A stretch of DNA of 64,000 nt from Verrucomicrobiota bacterium (GCA_029247315.1 JAQWLM010000107.1:7459-71458); one strand, 5' to 3'. Positions 1 to 64,000 are shown, numbered from the stretch's first letter. The notes: generated by a model not told the origin, from the sequence alone. Numbers and translations: made by a program.

Positions 1-94
1 TTTGAGTTCATCAATACTCGTAGAATAAGGATGAGAACGATACGGAAAATCGAACGGCAAACATGACTTATTGCACTTCCATTGAGACTGGATC

Positions 95-2725
95 ATGACC
101 CTTAAATCGGCCATCATTTTATCAAGTCTTTTGGTTTTGCCCGTCTCACTGGAAGGTGATGGGGTTGAGATCTATCTCCAACAAATCAAACCGGTCCTCA
201 AGGCAAGGTGTTTCGCCTGTCATGGGGCACTGAAACAAAAGGCGAAACTGAGACTTGATACGGCTGAAGCTATCCAGGCTGGCGGCAACACCGGTCCGGT
301 CATTAACCTCATTTCCCCCGGGAAGAGTCTTATCCTTGAAAGATTGAGTCACGAGGTGCCATCAGAACGCATGCCTCCGGAAGGAAAACCCCTTCATCCT
401 GGAGTGTTGCGGGCGATCGAGCAATGGATTCAAGCAGGAGCACCCAAACCCAGAGGCGAGACCCCCGAAGAGGATCCTCGAAATCACTGGGCTTTCGTAC
501 CACCCCGAAAACCCCTGATACCAACCATGGGCAAACACCCCATCGATGCCCTCCTGGAACGACAACACGGCTTACTTGGCATGCAACCGCAGGGCCAGGC
601 GGATCCTAAGTTGCTCATGCGCCGTCTTTTTCTTGACCTGGTGGGCCTTCCTCCCCTGCCTGAACAGACACGAATGTTCGCCGAACAAGCTTCCCCTCAA
701 AACTACGATCAAATCGTTCAACGTCTGCTCGCCTCACCTCAATACGGGGAACGCTGGGGGCGCCACTGGATGGATGTTTGGCGTTACACGGACTGGTTTG
801 GACTTGGAAACCAATTGCGCTACAGCCAGAAACATATCTGGCATTGGAGAGATTGGATCCTTGATTCCTTAAACCAGGATAAGGGCTATGATCAGATGAT
901 ACTTGAGATGCTAGCTGCGGATGAGTCTTATCCTTTGGATCAAGCGCGTCTTCGAGCCACCGGTTTTCTCGCTAGAAACTATTTCCTCTTCAACCGCACA
1001 ACGTGGCTGGATAAAACCATTGAGCATACCTCCAAGGCCTTCCTGGGACTGACCATGCAATGCAGTAAATGCCATGATCACAAGTATGACCCCATCAGCA
1101 TGAAGGACTATTATCAGTTCCGCGCCATTTTCGAACCTCACCAAATCAGGACGGACATGTTACCTGGAGAAAACAACCTTGAGCATGACGGCTTGCCACG
1201 AGCCTTTGACATGCACCCAGAAGCAGCAACCTACATCCACTCAAGGGGCAATGAAAAGACGCCTGACCGATCCCATCCCGTTCCACCAGCTCCTCCTTCC
1301 TTCCTGAAAAATCTAACGTTCCAGGTAAAGTCGGTTCGACTGCCCCTTGCTGCCTATCGCCCTGAACTTTCACCCCATGTCAAAACCACCTTGATTCAGG
1401 ATGCGCAGGGCAAGATACGGCTTCTATCCAAAAGGCTCGAAATCCTCGGCGACGATCCCAGACACGATCCACTCGAACTCCAGGAAATGCGCCTGCAACT
1501 CCGTGCAGCGCGCCTGCAGCTTCCATATATCAAGGCCTCTCTCACGGCAAGCAGACGCCTGGCAATCGAGCATCCCAGTGAACTAACGGAAACACTGATC
1601 CTGCAGGCGGCAGAAAGCGCCTTTGCATACGAGAAAGCCACCTTGGAATGGAAAAGCCTGCAGGCCGAACATGCCCTCTCAAAAGCCTCACAGGACAAGA
1701 AAGGTATGTTGGAGCAGGATTTCAAGCGTATTAAAAAAAGCATATCTGACCTGGAGAAAGCCTTTGAATCATCCCCAAAAAAATTCACTCCGGTGCGCGC
1801 TTCGATCAAGGCATTGGAATCCCCTGCTGAACTTCCCCATGATCGTCATCAGCCCTATCCAAGCCACTCCTCAGGGCGTCGCCTGGCACTGGCGCGTTGG
1901 ATCACTCAAACACAGAACCCGTTGACTGCTCGAGTGGCTATCAACCACATTTGGAAACGTCATTTTGGAACGCCTCTGGTCGCACCCTTGACTGACTTCG
2001 GAAGACGCACCCCCGCCCCAGCACTCCAGGAGGTAATGGATTACCTTGCCGTGGTTTTAATGGAAAACCATTGGCGTATGAAACCCATCCATCGGTTGAT
2101 AGTCACCAGCAAGGCCTATCAACGCACCAGTACGTCAAAAAACGCGATGGCGTCAAATCTGCGGCATGATCCCGAAAACAAGCTTCTTTGGAGGCAAAAC
2201 CCAGTCCGTATGGAGTCCCAACTGATACGGGACAGCTTGCTTCATCTTTCAAAGCAGATCAATACCCGCATGGGAGGTGCCAGTATCTCCACCTCCCTGC
2301 CCGACTTGAACCATCGTCGAAGTATTTATTTCAAACACTCTCGTGATGATTTTCACCCATTTTTAAAACTTTTTGATGATGCCTCAATCATCGCATGTTA
2401 CCAGCGCCAGGAAAGCATCATTCCTCAGCAAGCCCTGGCCATGGCCAACAGTCAACTGGCCATGGATACTGCAGCACAAATTGTCCATGTCATTGAATCC
2501 GCATTTCCAAGCCCAAACCAAACCAATACACTTTTCATTCAAGAGGCATTCGAACACGTTCTCTGCTGGAAACCTTCTCAGGCGGAAATGGAAACTTCAC
2601 TGCAATTCCTCCACGAGCGCACACACGACAAGCCGCCAGGTCAGGCCCCAGGTAATGGACTCTCCCCACGCGCATGCCTGGTTCACGCACTGCTCAATCA
2701 CAATGACTTCATTACCATCCGGTGA
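95..2725 (+). CDS. PSD1 (DUF1553) / PSCyt2 (DUF1549) / planctomycete cytochrome c domain protein
   Basis: Signal peptide; N-terminal PSCyt1 domain (CFACHG...LRLD...MPP...WIQAGA); HWAF, YGERWGRHWMDVWRY, CSKCHDHKYDP; C-terminal RLALARWIT..NPLTARVAINHIW (DUF1553). Confidence 0.92.
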   Translation: MTLKSAIILSSLLVLPVSLEGDGVEIYLQQIKPVLKARCFACHGALKQKAKLRLDTAEAIQAGGNTGPVINLISPGKSLILERLSHEVPSERMPPEGKPLHPGVLRAIEQWIQAGAPKPRGETPEEDPRNHWAFVPPRKPLIPTMGKHPIDALLERQHGLLGMQPQGQADPKLLMRRLFLDLVGLPPLPEQTRMFAEQASPQNYDQIVQRLLASPQYGERWGRHWMDVWRYTDWFGLGNQLRYSQKHIWHWRDWILDSLNQDKGYDQMILEMLAADESYPLDQARLRATGFLARNYFLFNRTTWLDKTIEHTSKAFLGLTMQCSKCHDHKYDPISMKDYYQFRAIFEPHQIRTDMLPGENNLEHDGLPRAFDMHPEAATYIHSRGNEKTPDRSHPVPPAPPSFLKNLTFQVKSVRLPLAAYRPELSPHVKTTLIQDAQGKIRLLSKRLEILGDDPRHDPLELQEMRLQLRAARLQLPYIKASLTASRRLAIEHPSELTETLILQAAESAFAYEKATLEWKSLQAEHALSKASQDKKGMLEQDFKRIKKSISDLEKAFESSPKKFTPVRASIKALESPAELPHDRHQPYPSHSSGRRLALARWITQTQNPLTARVAINHIWKRHFGTPLVAPLTDFGRRTPAPALQEVMDYLAVVLMENHWRMKPIHRLIVTSKAYQRTSTSKNAMASNLRHDPENKLLWRQNPVRMESQLIRDSLLHLSKQINTRMGGASISTSLPDLNHRRSIYFKHSRDDFHPFLKLFDDASIIACYQRQESIIPQQALAMANSQLAMDTAAQIVHVIESAFPSPNQTNTLFIQEAFEHVLCWKPSQAEMETSLQFLHERTHDKPPGQAPGNGLSPRACLVHALLNHNDFITIR

Positions 2726-2728
2726 AAC

Positions 2729-4192
2729 ATGCACATGACAACACGCAGTCCCATAAAGATGATGGACCCCGTTAAGTTTGATCGACGCCAGTTCATCTCA
2801 AAATCGGCGCTCGGCTTCGGAAGCATTGCATTGCAGTCCCTTCTTTGCCAGGAGGCCCATGCCAAGCCGGGTGCTGGTTTTGGACTACCCCACCTGCCAG
2901 CCAAGGCCAAAAATGTCATATGGCTATTCATGCGAGGTGGTGTCAGCCATATGGAAAGTTTTGATCCCAAGCCACATCTGAACCGATACGCAGGAAAAAC
3001 CATCTCAGAGACCCCGTTTCATGAGGTTCAAGCCTCTGAAAGGCTGAAAAAAGTTAGGGTGGTCGTGGTTAACGATGCCAATGGGCAGCAGCGCAATAAA
3101 CTCTTCCCGCTTCAAACCGGATTCAGACACTACGGACAATCGGGTCTTTCCATCAGTGACTGGTTTCCACAGATCGGATCATGCGTCGATGACATTGCGG
3201 TGCTTCGCTCCATGTGGACGACGGACGACAACCATGGTGCACAGGTGCAGTTTCATTCTGGTAGACATATGTTGGATGGCCGTTTCCCAACCATCGGTGC
3301 ATGGGTTACTTACGGACTCGGATCGCTGAATGAAAATTTACCCCAGTTTATCAGCATGGGGCCTAGATATTTTGACATGCGCGATGGGCATTACCTGGGT
3401 CCCGCATACGATGCTGTCCCATTAAAGGTCGATCCGGAGTCCCCCTTGGATTTTGCCAAGCCCTCACGACCACTGCCAAGGCCCGTTCAGCGCGCAACAT
3501 TTGATCTCATCGAACGTTTCAATCGCCTTCGTTCCCAGGTTTTTCCAGAGGATGCGGCATTGGAAGCCCGTATCCAATCCTACGAACTAGCTTTTCGCAT
3601 GCAGTCTTCCGTTCCGGACATTCTTCATTTTCAGCATGAACCTTCGCATATCCGCACCATGTATGGATTGGATCATGAGATGACCCAACCGTTTGGAAGG
3701 CAGTTATTGACCGCTCGCCGACTCGTTGAGAAAGGTGTGCGTTTCATACAGATCATGCATGGTGACGGTGCCGCCGGAGCTTGGGATGCGCACAGCAATT
3801 TAAAGGACAACCATGCGAAACTATCGGCACAGGTAGACCAACCCATCGCAGGTTTGCTCAAGGACTTGAAGCAGCGCGGAATGTTGGATGAAACCATGGT
3901 CGTCTTTGCGACCGAGTTTGGACGCACACCTGGATCTCAAAACAACGATGGCAGGGATCACCACCCTTTTGGCTTCTCTGTCTGGATGGCTGGCGGGGGT
4001 ATCAAGGGAGGCATGGCTCACGGAGCGACCGACGAAATTGGTTTTCATGCGGATCAGCAACCGCACTACGTCACCGATGTACACGCCACCTTGCTCCATC
4101 AGCTTGGTCTTCACTCGCATCGGATGGAAATTCCGCAACACAAGCGCCTGGAGGCAGACTTTGGGCATGTAATCCATGATATTCTTGCCTGA
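2729..4192 (+). CDS. DUF1501 family protein (sulfatase-like fold, Tat-exported)
   Basis: Tat-like DRRQFI; [24 protein letters not shown]; SYELAFRMQ; EFGRTP and GRDHHP motifs; usual partner of PSD1 genes, 3 bp downstream. Confidence 0.92.
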
Positions 4193-4208
4193 GACCTTGC
4201 ATTGAAAC

Positions 4209-5690
4209 ATGAGAAGCCGCATTCAAGCCCATGGCTCCGTCATTCCAGTGGAGCAGTTATTGGATACACTCTCCGGTGTTCCCGGTCTCATCCTCCTGCA
4301 TTCCTCGCTTGATGGGCATCCGGAGTCCCGCTACTCCTTTCTGAGCGCTTTTCCAATGGTCACATTCCGTTCCTTTGGCACGGACTGCCATGTGCACTAT
4401 CCATCCTCGGGTCGAGGTCATACCCTTTATGGAAATCCCTGGCGGATCATGGACAGGCTTCTCCAGCCCTTTGAAGTTCTGGAGGAACTCGACAGCCCTT
4501 TCCCACTGGGAGGGTGTTTTGGGTATTGGGGATATGATCTGAAGCATTTTGTTGAACCTAAATTGGAACGCACTGCATTCAGAAAAAGTCCCTTGCCTGA
4601 TGCCTGTGTCGGGCTTTATCCCAGTCTTGTTGTCCTGGATCATCTCGAGAACAAAACCTGGATCGTGGCTACGGGTTTTCATCCAGATGGTAACTGGGCC
4701 GAATCCGAAGCCGTCAGGCAGATAGACAGGTGGAAGGGTATTCTCGATCGCGCTGCCTCAGTAACTGCCCGGGATATGCCATATCCCGCAGGAAGTGCAT
4801 TGCCTGAATGGCATGCCCATCCCAGCAGGGACTATTACCTTGAAGGCGTTCGGCAGGCACAGGGATGGATTGCCCAAGGCGATATTTACCAAGTAAATCT
4901 TTCGCGAGAATTGAGTTTCACGCACGCCCATACCCCCGTGGGTGCTTACCTCCAGCTACAGGCGATGTCACCCGCTCCTTTCTCCGCATATATGGATGGT
5001 GGAGAATTTCAGATCCTGGGAGCGTCCCCAGAGTCCTTTCTTAAAATGGACGGTCGCCATGTAGTGACACGTCCAATCAAGGGGACACGACCCCGTGGAA
5101 GGGATGCTCAGGAAGATGCACGCCTGGCATATGAACTTCAATCAAGCCAGAAGGAACGATCGGAATTGTTAATGATCACCGACCTGCTGCGCAATGACCT
5201 GGGTAGAGTTTGCGAATATGGGAGTGTTTCCACACCTGAACTCATGCGATTGGAAAGGTTTCCACAAGTGCATCATCTGGTTTCCACTGTAGAGGGCACC
5301 TTGAGAAAGGAATTTTCCCACCTGCAGGCCCTGCACCATTGTTTTCCCGGAGGCAGCATTACCGGTGCCCCTAAATTTCGAGCCATGGAAATCATCGAAA
5401 GCCTCGAGCCTATCACAAGAGGACCCTACACTGGGAGTATGGGATATCTCGGATTCAACCGCTCAAGTCGTCTGAATATCACGATTCGCACCGCTGTTAA
5501 ACAAGGAAATCAACTTTCGCTTCACGTTGGAGCTGGCATTGTTTCAGATTCTGATCCGGAAGCTGAATTTACCGAGACAGAGCATAAGGCGGCAGGTTTT
5601 CTTGCCGCTTTTGCATCGGAGACAGTTACCAATAAACATCCCGCCCCAGGTTGCGGGAATTCTACCGAAACTCAATCCAAGCATTCGTAA
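4209..5690 (+). CDS. pabB: Aminodeoxychorismate synthase component I (chorismate-binding, PabB/TrpE family)
   Basis: GDIYQVNLS, SPAPFSAY, SPESF, TRPIKGTRPRG, DLLRNDLGRV, FPGGSITGAPKFRAMEII. The PIKGT and SITG variants favour PabB over TrpE. Confidence 0.85.
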   Translation: MRSRIQAHGSVIPVEQLLDTLSGVPGLILLHSSLDGHPESRYSFLSAFPMVTFRSFGTDCHVHYPSSGRGHTLYGNPWRIMDRLLQPFEVLEELDSPFPLGGCFGYWGYDLKHFVEPKLERTAFRKSPLPDACVGLYPSLVVLDHLENKTWIVATGFHPDGNWAESEAVRQIDRWKGILDRAASVTARDMPYPAGSALPEWHAHPSRDYYLEGVRQAQGWIAQGDIYQVNLSRELSFTHAHTPVGAYLQLQAMSPAPFSAYMDGGEFQILGASPESFLKMDGRHVVTRPIKGTRPRGRDAQEDARLAYELQSSQKERSELLMITDLLRNDLGRVCEYGSVSTPELMRLERFPQVHHLVSTVEGTLRKEFSHLQALHHCFPGGSITGAPKFRAMEIIESLEPITRGPYTGSMGYLGFNRSSRLNITIRTAVKQGNQLSLHVGAGIVSDSDPEAEFTETEHKAAGFLAAFASETVTNKHPAPGCGNSTETQSKHS

Positions 5691-5696
5691 TCTAAC

Positions 5697-6869
5697 TTGT
5701 ACAATCACGATATCATGCACTCATCTGCCCTACTATTGGCCGGGATACCGAGCATACAGAAAAACCTTTACCACCGGATTCGCTTTTCCATTGGAGATCC
5801 AGCGGGATGGATCCAGTGGACGGATGTGAATGACCAGACCCAATCGATGCTTATCTGCCGTGATATCGAGATGCAACGGGCCAGGAAGGATGCACACGTT
5901 GATTTTGTCAATTGTCCGGCTGACTTCCCCCCAAAAGAAGGACTCTCAGGGGATCGAGAAACGGCCACGGCACAAGCTATCGCCGAGTGCATGTGTCGCC
6001 ATGATATCGATAGAGTACGCTCAGATCGAAGCTTGTCTTTGATCTATGTTGAAGCCCTGAAATCAGCCGGGATTCAAGTCGAATACGACCCCGAGATGGG
6101 GGTGATCGAACGGCGTAAAAAATCCAGCAAGGAAATACAGGCACTCAAAGAGGCCCAAAGCGCAACCGAGGCGGTCATGCTTAAGGCCTGTCGCATGGTC
6201 TGTGCTTCCACGCCAGATAAGGAGGGAATCCTCCAGACAAACGGAGAACCACTGACCTCCGAGTATCTCCGACGCTGCATCGATCACTGGTTGCTTGATC
6301 TGGGCTATTCCAACCCTGGGAGTATTGTTGCCTGTGGACCTCAAGCAGCGGATTGCCATGCCCTGGGCACGGGCCCACTGATAACGGAATCGCCGGTGAT
6401 TATCGATATTTTCCCCTGCAACCAGTCCAACCATTATCACGGGGACTGTACTCGCACGGCTGTTCATGGGAGTCCTTCCCCTATCGTGGAGAAAGCCTAT
6501 AACACGGTTGTTCAGGCAAAGCAGGCGGCCATCAAGGCAACAAAGGCCGGTGAGACAGGGGAATCTGTTCACCGGGAAACGCTGCGTGTTATCGAGTCAT
6601 CTGGTTTTTCATACGGCCTTGCAGACGCCCATGACTCCTGTGACAAGCCCTCGATGCCCCACGGCACCGGGCATGGTATCGGGTTGGAAGTACATGAACC
6701 ACCTTTGCTTGATTTTAAAGGACCGAAACTGTTGGCGGGTGATGTGATCACCATCGAGCCAGGCTTGTATTGCCATCTATGGGGAGGAGTCCGCAGCGAG
6801 GACATGGTTGCCGTGATGGATCATGGATGTGAGTCTCTCAACACACTGCCCGACACACTGGACTGGTAG
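5697..6869 (+). CDS. Xaa-Pro aminopeptidase / M24 family metallopeptidase
   Basis: IIDIFP..YHGDCTRT, HGTGHGIGLEVHEPP, TIEPGLY, GGVRSED metal-ligand motifs. Start may be the ATG at 5715. Confidence 0.9.
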   Translation: MYNHDIMHSSALLLAGIPSIQKNLYHRIRFSIGDPAGWIQWTDVNDQTQSMLICRDIEMQRARKDAHVDFVNCPADFPPKEGLSGDRETATAQAIAECMCRHDIDRVRSDRSLSLIYVEALKSAGIQVEYDPEMGVIERRKKSSKEIQALKEAQSATEAVMLKACRMVCASTPDKEGILQTNGEPLTSEYLRRCIDHWLLDLGYSNPGSIVACGPQAADCHALGTGPLITESPVIIDIFPCNQSNHYHGDCTRTAVHGSPSPIVEKAYNTVVQAKQAAIKATKAGETGESVHRETLRVIESSGFSYGLADAHDSCDKPSMPHGTGHGIGLEVHEPPLLDFKGPKLLAGDVITIEPGLYCHLWGGVRSEDMVAVMDHGCESLNTLPDTLDW

Positions 6870-6942
6870 TCAAAAGACTCAGGGGCTTCCATGATTCTTA
6901 GCATTGTAAGGTATCTGCCAGCTTGTTTAGTATGGGGGGCCG

Positions 6943-7911
6943 ATGAGTAAGCAAACAGTCGTGCTGGACGGGTATACCCTGAATCCGGGGGATCTAAGCT
7001 GGGATCCCCTTGAACAACTGGTTGGAAAATGTGAAATTCATGATCGCACCCCCACCGAGGACGTTGTGGATCGTGCCAGAAAAGCAGAGATTCTGCTCAC
7101 GAACAAGACTCCCTTGCCAGTAGAGGCATTGAAGAACCTTCCTGACCTGAAATATGTTGGAGTCTTGGCCACGGGTTTCAACATTGTCGATGTGATGACA
7201 GCCAGCACTCTCGGAATCACCGTCACCAATATTCCCAACTACGGAACCAAGTCAGTGGCACAGATGACCATGGCCCTCCTGCTGGAACTGGCGCAAAGGG
7301 TTGGGAGCCATTCAGAGTCCGTCAAGGGAGGGGATTGGATCCGATGCCCTGACTTTTGCTACTGGCAACACCCTTTACTGGAACTCGATGGACTTTGCAT
7401 GGGCATCGTTGGCTATGGCCGCATTGGTCAGGAAGTTGCCAACATGGCACGTTCTTTCGGCATGCGCATCGTTGCCGTCCAACGAGATTCAACGGATGCA
7501 TCCAAACATCCAGGGGTTACCTTTGCTTCCCTTGATGAGGTCATACGGGAGGCAGACGTGCTCAGCCTGCATTGCCCATTGACCACTGAAACCCAGTTTC
7601 TCATGAATGGCTCACGGTTGGCCGCCATGAAATCCACCGCGCTCCTGATCAATACGAGTCGCGGGCCACTGGTCGATGAACGGGCATTGGCGGATGCCCT
7701 CATGGCAGGTGAAATTGCAGGGGCAGGCATCGATGTTGTCGAGTTGGAACCTCCAAAGTCCGAAAGTCTGCTTTACCAGGCCCCCAACTGCTACATCACT
7801 CCCCATATTGCCTGGGCCACCAAGGCAGCTCGCTCAAGGCTACTGCACACAGCGGTGGAAAATATCAGGGGTTATCTTGATGGAAACCCACAAAACGTGG
7901 TCAACCCCTGA
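6943..7911 (+). CDS. D-2-hydroxyacid dehydrogenase (glycerate dehydrogenase / hydroxypyruvate reductase-like)
   Basis: VLDGYTLNPGDLSW, GIVGYGRIG Rossmann motif, SLHCPLT, INTSRG, TPHIAWAT. Confidence 0.9.
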   Translation: MSKQTVVLDGYTLNPGDLSWDPLEQLVGKCEIHDRTPTEDVVDRARKAEILLTNKTPLPVEALKNLPDLKYVGVLATGFNIVDVMTASTLGITVTNIPNYGTKSVAQMTMALLLELAQRVGSHSESVKGGDWIRCPDFCYWQHPLLELDGLCMGIVGYGRIGQEVANMARSFGMRIVAVQRDSTDASKHPGVTFASLDEVIREADVLSLHCPLTTETQFLMNGSRLAAMKSTALLINTSRGPLVDERALADALMAGEIAGAGIDVVELEPPKSESLLYQAPNCYITPHIAWATKAARSRLLHTAVENIRGYLDGNPQNVVNP

Positions 7912-7973
7912 GGGCAGGGCATCCTGTTTTGTTCAGTTTGCATCATTTGTAGAACAACAGACGTGAGGATTGA

Positions 7974-9383
7974 TCAGGACTTTGGGTCGCTTGCCTGAAA
8001 TGAGGCCGTGAACTTGGATCCTTTTCCTGGATCGCTGCTTACCTCGACGCTGCCACCGTGTGCCTCCACAATGGCTTTCACAAGACTCAAGCCAAGTCCC
8101 AGGCCCCGCTGGGAACGACTCTTGTCGGCACGGTAAAGTCGGTCCCAGATACGCTGAAGGTCCTCTTTGGCAATACCAACACCGTTGTCTTCCATTTGAA
8201 GGACTACCAGGGGATGCATGAATCTGATCGACGCATGCACAGTTCCCCCGCTGGGTGTGTATTTCAAGGCATTGTCCAGAAGGTTGGCGCATACCAACCT
8301 TACACGTTGAGGATCAACCATGGCATGCGCATCCGCCGCCGAGCTGACACGAACAACAATTCCTTTTTCCTCCGCAATATGCTCATAAAGGTCAATGGTT
8401 TCTTGCAAGACCTGATGGAGATCTACGGATTCAAAGCTGAGTTTCATGACCCCTGCTTCCGCCTCCGCCACAGACATGAGGGTTGCAAGTATGGTCAGCA
8501 CGCGATCTGACTCTTCCATACAATCCGCCAGCGCTTCGTTGGCCTTATTGATATCAGCAGGCTCCTGCTGCAAACCAGTTTCGGCTGCCATTTGGAGACG
8601 AGTCAAAGGGGTTCTAAGATCGTGCGCCACGTTGTCAAGGGACTCCCTCATGGATCCAATCAGTCGCTGGTTCTTTGCGAGCATCCTGTTGAACAGTCGA
8701 GCCAGGTCCGTCAGTTCATCTTCTGTAGGAGGGAGGTCGACACGCTGATCGAGCCTGCCAGTGCCAATAATTTCCTCCACTGCGGAACGAATCTGCCGCA
8801 CAGGTTTCATACTACGCCAAGCAAGGAAACCTCCACCTACAAACCCCAGCAGGAGCACCGGTAGCATGGCACCAACAAAGACACTTCGAAAGGGTTGCAA
8901 CCACGTTTCCCGGTTATCCATGCGTTTACCAACCAAAATGATATTTCCGTTCGATAGCTGAGAATTGAGGAGTAACAGATCGCGTTCCTCGGTCTCTGGA
9001 ATCGTGAGGTAATTTCGACCTTTGAGAACAACAGAACCCCATCGATAGGCATCAAACTCAATCCAATTCTCTGAGGCTTCCAGGAAAACCTCTTGATCTG
9101 CGGGCGTGGTAATGCGAACAAAGAAGGACTTTAATTCTCCGGTGGCTTTACGCTCATTGAGCCACCTTCTCAAAGCCATACCTCCTCCGTCCCGATAAAT
9201 ACGTGAATAATCCCGAGTCTGGTGTCGTAAGGTTTGCAGATCCTTCTGCAGTACGGCGTTTGCCAGCATAAGGTAAACCAGATAAAAAAGTGCGGCACCG
9301 CTCAGCGTAAAGATGCCGGCATACCAGAGGTTGAGCTGAAAGCCAAACGTCCTGAAATACTGCCTAATCGGGTCTAAGGACAT
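7974..9383 (-). CDS. HAMP-domain sensor histidine kinase (CusS/CpxA-like)
   Basis: Two TM segments, HAMP, H-box AHDLRTPLTRL, NLLDNALKY, DNGVG, GLGLGLS; overlaps the end of the upstream response regulator. Confidence 0.92.
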   Translation of the reverse strand: MSLDPIRQYFRTFGFQLNLWYAGIFTLSGAALFYLVYLMLANAVLQKDLQTLRHQTRDYSRIYRDGGGMALRRWLNERKATGELKSFFVRITTPADQEVFLEASENWIEFDAYRWGSVVLKGRNYLTIPETEERDLLLLNSQLSNGNIILVGKRMDNRETWLQPFRSVFVGAMLPVLLLGFVGGGFLAWRSMKPVRQIRSAVEEIIGTGRLDQRVDLPPTEDELTDLARLFNRMLAKNQRLIGSMRESLDNVAHDLRTPLTRLQMAAETGLQQEPADINKANEALADCMEESDRVLTILATLMSVAEAEAGVMKLSFESVDLHQVLQETIDLYEHIAEEKGIVVRVSSAADAHAMVDPQRVRLVCANLLDNALKYTPSGGTVHASIRFMHPLVVLQMEDNGVGIAKEDLQRIWDRLYRADKSRSQRGLGLGLSLVKAIVEAHGGSVEVSSDPGKGSKFTASFQASDPKS

Positions 9384-10032
9384 AACCAACCCCCCGAATG
9401 GTGTGAATCCGTGTTTTGTCCGGATCTACTTTATTGCGCAACCTGGAGACAAGGACATCCACGACGTTGGTTTGTGGGTCGAAGTGGTAGTTCCATATGT
9501 GCTCAAGGATCATGGTCTTGGTGACGACACGTCCACTCTGACGAAGAAAATACTCCAGCAGGGCAAACTCTTTGGGCTGGAGTTCAACACTTTGGTTTCC
9601 TCGATGCACCTCACGAGAGAGGAGATCCATTCTGAGGTCCCCAGATTCCAGGTGGGTGGGCTCGGCTGTCTGGTTGGATCTTCGGATCAGGGCCTGTAGT
9701 CTGGCAAGCAACTCACTGAACGAAAAAGGTTTACTCAGGTAATCATCGCCCCCAGCACGCAGCCCCTCAATACGGTCGTCAACAGAAGCCTTGGCGCTAA
9801 GTATGAGAACTGGAACCTGTACACCACCCTTGCGCAAGGTTCGGATTATTTCAAGGCCATCCATTCCAGGAAGCATACGATCAAAAATGGCGGCATCAAA
9901 CGGAAAGGTCTGTGCCATCACCAAGCCCTCCTCACCATCGGAGCATACATCAACCGCGTAGCCGCTTTGTGTTAGTCCCATATCAAGAAAAGAGGCTATC
10001 TTTGTATCGTCTTCAACAATCAGGATGCGCAT
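9364..10032 (-). CDS. OmpR-family response regulator (CusR/CopR-like)
   Basis: MRILIVEDD, DRMLPGMDG, DDYLSKPF; winged helix WNYHFDPQTNVVDVLVSRLRNKVD..IHTIRGVGY. Confidence 0.93.
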   Translation of the reverse strand: MRILIVEDDTKIASFLDMGLTQSGYAVDVCSDGEEGLVMAQTFPFDAAIFDRMLPGMDGLEIIRTLRKGGVQVPVLILSAKASVDDRIEGLRAGGDDYLSKPFSFSELLARLQALIRRSNQTAEPTHLESGDLRMDLLSREVHRGNQSVELQPKEFALLEYFLRQSGRVVTKTMILEHIWNYHFDPQTNVVDVLVSRLRNKVDPDKTRIHTIRGVGYVLRPD

Positions 10033-10189
10033 ATCGTGTAGACAAGTTCATGCTGCGAGAAACAGCTGGAATCAAGCTAGCATGGGGACGAAGAAGCCGT
10101 CCATTCATTTGAATACCACCTGCAATCAAGGACTTCTATGTCCGTAGCCATATAGTATCTTCGAACCACATCAGTGGCAGGGTGTGAAC

Positions 10190-10234
10190 GAAAAAAGACT
10201 GACAGACGCAGACGGCTCAGACCGTCTGCGTCTG
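10190..10234 (-). terminator. Rho-independent terminator downstream of degP
   Basis: Perfect 13-bp stem CAGACGCAGACGG (10203-10215) / CCGTCTGCGTCTG (10222-10234) with a 6-nt loop, followed on the minus strand by TCAGTCTTTTTT; 7 bp after the degP stop. Confidence 0.8.
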
Positions 10235-10241
10235 CCAATTT

Positions 10242-11744
10242 TCAACCCAGGGGCTTGTTCTGCATGATCCGATAGTTAGTCCTTCCTTCGCACCAAATCC
10301 GCAGGAGCTTGTCACTGTTTGAAAAATCGACTGCGTCTAGATCCTCAAGGGAGACGAGTGGAACACGGTTCACCTCACTGAGCACACAACCGGGTCTTAT
10401 ACCTGCGCGCCATGCAGCTCCATCTTCCATGACAGCTTCTACAAGCAGTCCTTCGACTTGTTTCGGTATCCGATATTCCCTGCGCACTTCTGGCGATAAT
10501 TCACTGAAGCGCATGCCTGCAGGAGCATACGAATCCTGGTTTCGGGATTCCTTGAAACTCCACTGTGGTGCGGCTTCATTGAGTTCATCGAGTGAAACAT
10601 CGATCAGGAGTTCTTCACCATCGCGGTTGAGTTTAAGTTGATAACCACGATTCGGGGTGCATTGCGACACCTTGAGCTTGAGCGCACGGCTGTCAGGAAT
10701 GGAGTGTCCATCAAATTCCAGTATCACATCACCTGAGCGAAGCCCTGCAGCTTCTGCCGGACTCTCAGGAATAACCTCAGCGATCACTGCACCTTGATTG
10801 GATTCAAGGTCAAAGAATCGACGCATCGCTGGGTTGACGTCCTGAATGTTCACCCCAAGATAACCCCTCACAACTCGACCGTTCGTAATGATGCTTTCCA
10901 TGACGTTGCGTGCAAGGTTGACGGGAATGGCGAATCCGATACCGATGTTACCACCCGAGCGACTGAGGATGGCTGTATTGATCCCAACCAAGCGGCCCTT
11001 GGCGTCAATAAGGGCACCCCCTGAGTTTCCTGGATTGATCGCAGCATCCGTCTGGATGAAATCTTCGTAGTCCAAGCCCATCTGGGCCCGCCCTTTGGCG
11101 CTGACCATGCCCATGGTGACGGTCTGTCCCACCCCGAATGGATTACCAATGGCCAGGACAATGTCGCCTACCATGATTTGTTGGCTGTCTCCAATTTCAA
11201 TGGGACTAAGGTTGTCTGCGTCGATCTTGAGCACGGCGACGTCCGACTTCGGATCCGCTCCTACGAGCCGAGCCACATATTCCTCGTTGTTTGGATTCAA
11301 CACCACGCGCATTTCGCTCGAACCTTCAACCACGTGGTGATTGGTCAGTATGTAGCCCTCTGGTGAGACAATGACACCTGAACCCAATCCATTACCAGGG
11401 CGTGGCTGTGATCTATCTGGCAACGGGTAACCTGGCATCTGCTCATTGAAGAAGCGTTCCAGTCCCCCAGGCATGCGAGAACGACTTCCGCTGTTTCGGG
11501 AAGAGGTGTAGATCTTTACCACACTTGGAGAAACCTCCTCTATGACCGGTGCAAAACTGACGCCAATGTTTCCATCACGGTTCAAGGGCTGGCGATTGAT
11601 GTTAAGGCTGGCCTTGGGGCGTTTGGATTCAGACTCTGCACTGTTCATCCAGCTTGTAACAAGGGACCCTGTGACAGTGCTTGTGACGGTAATCACAAGT
11701 AACAGACGCGTTCTGCGACACATGGTGAGGAGTTTGTTCTTCAT
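10242..11744 (-). CDS. degP: Do/DegP/HtrA periplasmic serine endoprotease with two PDZ domains
   Basis: GSGVIV, LTNHHV, DVAVLK, IGNPFG, IQTDAAINPGNSGG, two PDZ domains. Start placed at MKNKLL (11744); the ORF track extends to 11801. Confidence 0.9.
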   Translation of the reverse strand: MKNKLLTMCRRTRLLLVITVTSTVTGSLVTSWMNSAESESKRPKASLNINRQPLNRDGNIGVSFAPVIEEVSPSVVKIYTSSRNSGSRSRMPGGLERFFNEQMPGYPLPDRSQPRPGNGLGSGVIVSPEGYILTNHHVVEGSSEMRVVLNPNNEEYVARLVGADPKSDVAVLKIDADNLSPIEIGDSQQIMVGDIVLAIGNPFGVGQTVTMGMVSAKGRAQMGLDYEDFIQTDAAINPGNSGGALIDAKGRLVGINTAILSRSGGNIGIGFAIPVNLARNVMESIITNGRVVRGYLGVNIQDVNPAMRRFFDLESNQGAVIAEVIPESPAEAAGLRSGDVILEFDGHSIPDSRALKLKVSQCTPNRGYQLKLNRDGEELLIDVSLDELNEAAPQWSFKESRNQDSYAPAGMRFSELSPEVRREYRIPKQVEGLLVEAVMEDGAAWRAGIRPGCVLSEVNRVPLVSLEDLDAVDFSNSDKLLRIWCEGRTNYRIMQNKPLG

Positions 11745-11829
11745 GTTGGAATGTGGCATGGGAGGGAGACTTTCTAGTTTCTTCACACGACAAGAGAACA
11801 CATCAACCTCTCATCAACATTGCCGCTCC

Positions 11830-11845
11830 ATGACAAATATGTAAT
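11830..11845. promoter_or_regulatory. Putative CusR/CopR-type operator ATGACA-N4-TGTAAT upstream of degP
   Basis: ATGACAAATATGTAAT is a near-palindrome matching the CusR/cop-box pattern; an extra ATGACAA half-site lies at 11859-11865; a CusR-like regulator is encoded two genes away. Confidence 0.6.
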
Positions 11846-11917
11846 CAAATATGCGAGGATGACAATGATAAGTCCCTCCAAATCAACTCAGTTACACCGA
11901 GATTGATCCCTGATGTT

Positions 11918-12634
11918 TTACAAAGATGCTTTATCCCCGGGAAAACAAAACTCGCCCTGACACGGAGGAGTCTGTGCGGGCTGAATGCAACGTTCCGTGT
12001 CGTTTTCAACACTGTTGACATGGGTTGATACGGGATATGTCCGCATCCCTGTCTGCGCAAAGGGTCGTAACAGGGACTGCAAATCAGAAGGATCCTGCAA
12101 ATCAGGATTCAACCAGCACTTCCAACAGTGCATGGGAAGAATGACCGGCATGCGAGGATGCAATTTTTCAGTGAGGTCATTGGCTTCAGTAGTCAAGATC
12201 GTGAATGTCTCCAGGACCTCCCCATCCCCCTTGAACCACTTATCCCACAACCCGGCTAGAGCAAAGGCACGCTCGTCCTTCATCATGATGCGCCAAGGAA
12301 CTTTGTGCCGATCGATGGTTTGCCACTCAAAATAGCTGTCAGCAAGTACCAGGCATCTTCGTCGACGAAACGAATCCCTGAAACTTGGTTTCAAAGCCAC
12401 GGTTTCGGATCGAGCGTTGATCGTTGCATGTTCAGTGACAGGCCTCCTTGCCCAGGATGGAACGAGACCCCAGCGAAGTTCCTCCATGACTGGATCCTGA
12501 GAACCCATCTTCCGGACGACCACTGCATTCTGCCCGGGCGCAATGTTATAGCGAGGTTTCGAGCATCTGGAAACCATGTCTAATGGTGTTGTCACCACTT
12601 TTGGATTACCAAGATATGTATACCTGCCACACAT
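11918..12634 (-). CDS. SOS response-associated peptidase (SRAP, YedK/HMCES family), abasic-site protecting protein
   Basis: Invariant N-terminus MCGRY (ATG at 12634), RYNIAP, WGLVPSW, INARSET, FEW, H.RMPVIL. Confidence 0.93.
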   Translation of the reverse strand: MCGRYTYLGNPKVVTTPLDMVSRCSKPRYNIAPGQNAVVVRKMGSQDPVMEELRWGLVPSWARRPVTEHATINARSETVALKPSFRDSFRRRRCLVLADSYFEWQTIDRHKVPWRIMMKDERAFALAGLWDKWFKGDGEVLETFTILTTEANDLTEKLHPRMPVILPMHCWKCWLNPDLQDPSDLQSLLRPFAQTGMRTYPVSTHVNSVENDTERCIQPAQTPPCQGEFCFPGDKASL

Positions 12635-13086
12635 GGGGAAGTATTCTGAAATCAAAAAAGCATTTCGCGACAATTTGTTTACCCAGGCCTTCGGAGGGGT
12701 GTAAATAGTCTGGTGCGCTTGCATGCAGGAAGCAGAGCATGAAATCTTTTCCGATTTGAAATATCTGAACCCCTTCGACAGCGAACAAGTGCCTAACCGT
12801 CCCACACCAGTCGAAATCGTGTGTTCAAGACCCGATTAAATCGATGAAGCACCCCTGCCCCCTGATAAACTGTCTCATCCAAAGGACATGAAACAAGCAG
12901 TCTGTTCAAAACACACAGCATGCATGCTCAAAGATGATCCCCCCTTAACTCTTGATCCATGACCTACCTGAATGGTCAAAGCGATCGATAAAAACACCCT
13001 TTCACCGTATCCTTATGGTGAAATATAGAGACATACTTGAAATTCGCCATTGAAAAATTGTCAGCAACAACCGATACCTTCCTCTT

Positions 13087-13347
13087 ATGACAAAAACAGA
13101 GTCCGAGGTTCTGGAAAGTCTCAATTCGCTCATGGAGGCAGTAGGACAAATGGGGAATCAAACAGAAAAACCCGATCTGCAGGCCATGTTTGCAAGGATC
13201 GACCAACAAACCGATTTACTTCCGGATGGAACCCATCCGGTTCTCCTCCATTACCTGCAAAAAAAGAGTTATGAAAAGGCACGGCTTTTCCTCCTCGGAC
13301 GTGATGGGGAAAACGCCTCTGGGAATTGCCACGGCCACCGGGTTTGA
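13087..13347 (+). CDS. Small hypothetical helical protein (86 aa)
   Basis: ATG start, amphipathic helical character (LLHYLQKKSYEKARLFL), ends 16 bp before the refined mnmE start. Confidence 0.7.
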   Translation: MTKTESEVLESLNSLMEAVGQMGNQTEKPDLQAMFARIDQQTDLLPDGTHPVLLHYLQKKSYEKARLFLLGRDGENASGNCHGHRV

Positions 13348-13363
13348 TAAGGTTCGGTGCCTC

Positions 13364-14752
13364 ATGAAACCCACCCTACAGTCGGCTCAGGATACAATCG
13401 CAGCCATTGCCACCCCCATCGGTGAATCCGGACTTGCTGTGATACGCATTTCTGGCCCGGAAGCCTTGCAAACGGTGGACAAATGTTTTGCTCCCATTGG
13501 GTCCACATCCACACGCCCAACAAAAGCATCTTCCCACACGATTCAATATGGACGCATCATGGATCATGAACAACATATCGACGAGGTTATGATCAGCGTC
13601 TTTCGTGCACCCCGCACCTTCACGCGCGAGGACACGGTTGAAATATCCACACACGGCGGTATTTTGCCGGCCAAACTTGTGATGGAAACCCTCCTCCAGT
13701 GGGGTGTTCGCATGGCTGCTCCTGGGGAATTCACGCTTCGAGCCTTCCTCAATGGACGTATCGACCTCACCCAGGCCGAGGCCGTGGCCGACGTTATTCA
13801 TTCCCGCACTGAACGTGCCCTCACTGCTGCCAACGAACAGCTGGCCGGGAAATTGGGAAACAAGGTCAGGCAATTGCGTGATGAGCTATTGGCCTTGCTC
13901 GCTCATATCGAAGCTCATATTGACTTTCCGGATGAAGATATTTCTCCTGATACCAAACAACAAATGGAGCATAGAATCCTTTCCGCGCGTTCCTTTATGG
14001 ATGCCCTTCTGTCAACTTCACGCGAAGGCCGGGTCCTGCGGCAAGGTGTAAGGGCCGTCATCGTGGGACGCACAAATGCTGGGAAATCGAGCCTTCTGAA
14101 CGAACTTCTGGGCCAAGAACGGGCTATCGTTTCGGACGTGGAGGGCACGACAAGGGACACCATTGAAGAAATGGCAAATATTCGTGGAATCCCCATTATT
14201 TTCATCGACACTGCTGGCCTGCGGGAATCCAGTGATCCCATCGAGAAGGAGGGGATCCGCCGCAGCAAAAAGAGTATCAAAGAGGCAGAACTCGTACTTC
14301 ATATTGTCGATGGCTCAAGACCGCTGCGACAGGAGGATCTGGACTTTATCGAGCAGCATCAGGCAAAACAAAGGATTCACATCCTTAACAAGTCTGACCT
14401 TTCCGTCCACTCTTCCTATCAGGCTGAACCCACCATCAACTGGATCCCCTTATCCTGTGAAACTCATGATGGTGTGGAGACATTACGCGAAGCTATCTAC
14501 AAGGCAGTATGGTCAGGGAAGGTTCCAACGGAAATGCTCGAGGTGATGATCAACAGCCGACATCAGGATGCATTAAAACGAGGACTTTGCTCCCTGAAGG
14601 AGGTGAGTCAGGGACTTTCCACAGGGCTTGGACTCGAGCTTGTGGCCATGGATCTTCGTATCAGCATTGGAGCGATCGGGGAAATTGTAGGGGAAACGAC
14701 CACCGATGATCTACTGGACTCTATTTTTAGTCAATTTTGCCTTGGCAAATAA
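13364..14752 (+). CDS. mnmE: tRNA modification GTPase MnmE (TrmE)
   Basis: DTIAAIATP, VIRISG, PGEFTLRAFLNGRIDLTQAEA, G1 GRTNAGKSS, GTTRD, DTAGLR, NKSD, C-terminal FCLGK. Start refined to ATG 13364. Confidence 0.97.
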   Translation: MKPTLQSAQDTIAAIATPIGESGLAVIRISGPEALQTVDKCFAPIGSTSTRPTKASSHTIQYGRIMDHEQHIDEVMISVFRAPRTFTREDTVEISTHGGILPAKLVMETLLQWGVRMAAPGEFTLRAFLNGRIDLTQAEAVADVIHSRTERALTAANEQLAGKLGNKVRQLRDELLALLAHIEAHIDFPDEDISPDTKQQMEHRILSARSFMDALLSTSREGRVLRQGVRAVIVGRTNAGKSSLLNELLGQERAIVSDVEGTTRDTIEEMANIRGIPIIFIDTAGLRESSDPIEKEGIRRSKKSIKEAELVLHIVDGSRPLRQEDLDFIEQHQAKQRIHILNKSDLSVHSSYQAEPTINWIPLSCETHDGVETLREAIYKAVWSGKVPTEMLEVMINSRHQDALKRGLCSLKEVSQGLSTGLGLELVAMDLRISIGAIGEIVGETTTDDLLDSIFSQFCLGK

Positions 14753-14804
14753 GTGCTGATTCCCCCATCTGCAGAAAGCTGGCATTTCTCCGGGCTCACA
14801 CCAT

Positions 14805-15179
14805 TTAGGGGGACGTGGGGGCTGGAATCATGGATATTTGACCCTTTTCTGAGTCATAAAGGAACTTTCTGCCATGGGGCGGAACTGGAGCTTGGGCCAG
14901 GAACTCTTTTGAAACAAGTTCGGCAAGGTCCCGGGGGAAACGTCCCTCCAGGGTCTGGAATGATACAATGGCCTGCCTGATGGGTGCCATTTCAATGGTT
15001 CCCCTTGCATACTTATCCGCCTTGGCAATGGCACCCAGGTAATCCCCCTCGTGTGTCTTTTCTGTCTGAGCCTCTTCCGTGGCCGAGACGGGAATATGCT
15101 CGCCTACCGTGCTTACTTCCTTCACCCCACACCCGAAGCACTGAAGAAGCATCAAGCCTATCATGCTGTAATTTTTCAT
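14805..15179 (-). CDS. Hypothetical lipoprotein with a pseudopilin (GspG)-like C-terminal motif
   Basis: Short signal with lipobox-like FGC; IRQAIVSF...GRFPRDLAELV...P.PP.G..F.Y resembles GspG-type globular domains; 1 bp after the AsmA gene. Confidence 0.65.
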   Translation of the reverse strand: MKNYSMIGLMLLQCFGCGVKEVSTVGEHIPVSATEEAQTEKTHEGDYLGAIAKADKYARGTIEMAPIRQAIVSFQTLEGRFPRDLAELVSKEFLAQAPVPPHGRKFLYDSEKGQISMIPAPTSP

Positions 15180-15180
15180 A

Positions 15181-18100
15181 TCATTCCTGCTGCTGGGAGG
15201 GAGGTGACTTTTTCGGCGCGCCAGATCCCAAAGCCTTATTGAGAATATTAAGGGGATTCACCTCCTTCAATAACTTTGGCAAAAGCGGGCCACTTGCATT
15301 CTCCTCAGTTTCCCCGTCTACCTCCTGGTCCACCTTCTGTGCCTCGTTCACGCCAGTTAACAAGCCCTTGACATCCTTAAGAACCTTAACCGCACTCTCA
15401 CCCACTTGCTTGGGTAGCCCTACAGCAGCCTTGACAGCATCCTGTCCTACACTCAAGGGAAGCCCTGCAGCTGCCTTGAGTCCCAGTCCGGCCAAGGCTG
15501 CATTATCCCATTTTCGCTGATAATTTCCCAACGTTCCCTCCAGCTTCACAAAACGAGGCAACTTGACAAATGGCGTGTCCTTGGATTTCCCGGCAGACAA
15601 AAACCCCACATTCTTGGCCAAGGAACGTTCAAGATAAAGATCAATGGGCAGATGGATCACGCTGTTCGTCAAGACAGGTGCCAACTGAACTTCACCATCT
15701 GCATGCACCTGGAATGTATCAGAAAGGATACGAGCCTCGCGCAGTTCCAATGTCTGGTTTTGGATCTTCATCTTGCCTTCCACACCATGAATGGGAGACT
15801 TCAGGAGACCTGGGAGGCGCAACACCCCGGTAATGGGTTTCAAGACTCCCGTAAAAGGGGCCCACATCTTTGAGAAAAGGCTTTTTTCAAGCCGCTGCAC
15901 ATGAATACCTGCATCGGTGTAGTTAAAGGAAGCGGTGCCTTCCATATTTTCCTGCAGAACGGGTAAGGTAAACCCCATTCCCTTCAAAGATACTTGGCTT
16001 GTAAGCAGCCCTTGCAATTTACCTGTTTGGCCTGCTGCAAAATCGCCCGTTATTGCCCCAAGAGGCACTTTTTCAAAATCCAGATCCCCCGTATAGGAAG
16101 GCTCTGGATTTGAAAAATCGACTTTGAACCCTGCGCTGACGGGGCCCTCGTTCAGAACCATTTTCACGGGCGTGGCAAGCACCATGTTGGTTTGGTATAA
16201 CACTCTGCCCTGCAGCGATTCAATGATAAGGTCATGAACCTGTAATCTATCGATGTCGAACGACATGTCCAATTCCCCTATCGCTAATCCTAATCCTGGG
16301 AATGTGTTTATGTGTCGATCCCCTCCCGGTTCCACAGAGGAATCCTCTGGCTCTTGCGAACCTGAGGACAGATCCATTTGATCCCCACTCCACAGTCCAG
16401 TGTAGGGTGTAAGGTCGAGGGACTCCGCATTGAGTTTCAGGGAACCCGCTGAGTCCATCGAAAACTCCATCGGCAATGTTCCTTCCAGACGCAGGGTATT
16501 ATCTCCCTGCTGGGTAGCTGGCAGTTTTAAGGAAAATTCTCGCATGCGGATTTGTTCCCTGTCCCATCCCGCGTCCACTTCCAGATAGGCATGCATTCCT
16601 TGCAGGGGATCGGACAGCCCCTCCTGGTTTTCTTTGTGCTTCAAGCCAATTGAGCCCTTGAAGGAATGTTCAGCAGATGTATCGATCATCAAGCGCCCGT
16701 CTATCAGGGCATCCAGATGGTTCAGATCTCCAATTTGCGGCAGGGAACTCAGCAATGGTTTCAAGTCAGCGGCATCCAATGACGATGAGCTCAGCTCGAA
16801 CATTCCCTGCATGGCCTCGAGATCCAGGTTCCCATTGATCTTTATCTCACCCCCTTGATTGCCGGGAAAGCCAAGGTCCAAACCACGCACACTGAGTGCT
16901 TGATCCTGGAGCGATGCTTCCCCTCCAAGGGAGATGGAGTAGTCTTCAAATTGAAATGGATCACAACGGCCATTGAGCTCCCCAAGGCGTACCTGGAGTG
17001 TCGCCATGGAGGTGTCGTTGGTATGATTAAGAGTAAAGGCAAAGGAGGTTTCACCCGAATCGAGATCAAGAGACGCATGTTCGAAAATGAGCCCCAGACG
17101 AGCAAGGTTTCCCCTGCCATCTAGCTGCACCTCTGATGCATCTGAGGCTGAATGATATTCACCTGCCCCCCCAAGGGTAAGTATTTGTCCAGCCGATGGA
17201 TGTTCCCATGTCGCTCGTGCCTCCTTCAGTTCAATCGGTACGGACGCCCCACCCAGCAAGTGAAACCGGAGATCTATGTGCCCTAGGTCAGTGGAGCGTC
17301 CCCCTATCATCCACTGGACGTCCCCGGCATGGGCCTCCAGCACGGCCTCAACACCATGATCAGCATTTTCAGACTTGAGTTTTAAATGTCCATTCATCCT
17401 TCCCCCGGCAAGCATCTCCGGGGTGAAGGCATGCCAGGATGCGAGGTCAACGTCGATCATCTCCAGCTCGAATATGCCGCTGGGGATGGATACCCCTTTG
17501 GTTTGAAATAACAGCTGTGTCGGTTGCAGCAGATGCCCCGTGAGCCACTTTTTGCCTTGATCATGCGAATGGAAGTCGCATTTCTGGAATTGAAGTGCTT
17601 CCGCATCGCGACTGTAATCACAATGGCTTTCGACTTCCAAATCCAAGGAAGGGGACCACAAACCTCCATTTGCCACGGAAAATCCTCTTAGATCCAAGAG
17701 CCCCTGAATAGAAACAGCACTCCCCGCATTGGTGATATCGACGGTGTATTCTGCATTCAATCCATCTGCCTTGTATGGATGTCCAATGATGCTTGAACCC
17801 AGCATCAGGCTTTCCTTAGTCAGGTCGTTCAGGGAAATCTCAAGGCGACCCTCAGCAGGTGATAATTGAAGAGGCCCCGTGATTTGCATTTTGCCGGCAG
17901 AAACTCCATTGCGGTTCATGACAAGACTTGCATCCATCATCCCACCAGGTTCAAGGGCGAAGGTCCAGAGTCCGTCAAGTCCGTCAAGATCAGCGTAAGG
18001 AGCATGGACGGCATGGGTCTTCAGTGCGCCTGAAAAGTCCAATGCAGCAGGAAGAAGTGACTTATCGATGCTGAAGTCCCCGACCATGGAGAAATCCGTG

Positions 18101-18804
18101 GCAATGAATGGAACGACCTCATTGTCCTTTGTGTCGCCTGATGCTCGAAAACGCATGACTGATTGGAGGTTCAGGGTACCGGATGCATCCTGTCCAAAGT
18201 TGGAAATTCGGCATGAGTCCAGTTCCATTTCGAACTCCTTCTGAGTGCCATCAACCTGTTCCTGCCGGTATGCCAAGTGGGCTTCCTCGATTGAGATTTT
18301 CTTAAGTTCCAGAATCGGCAGCGGGCTGTCTGAACCCGAGGGAATGGTCTCCAGCCATTGGGATATCTGACTCGAGCCATCTGGTTTTTCCACAACGGTG
18401 AAGCTCGTCCCGACCACCTGCAGTTCTTCCATGCGAATGGTCCCGCCCAAAAGTGAAGGCAGGCTGTAACGGATAGTGACGCTTTCAAGGGATATCAGAG
18501 GGTCCCCATCGCGTGATGAGAGATTCAAACCTTTCATCGAGATACCCTTGAATGGACTGAAGGCAATCTCTTCCACCTCCATATCGGCAGCCATGCTTTC
18601 TTCAGCCATGGGAATGAGGAAGGTGCGTACAAACGAGGCGCTGGCCAGGTAGCCATAGCCTGTCAGGAGGATCAATGACACGAAGCAGGATGCGTAGACC
18701 CATCGGCGCTTCCAGAAGGTGTTTTTTTGATTCTTCAATTTTTCAAGATGTTCGGAAGATGCGGCGTGGGGGGTGGTAGCAGGCATGTTTAAAGATCCTT
18801 TCAA
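15181..18804 (-). CDS. AsmA-like (bridge-like lipid transfer) envelope protein
   Basis: N-terminal TM anchor, beta-rich repetitive body, AsmA-type segments (LNAESLDLTP; C-terminal AsmA_2-like region ending KLEGTLG). Confidence 0.8.
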   Translation of the reverse strand: MKGSLNMPATTPHAASSEHLEKLKNQKNTFWKRRWVYASCFVSLILLTGYGYLASASFVRTFLIPMAEESMAADMEVEEIAFSPFKGISMKGLNLSSRDGDPLISLESVTIRYSLPSLLGGTIRMEELQVVGTSFTVVEKPDGSSQISQWLETIPSGSDSPLPILELKKISIEEAHLAYRQEQVDGTQKEFEMELDSCRISNFGQDASGTLNLQSVMRFRASGDTKDNEVVPFIATDFSMVGDFSIDKSLLPAALDFSGALKTHAVHAPYADLDGLDGLWTFALEPGGMMDASLVMNRNGVSAGKMQITGPLQLSPAEGRLEISLNDLTKESLMLGSSIIGHPYKADGLNAEYTVDITNAGSAVSIQGLLDLRGFSVANGGLWSPSLDLEVESHCDYSRDAEALQFQKCDFHSHDQGKKWLTGHLLQPTQLLFQTKGVSIPSGIFELEMIDVDLASWHAFTPEMLAGGRMNGHLKLKSENADHGVEAVLEAHAGDVQWMIGGRSTDLGHIDLRFHLLGGASVPIELKEARATWEHPSAGQILTLGGAGEYHSASDASEVQLDGRGNLARLGLIFEHASLDLDSGETSFAFTLNHTNDTSMATLQVRLGELNGRCDPFQFEDYSISLGGEASLQDQALSVRGLDLGFPGNQGGEIKINGNLDLEAMQGMFELSSSSLDAADLKPLLSSLPQIGDLNHLDALIDGRLMIDTSAEHSFKGSIGLKHKENQEGLSDPLQGMHAYLEVDAGWDREQIRMREFSLKLPATQQGDNTLRLEGTLPMEFSMDSAGSLKLNAESLDLTPYTGLWSGDQMDLSSGSQEPEDSSVEPGGDRHINTFPGLGLAIGELDMSFDIDRLQVHDLIIESLQGRVLYQTNMVLATPVKMVLNEGPVSAGFKVDFSNPEPSYTGDLDFEKVPLGAITGDFAAGQTGKLQGLLTSQVSLKGMGFTLPVLQENMEGTASFNYTDAGIHVQRLEKSLFSKMWAPFTGVLKPITGVLRLPGLLKSPIHGVEGKMKIQNQTLELREARILSDTFQVHADGEVQLAPVLTNSVIHLPIDLYLERSLAKNVGFLSAGKSKDTPFVKLPRFVKLEGTLGNYQRKWDNAALAGLGLKAAAGLPLSVGQDAVKAAVGLPKQVGESAVKVLKDVKGLLTGVNEAQKVDQEVDGETEENASGPLLPKLLKEVNPLNILNKALGSGAPKKSPPSQQQE

Positions 18805-19791
18805 TCACATAGTCCGGTCACCTTGCTTACCATTTTCAAGCCATCCCAGGTAGTCGGTGATTCCGGATTGAAGATCAAAGGCGGGTCGGTATCCCACCAT
18901 CTCATTCGCTGCAGAGATATCGGCCTGAGTAAAGTTCTGGTAAAAGGGATGCGGATTGTCAAAATATGCCGCAGCCATGCTCAGTTCCAACGCACTGTTC
19001 AAAATGGCCACCACATCGTTGAACGAGGCAGATGTTCCAGAGCCAATGTTGTAGATACCCGACTTGGAGGCCTCTACTGCAGATAATGTGGCATCCACCA
19101 CATCCTTGATGTAGACAAAATCTCGCCTTTGCTCGCCATCGGTGAAAATGCGGGGATTGTTACCCTGCACCATTTGCCTGTAGAGCTGATAAATCATACT
19201 TGAAGCGTGACCCTTGTGGGCCTCACGCGGGCCGTAAACGTTAAAATACCTTAAACCAACGATCCTCCAGGCAGGGTTTTGCTGGAGATAATGCACTGCA
19301 AGGTTATCCAATTGAACCTTGCTGAAGGCATATGCGTTTTGAGGTGAAGGGGGCGTTGACTCATGCATTACGGAATCAGCATGCCCGTAAGTCGCAGCCG
19401 ATGAGGCGTAAATAACCGGGGTTTGATCCCTCATGGCCCATTCAATGATTTGCCGGAAGCCCTCTACGTTATCCCTCACTTGTCGCAGCCGATCGTGGTC
19501 TGTGGTGTCTGTAATTGAAGCGAGATGAAAGATGGCATCAAAAGTCACATCCTTGAAGCGAACCGAAGCCTGAAGATCCTGGAGAGGAGAAGCGATGCAG
19601 TCACCATGAAAACCTTCAAGATTACGGAAGTCTCCCGAACGAAAATCATCGACAATCACAACCCAAGCCTCGGGATACCGAGCCTGTAGCTCCAAGGCCA
19701 GGTTCGAACCTATAAATCCAGCCCCACCAGTGATTAAAGCACTCCGCACAATGTCCAGGGTGCCTCCATAAAGGGCAAATTGCAAGTTCAT
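18805..19791 (-). CDS. hldD: ADP-L-glycero-D-manno-heptose 6-epimerase
   Basis: TGGAGFIGSNL, ITDTT, YASSAATYG, YAFSK, LRYFNVYGPRE.HKG, RRDFVYIKDV, YQNFTQAD. Confidence 0.85.
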   Translation of the reverse strand: MNLQFALYGGTLDIVRSALITGGAGFIGSNLALELQARYPEAWVVIVDDFRSGDFRNLEGFHGDCIASPLQDLQASVRFKDVTFDAIFHLASITDTTDHDRLRQVRDNVEGFRQIIEWAMRDQTPVIYASSAATYGHADSVMHESTPPSPQNAYAFSKVQLDNLAVHYLQQNPAWRIVGLRYFNVYGPREAHKGHASSMIYQLYRQMVQGNNPRIFTDGEQRRDFVYIKDVVDATLSAVEASKSGIYNIGSGTSASFNDVVAILNSALELSMAAAYFDNPHPFYQNFTQADISAANEMVGYRPAFDLQSGITDYLGWLENGKQGDRTM

Positions 19792-19803
19792 GCTGAATTC
19801 ACA

Positions 19804-19833
19804 TTGCCTTAAGCCCCATCAGGGTCCTAGTCT
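19804..19833 (+). promoter_or_regulatory. Putative sigma70 promoter of phnA-phnY (near-leaderless transcript)
   Basis: TTGCCT (19804-19809), 18-bp spacer, TAGTCT (19828-19833); ATG 8 nt later with no Shine-Dalgarno. Confidence 0.4.
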
Positions 19834-19841
19834 ATGACCAC

Positions 19842-21092
19842 ATGAACACGGCATTACCTAAGGAGGTTACGTTCCAAGCCAATGAAATAGAGTATCACAT
19901 GCCAGCATCTCCGGTGGTGGTTGTATGTCTGGATGGCTCCGCTGATGCCTATCTGGACGCAGCACTGGCACGGGATGCCATGCCGAATGTCAAGAAGATG
20001 AGTCTCAACGGTCATCGCGCTCAAGCCAGAAGTGCACTTCCCTCCTTTACCAACGTGAACAACGCCTCGATTGTCACGGGATGCCCTCCTTCGGTCCATG
20101 GAATTTGCGGCAACTTCTTCCTTGACCCAGATTCCGGGGAAGAAGTCATGATGAATTCAGCACGTTTCCTTCGCAGTCATACGATCATGTCAATCGCAGC
20201 CAAAGCTGGCAGGCAAGTCGGGGTCGTCACCGCAAAGGAGAAGCTACGCGATATTTTCGCCCACGAACTGGATGGCATCGCGTTTTCCACTGAGAAAGCC
20301 AACCAGGCGACACTGGAAAAACATGGTATTGAGGACGTTGAAACCATGGTGGGCAAGCCAACCCCACATATATACAGCGGCGAGGCAAGTGTCTACGTTC
20401 TGGAAGCAGGTGTGGCACTTCTACGCTCAGGGCGTTCGGATTTTCTTTATCTTTCGACCACGGACTACATGCAGCATACCTACGAGCCTGAGCAGCCAGA
20501 GTCCATTGAGTTCTATCGTCAACTGGACACCCAGATCGGTCTGCTTCTTGCCCTTGGAGCCCGTGTTGGTATTACAGCAGACCATGGCATGAACGCTAAA
20601 CAGACGGTAGATGGAAATCCGAATGTCATTTATCTGCAGACGGAGTTGACCCATGCATTTGGGAATGGGTTTTCGGTCATACTTCCCATCACCGACCCTT
20701 ATGTCGTGCATCACGGAGCCCTTGGATCCTTTGCCGTCATCCACACCCCCAAGGGAACTGCTCCAGATGCAATCGCCCAGTGGTGTCAACAGCGCCAAGG
20801 TATCACGGAGGTATACGACAAGGAGACAGCTGCTTCTAAACTACAACTCCCCGCGGATCGTCTCGGCGATCTTGTGGTCATGTCCGGCAGGGACGTCGTT
20901 ATCGGTCGCACTCCCGCGGACCACGACCTGAGCGCTCTGAAGGTAGGGCTTAGATCACACGGGGGACGTTACGAGGAAATGGTACCCTTCATTTTTTCAC
21001 ATCCATTGAAACACGCTTACAAACGGAAAATTATTGGGGATCCCCGGAATTTCCAGATCTTTGATTTTTCGATCAACGGACTACAGGCCTAA
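19842..21092 (+). CDS. phnA: Phosphonoacetate hydrolase
   Basis: Alkaline phosphatase superfamily: VVVCLDG, PSFTNVNNASIVTG, YLSTTDYMQH, TADHGMN, LPITDPYVVHHGALG, LRSHGG; adjacent to phnY. Confidence 0.93.
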   Translation: MNTALPKEVTFQANEIEYHMPASPVVVVCLDGSADAYLDAALARDAMPNVKKMSLNGHRAQARSALPSFTNVNNASIVTGCPPSVHGICGNFFLDPDSGEEVMMNSARFLRSHTIMSIAAKAGRQVGVVTAKEKLRDIFAHELDGIAFSTEKANQATLEKHGIEDVETMVGKPTPHIYSGEASVYVLEAGVALLRSGRSDFLYLSTTDYMQHTYEPEQPESIEFYRQLDTQIGLLLALGARVGITADHGMNAKQTVDGNPNVIYLQTELTHAFGNGFSVILPITDPYVVHHGALGSFAVIHTPKGTAPDAIAQWCQQRQGITEVYDKETAASKLQLPADRLGDLVVMSGRDVVIGRTPADHDLSALKVGLRSHGGRYEEMVPFIFSHPLKHAYKRKIIGDPRNFQIFDFSINGLQA

Positions 21093-21113
21093 ACAACGAT
21101 TCAGTCACACACC

Positions 21114-22532
21114 ATGTCTGCCAACTATCCGTGTTATCTTTCCGGACAACCTGTTCGAGAAAAATCCTACATTGATGTCGAAAACCCCTACGACGGCACC
21201 CTCGCAGGAAGGGTCAGTGCCTGTAGTCATGAACATACTCAAGAGGCCATTCAGAAAGCCTTATCGCTCAAGAAACGGCTTACCCGTCATGAACGTTTCA
21301 CCATCCTTGACCAGACTCGGAGGGATCTCGAAAGTCAAAAGGAGGATTTTTCCAAACTAATCACCTCTGAAGCAGGTTTATGCCGCCGGGAAACCCTCTA
21401 TGAAGTGGAACGTGCCTGTGATGTCTTGCAATTTTCAGCCATGGAGGCGTTGAAGGATGATGGGCAGATTTTCAGTTGCGATGTTTCTCCACAGGGGAAA
21501 GCACGCAAGATTTTCACCTTGCGAGAGCCACTGAACCTCGCGGTGGCCATCACCCCCTTCAACCATCCTCTCAATCAAGTAGCCCACAAACTGGGTCCGG
21601 CCATTGCCGCGGGAACCCCATTGATCCTCAAGCCCTCGGAAAAAACACCATTAACGGCTATTCGATTCGCCGAGTTGCTCTACAAAAACGGTTTACCAGG
21701 TGAAATGCTCAGCGTGTTGCTCGGCCCCACTTCACAGGTCGCACAAGCGCTGGTTCAAGATGAACGAGTGGAGCTGGTCAGCTTTACCGGAAGCGTGGCC
21801 GTGGGAAAGAGCATCGCGCGCACGGCCGGCTACAAGAAACTTGTCCTGGAACTTGGTGGAAATGATCCGTTGATCATCCTTGAAGATGCAGACCTTGAAC
21901 ATGCCGTTCACCTTGCCTGCGAGGGATCCTTTCGAAACTCCGGACAAAGATGCACGGCAGTAAAGCGTATCCTGGTCCAGGCTTCCATTCTGGAAACCTT
22001 CACCGAGGCCTTTGTCAAAAAAGCAGCATCCTACACCTGCGGAGATCCTGCTTCCGAAGACACCATGGTGGGCACAGTCATTGACGCCCCCTCAGCCAAA
22101 GCTCTTGAACGGGTCGTAGTGCAAGCGGTTTCCAGGGGCGCTAGGATTCTCATGGGAGGAAAACGTAATGGAGCATTGATGGAACCCACCATTATCGCAG
22201 ACGTTCCACGCGATGCGGAAATGATCACCAGCGAGTCCTTTGGTCCTTTGGCTCCTATCCTACCCGTGCGGGATATCGAGGATGCCATTGATTTGGCCAA
22301 TGCAACTCCGTATGGTTTGTCCTCAGGAGTGGTTACTCGCAATATGGAACATGCACTTAGATTTGTGAAGGAACTGAAATGCGGTAATGTCAATGTCAAT
22401 GAAGTGCCAGGATATAGGGTCGAATGCTCGCCCTTTGGTGGGATCAATGATTCAGGACTGGGAATCAAGGAAGGTGTTATCGAAGCTATCAAGTGCATGA
22501 GCACCGTGAAGACCTTTTCGCTTCCCTGGTAA
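21114..22532 (+). CDS. phnY: Phosphonoacetaldehyde dehydrogenase
   Basis: ALDH fold (ITPFNHPLN, KPSEKTP, LELGGND, NSGQRCTAVKR, ESFGP) with PhnY-type DDGQIFSCD and G.KEGV.EA..MS.VKTFSLPW; directly after phnA. Confidence 0.92.
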   Translation: MSANYPCYLSGQPVREKSYIDVENPYDGTLAGRVSACSHEHTQEAIQKALSLKKRLTRHERFTILDQTRRDLESQKEDFSKLITSEAGLCRRETLYEVERACDVLQFSAMEALKDDGQIFSCDVSPQGKARKIFTLREPLNLAVAITPFNHPLNQVAHKLGPAIAAGTPLILKPSEKTPLTAIRFAELLYKNGLPGEMLSVLLGPTSQVAQALVQDERVELVSFTGSVAVGKSIARTAGYKKLVLELGGNDPLIILEDADLEHAVHLACEGSFRNSGQRCTAVKRILVQASILETFTEAFVKKAASYTCGDPASEDTMVGTVIDAPSAKALERVVVQAVSRGARILMGGKRNGALMEPTIIADVPRDAEMITSESFGPLAPILPVRDIEDAIDLANATPYGLSSGVVTRNMEHALRFVKELKCGNVNVNEVPGYRVECSPFGGINDSGLGIKEGVIEAIKCMSTVKTFSLPW

Positions 22533-22569
22533 CTCGACAGCAGGCACGGCCCTTCTTGCAGGCAGAGGA

Positions 22570-25500
22570 TTGAATCAGAGCATCCTGCAAGGTTTCAGCT
22601 CTCATTTGGATGCCTGCGGAAGCCATGTGGGCAGAGAAACGGTTGCATCTATCAAGATGTCAACAGAACAAGACGTTTTACGCAGTTTTTCAGCGTATCC
22701 ATCATTCATGCAAGGGTTCGACCACATTTTTCTGTCATGGAAACTTGCAGCCAAAGCTAGCGGGTACAAATGCCTGCTATTAATGGGTGTCGTTCTACCC
22801 TGTTGCATTTCTTTATCGAGTGAATCATCCCGTTGGACACATTTCAAAATGTCCGATGGCTTGCCCAGCGCCGGCATTACAGGTGTGACTATCGGGCCAA
22901 GGGGGGCTGTATGGGCTCGACACCAGGAAGTCGATGAAGTCACCGAATTAACCGGGTATGGTAATGAAAGCCAGTCTGTGCCTGCGGGATCTGCCAACAA
23001 GGTGCATGCGAGTCGTTCTGGGCAGCTTTGGACCATGGACCCCGAGGGGCTGTGGTTGTACTCAAAGGGTGCATGGAAGCATTTTCCCATCCCTCCAATC
23101 CAGCGCGCCTACCAGGGGGTCGTACAGCGCCTTCGCAGTCCTGTCAATCTGTTGCCACTTCAAATCAATCAATGTCTGATTCTTGCGGGAAATGGCCTGT
23201 ATTTGTTCAATGCAGCAAATACTTCCACAAAAAACCTGAATATTCAGGGCCTGGATGCCATCACCGGCCATGCGGAGATGGTCAGGTTACGTCAAGGTTC
23301 GCTGGTCATTGCCGGACACGGAGGTTTTTTACGCTTGCAAGGCCCGGCAAAAGAAATTCAACAACGTCCTCCCGTCTTTTTTCCACTGCCATCCGTTGTT
23401 TCCTCCTATCAATTGAACAGCCCCCTGGAAAATCCCGGAGAAGTCCTTACCTTCATCGGAACTTCCGAAGGTTTACCTCGCCTTGCCCTGCGTCATGATG
23501 AGGATGGCTGGCAATGGTTTCCCGTTCCGTCGGAAACCAAATTACGTTCCTTTTGGGAAGATACCGCCGGACGCGGCTGGGGAACGACCTATAATGGTCT
23601 CTATGAATTGGACATGGTTTCAGAAAGTATCCTTGAATCTGAAACGATAGAGGCAGGTTTGTTCTTCGATGTCGTCACCGATGGCGATAAGAGCACATGG
23701 ATAGCAACCAGTGAGGGCATTGTCCGGCAATCCCCCTCCCAGTGGCAGTCACTATATTCCCAACTACGCGATCAAACCATTTTTGACATGGTTTCGGATG
23801 CGAAGAATCACCTTTGGCTGGTCACCGAAAAAGCCTTGGTTCAATTAAGTGACAGTGATGTGCGTCATATCCCCTGGCCATCGGGTATGGATAGCATCTT
23901 CCAGCCTGGAAACTCCATTTTCATGTTAGCCAACGGCCAAGTTGGGATCAATGCAGGCAGGTCACCGCTTATTTACGACCCTGCTTCCGCCACTTTTCAG
24001 TCCATCCCCCCCCCTTCCCCTGCAACCTCAGTTCAACAGTTACTGGGTTTATACCACAACCAGGAGCTGATCCTTAAACTGAAAGCACTTCCCGGGCAAT
24101 CACCCCTGTGGTTTTTCGATTGGAAAACAACAGAAACCAAAGCCTTCCAACCCGATCCATCATTGGATGATAGGGAATTCCTTTGGGCCAGCACCTTACC
24201 GGATGAGATATGGTTCGGGAGCACCGAAGGTATATCTTACGCGAAAGGAGGCCAATGGATTCATTTTGAACCAGAGGACGGTCTTGGGGGGGATCTGCCA
24301 CAATGCATGCTGGAACTCATGGATGGACGTTTGTGGGTTGGGGCCGGTTCCCATATTTACGAATTACAGAGCAGCCGCTGGGAAAGGATCTATTTTGCAC
24401 ACGAAAAGATAAACGGCATGCTCGAAACACGCGGGGGAGCCGTTTGGCTGGCTTCCAATAACGGCATCCATCGCTACTTCCAGGACACCTGGATCACACA
24501 CAATCTGCAGGAAGGTTTGCCAAGTAACACGATCTACAAGTTGCATGAAGACGCCTCAGGCGTCATTCGTGCAGCAACAACCCGCGGCCTCTCCCAGTTT
24601 GATGCTCAGTCTGATCGCGCCGCACCAGTTACCTTGATCCGCATGGCAGGGAAGGATCTGCAAAGGGACATACGAAGTGGGACCAGCATCCTGTTTGAAG
24701 GTCGTGACAAATGGGAACACACAACCCCATCACGCCTGCTTTTCTCCTACCGACAGGATAGTGAGTCGTGGAAGCCCTTTTCTTACACAAACCGTGTCGT
24801 CCTCGGAGATTTATCCGCAGGACCTCACCAACTGGAGGTCCGATCCATGGACCGCAACGGCAACATTGAAACACAAGCTGCTACCTTGAAGTTCAATTTT
24901 ACCATTCCATGGAACGAGGATCCCAGACTCATGCAGTTAACCATGGCAGCCCTGTTCGTGACGCTGGTTTTATCCGGATTTGCCGTCAATCGTCACCTGA
25001 GACTCAAACGCAGTTATGCAGAGGTTGAAAAAATAGTGGCTGACCGTACTGCAGCTCTGGAAAGGGCCAACAATCAACTGCTGCAAGATCATAAAATGAA
25101 AGCGCTGGGGACACTTACCTCAGGTATTGCGCACGATTTCAACAGCATTCTTTCGATCATTAAGGGATCCGTGCAAATCATCGAATCCAATCCTGAGAAC
25201 TCCAGCAAGGTACGGAAACGTGTCGCTCGCATTCACTCAGTCGTCGATCAGGGAGCAGGCCTCGTACGTTCCATGCTGGGTTACGTGCGCAAACAAAACA
25301 AGACATCCAAGCCACATGACCTGAATCGTGTACTCCATGAAGCAGTGCGCTTGTCCGAGGACAACGCAAGTGCAGCCCGGATAAAATTCATGGAAAACCC
25401 GGAAATCGGTGAGGTGCATATCATGCCGGATCTAATGCGTCAAATGGTCATCAACATTACCAACAACGCCATCGATTCCATGGATGCGTCGGGTACGATT

Positions 25501-25851
25501 TGCATCAGCCTGGCCTTGGCCAGGGAATTCAGAGGGCATGTCGCACTCAAGCCTCATCGGGACGATCTCTATGCAGTCATTCAAATAATGGACACTGGGG
25601 TTGGGATCCCCAAGGAGATGATAGCCCGTATATTTGAACCTTTCTATACGACAAAGGCCTTTTCATCACGGCGAGGTACGGGCCTGGGACTGTCCATGGT
25701 ATACGAAATGGCTCGAGAAATGGGAGCTGGCCTTTCAGTGGATTCCTCTCCGGGGCAAGGAAGCCAGTTTTTCATCTATGTGCCCATGTCAGTTCAGAGG
25801 GAGGTATCCTTGCCAGAGGGTATGGGTGGCGGTGATTTGCGCAAAAAATAA
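22570..25851 (+). CDS. Sensor histidine kinase with periplasmic beta-propeller (Reg_prop) and Y_Y_Y domains
   Basis: DGLPS/EGLPSN propeller repeats, Y_Y_Y (FSYR...W...LSAGPHQLEVRS), TM, H-box GIAHDFNSIL, N-box NAIDSM, DTGVG, FEPFYTTK, GTGLGL. True start is probably downstream (around 22708 or 22783). Confidence 0.88.
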   Translation: MNQSILQGFSSHLDACGSHVGRETVASIKMSTEQDVLRSFSAYPSFMQGFDHIFLSWKLAAKASGYKCLLLMGVVLPCCISLSSESSRWTHFKMSDGLPSAGITGVTIGPRGAVWARHQEVDEVTELTGYGNESQSVPAGSANKVHASRSGQLWTMDPEGLWLYSKGAWKHFPIPPIQRAYQGVVQRLRSPVNLLPLQINQCLILAGNGLYLFNAANTSTKNLNIQGLDAITGHAEMVRLRQGSLVIAGHGGFLRLQGPAKEIQQRPPVFFPLPSVVSSYQLNSPLENPGEVLTFIGTSEGLPRLALRHDEDGWQWFPVPSETKLRSFWEDTAGRGWGTTYNGLYELDMVSESILESETIEAGLFFDVVTDGDKSTWIATSEGIVRQSPSQWQSLYSQLRDQTIFDMVSDAKNHLWLVTEKALVQLSDSDVRHIPWPSGMDSIFQPGNSIFMLANGQVGINAGRSPLIYDPASATFQSIPPPSPATSVQQLLGLYHNQELILKLKALPGQSPLWFFDWKTTETKAFQPDPSLDDREFLWASTLPDEIWFGSTEGISYAKGGQWIHFEPEDGLGGDLPQCMLELMDGRLWVGAGSHIYELQSSRWERIYFAHEKINGMLETRGGAVWLASNNGIHRYFQDTWITHNLQEGLPSNTIYKLHEDASGVIRAATTRGLSQFDAQSDRAAPVTLIRMAGKDLQRDIRSGTSILFEGRDKWEHTTPSRLLFSYRQDSESWKPFSYTNRVVLGDLSAGPHQLEVRSMDRNGNIETQAATLKFNFTIPWNEDPRLMQLTMAALFVTLVLSGFAVNRHLRLKRSYAEVEKIVADRTAALERANNQLLQDHKMKALGTLTSGIAHDFNSILSIIKGSVQIIESNPENSSKVRKRVARIHSVVDQGAGLVRSMLGYVRKQNKTSKPHDLNRVLHEAVRLSEDNASAARIKFMENPEIGEVHIMPDLMRQMVINITNNAIDSMDASGTICISLALAREFRGHVALKPHRDDLYAVIQIMDTGVGIPKEMIARIFEPFYTTKAFSSRRGTGLGLSMVYEMAREMGAGLSVDSSPGQGSQFFIYVPMSVQREVSLPEGMGGGDLRKK

Positions 25852-27203
25852 AAGCAACTACTCACAAGGCAGACGCAACCCAAACCCGCCATCCAAAGGG
25901 TGTATGTCTTGAAAAAAACAAGACGGGACATATCGGCCTGGCCAAGGTCCTTGTAGAGTTGTATGCCAACAGATCCTGTATAGCCGATAGCGTCAGCAAC
26001 ATAAATGGCAAACACAGCCGTACCAACTACCTTGGTAGAGGCGATCATCCGGTCAAAGAGCAATGAGCCGTATGGCACGTATGCCAAATAAGAACCCAAC
26101 CCTGTCAGAGTCAACCACCAGAAGCCGGATATCCATTGCATTTCAAACAACAGGGTACTCAAACCCAAGAGCAATACCCCAGAGGTCATAACGACGAAAG
26201 CCCCCAGCAGTCCTGCTCGGTTCCCCTTGATGGTGTTGAGCAAGGCCATCACACCTATGACGCCGAATGCAACAAGGGTTTCCGTACGGGTGATAATGGT
26301 CTGGTTATCGCCATAACGATAACCCAGGTCGTCCAGAATCTCGACCATGTAATTGTCTCGAAAATCACGGTAAGCGGTCAGGAAAAAGTAAGCAATCATG
26401 AGCAATATCAAACCCGGAAGGAAGTGACGCAGAAAGGTTACCCGTTTACGTCCGTCCATGGGTTGTCGTTCTGTACGGGCACGTATGTCCTCCTTGTTGG
26501 GTCCGGGCAATTGATTCAGCATCCAGACCGAGAGTATGAACAGGGGAAGGAAGTGGAGTCCGACAATGGCAGGCATCCATGCTTCGCTTACTTGTCCAAG
26601 GGTTTGTGCGATGGATGAGCCGATGCCCGGAAACCATTGCCAAGCGGCAGCGATATCACCACTCATCATGGCACGTCCAAAGTCTTTGACGATCCCGCTT
26701 GAAACAATGAATGAGCAACTTAATCCGGCAAGCAGGATCTCGGACGTGCGCCGGCCCTCGAGATACCAGACGACGAGTCCCCAGACCATTCCTAAAGGCA
26801 GTCCATTGAGAAAAATGGCAGCAAACCGCCAGTCATCAGGCACGATCGCAAACAAGATCAGTGAACACTCAGCAGCGAGAATCAACCCAATGAGGGACTT
26901 GGCACGCTGGCGAGGCCGGATTTCGGAACACACTTTGATGCCCACATATTTACTCAACGCGTATCCCATGATCTGGCTGATCACAAGGGCGGTCTTGAGA
27001 GTAATTTCGGTATCAAAGAACATCATGCCTTCGAACTTTGCAGCCGTGAATGGCTTTCTGAAGGCATACATGCAAAAGTATGTACTGAAGGCGGCAATCA
27101 CCGCAAAAAGGACGAAAGTAAACTCAGGTGCTGTGGACAGCCAATCAGAAAAAGGTTTCTTGCTCTTCGAAGGAACCTTGGTTGTATTTGGTTTGGTGAT
27201 CAT
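25794..27203 (-). CDS. DUF5690-family multi-pass membrane protein (putative transporter)
   Basis: About 11-12 TM; AAFSTYFCMYAFRKPF, SQIMGYALSK, FLNGLPLGMVWG, LEGRRTSE, RDFRDN, LFDRMIA motifs recalled as DUF5690. Confidence 0.8.
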   Translation of the reverse strand: MITKPNTTKVPSKSKKPFSDWLSTAPEFTFVLFAVIAAFSTYFCMYAFRKPFTAAKFEGMMFFDTEITLKTALVISQIMGYALSKYVGIKVCSEIRPRQRAKSLIGLILAAECSLILFAIVPDDWRFAAIFLNGLPLGMVWGLVVWYLEGRRTSEILLAGLSCSFIVSSGIVKDFGRAMMSGDIAAAWQWFPGIGSSIAQTLGQVSEAWMPAIVGLHFLPLFILSVWMLNQLPGPNKEDIRARTERQPMDGRKRVTFLRHFLPGLILLMIAYFFLTAYRDFRDNYMVEILDDLGYRYGDNQTIITRTETLVAFGVIGVMALLNTIKGNRAGLLGAFVVMTSGVLLLGLSTLLFEMQWISGFWWLTLTGLGSYLAYVPYGSLLFDRMIASTKVVGTAVFAIYVADAIGYTGSVGIQLYKDLGQADMSRLVFFKTYTLWMAGLGCVCLVSSCFYFLRKSPPPIPSGKDTSL

Positions 27204-27221
27204 CTTGGATAGAACGGATTG

Positions 27222-28673
27222 TTATCGGATGTAGTCCACCCCATTGAAGCTGTCAATCACCGTGGACAACCAATCGTCGAGGGTCTCCTGAAGCTCTCGC
27301 ACCCGCTCGGCACTCACCGCACTGAGTGTTTCGGCAAGGAGGTTGTCGGATTCGACCGGATCCCTCGCTAAGTCATACAATTCCCAAGCAACCTGATGCC
27401 CGGCACTTTCGATACGGTGTAGTTTCAAATCCCCGTCGATCCAAGCAGCATGACCCGGCATGGGCGACTTGCTTAATGGTTTGGCTGGTAGCTGAGCCGC
27501 CTTGAGACTGACGTCATCAGGAAGCAGATCATCGCCCCCTGATTGGGCTTCCAGAAGCTTACCCATCCATATCGATGAAGGCGTGCTGATGCCAGGAGCC
27601 ACACGGTCCCAGAACCCCATGGCCAAGGAACGAGCTCGATGAGTACCCTGCAGGTAAGGTACCAGGCTCACACCATCTAATCGATGTTTGACTTCATCCT
27701 CGATATCCAGCCAGTCCAGTATCGTTGGAAAAATATCACAGGTCTGGGCATGGGTTTGGATGACTTTTGGAGTTTGAACGACCTCGGGCCACTCGAGGAA
27801 TGAAGGCACCCTGATACCACCCTCGTATAGTTTTCCCTTGTGCCCACGAAGACCCCCAGTCGATCCAACCTTTGGAAGCGCACCATTGTCACTGCAATAC
27901 CAAAGCAGTGTCTTTTGACGTATCCCCATGCTTTCAATTCCATTTCTCAACTTTCCGAAGGCCCGGTCCATGCCTGCCACTTCGCCATAGAATTGCCGCA
28001 GCGGTTTGGGATGTTCCGCATAATCTGCGGCATCCGCGGCAATGGCCCGATGGGGTGCATGAGGCGATCCAAACCACACGACCGCAAAAAAGGGTTCCTG
28101 GAGGGTCACTTTCTTTTGGATCCAACGCAGGCTCAGGTCTACGGTCAGTTCCGAGCTTTCTCCCCGATGTTGAACGGCCTTTCCGCCATGGCTCAGAATG
28201 GGGTTGTTATCAAAAAAATTAGGAGCGGATACCCAATGATCAAAACCGTTGGCGCCTGGGTGAGCTGGACTTCCATGACGCACCGAGCCAAGGTGCCATT
28301 TACCGAAATGTCCCGTGGAATAACCGTGTTTCTGGAGAATTTCTGGAAGGGTCTGCTCTTGTGGGCGCATGGGATAGCCCCACTTGAAAACACCCATACG
28401 GTTCGGATGCCTTCCCGTAAGCACACTTGCTCTTGTCGGAGAACAAACCGGAGCGGCTGCGTAGAAATGATCAAACCGAAGTCCTTCCCTGGATGCTTTA
28501 TCAAAGTGCGGCGTCTTGATAAAAGGATGTCCAGTATAGCCCATGTCACCCAACCCCTGGTCATCAGCCATGACCAGGACTATGTTGGGACGTTGCTTGG
28601 CATCTGCCTGCCATCCCGTCAAGAGCAGAAAGGTCCAAACAAGATACAAGGCATGGGATGGCTTAGGCATCAC
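27222..28673 (-). CDS. Secreted Cys-type (formylglycine) sulfatase, arylsulfatase-like
   Basis: Signal peptide; RPNIVLVMADD, CSPTRASVLTG, GKWHLG, PH.PH, SDNG, KG.LYEGGIRVP. Confidence 0.93.
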   Translation of the reverse strand: MMPKPSHALYLVWTFLLLTGWQADAKQRPNIVLVMADDQGLGDMGYTGHPFIKTPHFDKASREGLRFDHFYAAAPVCSPTRASVLTGRHPNRMGVFKWGYPMRPQEQTLPEILQKHGYSTGHFGKWHLGSVRHGSPAHPGANGFDHWVSAPNFFDNNPILSHGGKAVQHRGESSELTVDLSLRWIQKKVTLQEPFFAVVWFGSPHAPHRAIAADAADYAEHPKPLRQFYGEVAGMDRAFGKLRNGIESMGIRQKTLLWYCSDNGALPKVGSTGGLRGHKGKLYEGGIRVPSFLEWPEVVQTPKVIQTHAQTCDIFPTILDWLDIEDEVKHRLDGVSLVPYLQGTHRARSLAMGFWDRVAPGISTPSSIWMGKLLEAQSGGDDLLPDDVSLKAAQLPAKPLSKSPMPGHAAWIDGDLKLHRIESAGHQVAWELYDLARDPVESDNLLAETLSAVSAERVRELQETLDDWLSTVIDSFNGVDYIR

Positions 28674-28775
28674 CCCACTCCACGGTAAACAGCTTCACTT
28701 TGCAAGCCTTTAGCCTGCCGCTCACCCCTTGCCTTGCAATGAACTCAAGGTGCCATAAACTGGAATACATTCACG

Positions 28776-30395
28776 ATGAACAGAGGCATCATTATATTCT
28801 GTCTTTTCTGCATGCAGATGCCTGCATGCATGGCAAGCAATGTTGCTCAGGCGGGAAGCCCTGAAAGGCCTCCCAATGTCATTCTGATCATATGTGATGA
28901 CCTCAATGACTATGTGGAAGGTTACGGTGGACACCCTCAGGCAAGGACGCCCGAGATCACGCGTCTCATTCAGAGTGGTGTCTTATTCACACAAGCCCAT
29001 TCTAACATCCCCATCTGTGGACCTTCGCGGGCCAGTTTATTCACAGGGATTTACCCACATCACTCCGGGTGCTTCGGATTCACCCGCTGGGACCGTTTTC
29101 CGGTGTTGAAACATTCCCGCACCTTGATGGCCCATTTCCGTGCCAATGGCTACCAGACCCTGGGAACAGGGAAACTGATGCACCACCTGGTTCGGAGTGA
29201 ATGGGATGAGTATGGTAATCCTGCGGACTACGGACCTTTTGCGTTTGACGGCCAGAAACGCCTCGCCCATCCCAAGGTCCCGCAACCCTTTCGTGAGATC
29301 GGGCCGGTCGATGGCAGTTTTGGCCCACTGGAAGACCTGGCTTCTTACCAGTTGCCCGGGAAAAAGGCACTTCAATGGCAAACCGGAAGTCGAGACAACA
29401 TCAGGATACTGGGGGTGGGTTCCGAAACAGACCGCGATTCCACCTCGGATGAATTAAATGGTGCCTGGGCAGTGGACAAGCTCAGGACCTTCATCAGGCA
29501 GGCATCCCACAAGCCTTTCTTCATGGGGGTCGGGTTCATACGTCCACACACGCCATTGATTGTTCCTGAACGCTTCTTCGACCTTTTCCCCTTGGAGGAT
29601 ATTGAACTTCCAAAGATCAGACCTGACGATGTCGATGATACACACGCACGCTCCGTTCGGGGAATTCCAAACGGCAAGGAACCTCATTCCACGCGCACTG
29701 CTGACATGGGCCTGAGAATGTACCAGCATTTGGTCGATTCATTTCCAACAAGAGAGGAGGCCTTGAAGCAATTTATTCAAGCCTACCTCGCCAGTGTGGC
29801 ATCCGTGGATGAGCAGATTGGAAAAATACTGGACACGGTGGAGCATACATCACTCAGGAACAACACCATCATCGTCCTCACCAGCGACCACGGCTGGGGC
29901 ATGGGAGAGAAGGACTACCTTTACAAAAATGCCCTCTGGCAGGAATCTACCCAGATTCCATTGATCATACGTGCTCCCGGTGTCGCCGCGAAGGGAACCC
30001 GATGCGATCATCCGGTCTCTCTTATTGACCTTTACCCCACTCTGGTTGACCTGTGTGATTTGAGTCAGGAGACACGCATCAATGCGGGCGGACACCCACT
30101 GGATGGTCACAGCCTGAGGCCCTTTCTGGAGCAAGCGACCCGTCAGGACTGGGAAGGGCCTGCAGCAGCTCTCACAGCACTCTACAGGTGGGCTGAAGCG
30201 CATCCCCCCGCTGAGCAGAGTTACGCACTGCGTGGAAGAAAATGGCGCTACATAAGGTATTCAAACGGACGAGAGGAATTGTATGACACACACGATGACC
30301 CATATGAGTGGCACAATCTAGCTGATCGTCCAGAGCAGCATGCTGAACTGAAAGGTCTCAGGAAACGTTTAATGACCAGAATCAAGACACCCTGA
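28776..30395 (+). CDS. Secreted Cys-type sulfatase (iduronate-2-sulfatase/choline-sulfatase-like)
   Basis: Signal peptide; PPNVILIICDDLN, CGPSRASLFTG, GKLMH, GFIRPHTP, TSDHG, K.ALW, ELYD..DP.EW.NL. Confidence 0.93.
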   Translation: MNRGIIIFCLFCMQMPACMASNVAQAGSPERPPNVILIICDDLNDYVEGYGGHPQARTPEITRLIQSGVLFTQAHSNIPICGPSRASLFTGIYPHHSGCFGFTRWDRFPVLKHSRTLMAHFRANGYQTLGTGKLMHHLVRSEWDEYGNPADYGPFAFDGQKRLAHPKVPQPFREIGPVDGSFGPLEDLASYQLPGKKALQWQTGSRDNIRILGVGSETDRDSTSDELNGAWAVDKLRTFIRQASHKPFFMGVGFIRPHTPLIVPERFFDLFPLEDIELPKIRPDDVDDTHARSVRGIPNGKEPHSTRTADMGLRMYQHLVDSFPTREEALKQFIQAYLASVASVDEQIGKILDTVEHTSLRNNTIIVLTSDHGWGMGEKDYLYKNALWQESTQIPLIIRAPGVAAKGTRCDHPVSLIDLYPTLVDLCDLSQETRINAGGHPLDGHSLRPFLEQATRQDWEGPAAALTALYRWAEAHPPAEQSYALRGRKWRYIRYSNGREELYDTHDDPYEWHNLADRPEQHAELKGLRKRLMTRIKTP

Positions 30396-30469
30396 AAGCC
30401 ATGGGCCAGGCACCGCGATGTCACTTCAGCAGAACAAGAGTCAACCCTTGGCTTTCGTGGAGTAAATGC

Positions 30470-31663
30470 TCAACGAGTATCGTAACGCAGCCGGTAAATC
30501 AGATGCTTCGTATCGTCGGAAAAGAGAAGCGAACCGTCACTGGCCTGGATACAGTCGGTGGGTCGGCCAAGAATTTCATTACCATCCTTGAGGAAACTCA
30601 CGACAATTTGCTCTCCGTAGGGGTGTCCAAATTCAAAAAGGATGCGGGATAGACTATAGCCAACTTTCTGGGACGCATTCCATCCGCCCTTGAATGCGAC
30701 AAAGGCATCACCGTGCGCCCCGGGAATACCGTCACCCTCATAAAAAGTCATCCCCATTCCAGAACAATGAGCTGGCATGACCCATTCAGGGATCACGTTT
30801 TTAGAAGCCATTTCTACGAGGTCGGGGTGGTCCAGGAAATTGATGTTTGGCATATTCTTCCCGAGGATATACGGGTGTCCGTAAAACCCCCCCTTGACGT
30901 AGTGATTCAATTCAGCCGGAGGGTTGTGATCCGTGATGGGCTGCCCGAATTTAGGGTTGGCCGACTCGAGTTTGACGGCTAATCGGTCAATATCATGATC
31001 CACACCCCAGATCTCATCGGTACCCGTGCGCACAACCAGTTTCTCGGTATTCCGAATACCGGTGGCGAACAAGGTTTTCCCGCTCCCGTCCAGTTTGAAG
31101 GTCCAGATTTTCTTGCGATCATTCGCCATGATGGGTTCGTCGGTGGCGTTGCCTTGATCCCCCACGTGGGTATAGATAACATCTTCGTGAATGAGCAGTG
31201 CTCGCCATTTGTGTCCACCACCGGACACGGGTAATTGGGCCTCACCAATCACCTCGATCACTTCATCGGCCTTACCATCCTTGTCCTGATCCCTTGACTT
31301 GAAAATTCCTGTTGTATGAGCAAACCAAAGCCAGCCATTGTAATATTGCATGGCCTGGAGTATCTGCCCCGGCTTATAACCCTCGACGTAGGTTGTGATC
31401 TTTTCATAGACACCATCACCATCGGTGTCCCTGCAAGATTGAATGGCTCCCGCACTGGGCGTGCTCACGAAAAGAGTACCATGGTCATCCTGGGCGAGGA
31501 ATCGCGGTTTTTTGATCTTATCCTGCGCCACACTGAGCGTAAATCCGTCCCTTACCCAGACCCCATCGGGAATGTCCTGAGCCTTGCCTGTCTGAATGTT
31601 CAGGATGATGGAGCAAACAAGGGCACCATAAACAAGTAAATGGTTGCATGATAGCGATCTCAT
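30470..31663 (-). CDS. Glucose/L-sorbosone dehydrogenase family beta-propeller protein
   Basis: Signal peptide; D.DGDG repeats, FATGIRN, P..ELN...GGFYGHPY, AH..GM.FY, GRP.D....DGSLL.SDD. Confidence 0.85.
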   Translation of the reverse strand: MRSLSCNHLLVYGALVCSIILNIQTGKAQDIPDGVWVRDGFTLSVAQDKIKKPRFLAQDDHGTLFVSTPSAGAIQSCRDTDGDGVYEKITTYVEGYKPGQILQAMQYYNGWLWFAHTTGIFKSRDQDKDGKADEVIEVIGEAQLPVSGGGHKWRALLIHEDVIYTHVGDQGNATDEPIMANDRKKIWTFKLDGSGKTLFATGIRNTEKLVVRTGTDEIWGVDHDIDRLAVKLESANPKFGQPITDHNPPAELNHYVKGGFYGHPYILGKNMPNINFLDHPDLVEMASKNVIPEWVMPAHCSGMGMTFYEGDGIPGAHGDAFVAFKGGWNASQKVGYSLSRILFEFGHPYGEQIVVSFLKDGNEILGRPTDCIQASDGSLLFSDDTKHLIYRLRYDTR

Positions 31664-31833
31664 AATTCCTAATATGATTGTGAATCCTCAGGAAATCAAG
31701 CCTGTAGAGAAGCAAGGCAGTGGGTCTCGGGAATTCATTCCCAGAAGCACCTCTTGACCTTTATGAGAAAAGGTTTCTCCTGCCTTTCCTTATGGCGCAC
31801 CCTGATGATTGGGTACATCCTCCCGAATGACAC

Positions 31834-32304
31834 GTGAACATGCCTTACCCAGAACATCCCATGGCGAGCTCCCCCTGGCCATCTGGAACGTCCTCCGCGC
31901 TATTCGTCTACGGGACCCTCATGCGTGGCATGGAAAATCCATTTGCAAATATCCTGCAAACCAGGGCTTCCATTGTGGAGAAAGGGATAGGCTCAGGATG
32001 TTTATACGAGCACCGCGATGGGTATCCCTGTGCTGTCAACACCATCAATGCGGGAGACCAGATCGTTGGAGAAATTCATCACGTGAAAGATATCAATGGC
32101 TTGTGGCGCTACCTGGATCCCTACGAGGACTGCGTACCCCATGATTTCACACGTTCGTTATTTGTAAGATGCGTGGTGCCGATCACTGACACCCAATCCC
32201 AGACCAAACCTTGTTGGATGTATTTTTGGAACCAATCCATCTCGGGTTTGCGCATGATCCATGGCGGAGATTATCGTGAAAGAAAATCTAAACCGTTGAT
32301 TTGA
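31834..32304 (+). CDS. Gamma-glutamylcyclotransferase (GGCT/AIG2-like) family protein
   Basis: LFVYGTLMRG, YP, V.GE, LD.YE, W.Y, I.GGD motifs. Confidence 0.85.
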   Translation: MNMPYPEHPMASSPWPSGTSSALFVYGTLMRGMENPFANILQTRASIVEKGIGSGCLYEHRDGYPCAVNTINAGDQIVGEIHHVKDINGLWRYLDPYEDCVPHDFTRSLFVRCVVPITDTQSQTKPCWMYFWNQSISGLRMIHGGDYRERKSKPLI

Positions 32305-32356
32305 TGCTCTTTCCCCTTTATAACCCAGCCCTGAACAGAGTTTAAGCGTTTATCAA

Positions 32357-33256
32357 ATGAGCATTCTAATTGTTGGCACCACTGCACTGGACTCCATCAA
32401 GACACCACAGAGCGAGAATCCTCGACTGCTTGGAGGATCCGCAAGCCATGCGGCTGTTGCTGCAAGTTTCTTCGCGCCCGTGAGCCTTTTAGGAGTCGTT
32501 GGTGATGACTTTCCAGAGGAGTACATCACACTTTATAAAAAGCACAAAATCGACCTTGCAGGTCTTGAGAGGGCCCCAGGTAACACCTTTCACTGGGAAG
32601 GTGAATATGAGGTCAACATGAACAACCGACAGACCCTGGAAACCGACCTGGGTGTGATCGAGAATTGGGCACCAACCCTCAGTGACACCCTGTGCAGACA
32701 ACCTTTCGTCCTGCTTGCGAATTGCGCGCCGCAACTCCAACACCATGTTTTGAGGCAAACCAAGGAAGCGCGTTTCGTGATAGCAGACACCATGGATCTC
32801 TGGCTGAATATTGCACGTCATGAGCTTGAGTCATTGTTGAAGGAGATCGATTGCCTTGTCCTGAATGACAGTGAAGCTCGACAATTGATGGAAGAGGACA
32901 ACGTGGTGCTTGCCGCCCAGCAAATACACCGGTATGGGCCGAAGTATGTCATTGTCAAAAAAGGCGAACATGGTTCTGTTCTTTCCGGACCCAACGGACT
33001 TTTCATTGCCCCAGCTTTCCCCTTGAACAAGGTCATCGACCCTACTGGTGCGGGTGATTCTTTTGTAGGAGGACTGGTTGGTTATCTCGCAAGCCACCCT
33101 GGGGAGGTGGAGACAAACCTGCATCAGGCAATCATACACGGCAGCGTGACAGCTTCCTTCTGCTGCGAGGGTTTTGGCTTAGCCGCCACCACGGAGATTT
33201 CAATGGCAGATATCCAGCAACGCATGGAGGCCTTGAAATCCATGGTCGCATTTTAG
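32357..33256 (+). CDS. PfkB/ribokinase-family carbohydrate kinase
   Basis: LGGSASHAA, GVVGDDF, LNDSEAR, VKKGEHG, DPTGAGDSF. Confidence 0.92.
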   Translation: MSILIVGTTALDSIKTPQSENPRLLGGSASHAAVAASFFAPVSLLGVVGDDFPEEYITLYKKHKIDLAGLERAPGNTFHWEGEYEVNMNNRQTLETDLGVIENWAPTLSDTLCRQPFVLLANCAPQLQHHVLRQTKEARFVIADTMDLWLNIARHELESLLKEIDCLVLNDSEARQLMEEDNVVLAAQQIHRYGPKYVIVKKGEHGSVLSGPNGLFIAPAFPLNKVIDPTGAGDSFVGGLVGYLASHPGEVETNLHQAIIHGSVTASFCCEGFGLAATTEISMADIQQRMEALKSMVAF

Positions 33257-33318
33257 GGGTCCAAAGACGCATCGCCTCGCTCATCCACCAAAAACCGCGG
33301 GGAGAAAAAACGGGGCCC

Positions 33319-34182
33319 CTATGTGAAAAGCATCGCGGGCTCTGCCTTCAGTCCCATCATGCGTCCACCTTCCCAGGCCGGATGCTGACATCCATTTTTC
33401 CAGCGGCATGCCCGATACAGGGTTGCAAATGTAAAATCAGGAGCCGATTCACCCTGTCCCCCTACCAGTTCACTTCCCCGGCGCACATTGTCCTGCATCC
33501 ATGCAGGATGCAGGAGATGGAAAGGATTGCGTGTCACCTCCCCAACATGAAAAGAGGTTCCAGCGACCATCTCTGCCACGTCTTCCTCACTGGAGGCGAC
33601 CATGAGGTTGGGTTCTTTCATCGCACCCCAATATTCCGTTTCCACCACCCAGGAAGCGAAACTCGACGGCAACCGTTTCAAAGCGTCCATCACCAGGTAA
33701 TGAACTCCGATATGGGTTGAATTCCAGTCATTGGCATGAGGTACAAAAATCACATCAGGCTCTTGTGTCTTGAGTATTCTCTCAATGACTTGGACATCGA
33801 CCTGCCAAGATTCCGGATCACTCTGTCGACGCTTCAGGTTGATTCCCTCAAGCCCGTTGTGAGCCGTGGTGATAAGGTCAAAACCCATGAAATCACAAGC
33901 AGCATGGAGTTCCTCCAGGCGAGCAGCCTGCCGTTCGTGATGACTGCCCTGCGTTACGGCAACATTGGAAATCCTGAAGCCTGATTCCTTGAGGAGTCTA
34001 AGGGCAAGCCCCCCAATGATACATTCGTCATCCGGGTGTGGTGAAAAAATCAGAGCCTTGGGTGCATGCTCCTTCAAAACAGGTCGTTCCCGCCTTGTCA
34101 GTCCGCCATGCTGGATGCCTTTTCCTTCTCGAAACGCCCTGGCGTATCCGGCGACCAACTGGGTATATGGGTTGTTCATCAT
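33319..34182 (-). CDS. PIG-L/LmbE family deacetylase
   Basis: FSPHPDDE zinc motif, R..E...A, P..IFVPH..D...TH. Confidence 0.85.
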   Translation of the reverse strand: MMNNPYTQLVAGYARAFREGKGIQHGGLTRRERPVLKEHAPKALIFSPHPDDECIIGGLALRLLKESGFRISNVAVTQGSHHERQAARLEELHAACDFMGFDLITTAHNGLEGINLKRRQSDPESWQVDVQVIERILKTQEPDVIFVPHANDWNSTHIGVHYLVMDALKRLPSSFASWVVETEYWGAMKEPNLMVASSEEDVAEMVAGTSFHVGEVTRNPFHLLHPAWMQDNVRRGSELVGGQGESAPDFTFATLYRACRWKNGCQHPAWEGGRMMGLKAEPAMLFT

Positions 34183-34224
34183 GCCATCCTTATCCTGCTC
34201 TTTTTTTCTTGGTAATTGCCCCTG

Positions 34225-34830
34225 CTATTGACGGTAATGCGCAAGGAAACCAGGTTCCTTGCCGGCAAGATCCTTCTGCCGCTGTCCTGCCAGGAGTTGT
34301 CCATAGACGCAGAGATCCCGTGTCATCGCATCGAGCTTACCCAGCAGGACATCCGAGACCACCACATCGCCCTCGATGTCCGTCTTGTCCTGAAAACTGA
34401 CACCGTAAGGGAGGGGCCAGGCATAGCATTGGCGCATGACGGTGCGCATTTGATCAAATACAGTCAATCCCTTCTCGTGGGAACCTACAATCGAACCGAA
34501 TAATTTCCCTGCAAATTCGTTCCAGAAGTGATCCAGGAAATTTTTCAGGGCACTGCTCATGCTTCCATGGTAATCCGGTGTCCCCAGCACAATGACATCC
34601 GCGACCTGCACACGTTGCTTGAGCTGGGCGTATCCCGTTCCCGAGAAGGCGCTTTGAACGTCAAACAATGGGAGGTCAATTTCGGTGTAATCAAACAAAT
34701 CAACATCACAACCTGCCTTGGCGAGTTGTTTTCCCAGATGTTTTACAACGGTACGGGTGGTGGACTTGGAACTGCGGTTTCCCACTACTAACAGCACCTT
34801 CAAACAGGATGTCGCACTGGATTGTGTCAT
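34225..34830 (-). CDS. NADPH-dependent FMN reductase (flavodoxin-like)
   Basis: VGN.S..S.T, DLPLFD, ADVIVLGTPDYHGSMSSALKNFLD, FAGK. Start refined to MTQSS (34830). Confidence 0.88.
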   Translation of the reverse strand: MTQSSATSCLKVLLVVGNRSSKSTTRTVVKHLGKQLAKAGCDVDLFDYTEIDLPLFDVQSAFSGTGYAQLKQRVQVADVIVLGTPDYHGSMSSALKNFLDHFWNEFAGKLFGSIVGSHEKGLTVFDQMRTVMRQCYAWPLPYGVSFQDKTDIEGDVVVSDVLLGKLDAMTRDLCVYGQLLAGQRQKDLAGKEPGFLAHYRQ

Positions 34831-34877
34831 GTGAGGAACATTCCAGCATGCCTCTTTTGAGGTATCAAGAAAGTTCA

Positions 34878-34906
34878 TTGACCTTGGGGGACGCTTTATT
34901 CAATCT
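34878..34906 (+). promoter_or_regulatory. Putative sigma70 promoter of the glcD operon
   Basis: TTGACC (34878-34883), 17-bp spacer, CAATCT (34901-34906); 12 nt upstream of ATG 34919. Confidence 0.4.
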
Positions 34907-34918
34907 CAGTGCCATAGC

Positions 34919-36310
34919 ATGACGGCCCCCGAAAAAAAAATCATCGCCCAGCTAAGAGAAATTGTCGGCAATAAAGAGGTATTGGAAGAAAAAGAAGACC
35001 TTATCCCATACTCCTTTGATGGTACCGCAGCACTTAAGGAATTTCCCACCTGTGTGGTATTTGCAAAAAACACTCAACAGGTGGCTTCCATACTTAAGTT
35101 GGCCAATCATCACAAGATTCCGGTAGTGACCCGGGGATCCGGCACTGGACTCAGCGGAGGCAGCGTCCCATCTCCAAGTTGCATCGTCCTCTGCATGGTG
35201 AAGATGGACAAGATTCTCGAGTTGGACACCGCCAACCTCACCCTGTTGACACAACCAGGCGTGACCACCTTGTCGATCGCCGAGGCATCCGAAAAGGCAG
35301 GGCTCTTTTATCCACCCGATCCGGGATCCATGAAAATTTCGACCATCGGTGGAAATGTTGCCGAGAATTCGGGTGGTCTAAGGGGTTTGAAATATGGCGT
35401 CACACGCAATTATGTCATGGGTTTGGAGGTGGTTCTACCTGACGGAGAAGTGTGCTGGATGGGCAATAAATGTGTCAAGGACGTGGCTGGCTACTCCCTG
35501 AAGGACCTGTTCATAGGCTCTGAAGGCACCTTGGGCGTCATTACAAGGATTCTTTTGCGTCTCATTCCAAAACCGACGGCAAAGCAAACCATGCTCGCAA
35601 CTTTTTCCCAGATGGACCATGCTGCCGAAGCCGTCTCCGCGATCATCGCAGCACAGATCATTCCATGCACACTTGAATTCCTCGATCGCACCACCATTCA
35701 CTGCGTGGAGGATTTTGCAAAAATCGGACTTCCACTCGATTGCGAGGCCCTCCTGCTCATGGAAACAGATGGACACCCCATCGTCGTGAAGGAGGAGGCT
35801 GCTAAGATGGAGGCGATCTGCCGCGAGCATGGATGCAAGGAAATCAGGGTGGCTCAAGATGATGCCGAAGCCACCAAGCTGGCCAGTGCCCGTCGCAGTG
35901 CTTTTTCAGCACTGGCACGCCTTTCTCCAACCACGATCCTTGAGGACGCTACGGTTCCTCGGAGCGAGCTTGGGCACATGATTCGTTACGTGGCATCGGT
36001 GGCTGAAAAATATCAGCTCCGTGTGGGCACTTTTGGCCATATGGGTGATGGAAACCTGCATCCAACCTTTCTCACCGACGAACGCAATACCGATGAAATG
36101 CATCGCATAGAAGAAGCCTTTGCAGATATTTTCAATGAAGCCATTCGGCTTGGGGGAACCATCACCGGTGAACATGGCATAGGAATAGCTAAAAAGAAAT
36201 TCTTACCTGACTTCGCTGGACAAGCCCAAATGCGGATCCTTCGAGTGGTCCGGGATGCGTTGGACCCCAGTGGAATTTTGAACCCGGGCAAGATTTTCGA
36301 CCCTCAATGA
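34919..36310 (+). CDS. glcD: FAD-linked glycolate/D-lactate oxidase subunit GlcD
   Basis: RGSGTGLSGG, YPPDPGS, STIGGNVAENSGG, KYGVT, GSEGTLG, GHMGDGNLHP, GGTITGEHGIG, LNPGK. Confidence 0.9.
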   Translation: MTAPEKKIIAQLREIVGNKEVLEEKEDLIPYSFDGTAALKEFPTCVVFAKNTQQVASILKLANHHKIPVVTRGSGTGLSGGSVPSPSCIVLCMVKMDKILELDTANLTLLTQPGVTTLSIAEASEKAGLFYPPDPGSMKISTIGGNVAENSGGLRGLKYGVTRNYVMGLEVVLPDGEVCWMGNKCVKDVAGYSLKDLFIGSEGTLGVITRILLRLIPKPTAKQTMLATFSQMDHAAEAVSAIIAAQIIPCTLEFLDRTTIHCVEDFAKIGLPLDCEALLLMETDGHPIVVKEEAAKMEAICREHGCKEIRVAQDDAEATKLASARRSAFSALARLSPTTILEDATVPRSELGHMIRYVASVAEKYQLRVGTFGHMGDGNLHPTFLTDERNTDEMHRIEEAFADIFNEAIRLGGTITGEHGIGIAKKKFLPDFAGQAQMRILRVVRDALDPSGILNPGKIFDPQ

Positions 36311-36825
36311 GAAGCGATATGGACACTCCAGAAAATCGGCATGCGCCCCCCCTGGCATTCATACCTTTCGAGCACGTCGCGGGCTTGGCTTCTTCTGTCT
36401 CCATGGGTGCCTTGGGTGCTTTCATTATTTCAGTGAGGCAAATCAACCCAACACTTGAGATTGTCCTGAGTGTATGGACATGGGTTTCCTTCCTGTTAGC
36501 CTCCGCCGCCACATGGTGGATTTATAGTCTTATTTTCAACAAGGATCCTCTCGGTGCGGAAACGGTGCAGAAGAAACGGCTGGTCACTTGGGCCAGTGCT
36601 GCAGCTCTACTCTCGGTTTTCTGTTGCATGGGATTCGCTTTACGGGGGATTTCAGAGACCAAGCTCAAGGAAGTTTTATCGGGGGTCATGATTGCGATGT
36701 GCTTCATCTCCATCGTGGCATTTTTCTTTTTAAAGGTCATTGCTTTCCTGCAGAGGGATGATCGAGACAACGCATTGCACCAGGACATCTCAGCCCACTC
36801 CAAACATCCAATTGCCACCAAATGA
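36307..36825 (+). CDS. Hypothetical membrane protein (about 4 TM)
   Basis: Four hydrophobic segments; ATGA overlaps with both glcD and glcF. Confidence 0.8.
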   Translation: MRSDMDTPENRHAPPLAFIPFEHVAGLASSVSMGALGAFIISVRQINPTLEIVLSVWTWVSFLLASAATWWIYSLIFNKDPLGAETVQKKRLVTWASAAALLSVFCCMGFALRGISETKLKEVLSGVMIAMCFISIVAFFFLKVIAFLQRDDRDNALHQDISAHSKHPIATK

Positions 36826-38168
36826 CGCAAGTGAGCAACCATTCCCAATCCCCCCAGCAGGAGCGCCATGGAGCGTCTCATTTAAAGGATCTCGATTATT
36901 CAGTGGTCCAGCAATGCATGCACTGTGGACTATGTCTTCCGAGCTGTCCGACATATAGTTTGACGCAAGTGGAAAAGCACAGTCCTCGAGGGCGCATAGC
37001 CCTCATGAAGGCTATCGCGGACGATGAATTAGAAGTTTCCCGCCAATTTGCCGAGGAAATGTATTACTGCCTCGGTTGCCTGGCATGCATGAGTGCCTGT
37101 CCAGCAGGCGTCAATTACGCTGAACTTTTTGAGCACGCCAGAGCCGAGGTGGAGCAAAAACAGGTTCTCCACTCGCCCCGACGCTCACTCATTCGTCGTT
37201 TCACCATTGGATGGTTGTTTTCCGATCAGCGGCGTCTTCAGTTCCTGGGCTGCGCCTTGAGGCTCTACCAGCACTCTGGGCTTCAGTTTTTTATTCGTAA
37301 ATGCGGAATCCTGAAATGTTTACCAAAACGGTTACAGGAACTCGAAAAGATGACACCCACGGTACAGCCATACTTTTCAAACGAATTACTGGACTTGGTA
37401 ACCCCTGCTCAAAAAGAAAAACGCTACCGAGTAGCCCTGCTGACCGGCTGTGCCCAGGATCTTATTTTCAGCGATGTGAATTTGGATACTGCTGAAGTAC
37501 TTGCCCGCAACGGTTGCGAGGTCATCACACCAGCCGAACAAAACTGCTGTGGGTCCCTTCATGCTCATAATGGAGAGTGGCAGCAGGCCCAGCAGATGGC
37601 CCGCGGCATGATCGACCAATTTCCGCCCGAACGTTTTGACGCCATCATTACCAATGCAGCCGGATGCGGGTCTCATCTGAAACATTATCACTCACTCCTG
37701 AAAGATGATCTTCGGTATGCCTCAAAAGCCGTATTATGGGATCAGAAAGTCAAGGACATACACGAATGGCTGGCAGCAATTGGATGGGAGACGCCTAATA
37801 TCCAGCCTACTTCAAAACGTCGAACCACTTACCATGAAGCATGCCACCTGGCACATGGGCAACAGATTACACAACAACCCAGGGAAATCCTGGACTCCAT
37901 TCCAGGCCTTGAAATGTGTGAATTGCCCGAGAGTACCTGGTGTTGTGGAAGTGCCGGGGTGTATAATATTGTCCAGCCTGAGACCGCGGAACAATTACTG
38001 CAGCGCAAACTGGAGCATGTGGAAAGCACAAAAGCCCAGGTGCTGGCTACGGCAAACCCTGGTTGCCTGTTGCAGATCCTGAACGGTGCTCGAGAACGTG
38101 GCATGGATATCGAAACAAAACACCCTATTTCACTTCTCGCAGAAGCCTATCGCATGGAACAATCCTAG
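36822..38168 (+). CDS. glcF: Glycolate oxidase iron-sulfur subunit GlcF (ferredoxin plus two CCG domains)
   Basis: CMHCGLCLPSCP and CLGCLACMSACP 4Fe-4S motifs; SPRGRI; CCG (NCCGS, WCCGSAG), GCGS, YHEACH, ANPGC. Confidence 0.9.
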   Translation: MTQVSNHSQSPQQERHGASHLKDLDYSVVQQCMHCGLCLPSCPTYSLTQVEKHSPRGRIALMKAIADDELEVSRQFAEEMYYCLGCLACMSACPAGVNYAELFEHARAEVEQKQVLHSPRRSLIRRFTIGWLFSDQRRLQFLGCALRLYQHSGLQFFIRKCGILKCLPKRLQELEKMTPTVQPYFSNELLDLVTPAQKEKRYRVALLTGCAQDLIFSDVNLDTAEVLARNGCEVITPAEQNCCGSLHAHNGEWQQAQQMARGMIDQFPPERFDAIITNAAGCGSHLKHYHSLLKDDLRYASKAVLWDQKVKDIHEWLAAIGWETPNIQPTSKRRTTYHEACHLAHGQQITQQPREILDSIPGLEMCELPESTWCCGSAGVYNIVQPETAEQLLQRKLEHVESTKAQVLATANPGCLLQILNGARERGMDIETKHPISLLAEAYRMEQS

Positions 38169-38191
38169 GCTTGTCGTAAAGGGAAGCATCC

Positions 38192-39829
38192 TTGCACATG
38201 GCATTCCTCCCCAAAAAAGAACGGATCCTTCACCTGCTCGCAGCTACTGTTCTGGGCCTGATCTGGAGCCTTGCGTATCCAAGCTGGAGCATGACAGGAT
38301 TCGCATGGCTGATTCCGGCAAGCCTGATCTTCATCAGCCATAGCAAATCAGGCAGAGGGCATTTCTTGTGGGGGTTTTTCACCGGTTGGATACACTCCGC
38401 GACTGCCCTCTATTGGTTGCTGCAAATGCCGTACCTACCCGGCGCTTTGGCGGCCTGGTTTTTCCTTTCATGCTATGTGGCCTGCTACCCAGGGTTATGG
38501 TGCTGGATTGTCTGGCGCGGAATCCGGTCAGAAACGCCCCAAAGGGATTCCCTGATAAAAAGTTTTATTCTTCCGAACCTGCGTAACATGACTCTTTTCC
38601 GTGCACAGACCTTTGCCATCTGTGCGGCTTCACTGTGGGTTGCATTGGAATTTGCCGTCTCCAATCTGCTCACTGGATTTCCATGGCTGCTCCTGGGAAG
38701 CACGCAGCTTCCCAATACCCCCTTTGTCCAGTCCGCCTCCCTGGCAGGGGTGCCATTGATTTCCTTTGTCATGGTTTGGGCTTCCGTGTCCACTGGGATT
38801 GGCCTGAGCCGCTTGCAACTCCACAGAGGAAATCCATGGCGTTGGATTCCAGATACGATTCTACCGTTATGTTTTGTCACGATCCTTACACTCTTTGGTT
38901 ATCAGAGGATACGATCCATGGACGCCAATGTACCCTCTTCGAGTTTGAATATTGCATTGATACAGCCGAACTTCCCACAAGACCTCATCTGGGATCATCA
39001 GAAAAGCCAGGTTCAGTTCAAGGAATTGATCCGACTCTCCGAAGCAGCCCTTCAAACCAATCCTGATATACTGGTTTGGCCTGAGAGCGCGCTTCCTGCC
39101 GATATCAAATCCTTCGAACCTGTGTGGGATTTGCTGAAAAAGCACAAGGTCTGGCTCTGTTTCAATGGCACGGACATTAGAAGAAAGGCTCCGGAGGATG
39201 GGACCGTAATAATGTATAACGCAGCGTTTCTGATGGACCCAGACGGCATCCTGCAAGGCACATACCACAAAAGACATCTCGTGATGTTTGGAGAATTTGT
39301 ACCTTTTTCAAAATGGTTTCCATTCCTCAAGAGACTCACTCCATTGGAGGCTATGTTTACACCTGGAACTCAGGCAAAGTGGTTTCATGTTTCTGAGCAT
39401 GCCGCCCATCTGTTTCCACTCATCTGCTTTGAAGACGTCATGCCTGAACTCGCAAGGGAAGCAGGCAGGGCGAAGACGGATTTCCTTATTAACATGACCA
39501 ACGACGGCTGGTTTGGAGAAAGTTCCGCACAACTCCAACACGCATCCCTCGCCGCATTCCGATGCATCGAGAACGGACTCCCCATGGTGCGGTGCGGCAA
39601 CAATGGCTTGACCTGCTGGATCGATCCTGCAGGCCGCCGCCACGCCATGGGATCCATGGAGGATCTCCATGGTCGAGGATTTAAGATAGTTCAGGTCCCC
39701 AAGCAATGGAAGGTGGATACTACCTTCTATCAGAAAACTGGGAATTTATTTGCGTGGATCTGCGTTGGAATTTCGCTTTCATGGTTCCCTCGAGTATTCC
39801 GCAAGGGAATGAGGGCCAATCGTGCTTGA
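38192..39829 (+). CDS. lnt: Apolipoprotein N-acyltransferase
   Basis: N-terminal TM bundle, GFPW, QPN, nitrilase triad WPES / YHKRHLV.FGEF.P / ICFE, TNDGWFG, QH, R.IE. Confidence 0.95.
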   Translation: MHMAFLPKKERILHLLAATVLGLIWSLAYPSWSMTGFAWLIPASLIFISHSKSGRGHFLWGFFTGWIHSATALYWLLQMPYLPGALAAWFFLSCYVACYPGLWCWIVWRGIRSETPQRDSLIKSFILPNLRNMTLFRAQTFAICAASLWVALEFAVSNLLTGFPWLLLGSTQLPNTPFVQSASLAGVPLISFVMVWASVSTGIGLSRLQLHRGNPWRWIPDTILPLCFVTILTLFGYQRIRSMDANVPSSSLNIALIQPNFPQDLIWDHQKSQVQFKELIRLSEAALQTNPDILVWPESALPADIKSFEPVWDLLKKHKVWLCFNGTDIRRKAPEDGTVIMYNAAFLMDPDGILQGTYHKRHLVMFGEFVPFSKWFPFLKRLTPLEAMFTPGTQAKWFHVSEHAAHLFPLICFEDVMPELAREAGRAKTDFLINMTNDGWFGESSAQLQHASLAAFRCIENGLPMVRCGNNGLTCWIDPAGRRHAMGSMEDLHGRGFKIVQVPKQWKVDTTFYQKTGNLFAWICVGISLSWFPRVFRKGMRANRA

Positions 39830-40052
39830 ACCGCCTTCCACAGCCTTCCTTCACCAAACCACTCCTTTTACCACTTTCTCGTACAACTGGCCCGAGTCTC
39901 CGTAGGGCAAGTCAAAACACACGCACCCGTATTCCATGTGCAGGAAACAAAACTCATTCCTGAGCCAAGGCTGGCATCTCATGCCAGGGAATACTTGCCT
40001 CAAACCCTGCAATTACCGATGATGCAGCCGTCCTTCGTAAGGGCTCCTGTCC

Positions 40053-41237
40053 ATGCCATTCCCAATCAGTCATCGCATCGCCCGGGTTCAATCCCCTGTC
40101 ATTCCCATCGTGGGGCAGTGGGTAAATGAACATCCTGGAACCATCTCGATGGGCCAGGGGGTGGTGTATTACCCACCTCCCCCCACGATTGTGGAGGGGT
40201 TACAGAAGTTTCATTCCGACCCCCTCAACCATCAATACAAGCAGGTTCAGGGAATCCCTGAGTTACTGAATGCCCTGAAGTTCAAACTTTCCAATGAAAA
40301 CGGGATTCAGGTCCAGGCAAGGGATCAGCTCATGGTGACGGCCGGGAGCAACATGGCCTTCATGAATGCCATCATGGCCATCACCGAATTCGGGGACGAA
40401 GTCATCCTTCCCAAACCTTATTACTTTAACCACGAAATGGCCATCAACATGCTCGGCGCAGTAGCCCGGTGCGTTGAACCCGGATCAGACATGCTACCTT
40501 CGTTGACTTCCATCGAATCAGCCATCACCTCCCGCACCAGGGCCATTGTCACCATTTCCCCCAACAACCCCAGTGGCGTGGTTTTTCCCAAAAGCCTGCT
40601 TACCTCCATCAATCAACTCTGCAGAGAACGGGGCATTTATCATATTTCGGACGAAGCCTATGAGTATTTCCTTTACGATGGAGCCACTCATTTTTCTCCT
40701 GGCAGCCTGGACGGAAGTGAGACGCACACCTTTTCGCTCTTCTCCATGTCCAAGGCCTACGGCTTTGCCAGTTGGCGCATCGGCTACATGGTCATGCCTC
40801 AAGGGTTAATGGCATCCATCAAAAAAATACAGGACACCAACCTCATCTGTGCCCCGGTCATTTCTCAACACGCGGGTGTCAAGGCCCTGGAAAGCGGAAA
40901 GCCCTACTGCACCCAACATCTCCCCACCATGGCCAAGGTGAGAGAACACCTTCTGGAGGGCTTGCGTAAACTCCAGCCATTTGTCAGGATTATCCCCTCC
41001 ACAGGGGCTTTTTATATCCTGATCCAGCTGGACACCCAGATACAGCCCTTGGGAGTGGTCAAGAAGTTGATTCAAAAACATCAGGTGGCGGTTATTCCCG
41101 GGTCAGCCTTTGGTCTGGAACAAGGCTGTTATTTGAGAATCGCCTTTGGGGCCTTGAAGGAGGAGACGGCCAACAAGGGCGTCGAACGCCTGTTGGGAGG
41201 ATTGAAAGCCGTGCGAGATCTAGGGAGGAAAAGATGA
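40053..41237 (+). CDS. Class I/II PLP-dependent aminotransferase
   Basis: ISMGQG, TAGSN, SPNNPSG, SDEAY, SMSKAYG..WRIGY (PLP lysine), GAFY, PGSAFG, LRI. Confidence 0.92.
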   Translation: MPFPISHRIARVQSPVIPIVGQWVNEHPGTISMGQGVVYYPPPPTIVEGLQKFHSDPLNHQYKQVQGIPELLNALKFKLSNENGIQVQARDQLMVTAGSNMAFMNAIMAITEFGDEVILPKPYYFNHEMAINMLGAVARCVEPGSDMLPSLTSIESAITSRTRAIVTISPNNPSGVVFPKSLLTSINQLCRERGIYHISDEAYEYFLYDGATHFSPGSLDGSETHTFSLFSMSKAYGFASWRIGYMVMPQGLMASIKKIQDTNLICAPVISQHAGVKALESGKPYCTQHLPTMAKVREHLLEGLRKLQPFVRIIPSTGAFYILIQLDTQIQPLGVVKKLIQKHQVAVIPGSAFGLEQGCYLRIAFGALKEETANKGVERLLGGLKAVRDLGRKR

Positions 41238-42028
41238 AAGTATACGCCTATCAAATGGACATTATTTGGGAGGATAAGGAAGCAAATTTCCTGAAGGTGC
41301 TTCATTGGAGCAAACAGACCCAACCGACACCCGGTAGCCTCATCGTGCTCCCTGAGATGTTTGCCACCGGGTTTTCCATGGATACTGACATGACACAGGA
41401 ATCCGCGAATGGCCCCACCGAATCCTTTCTCAAGAGGCTTGCACTGGAATACTCCTGTTACATCCTCGCTGGGCTGAACTTCTCCCGTGAAAAGGGCAAA
41501 CCAGGCAATGACGCATTGCTTTTGAATCCGGAGGGGCAGCGACTCGGTCACTATTCAAAAATACATCCTTTCTCAATAGGACAGGAAGACAAGCATTACG
41601 CGGCAGGGAAGAAGATTCAATGCTTTCATCTCCCCGGTGGACTGAGACTATGCCCCTTTATATGTTATGACCTTAGGTTTCCGGAAGTTTTTCGCAGGGC
41701 ATTACAGGGCACGGAGGCACCCCACATTTTTGTGGTCATTGCCAATTGGCCCGACACACGCACCACGCACTGGATACGCCTTCTTGTGGCCCGGGCCATT
41801 GAAAACCAGGCTTATGTCATTGGAGTCAATCGTTGCGGATCCGCTCCCCTTTTGAACTATGACGGGAGCAGCATGATCATCGATCCCCACGGAAAGACCC
41901 TTGCTACGGCCGAAACAAAGGAAGGAGTTTGCCATGCTGAAGTCGATCCCGAGGAGGTAAACGAGTGGCGCAAGCGTTTTCCAGGGTTCCAGGATCGCCG
42001 CGACATGAACGAAGTCCATCTTACCTAG
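41234..42028 (+). CDS. Carbon-nitrogen hydrolase (omega-amidase YafV/MtnU-like)
   Basis: Triad LPEMF.TGF / YSKIHPF / ICYDLRFPE; ANWP..R..HW, ARAIENQ; ATGA overlap with the aminotransferase. Confidence 0.9.
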   Translation: MKVYAYQMDIIWEDKEANFLKVLHWSKQTQPTPGSLIVLPEMFATGFSMDTDMTQESANGPTESFLKRLALEYSCYILAGLNFSREKGKPGNDALLLNPEGQRLGHYSKIHPFSIGQEDKHYAAGKKIQCFHLPGGLRLCPFICYDLRFPEVFRRALQGTEAPHIFVVIANWPDTRTTHWIRLLVARAIENQAYVIGVNRCGSAPLLNYDGSSMIIDPHGKTLATAETKEGVCHAEVDPEEVNEWRKRFPGFQDRRDMNEVHLT

Positions 42029-42108
42029 CTTCGCAATTTTTCAAACGCACTCACTCCGGCAAGTGGCATGTCGCGTCCGGGCGCCAGGCGATTTAACCTG
42101 TGTTGCAG

Positions 42109-44301
42109 TCAGTGAATGGACTTGAGCCATTCCATGAGGAGCTGATGCTGCCTGGATTGAAACCGGTTCACGTCATCGGCTTGAATGAGTTTAATCTGGG
42201 ATGACTTGGACTGGGCCCGTGCAACGCAGACAGCAACCTCATCGGCATCCGCATGACGATCCTTCCTTGCTGAATAAACAAGACAGGGACGTTGCCCAAG
42301 TGCTCCAAGGAGATCATCGTAATCATACGGTAGGCTGGGCTCCTTTCCATGAAACAAACCCAGCTTCGGCAGAAGACCGTGCCATTCCCACCAGCGGCGT
42401 ATGCCGCCAGTGGGCTTGAAGTCATGATCCGTCCGCATCGGAGTGAAGCCACAGAACGTTGCCACTCCCTTGACACGCTCGTCCATGGCCGCCGTGTGCA
42501 AGGCCACCATACCTCCCAGGGAGTATCCGACCAAGACCACACGGTGAACGTCCAGACCCGGTAATTTCCCTTCGCTAATCCCACCCAATCCATGAACAAA
42601 GTCGAGCGCAGATTGGACGTCAAAGACCATCCGGCCAAGCTTGGACCATTTGGGGTATTTTTCATAAAAAGCCGCCCCCTCGAGCAGGCGATCTCCAAAC
42701 CCACATTGATCATAGGACAAAACAGCATAACCTGCCTGTGCAAGGCGATAGTAGATCGTCGTACCCTCCACACCGTATCCCTCGTTGGAACCATGAGAAT
42801 AGTTAAATGGGTGCAACCAAATGACCACTGGCAACGGTCCTGAATGTTTCACTGGATAAGCCAGATTTCCATGCACATGGGCACCAAAACTGACTGGCAT
42901 GCGGACCACTCCCTCGGGTTTCCACCGATCCCGGGACCACGGAGCCACACCATATTCACTTTCCTTCTGGAGACGAAGCGGTCCTTGCCATATTTGATCA
43001 AATGCCTTTGGGAGCTGCCCAGACATCCACTCAAGACGATCTTTGATACCCGACCCTCGCCCCGGAGGTAGCATGGCCTCGGAATCCTGTTGCTGCCGCC
43101 AAAATTTCCAATCGAAATCGTGCAACAGTCGTTCGGGAAATTCAGAGCGTTCTACCCCTGCCCGACCAAAGGCCCAGTCAAACCAGTCGAGGTTTACCTT
43201 GATATGCGCATCGGTGATAGGGTTGTGGTTTCCTTTCCTGTAAAGAAGCCCCAGTTTTTCTGGTTCTCCAAGGAGTCTGAATGCCTTCTTCGCCTCGAGG
43301 TAAGTGCGTTCGACGGCAAAGCTAGGGTCACTACCGTCGTTGTAAGCCGTATGAATGAGACAGGCACGTGGAGCAATCAGGGCCAACAGGCCGTTGCTTT
43401 CAACGGGCAATGCGTTCTCTCGCCCGAAATAATCCTTCACCCCATCCAAGGCCCATGCCTTGGGAGCATCCATCACCGTTTCCATGAAGGTTTCCCGCCC
43501 AGTAAAACGATATCCCGCGGCAGCCGGAGAACCGGCACTGCGAGAAACCACCGCTTTGATGCGTTGATCAAATGCCGCCGCATAAAGGGATTGTTTTCCA
43601 TATCGAGAATGCCCGATGATCCCCACCTTTTCTGGATCGATCTTTACATCATTATGGTGGCTTAATAGATAATCCAGCGCACGACCCGCTAACCACGACT
43701 GGATGCCAAGTGAGGAGCACCATGAAGCTTCCGGGTATTCTGACTGAAACAAACGCCAAACCGTCTCAAAACCAGGAAAGTCCTTCTCGTGATGATGCAC
43801 ATCTAGTCCCGGGTAGAAGCATGCAACATAACCACGTCTCACGGCGGCTTCACCCCATGCGATCTGGTAATACCTTGGCTGCGTCAGTAATAGGGGGAAA
43901 CCTCCTGGATCCGCATCACCTAAGGTTTTCGGCAACAGAAGACGAATCTCGAAAGACCTTTTATTCGGAGTATCAAAGGTCAATCGCACATGGCGCACCC
44001 GAACGCCATCTTTCCTTTCCTCTTCATCCAAAACCTGAGATTCAAGCAAACTCGGTGATCGTTTAGGAAAGTTTCCAAGATAGGTCTCACACCATTGTGC
44101 CATGATTTCAGAACGGCGTTCCTGCCACTCGCGGGATGATCCCACCTTTTCCCCATCCAGGAACTGGAGTACCGGCGGAAGGTCCGCACGTAGCTTGGCT
44201 TTCGTTACATCGTCCCCGAACAAGGGCATGCTACAGGCAAGGTAAGCTAAAAGGAGGTGTAAAACAGGCCCTGCAAGAACATTAGGGTGACGTAAATGCA
44301 T
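42109..44301 (-). CDS. Secreted tandem alpha/beta-hydrolase (CE15 glucuronoyl-esterase-like plus second esterase domain)
   Basis: Signal peptide; W..RR.EI; nucleophile elbows GHSRYGK and GYSLGG; LIAPR. Start refined to MHLRH (44301). Confidence 0.8.
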   Translation of the reverse strand: MHLRHPNVLAGPVLHLLLAYLACSMPLFGDDVTKAKLRADLPPVLQFLDGEKVGSSREWQERRSEIMAQWCETYLGNFPKRSPSLLESQVLDEEERKDGVRVRHVRLTFDTPNKRSFEIRLLLPKTLGDADPGGFPLLLTQPRYYQIAWGEAAVRRGYVACFYPGLDVHHHEKDFPGFETVWRLFQSEYPEASWCSSLGIQSWLAGRALDYLLSHHNDVKIDPEKVGIIGHSRYGKQSLYAAAFDQRIKAVVSRSAGSPAAAGYRFTGRETFMETVMDAPKAWALDGVKDYFGRENALPVESNGLLALIAPRACLIHTAYNDGSDPSFAVERTYLEAKKAFRLLGEPEKLGLLYRKGNHNPITDAHIKVNLDWFDWAFGRAGVERSEFPERLLHDFDWKFWRQQQDSEAMLPPGRGSGIKDRLEWMSGQLPKAFDQIWQGPLRLQKESEYGVAPWSRDRWKPEGVVRMPVSFGAHVHGNLAYPVKHSGPLPVVIWLHPFNYSHGSNEGYGVEGTTIYYRLAQAGYAVLSYDQCGFGDRLLEGAAFYEKYPKWSKLGRMVFDVQSALDFVHGLGGISEGKLPGLDVHRVVLVGYSLGGMVALHTAAMDERVKGVATFCGFTPMRTDHDFKPTGGIRRWWEWHGLLPKLGLFHGKEPSLPYDYDDLLGALGQRPCLVYSARKDRHADADEVAVCVARAQSKSSQIKLIQADDVNRFQSRQHQLLMEWLKSIH

Positions 44302-44450
44302 GGGATAGCATTTGAAGTTCGTCCCTGAGATTGCAAGTCCATTCTTATCAAAACAAAGGATCTCCTCCACTCCAATCATCGGCTTACAGGAAACAATGGA
44401 CACAGATGTGCCCTCTGGTAGAATCCACTCATCAACACGTCATGGAGGTG

Positions 44451-45251
44451 ATGAAAAAATGGAAATTGCCGCAGGCCTTGGGAATGTTCAGTATCATCCT
44501 GGGGATGATATGGACGCTTGTCAGTGGGACATCCTGTGGGACCACTCTTAGGAAACCGGTCGTCCGTCCTCCCCATATTGATGGAGCCAGTTTTGTGGGC
44601 AACACGGCCTGCTCGGACTGTCATACCGACTTTGTTGATATTTTCCCATCAAGCCCGCACGCGCGTTACTACCACGAGGATGAGTCGCTAGGCCACACGA
44701 CAGGTTGTGAATCCTGCCACGGTCCCGGAAGCCTCCACGTCAGGGCTGGCGGCGGCAAGGGAGTCTTCATACACAACCCGGGGCGCGATCCATCGACATG
44801 TCTGGACTGTCATCAGGAGATCCATGCTAAACTTCAACTACCAAGCCATCATCCTGTTCTTGAAAACATGATGAACTGCGTTGAATGTCACGATCCTCAC
44901 GGGAGAGACATCATGAAACCCAGCGGCGGCTTGAGTTTCGCGCGCCTCAACCAATCCTGCGTTGCATGTCACCAGGAACAAGCCAGACACTTTGTCTTTG
45001 AACATGAAGCCATGCGTGAAGGATGCACCGAATGTCACGATCCGCACGGATCGGTCAATCCCAAGATGCTCATACAGCGTGATTCCAATCTTTGCCTCAA
45101 ATGTCATGCTCAAATCCAGTTTACAGGATCTGGTGACACGTTTATCGGAAAAGAAGCCCATGGATTCAACATGCAGGCCGGGAGTTGCTGGACTGCCGGT
45201 TGTCACACCCAGGTACATGGATCGATGGTGGATCCAAAAATGCGGTTTTGA
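44451..45251 (+). CDS. MtrA/DmsE/PioA-family multiheme c-type cytochrome (8 heme motifs)
   Basis: CSDCH, CESCH, CLDCH, CVECH, CVACH, CTECH, CLKCH, CWTAGCH; family motifs GCESCHGPGS.H, PSHHPV, CHDPHG, FVFEH, VHGS; hydrophobic signal ending in Cys. Confidence 0.9.
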   Translation: MKKWKLPQALGMFSIILGMIWTLVSGTSCGTTLRKPVVRPPHIDGASFVGNTACSDCHTDFVDIFPSSPHARYYHEDESLGHTTGCESCHGPGSLHVRAGGGKGVFIHNPGRDPSTCLDCHQEIHAKLQLPSHHPVLENMMNCVECHDPHGRDIMKPSGGLSFARLNQSCVACHQEQARHFVFEHEAMREGCTECHDPHGSVNPKMLIQRDSNLCLKCHAQIQFTGSGDTFIGKEAHGFNMQAGSCWTAGCHTQVHGSMVDPKMRF

Positions 45252-45276
45252 ACCCAATAGGAAGTAGGAAGATGAT

Positions 45277-47664
45277 ATGAGGATGCCCCACATTAGCGTC
45301 GTGCCAGGACATCCCCTGCGTGGTCAGATAGCTGCACTGGTCTTGATGACCCTCACCATCACGGTCAGGAACCTGGGCCAGGACCTTCCCGCACCCGCAG
45401 ATCTCAACGTGGATTTCACGCGCGATGTCCTGCCCATTCTCGAGGAATCCTGTCTACGTTGTCATGGTGCTGAAGACCCCAAGGCGGGTTATCGCATGAC
45501 CACACGCGCCTACCTCATGACCGAGGGCGATTACGGTGCAAACATCATTGAGGGAAACAGTGCGGAAAGCACGCTGATTCAATACGCCAGCCATTTGGAA
45601 GAGGACATGGAAATGCCTCCACTTGGCAAAGGAGACAAATTGACTGATTCCCAGATAGGCATCCTGCGTGCCTGGATCGACCAAGGCGTGCCATTTGAGG
45701 ATATTCCAGAGGAATCCTTTAATTTCAAGGCCAGCCCCCACTTACGCTTTATCGGGGTAAGTGGAAACAAGGCAGCGTTCCAGGAGCATCATTGGATGCA
45801 GGAAGGCTTCACCGGAGGATTTGAATCCTTTGAATGGAGCCAGACCATGGAGGGTGGGCGCTCATTCACAGGCAAAGGCACCCTCATCACTCCTCATAAT
45901 CGGCATGCCATCGAGGCTGAAATTGCCAAACGTGACCTGGGTTTTTTCCGTTTTGGATTCGACCAGTCACGCACCTATGATCATGCGCTGGGCGGGATCT
46001 CTCCCTTGACAGGACTGGGGCCTTGGACACTGGATCGCCCACTCCACCAGAACCTTTCCAGTGCATGGTTTGAGTTTGGGCTGGATCGTCCCAAACTACC
46101 AAGAATCACACTTGGATACACCTACCGAGAGCAGGATGGAAGCCAATCCATGCTCCAGTGGGGACCTGCTTTCGACAGTGCCTTCAACAGCCACAACATC
46201 TACCCTGCCTGGAAGCGTGTGGACCAGCAAACCCACATCATCCACTTGGATATGACACACGCATGGAAAGGATGGCAGATCGAGGATCGTTTCCGGGGTG
46301 AATTCTACGCACAGGACAATGTGCTCCAAACAGGGGATTTCATTGCTGGTGGGGACACCCAGCCCTCATCGGTTTCCACGCATCGAGATGATTACACCCA
46401 TTTTCAGGGATCCAATGCCCTCACCGTCCAGCGACGCATTAAACCGTGGTGGCTGGCCAGTGCGGGTTACTATGTTTCCCGTCTTCATGGTGACGCCACT
46501 CTGAGCTTTGGTAACCAGGATCCCACACGCCCCGGAACTACGTCTTCGCCCTTCAGTTCCCGTGGCATCGAGATACGTAACGATTCCCACGTCATGAATG
46601 TCAACAGTCTCCTTGGGCCTTGGGAAAATTGGACAGCCTATGGGGGAATTCAACCGGAATGGTCACGCCGCAAAGGGGCCGGGAACACCACTTTTTTTGG
46701 CATCCCATCCAGGTTCGGCAGCAACATGGACCGTTTTCAGGTTGAAGAAAATGTTGGGCTGCGCTACCGAGGATTTGCAGATGCGGTTTTCTACGCGGAT
46801 GCTCGGATCAAACAGGAATCCATAGGACAGTCAGAAGAGGGATTACTGGACGATGGTTTTGCGGCAAGGGAGGATTTCATGCGTAAGACCAATGCGCGTG
46901 GAAACCATGTATCCATTGAAACGGGAACCACGCTTTCACCATGGAAAAAATGGACCTTCAACCCCACTTACGGCTACAAACGACGTCACCATACCTTTCG
47001 TCATCCTATCGATTCCGACCTCGGAACCGAACCCGCAAACGGGTATCCAGCCTTCATCCTTGAGCGTCTTACAGAAGGCCACAACTGGGGTGTCAAGACG
47101 CGCTGGAAACCATTGAACTGGATTCATTTTCGACTGTCATACGAAAACGGACAAACCGAGTATCGAACTGGCCTCGGATCCATCGCCCTGAACGGCAAGG
47201 CATATCCTGGTGGCAAGGCCCATTCAGGTAATTACGACACACATGCCTACCGTCTCACCATGACACTCACCCCAACACACCGCTGGTTCTGGACCATTTC
47301 CTCGGCCTACACAGACGAACGCATCATCTCTGCCATCAACGACAACCTGGTGATTGCACCTTATGATGGAGACCTTTACTCACTCTACACCTCATGGACA
47401 TTTCTCTGGAACAAGACCACACAGCTCCAGGCCGGCTATACTTTCAGCCACGCTGATTATGGCCAGACCCTTCCTCTTGGACTGCCCATGGGTTCGCGAT
47501 TTGATCAACATTCATGGCAATGCAAAATTCAGAAAACACTCAGCAAGAATGGCACTCTGGGACTCCAGTACGGCTATTATCTTTACAGTGATGATCTCGC
47601 CGGGGGGTTCCTGGATTACGAGGCACACGGCATCTTTGCCACATGGAGCCGGGTGTTTCCATGA
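45277..47664 (+). CDS. MtrB/PioB-like outer-membrane beta-barrel with fused N-terminal monoheme cytochrome c (PSCyt1) domain
   Basis: Signal peptide; DFTRDVLPILEESCLRCHG...MPP...LRAWIDQG; then about 650 aa of alternating aromatic-rich beta strands ending ..IFATWSRVFP; 25 bp after the multiheme cytochrome. Confidence 0.8.
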   Translation: MRMPHISVVPGHPLRGQIAALVLMTLTITVRNLGQDLPAPADLNVDFTRDVLPILEESCLRCHGAEDPKAGYRMTTRAYLMTEGDYGANIIEGNSAESTLIQYASHLEEDMEMPPLGKGDKLTDSQIGILRAWIDQGVPFEDIPEESFNFKASPHLRFIGVSGNKAAFQEHHWMQEGFTGGFESFEWSQTMEGGRSFTGKGTLITPHNRHAIEAEIAKRDLGFFRFGFDQSRTYDHALGGISPLTGLGPWTLDRPLHQNLSSAWFEFGLDRPKLPRITLGYTYREQDGSQSMLQWGPAFDSAFNSHNIYPAWKRVDQQTHIIHLDMTHAWKGWQIEDRFRGEFYAQDNVLQTGDFIAGGDTQPSSVSTHRDDYTHFQGSNALTVQRRIKPWWLASAGYYVSRLHGDATLSFGNQDPTRPGTTSSPFSSRGIEIRNDSHVMNVNSLLGPWENWTAYGGIQPEWSRRKGAGNTTFFGIPSRFGSNMDRFQVEENVGLRYRGFADAVFYADARIKQESIGQSEEGLLDDGFAAREDFMRKTNARGNHVSIETGTTLSPWKKWTFNPTYGYKRRHHTFRHPIDSDLGTEPANGYPAFILERLTEGHNWGVKTRWKPLNWIHFRLSYENGQTEYRTGLGSIALNGKAYPGGKAHSGNYDTHAYRLTMTLTPTHRWFWTISSAYTDERIISAINDNLVIAPYDGDLYSLYTSWTFLWNKTTQLQAGYTFSHADYGQTLPLGLPMGSRFDQHSWQCKIQKTLSKNGTLGLQYGYYLYSDDLAGGFLDYEAHGIFATWSRVFP

Positions 47665-48042
47665 GGCCCTGAATTCAAGATGCACTGCATACCCTTTCAT
47701 TTCGCTTTCCTTTGAAACGTAATAAGGCTCAAATTTCATCCAGGAACACATTTCCCAACATGGAAAGTTTGATAAACAGGCATCATGATGTGTTTCCTAC
47801 AACAGGATCACCCCAGTGTCATACGGGAACTCGTCAGAACTTCCTCCACGCAACGGCGTGCCTATGCCCACGCATGGAAGACAACTTGGACCCCAAGGAG
47901 AAGCTGGATGCAAACCAGGTAAAGCAGCGTGTCGCGTTGCATGCAATTCGTGGTAAAACCACACACGTTTACAACCAGGATGCTTCCTCATCCAGGATGA
48001 GCACCGTTCTTTCAAGTTCCGTCAATCCTTTGGTTCAAAGCG

Positions 48043-48055
48043 TGTAACGTTTACA
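48043..48055. promoter_or_regulatory. Putative LacI-family operator TGTAACGTTTACA upstream of the inositol dehydrogenase-like gene
   Basis: Near-palindrome with central CG, 35 bp upstream of ATG 48091; second ACGTTTACA copy at 47965-47973. Confidence 0.45.
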
Positions 48056-48090
48056 GATCAAAACCATCTCAACACTCCTAGACAGCAACA

Positions 48091-49086
48091 ATGGAAAACC
48101 CACTCAGAGTAGCTCTATTCGGCCTTGGCCGTGCCGGACAATTTCATCTGCAAAGCATCCGAACATTACCAGAGATCCAACTGGCGCACGTCGTGGATGT
48201 CGATGCAGAGCGAGCAACCAAAATCGGCAAGGAATATGGATGCCCCTCCAGTAACGATCCACGCATACCCCTGAGGGATCCCAGTATTCAGGCGGTGATC
48301 GTGGCAACCCCCATAGGGGCCCATTACCAACAGATCATGGACGCATTATCTTCTGGTAAATCTGTTTTTACCGAGAAACCTCTCGGTAACGGTTTAGGCG
48401 AAATTACCGAATGTTACGCAGCAGCAAGACGCGCAAACAGCACCCTTTTTGTGGGTTTTAATCGACGTTTCGATCCATCTTTCGCCGACTTGGTACAGCA
48501 GGTACGCAAAGGAACAATCGGCACGCTTCAACTGCTCAGAATCACCTCCCGAGACTCACCCTTGCCAAGCATGGAATATATCCGCACATCTCATGGGATT
48601 TTTTATGATTGCATCGTGCATGATTTCGACATGCTGAGAAACATATCGGGCCAGGATCCGGTTGAAGTGTATGCAATGGGAAGTAATTTTGTAGACGGTA
48701 TCCGAGAACTCAAGGACTTGGACAATGTGCTTGTTTCACTCAAGTATGCAAGTGGGATGCTGGCAAGCATCGATGTCAATCGATTTGCAAGCTACGGCTA
48801 TGACCAACGTATTGAGGCATTCGGTGGACAAGGCATGCTTCAGGCCGAAAACCGATCTCCACGCTCGACCGTTCTCTCCCATGAGGCTGGTATCCTGCGA
48901 CCCACCATCGAGCATTCCTTTCCAACACGCTACCAAGAGGCTTATGTTGCTGAATTGAAGGCTTTTCATCGATGTGTCAGTGTTAACGAACCTCTTCCCA
49001 TTCTTGAGGAAGATGTCAGTGCAAGCCATATTTTATGTGACAAGGCCGAACAATCCTACAAGGAGGGGAGACCCATTGCCATTTGA
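48091..49086 (+). CDS. iolG: Gfo/Idh/MocA oxidoreductase, myo-inositol 2-dehydrogenase-like
   Basis: GLGRAG, EKP, GFNRRFDP, ITSRD, HDFD, YGYDQRIE, F..RY..AY..E. Confidence 0.75.
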   Translation: MENPLRVALFGLGRAGQFHLQSIRTLPEIQLAHVVDVDAERATKIGKEYGCPSSNDPRIPLRDPSIQAVIVATPIGAHYQQIMDALSSGKSVFTEKPLGNGLGEITECYAAARRANSTLFVGFNRRFDPSFADLVQQVRKGTIGTLQLLRITSRDSPLPSMEYIRTSHGIFYDCIVHDFDMLRNISGQDPVEVYAMGSNFVDGIRELKDLDNVLVSLKYASGMLASIDVNRFASYGYDQRIEAFGGQGMLQAENRSPRSTVLSHEAGILRPTIEHSFPTRYQEAYVAELKAFHRCVSVNEPLPILEEDVSASHILCDKAEQSYKEGRPIAI

Positions 49087-49137
49087 CAAGACCAAGGAAA
49101 AAGAAGATAACGACGTTCCAAGGAATCGATTTGAAAC

Positions 49138-49977
49138 ATGTCAAAAGTCCCAACTTCTGACACGCAACCAAACACCGCTCCAGACTTGAAATCGTCTGAC
49201 ATCTCAAACACGGGAAATCCCAAGGATATGGGACCCGAGTCCTTTACACTATCAGCCTTGTGGTCAGCCTCGTTGCCCCTCAATGAGTCCTCCCCCACCA
49301 GATGGCTCAGCAAGTTTTTATTGTTCTCCATGGCTTCAAGAGTCGTCGAGGTAAGGGGAACTCAAAATATCGCACCGGCCATGGACCCCTTTATTCTCGC
49401 ATTGAATCACAGCCAGAAACTGGAGGCACTTTACATACCAGCCATGCTGCATTTTCTGCGGCAAGGCCGCCTAGTCCACTTCCTTGCCGACTGGAATTTC
49501 TGCCTGATCCCGGGCATATGGCTTTTTTATCATTACGGAGGTGTCATCATGGTTGCACGAAAACCTGCTAAACCAAGATTTCTGAACGTGTTCAAACCTT
49601 TGTTTATCAGAAAAAAAAGAAGCTATGATCAAGCTGTACAGGCCTTGAATGCGAAACAATCCATCGGGATCTTCCCGGAGGGTACGACCAACCGCAATCC
49701 GTGTCACTTGCTCAAGGGGTATTCAGGCGCCGCCCAACTGTCACTGCAAACAGGCGTGCCGGTTGTTCCTGCCGGTGTGCGTTTTCCCTTTCATGATGGT
49801 CACTCCCAGATCCCGGAAGCGATTCCATTTATCCTTGAATTTGGATCCGCTATGTATCCACAAGCTTGCGCTGGAAAACCACCGCTTGCACACATTCGAC
49901 AATGGCACCTTGAAATCATGTCCGCCATCGCCAGGCTTTCTGGTAAATCATGGAACCCTCAGTCAAGAAAAGCATGA
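49138..49977 (+). CDS. PlsC-family (lysophospholipid) acyltransferase, HX4E variant
   Basis: Block I NHSQKLE, block III IFPEGT, GAA.L....GVPVVP. Start uncertain. Confidence 0.85.
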   Translation: MSKVPTSDTQPNTAPDLKSSDISNTGNPKDMGPESFTLSALWSASLPLNESSPTRWLSKFLLFSMASRVVEVRGTQNIAPAMDPFILALNHSQKLEALYIPAMLHFLRQGRLVHFLADWNFCLIPGIWLFYHYGGVIMVARKPAKPRFLNVFKPLFIRKKRSYDQAVQALNAKQSIGIFPEGTTNRNPCHLLKGYSGAAQLSLQTGVPVVPAGVRFPFHDGHSQIPEAIPFILEFGSAMYPQACAGKPPLAHIRQWHLEIMSAIARLSGKSWNPQSRKA

Positions 49978-50642
49978 GCCTCTCATTATCCAGTAAAATC
50001 AGCGTGCTGAAAGTGGACACCATGGAACAGCGCGCCAAAGCGATCCTTGTGTTAAAGCGCACCTACAACCAGGAGAAACAGTGGATCGATGACACCGACC
50101 AGTTCTTTCCCGAATTGGACCTGACAAACAAGGCTGTTTCCTGGTTTGTCTGCATGGTCGAGGAAAATCCTGTCGGGGTCTTGAGGGTCATGTATGACCC
50201 ACCATTGGAACTTTATAGAGAGTATGGTTTGCAGAAACTTGAAAGCGGTCTGGATGTCGAGGCTTTTGTCAGGAATAACAGGATTGCTGAAATCGGACGC
50301 TTTGCGGTGCTTCCAGATTACCGTAGATACATCGTGGTGGTTGCTGCCCTCATGCGCGCAGCAAGTGAGGAAACCGTCACACGGGATTACTCACATTATG
50401 TCACGGATATATTTGAGGGGGAAAAACATAGCCCCTACGAGTTCCACACCCGCGTCATGGGGTTCAAACCCGTTGCGACACATGATGTCGGGGAGCTTAA
50501 CTGCCCCAACCGACGTATCACGATGGTTCTGGATATCCGCGAGGCCTACAATCGAATCCGACAAAAACAAAAATGGATTTTTCGATTTTTGACCAAGGGA
50601 TGGGATGCATCGCTGCACGCAAAATTGCTCCAGAATCCATAG
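49974..50642 (+). CDS. GNAT-fold N-acyltransferase (FeeM/OlsB/acyl-HSL-synthase superfamily)
   Basis: VGVLRV, IAEIGRFAVLPDYR, ...MGFKP; ATG 49974 overlaps the acyltransferase stop (ATGA). Confidence 0.75.
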   Translation: MSLSLSSKISVLKVDTMEQRAKAILVLKRTYNQEKQWIDDTDQFFPELDLTNKAVSWFVCMVEENPVGVLRVMYDPPLELYREYGLQKLESGLDVEAFVRNNRIAEIGRFAVLPDYRRYIVVVAALMRAASEETVTRDYSHYVTDIFEGEKHSPYEFHTRVMGFKPVATHDVGELNCPNRRITMVLDIREAYNRIRQKQKWIFRFLTKGWDASLHAKLLQNP

Positions 50643-50702
50643 AAACAGCAGACCTGGACTTGTATATGAAGTCCTTCTACTACCAGGGATGGAACAACTT
50701 GC

Positions 50703-53700
50703 TCATTCCGCAGGATTGGCATTCAAGTCCTGCAGGTAATCCAGCAAGCCAGCAAATTCCCGCATCGTGAAAGGTTCCAGCAAGCCCCCGGGCATGATGG
50801 AGCTTTCGAGTATGTTACGTTCATGGATATCAGACTTGAGAATCACATGTTCCTGGGAAAGAACATCTCTCAAACGGACGCTGTCCCCGGCTTCACTGAC
50901 AACAAATCCTGTCAACTCCGTACCGTCGTGCAGGACGACAGCATGTGAGGCAAATCCTTGGGCTATGGTCTTGTTCGGCATCAGGATAGCTTCAGCCAGT
51001 TCGCCGCGACGATACGTACTGGCAATATTTCCCAGGTAAGGCCCCTTGGGGGCTTGATCTTGACTTACGGTATGACAGCTTGCACAGCCTGCACGAATGA
51101 ATACGGCCTCTCCAAGAGCAACATCTCCCTGAAACGCATCCATGGAATCAAGCACAGCATTTGTTTCCATGGAACCAATCACCGGGCTCGAATCCTTTTC
51201 GCCTGTGGCAATTTTCAACCTTCGTGCAGCATTCTGTGCAGCCTTGGCGACATCCGCATCAAAATCCTTCAAAGCCGCACGGATACGTGTATCAAGATAG
51301 TGATTCCCCATCCTTGCGGCAGCCTTGATGAAAACAACACGCCTCCGGGCATCCAACCATGCCTCATCAATGAGACGATGCTCCGGTCTGATTGAGGAAA
51401 GTTCGGGTCCTTTCCGCGTTGCCAGCGTCAGTAGACCGACGTGAGCCCAGTAAGCCATGGGATCCCCTGCATGTTCCACACAGATGCGCTCCAGATGGGT
51501 GTGTCGGCCATCAAGACCGGGATATCCAAGAAAGGCACGTCGCGCCGCCTCTTTTTCCTTTCCGGTTCCAGTGCTTCCATCCAGATGTCCCATGGCCATC
51601 ACCATGGCCGGAAGCGCCGCTTCCACCTGGCTTCTTGCAAGTCCAACAACCGCATGCGACGATACATGCGGTGGCATTGCAGGATCCATTGCTGCAGCGA
51701 TCAATATGGGCACCGCCTTGATCGGCAGTTCCTGAAAAGAAGCCACTTGTGTGACAGCGGCGGGCACATGAGTGGAATCCTCCGTTGCGAGAGCGATGAT
51801 CTTCTCCATGGCCTTCATGGAACGAATACGATTGCGATTCATTTCTCCAATAAGCCACGCCGCATCTTCGGCTGAGGCTTCGGCAAGACTCCCATGCAGC
51901 GTGGCCAGAATGCTTTCCGAGTATTTCCAGGTCTCCAGTTGATAATATGGCCCTCGGGTATCAGGCCGTGTTCCCCAGCTCTCCCCTTTCCATTCGCCCT
52001 CGCGGTGATACAGACGACACAGAACGCTTAGAAGGAATCTCTGCACCCCCACCCTGTCAGGATCGGCCAACCTTTCCGTCAGGGCCTTCACTACCTCAGG
52101 ACGGTGCATCCTCATGAGTGCCATGGCGGCACCCGCCCGCTGAGCCTCGCTGCTGGCTTCCGTATCCAGCACTCTGAGGCAAGCTTGAAACCCCTCAAGC
52201 TGGGCCAATCCCCTGTAGGCAGTGTGTGCGATTACGGCGTCCTCATGCCCAAGACTCAGGGCCATTCCGTCGGCAACCCCCAGGTTACCCTGGCGGGTTG
52301 AGGCGATCAGCGCCTCCAAACGGGTCCGCGGATCCTGACTCCGAAGCCCACTCGTAAACAATTCTGGTGGGACAACTCCCACCTTTCCCCGGGTGAGGTG
52401 ATCCAATCCCATGTCACCAAGAGCTCGGAACACAAAAGCCTGCAGTAAGGGAACCTCAAGCAAAGGTGTTACCATACGCATCACATCGGAACTTTGACTG
52501 CTGTCAACACCACGCTGGGTGATGGCATACAAGGCTGCCACGCGGGTCCGAAGTTCCTTTTCGGGATCCAATGCCAAGCTCACCAGAGCGCGCCGGGTAG
52601 CATCGGAGGGAGCACGTCGCAAGAGGGTGCGTTGCGCCTGCAGCACGCGTACATGACTTGGTGACTCCAAGGATTTTACGAGAATATCATCCTCAAGATG
52701 TTCGTAATCGGGAAGGGGCTCCGGGGTATAATCCCTTGGAGTCACCCTTACGATATATCCATGTGAAGGACCAGCCCAGTTGAAGGTTGCCGGACCTTTC
52801 CAGCTTGCCTGATAAACCCGACTCATGCCATCCACGTCCGCATCCGTTGGACGTGTAACCTTGATGAAAGGGATGGGTGGAGCGTTTTCAACAAAGGTAG
52901 CCCCCTGACGGACCACACTGTGTCGGAACGTGGCTCCTCTGCCCCAGTCACAGGTAAACGGAGCGTTTCTCCATGCTTCCGGAAAACCTGGTTCATGGAT
53001 ATAAACCGAACCACATCCCGATCCCCCACCATAATCTGCTAGAGGCTGGACATGCTCATTAGAAAAGTGCTTGTAAAGACTCGGATACCCGTGATCTTCC
53101 AGTCCAGAGAAGTGATGCAGTCGTACATCCCAACCACCTCCATCGTTGGTGTTATCACGTGCAAAAAGGTCCAATAACGGACTCATCGGGGTGCCTAGGA
53201 TGTTGCGTGTACCTGTCGCAAACAACTCCAGGCCTGACCCATCGGGCCGAAACCGGATCACCCCTCCGCCTCGATGTTGAAGATGTCTGCCATCGCTTCC
53301 CACGGCATCCATGAATCCAAAGTCACCGCCTGCAACGTAAATCCATCCATCGATACCCAGTTCAAGTCCGTTGGTTGTGTGGTCCGGTGGACGTTGATCG
53401 AAATCAAAGGCAATGCCTGAAACGAGACGTTGGGAATCCTCGGCCACGCCATCCTGGTCGCGATCAAAGAATACGCTGATATGGGGTGGATGCAGCAGGT
53501 AAAGTCGGTCGTGATCCCAAACAAGTCCCCGGGGTGAATCTATCTCGCGAATGAACTGTTTTACCTCATCGGCTCGCCCATCGGCGTCAGTATCCCGCAG
53601 GCGCAGGACGCGACCACGTCGTGGGGACCGACCGAGAGAACCATTTCCATCACTGGAAACATAGAGATTGCCCTCCGGAGAGGCAGCCACATACACAGGG

Positions 53701-55187
53701 TAATTTGCCGTTTCGGCTGGTGCGAAAAGGGTCGCATCAAAATCCTCAGGTACCACAACATCGGCAAGAACACGCGATGCTTCTTCATCACTCAAATTAG
53801 AGATCCTTGGTTCCACGTTACCTCCCTTGGCAAAGGAATCCTCACTGATGATTGTTTTATCCTCGGAAGGCTTGAATGCGTTATTCCCCACAATGGGATC
53901 AAGTGACTTGATACCATCGCCTAGTAAGGAAATTTCCCATAAACTGATCCAACCGCCACCTTGGGTGGAAAGACCATTTATCCTGAGATACTTCATTTCT
54001 GATGACTTGAATCTTGTCGTCGTGTCACCTTTCCGGGTATTGCCAGAGGCGTCGACAAGAAGATTCCAGGATTGGGCGTCCAGGGAACCTTCTAGAGTGT
54101 AACCATAGATGGTATGGGGGTTTTCCCACTTGATCTTCACCCCCCTGAGCACTTGAGGCTCTTGAAAGGCCAGTTGAAGCCATTGAGGTTGGCTGTTGTC
54201 GGAGGCACACCATCGCGTCTGCTCGGAGCCATCGATCGCCATCCAGGGCCATCTTTGATCCTGAGTCGTGCTGGCGCTCACCCTTACAGGAGTTCCAGGC
54301 TTGGCGGATGTCGACGATGCACTTATTTTCGCTACTGGTGCAGCGGTGGTATCCTTCATAAGGACCACCGTGTGTTTCCCCGTATAGGGTGTGAGGTATG
54401 CCTCATCCAACTTTCCGCAGGTCCATAGCAGTCCGCGGGTTACGAGATCAAGATAGCGTGAATCTGCAACCGTGACGTTGTTGTGCCCCAGACTGGTGCT
54501 GAAGCTACGGATCCCTTTTATTTTGTTGACCCAGGCAACGACGGCTTCAACGCTTTTCTGCTTCCCGTTCCTCTCCATGATCTGAACACCACTTGCAATA
54601 GGCTCCGCACCCATTATTTGGACATTGTTATAGAGCTCTTCCCTCTCGGTCGTCCAATCCTCCAGCGTCATTGAGATAGGATGATCCTTACTCTTGTAAC
54701 GGATGTTAATGGGAAGCTGTGGACCATGCCCTGTTGATTGAAGTCCAAGGTGTTGAAACCAGGTGTCATCGCCTGTTCTGAAACTGTGCATGGCGCAATG
54801 GAGATGCACTGATGGAATCTCCGCGTGGGGATGCATTAGATTCGCAATCACTTTAGGATCAGTAACTTCAGCGGCACATTCATCGTGAATCACTACATCA
54901 TAACCGTCTGCCCAATGAGGATCATGATAGATGGACAAAGTAGGGTGAGTTGTTTGATCTTCTGTCCACAACACGTCGACCCGAACATTGGCGCGGGCCT
55001 GAATTCCTTTGGATAAAATGGCATGCTGCTTTGCATAATCGTGGCAACACCCACCGGCTACAAGCAAGGCCTTCAGGGACGCGGTGGATGCTTGTGGCAA
55101 ACTTTCCGCTTGCAAGCTTGCACAAGTCAGAACGCCACTTAAAAAATTTATGACCCTGTTAAGGGATGATGATACCATGATCCCCAT
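50703..55187 (-). CDS. PVC-type membrane-bound dehydrogenase: ThuA + F5/8 (discoidin) + sorbosone-DH propeller + HEAT repeats + cytochrome c
   Basis: GGCCHDY/LGH (ThuA), AIDG..TRWC..WLQL (F5/8), D.DGRAD, NGL.LG.DGWIY, G.RN, HEAT region, CASCH..GP.L, S.MP.GL. Confidence 0.88.
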   Translation of the reverse strand: MGIMVSSSLNRVINFLSGVLTCASLQAESLPQASTASLKALLVAGGCCHDYAKQHAILSKGIQARANVRVDVLWTEDQTTHPTLSIYHDPHWADGYDVVIHDECAAEVTDPKVIANLMHPHAEIPSVHLHCAMHSFRTGDDTWFQHLGLQSTGHGPQLPINIRYKSKDHPISMTLEDWTTEREELYNNVQIMGAEPIASGVQIMERNGKQKSVEAVVAWVNKIKGIRSFSTSLGHNNVTVADSRYLDLVTRGLLWTCGKLDEAYLTPYTGKHTVVLMKDTTAAPVAKISASSTSAKPGTPVRVSASTTQDQRWPWMAIDGSEQTRWCASDNSQPQWLQLAFQEPQVLRGVKIKWENPHTIYGYTLEGSLDAQSWNLLVDASGNTRKGDTTTRFKSSEMKYLRINGLSTQGGGWISLWEISLLGDGIKSLDPIVGNNAFKPSEDKTIISEDSFAKGGNVEPRISNLSDEEASRVLADVVVPEDFDATLFAPAETANYPVYVAASPEGNLYVSSDGNGSLGRSPRRGRVLRLRDTDADGRADEVKQFIREIDSPRGLVWDHDRLYLLHPPHISVFFDRDQDGVAEDSQRLVSGIAFDFDQRPPDHTTNGLELGIDGWIYVAGGDFGFMDAVGSDGRHLQHRGGGVIRFRPDGSGLELFATGTRNILGTPMSPLLDLFARDNTNDGGGWDVRLHHFSGLEDHGYPSLYKHFSNEHVQPLADYGGGSGCGSVYIHEPGFPEAWRNAPFTCDWGRGATFRHSVVRQGATFVENAPPIPFIKVTRPTDADVDGMSRVYQASWKGPATFNWAGPSHGYIVRVTPRDYTPEPLPDYEHLEDDILVKSLESPSHVRVLQAQRTLLRRAPSDATRRALVSLALDPEKELRTRVAALYAITQRGVDSSQSSDVMRMVTPLLEVPLLQAFVFRALGDMGLDHLTRGKVGVVPPELFTSGLRSQDPRTRLEALIASTRQGNLGVADGMALSLGHEDAVIAHTAYRGLAQLEGFQACLRVLDTEASSEAQRAGAAMALMRMHRPEVVKALTERLADPDRVGVQRFLLSVLCRLYHREGEWKGESWGTRPDTRGPYYQLETWKYSESILATLHGSLAEASAEDAAWLIGEMNRNRIRSMKAMEKIIALATEDSTHVPAAVTQVASFQELPIKAVPILIAAAMDPAMPPHVSSHAVVGLARSQVEAALPAMVMAMGHLDGSTGTGKEKEAARRAFLGYPGLDGRHTHLERICVEHAGDPMAYWAHVGLLTLATRKGPELSSIRPEHRLIDEAWLDARRRVVFIKAAARMGNHYLDTRIRAALKDFDADVAKAAQNAARRLKIATGEKDSSPVIGSMETNAVLDSMDAFQGDVALGEAVFIRAGCASCHTVSQDQAPKGPYLGNIASTYRRGELAEAILMPNKTIAQGFASHAVVLHDGTELTGFVVSEAGDSVRLRDVLSQEHVILKSDIHERNILESSIMPGGLLEPFTMREFAGLLDYLQDLNANPAE

Positions 55188-55512
55188 AGTATGGTGCAGG
55201 AGTCAATATAGGTTCAAGTCGCGAAACACTGATTCCCTTGCGCAGAAGAGAACCATCATACGACTACGTAGAACTCTCGATTGAATACGGTTCCTGGGAG
55301 TTAAGTAATTTGCGGAACTGACTGATGCAGTGCAGAAAAGAGCTGTTCTTGTGGTAATCAGAACGACTCGAAATCCACAGGTGTTTTAGTTTGCAGTTTA
55401 AATAAAAAATGGTACTTTGATCAGTTTTAATAATCCATGATCACGTAGTGGGTTTAACAAAGTCGAGACATGCTCCCAACGCATAGTACCGGACAGATGA
55501 TGAACCAGTAAC

Positions 55513-58041
55513 ATGTCGAGAGAACCAACCATAAGCGGCAGCAAGCTTGAAACGCTCTTTCCGTTTCACCTCCAATTGGACGCGCAACTACAAGTCACAG
55601 GATACGGACTGTCCCTTTGCAAATTGTTTTCCACAATCAAAAAGGCATGTCCATTACCATCTGACGTTCAATTGAAGACGCTCGAGGGTCACGCAATCCG
55701 AACCCTCGAGGCAAAGCACCTTGAAACCTATTTTCAATTACATGGTCCGATTGAAAACCTGAGGTTAAGAGGAACGTTTCACCAACTGGACGACGGATCG
55801 TTCTTTCTGGCAGCATTACCATGGATCGAGAACTCCGAGCCTTGGAAAAAGGTATTCGGCCTGGAAGATGCATTTTCACCCCACAGTACTGAGCATCAAA
55901 TTTTGGACCTTCATCGATCGTTGCTTTCATCACAGAAAGTGTCCGAGCAGCCACTGCTAGAGAAGGCGAACCCACCATTCTCAGAAAACGAGGAGACGCT
56001 TTCCATCACTCCGTCCCAGCTGTCAAAGATCACACTCCAGAAGCGTACGGAGGAACGTCTTCATTCTGCACGTCGCAGGGCTGAGGAATACAGTCGTGCG
56101 ACCAATGAATATCTGGCCATTGTCAGCCACGAGATACGAACGCAGATGAACGGAATCATCGGGATGCTGCAATTTGTCATGGACACCCAGCTTGATGATC
56201 AACAGCGTAATTCCCTTTCGCTAATACGGGTCAGTTCCGAGTCATTGCTCAAGATTCTCAATGATGTACTGGACCTCTCCAAAATCCAATCCGCACGGTA
56301 TCGTCTCGAGCAATTACCATTCAACTTGAGGGATTTGACTGACGAAGTTGTCGGCATCATGTCCATTCTGGCCTGCAAGAAAGGTTTAGGATTGGAGGTT
56401 ATCATCGATCCTCAACTGCCAAACCAGTATCAAGGAGATGCGGCTCGGCTCAGGCAAATCCTGATAAATTTAATCAGTAATGCCATTAAATTTACAAGCA
56501 TCGGTGACATCAGGGTATCCATCAACCGGTCCCAAGACAGTCATTTCCTTGAAAAGGGGATATGCTTCAAGGTCACGGATACCGGTAAGGGTATCCCCAA
56601 TGAACAGATCGAAACAATTTTCAAGCCCTTTACACAAGTCAACCTTTCGGATAACCCGCCCAACTCGGGAACAGGCCTCGGGCTCTCTATCACGAAGCAA
56701 TTGGTTGAATTAATGGGAGGCAACATATGCGTCAAATCCGAACTTGACCGTGGATCTGAGTTCCTGCTCAACATTCCCATCAAACCTGATCAACCCGATA
56801 ACAGGGCAGGGTCATCCACTGAAAATTCCGGCTACAGTATCGTTTCAATCCTTAGTGACTTGGCGCGCGAATCGATGTGCAACCGCCTGCAGACAGTAGG
56901 GGTTCCCTGCAAAGCTTTTGAGCATGCGGGTGAGAGTCTTAAACATTTCAGGGAATCGATTGAATCTTCAAATCCTCCAAAGTATTTCGTCATCTGCGAT
57001 GCCTCCTTCGGCAAGCTGACTCCAAGCGTGCTCGAAGGAATCATAGAGAAAGCAAGGCTGAACGATCCGTCCTTCCGCCTGATCGTCCTCGCCAATCCAA
57101 CCTGTTCCAAACACGAGAGGTACTGGCAGGCGTTGACAGATTTGACACTTTACACTCCATTGACTTACAAGGCAAGTTCCAGCATAGATACCCAAGCCCC
57201 TGCCAGATCTCCCAGAAATGAACCCAAGGCAAGCATTTCCAACAGGCCTCCCCAAGATTCAAATCTCTTCCCCACCGGATTCAGGGTTTTGTTAGCTGAG
57301 GACCACCCTATCAACCAGGAACACCTGACACTGCTCCTCAATAAAATGGGAATCACTCCGGAGTTGGCTCATAATGGCCAGGAAGTCCTGACGAAATGCC
57401 AACAGTCCTCTTATGATGTCGTCTTGATGGACTGCCAGATGCCGATTCTTGACGGTTTCGAGACCACCCGGAAAATTCGTGCCATGCAAGCTGCTGAGGA
57501 GATCCAAAACAACCCTTACATCATCGCCATCACCGCCTTTGCCCTTCAGGGAGATCGAGAAAAATGCCTTCAGGCAGGAATGGATGATTATGTTACCAAA
57601 CCCATCTACGAGGAAAAGCTCCGCAAGGCCCTCGAAACCGTCATACAACCAGGAAAGCCTCATACGCGGGAATCCGTCGAACCTCCTCCTGAACAAAATA
57701 CCCTTCCAAGCGACCCCAGAGAAGCCTTTCAAAGATTGTGCTCTGATTTGAATGACAAGGCGGCGTTAGCGGTGACCCAATCATTTGCAAAAATGCTACC
57801 GCAAAAGGAACAGGAATTACAGGAACTTCTGGATAACAAAGACTTTAAAAATCTGTCTCGCCTAGGGCACAGCATGAAAAGTGTCAGTAAAATGAACGGA
57901 TTGAATCGTCTGTCCGAATTAAATTACAAATTGGAACAATCCGCCGGCACAACCACAATCAAGGAGCTTAACCTGCTTGTTTCGGAGGTCATCCAGGAAA
58001 TGAAAAAAGCAAAAAAAACACTGGAGACACTTCTCCCTTAG
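55513..58041 (+). CDS. Cytoplasmic hybrid histidine kinase (H-NOBA/PAS-like, HisKA, HATPase, degenerate REC, REC, HPt)
   Basis: N-terminal LFPFHLQLD..L.V..YG.SL; SHEIRTQMNGIIG; RLRQILINLISNAIKFT; DTGKG; GTGLGL; LMDCQMP.LDG; GMDDYVTKP; HPt HSMKS; no TM. Confidence 0.9.
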   Translation: MSREPTISGSKLETLFPFHLQLDAQLQVTGYGLSLCKLFSTIKKACPLPSDVQLKTLEGHAIRTLEAKHLETYFQLHGPIENLRLRGTFHQLDDGSFFLAALPWIENSEPWKKVFGLEDAFSPHSTEHQILDLHRSLLSSQKVSEQPLLEKANPPFSENEETLSITPSQLSKITLQKRTEERLHSARRRAEEYSRATNEYLAIVSHEIRTQMNGIIGMLQFVMDTQLDDQQRNSLSLIRVSSESLLKILNDVLDLSKIQSARYRLEQLPFNLRDLTDEVVGIMSILACKKGLGLEVIIDPQLPNQYQGDAARLRQILINLISNAIKFTSIGDIRVSINRSQDSHFLEKGICFKVTDTGKGIPNEQIETIFKPFTQVNLSDNPPNSGTGLGLSITKQLVELMGGNICVKSELDRGSEFLLNIPIKPDQPDNRAGSSTENSGYSIVSILSDLARESMCNRLQTVGVPCKAFEHAGESLKHFRESIESSNPPKYFVICDASFGKLTPSVLEGIIEKARLNDPSFRLIVLANPTCSKHERYWQALTDLTLYTPLTYKASSSIDTQAPARSPRNEPKASISNRPPQDSNLFPTGFRVLLAEDHPINQEHLTLLLNKMGITPELAHNGQEVLTKCQQSSYDVVLMDCQMPILDGFETTRKIRAMQAAEEIQNNPYIIAITAFALQGDREKCLQAGMDDYVTKPIYEEKLRKALETVIQPGKPHTRESVEPPPEQNTLPSDPREAFQRLCSDLNDKAALAVTQSFAKMLPQKEQELQELLDNKDFKNLSRLGHSMKSVSKMNGLNRLSELNYKLEQSAGTTTIKELNLLVSEVIQEMKKAKKTLETLLP

Positions 58042-58084
58042 GTGATGCATTCCGACTGAAATCCCCTGCCCAAGGACAGCACTT

Positions 58085-61000
58085 TCACCTTTCAGTGTTC
58101 AAATCTGGATCTTTCTGGATCAACCATTCACGCTTTGAATCATCGGAGAACACTTCCTGTATCACACCGTCGGGCCACCGGACTTCCAGACCTATCATGA
58201 ATTCCTGGCGGCCAAGTATCTGACGGGAGGCGTTCTGCGACCAGTATCCTTCACCAAGATGCCACTCCCTGGCTGGGCCTTTTCGACCATTTTCATAAAT
58301 CAATCTGACCCGTGCGCCGATGGCGTGGGGATTCCCACCCCTTCCACGAAGACGTACCCCAACCCCAGGCTTACCTGCAACATTTTCATAGAGCTGTGTT
58401 CTGCCCCGGAAAGCACTCGCAGCAAAATCTGGGCGGCCGTCTTTGTTGAAATCCGCCACCGCTAATCCTCTTCCTTCACCTTGAAGAAGAATACCGCTTG
58501 TAACTGGATCCACGGGCATGAACTCACCCTCACCGTTACCAGTGAGTAACATCCCGTTACCTGCATCCTGACGGCTGTCGAGGGGGTTTACGTCAAAAAA
58601 GTTCTGGGATGCAACCAGGTCCTCGTTTCCGTCTCCATTAAAGTCACCTACACCCAGACCAAAAAGGGGGGATTGCTGCATGATGGATGGCAAAGGATGA
58701 AGTTTGAAAAAATCCCCGTGATTCAAAAAAAGCACCGAATCAAAAAAGCAAGCTTCCAAGCTTTGATAGGTGCCTGGCATGACTTTGATGACATCGCTGG
58801 TACCTACCCGTGAAAAGGTTTCGAAACTGGTGTAAGCCGATCTTATCCACGGGAGAACTTGTGATAAGGTTCCCCAGTCGCGCGTTGGCACTTGGCGGTT
58901 TGTGGCGGGATCCCGGTGTGATTCAATCATGGGAATGCCCCCGGGGCCCCTGGGACCTCCATAATAAAGTTGCAAGGGCTGAAAACTTGCATGGGCGTAT
59001 TCATGGTTCCGTCCCCAGTTCCCGGCGACCAGGTCCATACGACCATCGCCATTGGCATCCATGGAAACAAGGCTTGTCCACCATCCAGTCATGTCGTTCA
59101 GGAATTCCATCGTCATGGGTCCCCCCCGGGCTGAATCGGACTTGATGGCAGGGTTCCATTCGCGGAATTGGCCGTCAAGGTTTTCGAACATACGAATAGA
59201 ACCCCATTCACACGCAAGGATCAGGTCAGGCAAATGGCTCCCCACCATATCACTGAACAATGCAGAACTGACCATACCGACATCTTCAAACAACCGGCTG
59301 CCTTCAGGGTCCTTTTCAAGGTGTCCGTTTTTATTACGATAAAGAAGGCCACTTGAAGGAGCAGGATAGCGTCCGGCCTTCATCCGGCCCCCAAGAAACA
59401 AATCCAGATCATCGTCCCCATCCAAATCTGCCATGACCATGGGGCCAGAACTGGAGAGACCATCACCGGCCACACGAAGGGTTGAGCCATCGAGCATGGA
59501 AAACTGATTGAAAGCCGCCGATTCAGGTTGGTTTTCCCGAAATCTGGATTGCCCCATCAACAGATGGAGTTGCCCTTGCCCTCCTTCCCAGGCCAGGATG
59601 GAAGTTTGAGCTTGCTCAAGAGCTTTTTCAAAGGCTTTTGCACGCTGACGAATGAATCCACCGCTTCCATCATTGCGATAGACTCCGAGTCGGCTACCTT
59701 GACCACCTCCGATAAAAAGGTCGTCCCAGCCATCCCGGTTAAAGTCGAACCATGCCATTCCCGGGCCATGACCGTTTTCCTTTCGAGGTTTCAATGCTTG
59801 CTGCATAAAGTCATCCAGCGACGTGTTCGCATGAAGATGATTCAAGCGCTCTGATACTTCTTTAAAAAAAGGCACGGGGTCGTCGAGTTTCTGCTTTTGC
59901 CTTGTCGATACCAGCGCTCCCTCCTCTTGCTGTTTTTGAACCCTGTAAACCCTGTTGGAAGGGACTTCCTTCAAAAGCCGTTGGGTTCCATCTGGCCATT
60001 CCACCATGATATTCACATGATCCCCGTTTTTTCTCACTGCAAAGGCACGCTGAAGATGATCGCTTGAGAGATATCTACCACCTGCAACGATGCGCTGTAG
60101 CTGACGCGGCAGCCCCGGCGCTTCCACACTTACAAGGGCACCGATCCCGTGCGTGTTATGCCCACTGTCACGCACCTGCACACTGACACGCGCTCCCTGC
60201 GCCTCATTGCGATAAAGGAGTGCATCCGCATTCAGGCAATTAACCACGACATCCATGTCTCCGTCATTATCGAGGTCGGCCAGGGCCATGCCGTGGGAGA
60301 CACGATGGGAGTCAAAACCCCAGGAAGCTCCAAGTTCCTCGAATGTTCCATCACCTCTATTTTTGAAGGCCATATTAGGGACCTCAAGAACAGGGAATTG
60401 GGCACGCAGTTCCAGCTGTTGAGGGTGTGTCAAGGTCGTCTCCTTCAATTGCCCATCAAGTCGCCGGGCCACGTCTGCATTTTGAGAGTCGCGCCAATGT
60501 CCCGTACTAACCAGGAGGTCTTCAAATCCATCAAGATCGACATCCAGGAAAATGGGGCACCACGACCATTCCGAGGCCTCCACACCGCTGTAGCGAGCCT
60601 GTTCCCGGAAGGTCTTGTCCGAACGTTGAAGGAACAGGGTGTTTCGAGGCGATTGGGGCCTCCCGGCTCGCGCATCTCGAAACTGGGCAAATGCCACCCC
60701 ATCCATCACTTGGACCATGCGTCGTTGATGGGATCTACTCAGCATATCAGCAACAAATAGATCAGGCAAAGCGTCTCGATCGACATCGGCAAAGTCCAAT
60801 CCCATGGAAAACAAGCTGGTCTGGCGAAATATATTTGGATCGGCTGCCTTGAAGGAACCATTCCCAGAATTGATCCAGATACGGTCCGGTGACTGAAAAT
60901 CGTTACACACATACAGGTCCGGAGCATGATCCCCGTTGATGTCATAGAACATGGCTGACAAGCCCCAATCATAAGGGATCTTGGAAGGACTGCCATCCGC

Positions 61001-61843
61001 CTCCAGAAAATGTCCATCATCCCATGCGACAGGTTCAAAATTGCCGTTCCCTTGATTTAAAAACAATTGATCCGGCTCCCCGTTTTCCAGGATTCCATTG
61101 GCACGGTCGAATGAAAACCGCCCCTTGATTCCGGGGCTGTCGGCAGCTTGCCCATTAAAGCTCACCAAGGTGTATTTCCCATCCACCAGACGAACGTCAA
61201 ACTGTCCGTTGGGCATGTCACGAATCGTGTCATTACGATAATTAACCACGTAAAGGTCCAGCCATCCGTTGCCGTCTACATCAGCAATGGCCATGGAGGC
61301 ACTTCCGTGTTGCCCTCCCAGTTGCCATTTGTTGGTGGCTTCCTGAAATTGCCCCAATCCATCATTCAGGAAAAGACGCACCCCACGACGATGACCTGAA
61401 ATCAGGAGGTCCAGGCTGCCGTCTCCATTCACGTCGACCAAGGCGGCACCCGTGGAAGATTGATCCTCACAGGCAACTCCACCATTCAGTTCCTTCCGCA
61501 CAAAATTCCACTCTCCCTTGTTGATATAAAGTGCATTTGGACCATCGAGGGCGCAAAAGTAAAGATCACACAACCCGTCTTGGTTCACATCTCCAGCCGC
61601 AACACCTGAACCGTTGAGTAACACCTGATTTGACAACCCGCGCTCACTGGCAAGGAGGTTTTGAAACCTTATCCCACTGGTATTGGGATCCAAGGATGTG
61701 AAAGCCTCCCCTTCGAACTTGGCAAACTGGATGGGAAAAGATTGATATCCCTGACCTGATTTCCACGCCACCTCCGGCTGAGCCCCATGAAGACAGGCAT
61801 TTCCAAGGATCAAGCAAAGGATGCGACTGGGGAATGATGCCAT
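58085..61843 (-). CDS. FG-GAP/VCBS repeat protein with ASPIC/UnbV domains (tandem duplicated module)
   Basis: Many DxDxDG..DL repeats; GIGA.V..GGRYLSS...VEWPDG internally and AIGARV..GEGYWSQ..VRWPDG at the C-terminus. Start refined to MASFP (61843). Confidence 0.88.
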   Translation of the reverse strand: MASFPSRILCLILGNACLHGAQPEVAWKSGQGYQSFPIQFAKFEGEAFTSLDPNTSGIRFQNLLASERGLSNQVLLNGSGVAAGDVNQDGLCDLYFCALDGPNALYINKGEWNFVRKELNGGVACEDQSSTGAALVDVNGDGSLDLLISGHRRGVRLFLNDGLGQFQEATNKWQLGGQHGSASMAIADVDGNGWLDLYVVNYRNDTIRDMPNGQFDVRLVDGKYTLVSFNGQAADSPGIKGRFSFDRANGILENGEPDQLFLNQGNGNFEPVAWDDGHFLEADGSPSKIPYDWGLSAMFYDINGDHAPDLYVCNDFQSPDRIWINSGNGSFKAADPNIFRQTSLFSMGLDFADVDRDALPDLFVADMLSRSHQRRMVQVMDGVAFAQFRDARAGRPQSPRNTLFLQRSDKTFREQARYSGVEASEWSWCPIFLDVDLDGFEDLLVSTGHWRDSQNADVARRLDGQLKETTLTHPQQLELRAQFPVLEVPNMAFKNRGDGTFEELGASWGFDSHRVSHGMALADLDNDGDMDVVVNCLNADALLYRNEAQGARVSVQVRDSGHNTHGIGALVSVEAPGLPRQLQRIVAGGRYLSSDHLQRAFAVRKNGDHVNIMVEWPDGTQRLLKEVPSNRVYRVQKQQEEGALVSTRQKQKLDDPVPFFKEVSERLNHLHANTSLDDFMQQALKPRKENGHGPGMAWFDFNRDGWDDLFIGGGQGSRLGVYRNDGSGGFIRQRAKAFEKALEQAQTSILAWEGGQGQLHLLMGQSRFRENQPESAAFNQFSMLDGSTLRVAGDGLSSSGPMVMADLDGDDDLDLFLGGRMKAGRYPAPSSGLLYRNKNGHLEKDPEGSRLFEDVGMVSSALFSDMVGSHLPDLILACEWGSIRMFENLDGQFREWNPAIKSDSARGGPMTMEFLNDMTGWWTSLVSMDANGDGRMDLVAGNWGRNHEYAHASFQPLQLYYGGPRGPGGIPMIESHRDPATNRQVPTRDWGTLSQVLPWIRSAYTSFETFSRVGTSDVIKVMPGTYQSLEACFFDSVLFLNHGDFFKLHPLPSIMQQSPLFGLGVGDFNGDGNEDLVASQNFFDVNPLDSRQDAGNGMLLTGNGEGEFMPVDPVTSGILLQGEGRGLAVADFNKDGRPDFAASAFRGRTQLYENVAGKPGVGVRLRGRGGNPHAIGARVRLIYENGRKGPAREWHLGEGYWSQNASRQILGRQEFMIGLEVRWPDGVIQEVFSDDSKREWLIQKDPDLNTER

Positions 61844-62072
61844 GTCTTGATTATAAGTTTCATCCCCCCCGGTCATCGAGAAAAAATAACACAGGAATAC
61901 AAATCCTCCTGAATCCGCTGACTCAAGGCTCGACGCGAATCGAGCATCGGTGTTCAATGACACCATGTACAGAGCAGGAGCATACCCTCGATCCTACATT
62001 CATCACCCAACGAATCCCCTTCCAATCCTTCATCGGATTCTCAACACCACACAAGCACTGACAAGCACATGC

Positions 62073-63989
62073 ATGAGTAGCCCCGTCATTCTGACGGCTC
62101 TCTTTTTTGTGTATCACACAGAGTCCCTGCAGGCAGCATCACCGGAACACAATTTTGCCATCGACCGGCTTGAGGCACGCCGCAGTTTCCAGATGCAACA
62201 GGCAAGGGCAATGCAGGTTTTTCATGATTTTCGATTTGATGACCAGATCTTGGCTAGCGGTATTCAATTCGCTCACCAGGTTGTCGACGACGCCGCACTA
62301 ACCTACAAGGCGGCGCATTATGACCATGGAAATGCGGTTGCCGTTGCTGATGTGGACGGTGATCTGCGCCTGGACATCTACTGGACAACTCAGATTGGGG
62401 AGAATCATCTCTGGCGCAATCTCGGTAAGGGCCTTTTTGAAGATATCACTGACCGGGCCGGCCTTGCGCTCCCGAATCAGATCTCTGTTGGGGCTTCCTT
62501 CGCAGATATCGACAATGACGGTGATCAAGACCTTTTTGTCACCACGGTGCGCAAGGGAAACCACCTTTTTCAAAACCAGGGAAACGGGGTTTTCAAGGAT
62601 ATCACCGCCGACTCCGGATTATCCTACAGCGGACACTCCTCTGGAGCCGTTTTCTGGGACTATGACAGGGACGGAGTTCTGGATCTCTTCGTGACCAACG
62701 TAGGCATATACACCCAGGAACAAAAGGGACGGGATGGTTTTTTCAAGGCATACCCCGATGCATTTTCAGGACATATGATGCCGGAGCGTACCGAATACAG
62801 CATTCTTTACAGGGGACTTGGCAAGGGAAAGTATAAGGACGTCTCGAAGGCGACCGGATTGCGGGATGCCAGCTGGAGCGGTGACTGCGCTTTTGCGGAT
62901 ATCAACGAGGATGGATTCCTGGACCTTTACATTGTCAACATGCAAGGCGATGACCATTTCTATGAAAATCAGGGCGGGGTTTCTTTTGTGGACAAAACCT
63001 CCACTTATTTTCCAAAAACCTCCTGGGGAGCCATGGGCGTGAAGTTTTTTGATGCCAACGGGGATGGTCGCTTGGATCTATACGTCACCGACATACATTC
63101 TGACATGACACAGGGACAGACCATGCAGGCCCTGAGATTTGAACCGCGCGCTGAAAAAGCCAAGAGCGAGGCATTCTGTTCAACACAATGGACTGAAGCA
63201 TACCTTCAGGGTGCAAACAACAACCTATTCGGAAACGCACTTTATGTCAGCCAACCGGAAGGGAACTTTCGTGAAGTTTCCCAGTCGTATCACGCAGAGA
63301 CGTACTGGCCGTGGGGATTCAGTGTCGGAGACCTGAATGCAGATGGGTCTGAAGACGTATTTGTGACCGCCGGCATGGGTTATCCGTTTCGTTACGGCAT
63401 CAATTCTCTCCTTCTCAATGATCATGGAAAGCGTTTTTTTGACAGCGAGTTCCTGCTTGGGGTCGAACCCAGGGGTGACGGACGCACCGAGAAGGTCTGG
63501 TTTACACTGGATTGCGACGATACGGATCAAACGCATCGCGAATGCCAGGGTCACACGGGTAGGAAACCGGTTCTTGGAACCTTGAGCACACGCTCTTCCG
63601 CAATGGTCGATATCGATAACGATGGCGACCTGGACATCATCACCAATGAGTTCAACGACCGACCTCAACTTCTTATCAGTAATTTAACTGAGAAGAAAAA
63701 AATCACCTTTTTAAAGATAAAACTGGTTGGCAGGACTTCCAACAGGAATGGCTTGGGAGCCAAAGTTTCGGTCCTGACTGCCGGAAAACGTCAGATGCAG
63801 ATCAACGATGGAAAATCCGGCTACCTGGCTCAAAGCTCGATACCCATGTATTTTGGTCTGGGAACCGCTACCAAGGTCGATGCCGTTGAGGTCCAATGGC
63901 CTTCTGGAATCATCCAACGCACACAAGCACAGGTGGAACCCAACCAAACCTTGACACTGCGTGAACCGGATGATGGCAGAATACCTTGA
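62073..63989 (+). CDS. CRTAC1-like FG-GAP repeat / ASPIC-UnbV protein
   Basis: Signal peptide; DVDGD, DIDNDGD, DYDRDG, DANGDG, DLNADG repeats; C-terminal NRNGLGAKV..GYLAQS..FGLG..VQWPSG. Start refined to MSSPV (62073). Confidence 0.9.
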   Translation: MSSPVILTALFFVYHTESLQAASPEHNFAIDRLEARRSFQMQQARAMQVFHDFRFDDQILASGIQFAHQVVDDAALTYKAAHYDHGNAVAVADVDGDLRLDIYWTTQIGENHLWRNLGKGLFEDITDRAGLALPNQISVGASFADIDNDGDQDLFVTTVRKGNHLFQNQGNGVFKDITADSGLSYSGHSSGAVFWDYDRDGVLDLFVTNVGIYTQEQKGRDGFFKAYPDAFSGHMMPERTEYSILYRGLGKGKYKDVSKATGLRDASWSGDCAFADINEDGFLDLYIVNMQGDDHFYENQGGVSFVDKTSTYFPKTSWGAMGVKFFDANGDGRLDLYVTDIHSDMTQGQTMQALRFEPRAEKAKSEAFCSTQWTEAYLQGANNNLFGNALYVSQPEGNFREVSQSYHAETYWPWGFSVGDLNADGSEDVFVTAGMGYPFRYGINSLLLNDHGKRFFDSEFLLGVEPRGDGRTEKVWFTLDCDDTDQTHRECQGHTGRKPVLGTLSTRSSAMVDIDNDGDLDIITNEFNDRPQLLISNLTEKKKITFLKIKLVGRTSNRNGLGAKVSVLTAGKRQMQINDGKSGYLAQSSIPMYFGLGTATKVDAVEVQWPSGIIQRTQAQVEPNQTLTLREPDDGRIP

Positions 63990-64000
63990 AACCCATTCAG

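Follow-up and report, generated by a model that had tools for sequence, protein, structure and literature searches.

A verrucomicrobial porin with its own heme domain beside an octaheme MtrA homologue: a candidate outer-membrane electron conduit

Porin-cytochrome conduits allow Gram-negative bacteria to exchange electrons with minerals, humic substances and electrodes. In all characterised conduits, to our knowledge, the porin is free of heme and the periplasmic relays are separate proteins, and Cyc2, the only studied fusion of heme domain and porin that we know of, acts without a multiheme partner. A gene pair in a 64,000-nucleotide stretch of DNA from a Verrucomicrobiota bacterium (GCA_029247315.1; hereafter the window) unites both designs, a heme-porin fusion and a multiheme partner, and raises the question of whether the two proteins form a conduit, what the fused heme would do in it and in which direction electrons would move. 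An original prediction, made from the sequence of the window, had described the pair as a hybrid, self-contained module in which a tethered monoheme replaces the diffusible relay. The analysis presented here favours, with a probability of roughly 0.6, an MtrAB-type outer-membrane conduit with a built-in periplasmic heme as entry or exit site.

The two open reading frames lie where they had been predicted, an MtrA-type cytochrome gene closely followed by the gene of a long beta-barrel protein (Table 1). The cytochrome gene ends with a TGA stop codon (45249-45251), and an in-frame ATG at 44442 and a TTG at 44331, from which the longest ORF extends, are alternative starts. Misassembly as the origin of the fused porin gene, which the original prediction had named as a possible objection, was rejected on account of many full-length homologues and of an independent 4813-nt contig from run X1, which covers positions 44400-47700 unbroken with 17 substitutions and 0 gaps.

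Table 1. Features of the porin-cytochrome locus, in window coordinates
Feature	Position	Strand	Basis or remark
Promoter-like site TGGACA, 16 nt, TAGAAT, with TG extension	44397..44424	+	Weak; 10/12 matches
Octaheme c-type cytochrome gene, 266 aa	44451..45251	+	MtrA homologue, predicted lipoprotein
Signal peptide up to lipobox cysteine Cys29	44451..44537	+	Conserved lipobox
Atypical eighth heme motif CX4CH (C246-H252)	45186..45206	+	100% conserved
Spacer between the two genes, 25 nt	45252..45276	+	Bridged by an RNA-library contig (X17)
Gene of heme-domain and 26-strand barrel protein, 795 aa	45277..47664	+	ORF, Pfam, model
N-terminal signal-peptide-like segment, ~residues 1-35	45277..45381	+	Hydrophobic helix 13-30 in model
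PSCyt1 class-I-like monoheme domain, residues 47-136	45415..45684	+	Pfam PF07635, conserved ligands
Linker, residues 137-146 (~10)	45685..45714	+	Model: last helix ends at 136, first strand begins at 147
MtrB-like barrel, 26 strands, residues 147-794	45715..47658	+	AlphaFold2 model, Foldseek, VIA-align

The N-terminal part of the porin contains the motifs CLRCH (45451-45465) and MPP (45613-45621), from which the presence of a planctomycete cytochrome c domain had been proposed. This assignment was borne out by Pfam, which recognised PSCyt1 (PF07635) on residues 59-116 with 52 bits (cut-off 22, E 1.1e-13). The residues C59, C62, H63, M113, P114 and P115 are invariant among 26 sequences, PF07635 was found in all 26 members of the porin family, and two heme domains occur in tandem in some family members (P0031 and P0062). 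The alignment of porin homologues begins at about residue 35, and the heme domain was modelled with helices at residues 47-63, 77-81, 99-104 and 124-136. A search of the PDB with a porin sequence profile retrieved matches to heme domains only (5c2v_A, 4rlr_A and FoxE, 5mab_A). The same domain type, likewise predicted for the N-terminus of the ORF at 95..2725 of the window, was confirmed there as PSCyt1 and is accompanied in this ORF by PSCyt2 and PSD1.

For the remainder of the porin, the AlphaFold2 model (mean pLDDT 82.4, pTM 0.73, most barrel blocks at 80-97) contains the predicted barrel, which comprises 26 strands and is devoid of a plug domain. Foldseek ranked the MtrB chain of the Shewanella MtrCAB complex (6r2q_B) first for the barrel (E 1.4e-14, TMt 0.71), followed by TonB-dependent receptors with a TMt of at most 0.47. 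The same chain was ranked first by VIA-align (Z 22.3, rmsd 3.4 Å over 563 residues), with the next credible match at Z 14.5. The identity as a TonB-dependent receptor was rejected because of the weaker matches in both comparisons. The likeness to MtrB is one of fold, with a sequence identity to 6r2q_B of only 11-12%. The window porin did not match the Pfam family MtrB_PioB (PF11854) at E values up to 1, and neither Pfam nor NCBIfam returned a match on its barrel; three of the 26 porin family members did match PF11854 (best E 1.2e-7), and the nearest clusters of the porin in a protein atlas include one named 'MtrB/PioB family' (score 0.95).

The cytochrome carries seven CXXCH motifs and one CX4CH motif (CWTAGCH), corresponding to eight putative hemes, and these motifs together with eight further histidines are 98-100% conserved among 60 sequences. 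It matches Paired_CXXCH_1 in Pfam (E 2e-20), and a profile built from 28 sequences retrieved the MtrA chain 6r2q_A from the PDB (E 3.1e-35) in two stretches, profile positions 49-151 aligning with residues 62-168 of the chain and positions 111-262 with residues 177-325. In this alignment the CX4CH motif coincides with the final CXXCH of MtrA, and two MtrA-equivalent hemes are missing. The scores against the NCBIfam models of the GSU2203 family (166.3 bits, curated cut-off 325) and of the DmsE family (TIGR03508; 142.6 bits, curated cut-off 192.2) were too low for assignment. The predicted MtrA-type cytochrome thus stands as a homologue of MtrA, but judged by its eight heme motifs and its scores under both NCBIfam cut-offs it falls outside the decaheme MtrA/DmsE group. 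A further difference is the lipobox, in which Cys29 is present in 60 of 60 sequences, preceded at -1 by S, A or G in all 60 and at -3 by L, F, V or I in 49; the pattern recurs in all 28 cytochromes of a second locus set. In the window cytochrome the residues before the cysteine read VSGTS, with a less canonical -3 position. When modelled alone and without hemes, the cytochrome gave an unusable AlphaFold2 model (pLDDT 46.4, pTM 0.22).

Folding both proteins together yielded ipSAE values of 0.89, 0.89 and 0.88, compared to 0.00 for the best control; this mark is matched by 58 of the 80 solved complexes and by 2 of the 110 mismatched pairs, and the high score may mirror the likeness to a known structure, because the MtrAB complex has already been solved. 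At least 76% of the contacts were common to the runs, with a partner pLDDT of 73-75, and the interface pairs alternate strand residues of porin 170-770 with residues 60-75 and 122-266 of the cytochrome. The cytochrome is predicted to sit in the barrel lumen, which is the threading of the barrel that the original prediction had proposed to test. For the segment with the fused heme domain (porin residues 36-140), the co-fold gave no confident contact to the cytochrome. Since this contact is missing, the co-fold leaves the relay step from the tethered heme unsupported; the heme domain itself is present, and its role as a relay is what we infer.

Both the fusion and the gene pairing are widespread. 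A search with the porin returned 504 proteins, and the best 120 of these 504 cover 94-100% of the query and all carry PF07635. Another search gave 18314 matches at E up to 1e-3, and judging by the matches listed, most of these appear to be matches to the heme domain. In the survey for which the original prediction had called, 226 of the 401 genomes sampled from the same order encode the fused porin; it occurs in 140 of 250 high-quality genomes and in 109 of 165 genera. Related loci belong nearly all to Verrucomicrobiota, several of them labelled Limisphaerales. In 56 of 59 related loci the porin gene is immediately preceded by the cytochrome gene on the same strand, and the remaining three contain less than 235 nt of upstream sequence. 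On a quick tree the fused porins form one clade; 18 rows had been left out beforehand, comprising opposite-strand shadow ORFs, porin ORFs cut by the locus end and porin ORFs too diverged for barrel alignment over 450 residues. Barrel-only relatives, which are devoid of the heme domain, have the octaheme partner upstream in 24 of 25 loci and an extra multiheme gene in 11 of the 25.

Another ORF with at least three CXXCH motifs within 6 kb was found in only one of 62 related loci of the fused clade, and the genome, which is 94% complete, yielded no match to PF03264, the NapC/CymA-type quinol dehydrogenase. Both results agree with the earlier statement that no MtrC-type surface cytochrome or CymA is encoded in the window. 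Instead, a cupredoxin together with the Big_7 family occurs in 29 of the 62 loci, while 10 of them have Sco1/CusF. With a cupredoxin gene accompanying the pair in roughly every second related locus, it is doubtful that the module is self-contained. Beside the pair in this genome, neither a cupredoxin nor a Sco gene was found; a Big_7 match and Sco-like ORFs are located on other contigs, and PF00127 matches lie on contigs C60, C125 and C72, away from the pair.

In the conduit that we favour, the cytochrome would be exported and probably anchored to lipid via Cys29, as the lipobox suggests. It would bind eight c-type hemes, each with a conserved second histidine, and form a wire two hemes shorter than that of MtrA, which the MtrB-like barrel with its 26 strands would sheathe. 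By analogy to MtrB, the N-terminus of the barrel should be periplasmic, and the heme domain would share this location, kept at the periplasmic mouth of the barrel by a linker of about ten residues. The PSCyt1 heme, likely ligated by His63 and Met113, may exchange electrons with the wire at its heme 1, and we read it as the periplasmic entry or exit site that joins the wire to soluble or inner-membrane carriers.

The direction of electron flow is judged more cautiously. We tentatively lean, at somewhat less than even odds, towards uptake of outside electrons into the aerobic chain. This is because a His/Met class-I heme usually has a high potential, because the genome encodes an alternative complex III (with an ActA-like pentaheme ORF) and two heme-copper oxidases (two COX1 matches) but no detected NapC/CymA-type dehydrogenase, and because fused-clade loci often add a cupredoxin and Sco1/CusF and not a surface multiheme cytochrome.

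It is possible, though somewhat unlikely, that the same architecture works outwards and delivers respiratory electrons to acceptors outside the cell, such as Fe(III), Mn(IV), humic quinones or particles, serving anaerobic respiration or reductive iron acquisition, with the tethered heme gathering electrons from periplasmic carriers. Export is the activity for which MtrAB homologues are best known. Limisphaera vallis and L. sibirica grow by respiring ferrihydrite as well as ferric citrate and, according to the passages on their electron transfer, contain one porin with an N-terminal heme motif (PMC13608581), but this porin is likened to the present one by description only. In the part of their study devoted to this system, He et al. 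(2017) report the porin-cytochrome only from humic Trout Bog genomes, mostly from the anoxic layer (PMC5615132). The Fe(III)-reducing Limisphaera and this anoxic humic setting speak against uptake, as does the cupredoxin-free neighbourhood of the pair in this genome. Outward flow, on the other hand, is difficult to reconcile with a genome in which no NapC/CymA-type quinol dehydrogenase was found and with the 61 of 62 fused-clade loci that show no surface multiheme cytochrome near the pair. General cytochrome chemistry would also make a His/Met monoheme an unlikely donor to low-potential bis-His hemes, the examined DNA runs containing the locus bear seawater or marine labels, and the gene content of the genome suits aerobic respiration.

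In its broadest form, which we regard as rather doubtful, the uptake reading would make the heme-tipped porin and the octaheme lipoprotein an electron-uptake machine, by which aerobic Verrucomicrobiota of the whole order, whether in the sea, in freshwater or in soil, oxidise Fe(II), reduced humics or mineral particles outside the cell. Electrons would then pass via the tethered high-potential heme to the oxidases, with a cupredoxin-Ig protein and a Sco1/CusF copper chaperone added in many relatives, and in structure the pair would stand between fused cytochrome-porins of the Cyc2 type and the MtoAB/PioAB complexes.

Whichever way electrons move, the conduit could be real and PSCyt1 could still lie off its path, where it might help in docking or assembly, sense redox state or act as a periplasmic redox site of its own that happens to share a polypeptide with the barrel. 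The lack of a confident contact between heme domain and cytochrome in the co-fold would fit such a role, and the heme domain is dispensable for the core complex, because 24 of 25 barrel-only loci keep the octaheme gene upstream. Unrelated proteins with an attached PSCyt1 are moreover numerous in this genome and in the phylum; one is the product of ORF 95-2725. We nevertheless consider this improbable, because no heme ligand varies within the fused clade, the linker is short, the fusion is retained in more than half of the sampled genomes of the order, and the tandem heme domains of P0031 and P0062 look like an extended chain. Very improbable is a barrel that acts as a solute or metal transporter or in the manner of a TonB-dependent receptor beside a functionally unrelated cytochrome: Foldseek lists many such receptors, including the copper transporter OprC (E ~1e-9 to 1e-11), and copper-related genes often adjoin the pair, but the receptors superimpose poorly compared to MtrB (rmsd ~10-14 Å, VIA-align Z ~13), they have 22 strands, the modelled barrel has more strands and no plug, the gene pairing is nearly universal, and the co-fold puts the cytochrome into the lumen.

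Among known systems, the favoured conduit is closest to Shewanella MtrAB (PDB 6r2q), with which it shares the 26-strand barrel, a homologous cytochrome with a predicted seat in the lumen and the position of the cytochrome gene directly upstream of the porin gene. It differs by having eight instead of ten hemes, a last motif of the CX4CH type, a lipobox on the cytochrome and a PSCyt1 domain at the N-terminus of the porin, and by lacking an MtrC-like gene. In its architecture the porin can be likened to Cyc2 of iron oxidisers, where an outer-membrane barrel bears an N-terminal monoheme CXXCH domain; the partner of Cyc2 in Acidithiobacillus is the cupredoxin rusticyanin. The barrel of Cyc2 is small, with approximately 17 strands according to passages in PMC10654088, and is not known to act with a multiheme partner, whereas the barrel described here is larger and predicted to be filled by an octaheme partner that is conserved in 56 of 59 loci. 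By description, the pair also resembles MtoAB(-MtoD-CymA) and PioAB(-PioC), in which, as described in the literature including passages of PMC10654088, a porin and a periplasmic cytochrome operate without a surface decaheme, and the inner end of the wire depends on a small redox protein of the periplasm. Their relay (MtoD, PioC) is encoded separately from the porin, and their cytochrome is a decaheme, whereas here the monoheme is part of the porin polypeptide. Geobacter OmaB-OmbB-OmcB, as far as passages on this complex describe it, likewise combines an octaheme periplasmic cytochrome with a porin and includes a lipoprotein cytochrome, but it is reported to be non-homologous to Mtr, its lipoprotein is the surface dodecaheme and its porin is heme-free.

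Within the Verrucomicrobia, a porin of at least 20 strands with an adjacent cytochrome of eight conserved heme sites was proposed by He et al. (2017, mSphere), whose account of the system includes an extra multiheme gene in several cases (PMC5615132); in this it resembles the 11 barrel-only loci with such a gene in the present analysis. The locus in the window has such a porin beside an eight-heme cytochrome; compared by description, section 12 of that paper is silent on any heme domain of the porin. A 2026 paper on Limisphaera, a genus of the order Limisphaerales, contains a one-sentence genomic remark on a porin with an N-terminal heme motif, which is likened to MtrB, and its passages on this porin comprise no domain or structural analysis (PMC13608581). 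By description, the Limisphaera porin shares with the present one the phylum, the association with multiheme cytochromes and the N-terminal heme motif. The underlying system is not itself new: the basic verrucomicrobial porin-cytochrome had already been proposed in 2017, and what is added here is the PSCyt1-fused porin with an octaheme partner. In the running text of the literature searched for heme-bearing MtrB-like porins, including PMC7399161 and PMC10654088, the Limisphaera sentence was the only description found. It may be that the heme domain is already depicted in the work of He et al. (Fig. 7 and Table S) and in that on Limisphaera (Table S5g).

If active, the conduit would provide an unrecognised iron or humic redox link for very abundant, mostly uncultured polysaccharide degraders, a marine lineage included. 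As a compact conduit of two proteins with its periplasmic terminal built in, it would be of use in mechanistic and synthetic work. It would also offer a concrete test of the evolutionary link between fused cytochrome-porins and MtoAB-type complexes that is proposed in PMC10654088.

Two minor observations concern expression. The weak promoter-like site is located just 5' of the cytochrome gene, and three promoter sites were found in the region compared to 3.2 expected from shuffles; overall, the counts of the promoter and terminator scan were no higher than the shuffle expectation. Small pieces of the locus are present in RNA libraries, which falls short of proving transcription: X15 contributed 47119-47462, and X17 contributed 47142-47395 and a 193-nt contig over the spacer (45109-45308) with a 7-nt deletion at 45258.

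The fused porin, a barrel with an N-terminal PSCyt1 heme domain, and the octaheme cytochrome encoded upstream of it are a real, widespread and mechanistically suggestive pair, and the best-supported reading is that they form an MtrAB-type conduit. The two ORFs lie on the same strand, 25 nt apart, and both their placement and this spacing agree with the original prediction. The pair is flanked by genes for a glucuronyl-esterase-like hydrolase (opposite strand), a GFO/IDH/MocA oxidoreductase, an acyltransferase, an aminotransferase and a nitrilase-family protein. Since no link between any of these genes and the pair is evident, we regard the pair as a two-gene unit. The hydrolase and cytochrome genes are divergently oriented, with 47 nt between them, and the former encodes a glucuronyl-esterase-like domain and a second alpha/beta-hydrolase domain.

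Coordinates of the genes discussed (window positions unless prefixed; L, related loci; C, contigs of the window's own genome)
Feature	Position	Strand	Remarks
Octaheme cytochrome gene	44451-45251	+	266 aa; other ATG possible at 44442
Heme-domain porin gene	45277-47664	+	795 aa
Glucuronyl-esterase-like hydrolase gene	42109-44403	-	764 aa
PSCyt1-PSCyt2-PSD1 ORF	95-2725	+	
ORF following PSCyt1-PSCyt2-PSD1	2729-4192	+	487 aa
ThuA-cytochrome c multidomain gene	50703-55187	-	1494 aa
Copper-link neighbour gene, fused-clade relative	L034:3076-4074		example
Copper-link neighbour gene, fused-clade relative	L021:4060-5034		example
Orthologous cytochrome with 8 CXXCH	L086:3827-4684	-	
8-CXXCH protein	C39:6339-8693		646-784 aa (range of the three); N-terminal membrane anchor
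8-CXXCH protein	C113:16508-18541		as C39
8-CXXCH protein	C157:1338-3278		as C39

The heme domain proposed for the porin was recovered as PSCyt1 (PF07635) at residues 59-116 with 52 bits (cut-off 22), and the rest of the protein had no other match in Pfam or NCBIfam. In a 26-sequence porin alignment, C59, C62, H63 and M113-P114-P115 are invariant. Because class-I cytochromes, c551 for example, use the methionine of an MPP motif as the axial ligand, the porin heme is likely His/Met ligated, judging from these motifs. An AlphaFold2 model built with the same alignment (mean pLDDT 82.4, pTM 0.73) contains helices at 47-63, 77-81, 99-104 and 124-136 in the N-terminal domain, which is less confidently modelled, as would be expected of a heme domain predicted in the absence of its cofactor. 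A linker of about 10 residues (137-146) connects the final helix to the first of 26 strands that extend from 147 to 794, in line with the long beta-barrel that had been predicted.

Foldseek ranked MtrB of the Shewanella Mtr complex (6r2q_B) at the top for this model (E 1.4e-14, TMt 0.71, 726 columns), followed by TonB-dependent receptors with TMt of at most 0.47. VIA-align superposed model residues 144-794 on chain residues 47-695 of 6r2q_B (Z 22.3, rmsd 3.4 A, 563 residues aligned), and its next credible row was an LptD model with Z 14.5. The sequence-level tie to MtrB is faint: the expected match to Pfam MtrB_PioB was absent for the window porin but present in three of the 26 family members (best E 1.2e-7). 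In a protein atlas, residues 140-795 fall nearest to clusters of verrucomicrobial hypothetical proteins, among them one automatically named MtrB/PioB family (score 0.95).

The cytochrome carries seven CXXCH motifs and one CX4CH (CWTAGCH) and matches Paired_CXXCH_1 in Pfam (E 2e-20). Its earlier assignment as MtrA-type holds at the level of homology, since a profile of the 28-sequence cytochrome alignment matches the MtrA chain 6r2q_A (E 3.1e-35; the searched copy labels this chain's molecule oddly), but the NCBIfam DmsE-family score of 142.6 bits is under the curated cut-off of 192.2. The GSU2203 family likewise scored 166.3 bits, under its cut-off of 325. Profile positions 111-262 align to chain residues 177-325 and positions 49-151 to 62-168, which places the CX4CH on the last CXXCH of 6r2q_A. 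By the motif numbering of MtrA, the octaheme presumably corresponds to MtrA minus two internal hemes.

In an alignment of the window cytochrome with its orthologues from 59 related loci (60 sequences), all seven CXXCH, C246-X4-C251-H252 and histidines 70, 96, 150, 185, 199, 237 and 256 are 100% conserved, and His134 is 98% conserved. As this provides one candidate distal ligand for each heme, the protein looks like a bis-His octaheme cytochrome. In a few orthologues (L086, L029 and L034), eight CXXCH were counted; the L086 protein lacks the CX4CH, and its atypical last site appears to have returned to the standard motif. Different from MtrA, the window cytochrome is a predicted lipoprotein, because the invariant Cys29 sits in a lipobox with S/A/G at position -1 in 60/60 sequences and L/F/V/I at position -3 in 49/60. 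This conserved lipobox recurs in 28/28 cytochromes from a second set of loci. At -3 the window's own version, VSGTS|C, is less canonical.

Porin residues 36-795 and cytochrome residues 30-266, with an alignment for each, were co-folded and scored 0.89, 0.89 and 0.88, and the three controls all scored 0.00; of 80 solved complexes 58 attain the mark applied, as do 2 of 110 mismatched pairs. At least 76% of contacts were shared between runs, with a partner pLDDT of 73-75. On the porin side, the confident interface comprises alternate strand residues between 170 and 770, i.e. lumen-facing side chains, and on the cytochrome side residues 60-75 and 122-266. In this model the cytochrome is thus threaded through the barrel, within which it is predicted to lie, although such a pass may reflect likeness only, because the similar MtrAB complex is already solved. 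The original prediction also asked whether the cytochrome reaches the fused heme. The confident interface includes no residue of the heme domain (36-140); the central idea, contact between the tethered heme and the heme wire, is therefore neither supported nor excluded by the model.

The fusion is common. A word-indexed protein search with the porin returned 504 proteins; the best 120 covered 94-100% of the query, all contained PF07635, and they are named 'hypothetical', 'mono/diheme cytochrome c family protein' or 'Planctomycete cytochrome' in their sources. An exhaustive search of 50%-identity representatives yielded 179 clusters at E <=1e-30. Fused porins that are complete or nearly so were present at 59 loci of species-representative genomes, almost all titled as Verrucomicrobiota, and the octaheme gene is immediately upstream in 56 of them; the other three have less than 235 nt of upstream sequence. 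Several contigs with the gene pair (L005, L007, L010, L031, L032 and others) are filed under other names, e.g. Bifidobacteriaceae, Akkermansia muciniphila, Haliangiales or Chloroflexi, which are probably binning or labelling errors in public records.

The fusion is widespread within the window's own order, where a match at E <=1e-50 was present in 226 of 401 sampled genomes. Of the 250 high-quality genomes 140 had one, as did 109 of the 165 genera; these counts are frequencies rather than statistics, as kin are not independent. With few exceptions, the matches listed begin no later than about query residue 35 and therefore include the heme domain. The window's genome (4.79 Mb, 94% complete) holds the pair in one copy. 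The locus is also present in two DNA runs, labelled seawater and marine metagenome, in one of them on a single 4813-nt contig with 17 substitutions. A contig from RNA-library run X17 that bridges the spacer between the two genes lacks 7 nt of it at 45258, which might reflect strain variation.

Barrel-only relatives, which lack the heme domain, also occur; their representatives are about 660-710 aa long, carry signal peptides of their own and match porin residues 143-791 at 24-31% identity. A barrel of either kind was found in 31 of 401 sampled genomes of the phylum. A lipoprotein with seven CXXCH and one CX4CH is encoded upstream in 24/25 barrel-only loci, and 11/25 have an additional ORF with at least three CXXCH inside 1.5-kb flanks. 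He et al. 2017 (PMC5615132) proposed for Verrucomicrobia a system that couples a porin of at least 20 strands to a periplasmic cytochrome in which eight heme sites are conserved, at times with an extracellular multiheme cytochrome; the barrel-only loci match this description in their upstream octaheme and their occasional extra multiheme ORF. The porin-octaheme pair is already known as a proposal from 2017. In the full-text literature (figures and supplements aside), the heme on the porin was found in only one sentence of a 2026 Limisphaera species description, which likens the motif to MtrB (PMC13608581), and no structural, comparative or functional account of it was found. The pair is real and widespread, but less self-contained and less unprecedented than originally claimed.

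A quick IQ-TREE of the barrel region was built from 61 rows, after 18 ORFs had been left out as shadow, end-cut or poorly matching. It united the 29 fused proteins in one clade (SH-aLRT 99), which also takes in the N-terminally cut fragment P0192. With midpoint rooting, this clade is nested among barrel-only forms, which suggests, for a quick tree rooted at the midpoint only, that the fusion arose once. P0031 and P0062 (914-919 aa), which group with P0192, have two cytochrome c domains in tandem ahead of the barrel.

In the proposed mechanism, the lipid-anchored octaheme wire would sit inside the 26-strand barrel, and the periplasmic N-terminus of the barrel protein would keep the His/Met monoheme at the barrel mouth, where it could serve as a fixed entry or exit site for electrons. 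Evidence on direction comes partly from neighbouring genes. Within 6 kb, only 1 of 62 fused-clade loci has another ORF with at least three CXXCH, which encodes three class-I cytochrome c domains. In 29/62 loci, a family combining plastocyanin/azurin-type Copper-bind and Big_7 Ig domains (two members scanned) is present, often flanking the pair on the same strand (L003, L004, L006, L019, L021, L028, L034 and others), and in 10/62 a Sco1/SenC protein with a CusF-like N-terminus (one member scanned) is encoded immediately upstream of the cytochrome. By eye, a protein in 24 loci resembles an ECF sigma factor, its partner in 22 has no Pfam match, and a DUF1559/prepilin-like protein occurs in 21. 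In the second locus set, with 1.5-kb flanks only, a cupredoxin is beside one of four fused and none of 25 barrel-only loci. None of these recurrent neighbours is near the pair in the window.

We lean towards electron uptake, because the porin heme type is probably high-potential, neither a CymA-type quinol dehydrogenase nor a surface multiheme cytochrome was found, copper redox and assembly genes adjoin the pair in relatives, and the host appears to be aerobic and marine. The lack of a CymA gene already seen in the window extends to the genome (94% complete), in which no NapC/NirT/CymA member was found. The counter-evidence to uptake is real: isolates of Limisphaera use ferrihydrite and ferric citrate as respiratory electron acceptors and are reported to carry a heme motif at the N-terminus of a porin (PMC13608581), and He et al. 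(PMC5615132) linked their system to anoxic humic water.

Elsewhere, the window's genome has two genes for heme-copper oxidase subunit I, an ActA-like pentaheme ORF and, on other contigs than the pair, cupredoxin domains, and the organism looks like an aerobe. Three membrane-anchored proteins with eight CXXCH each are candidate inner-membrane or periplasmic partners; the C-terminal region of one resembles TPR repeats by eye. As the original prediction stated, the ORF at 95-2725 shares the PSCyt1 domain type of the porin, there followed by PSCyt2 and PSD1. Another ORF starts 4 nt after it, an arrangement typical of planctomycete and verrucomicrobial genomes. A further large protein of the window combines ThuA, F5/8 type C and DUF7133 domains and HEAT repeats with a C-terminal cytochrome c domain.
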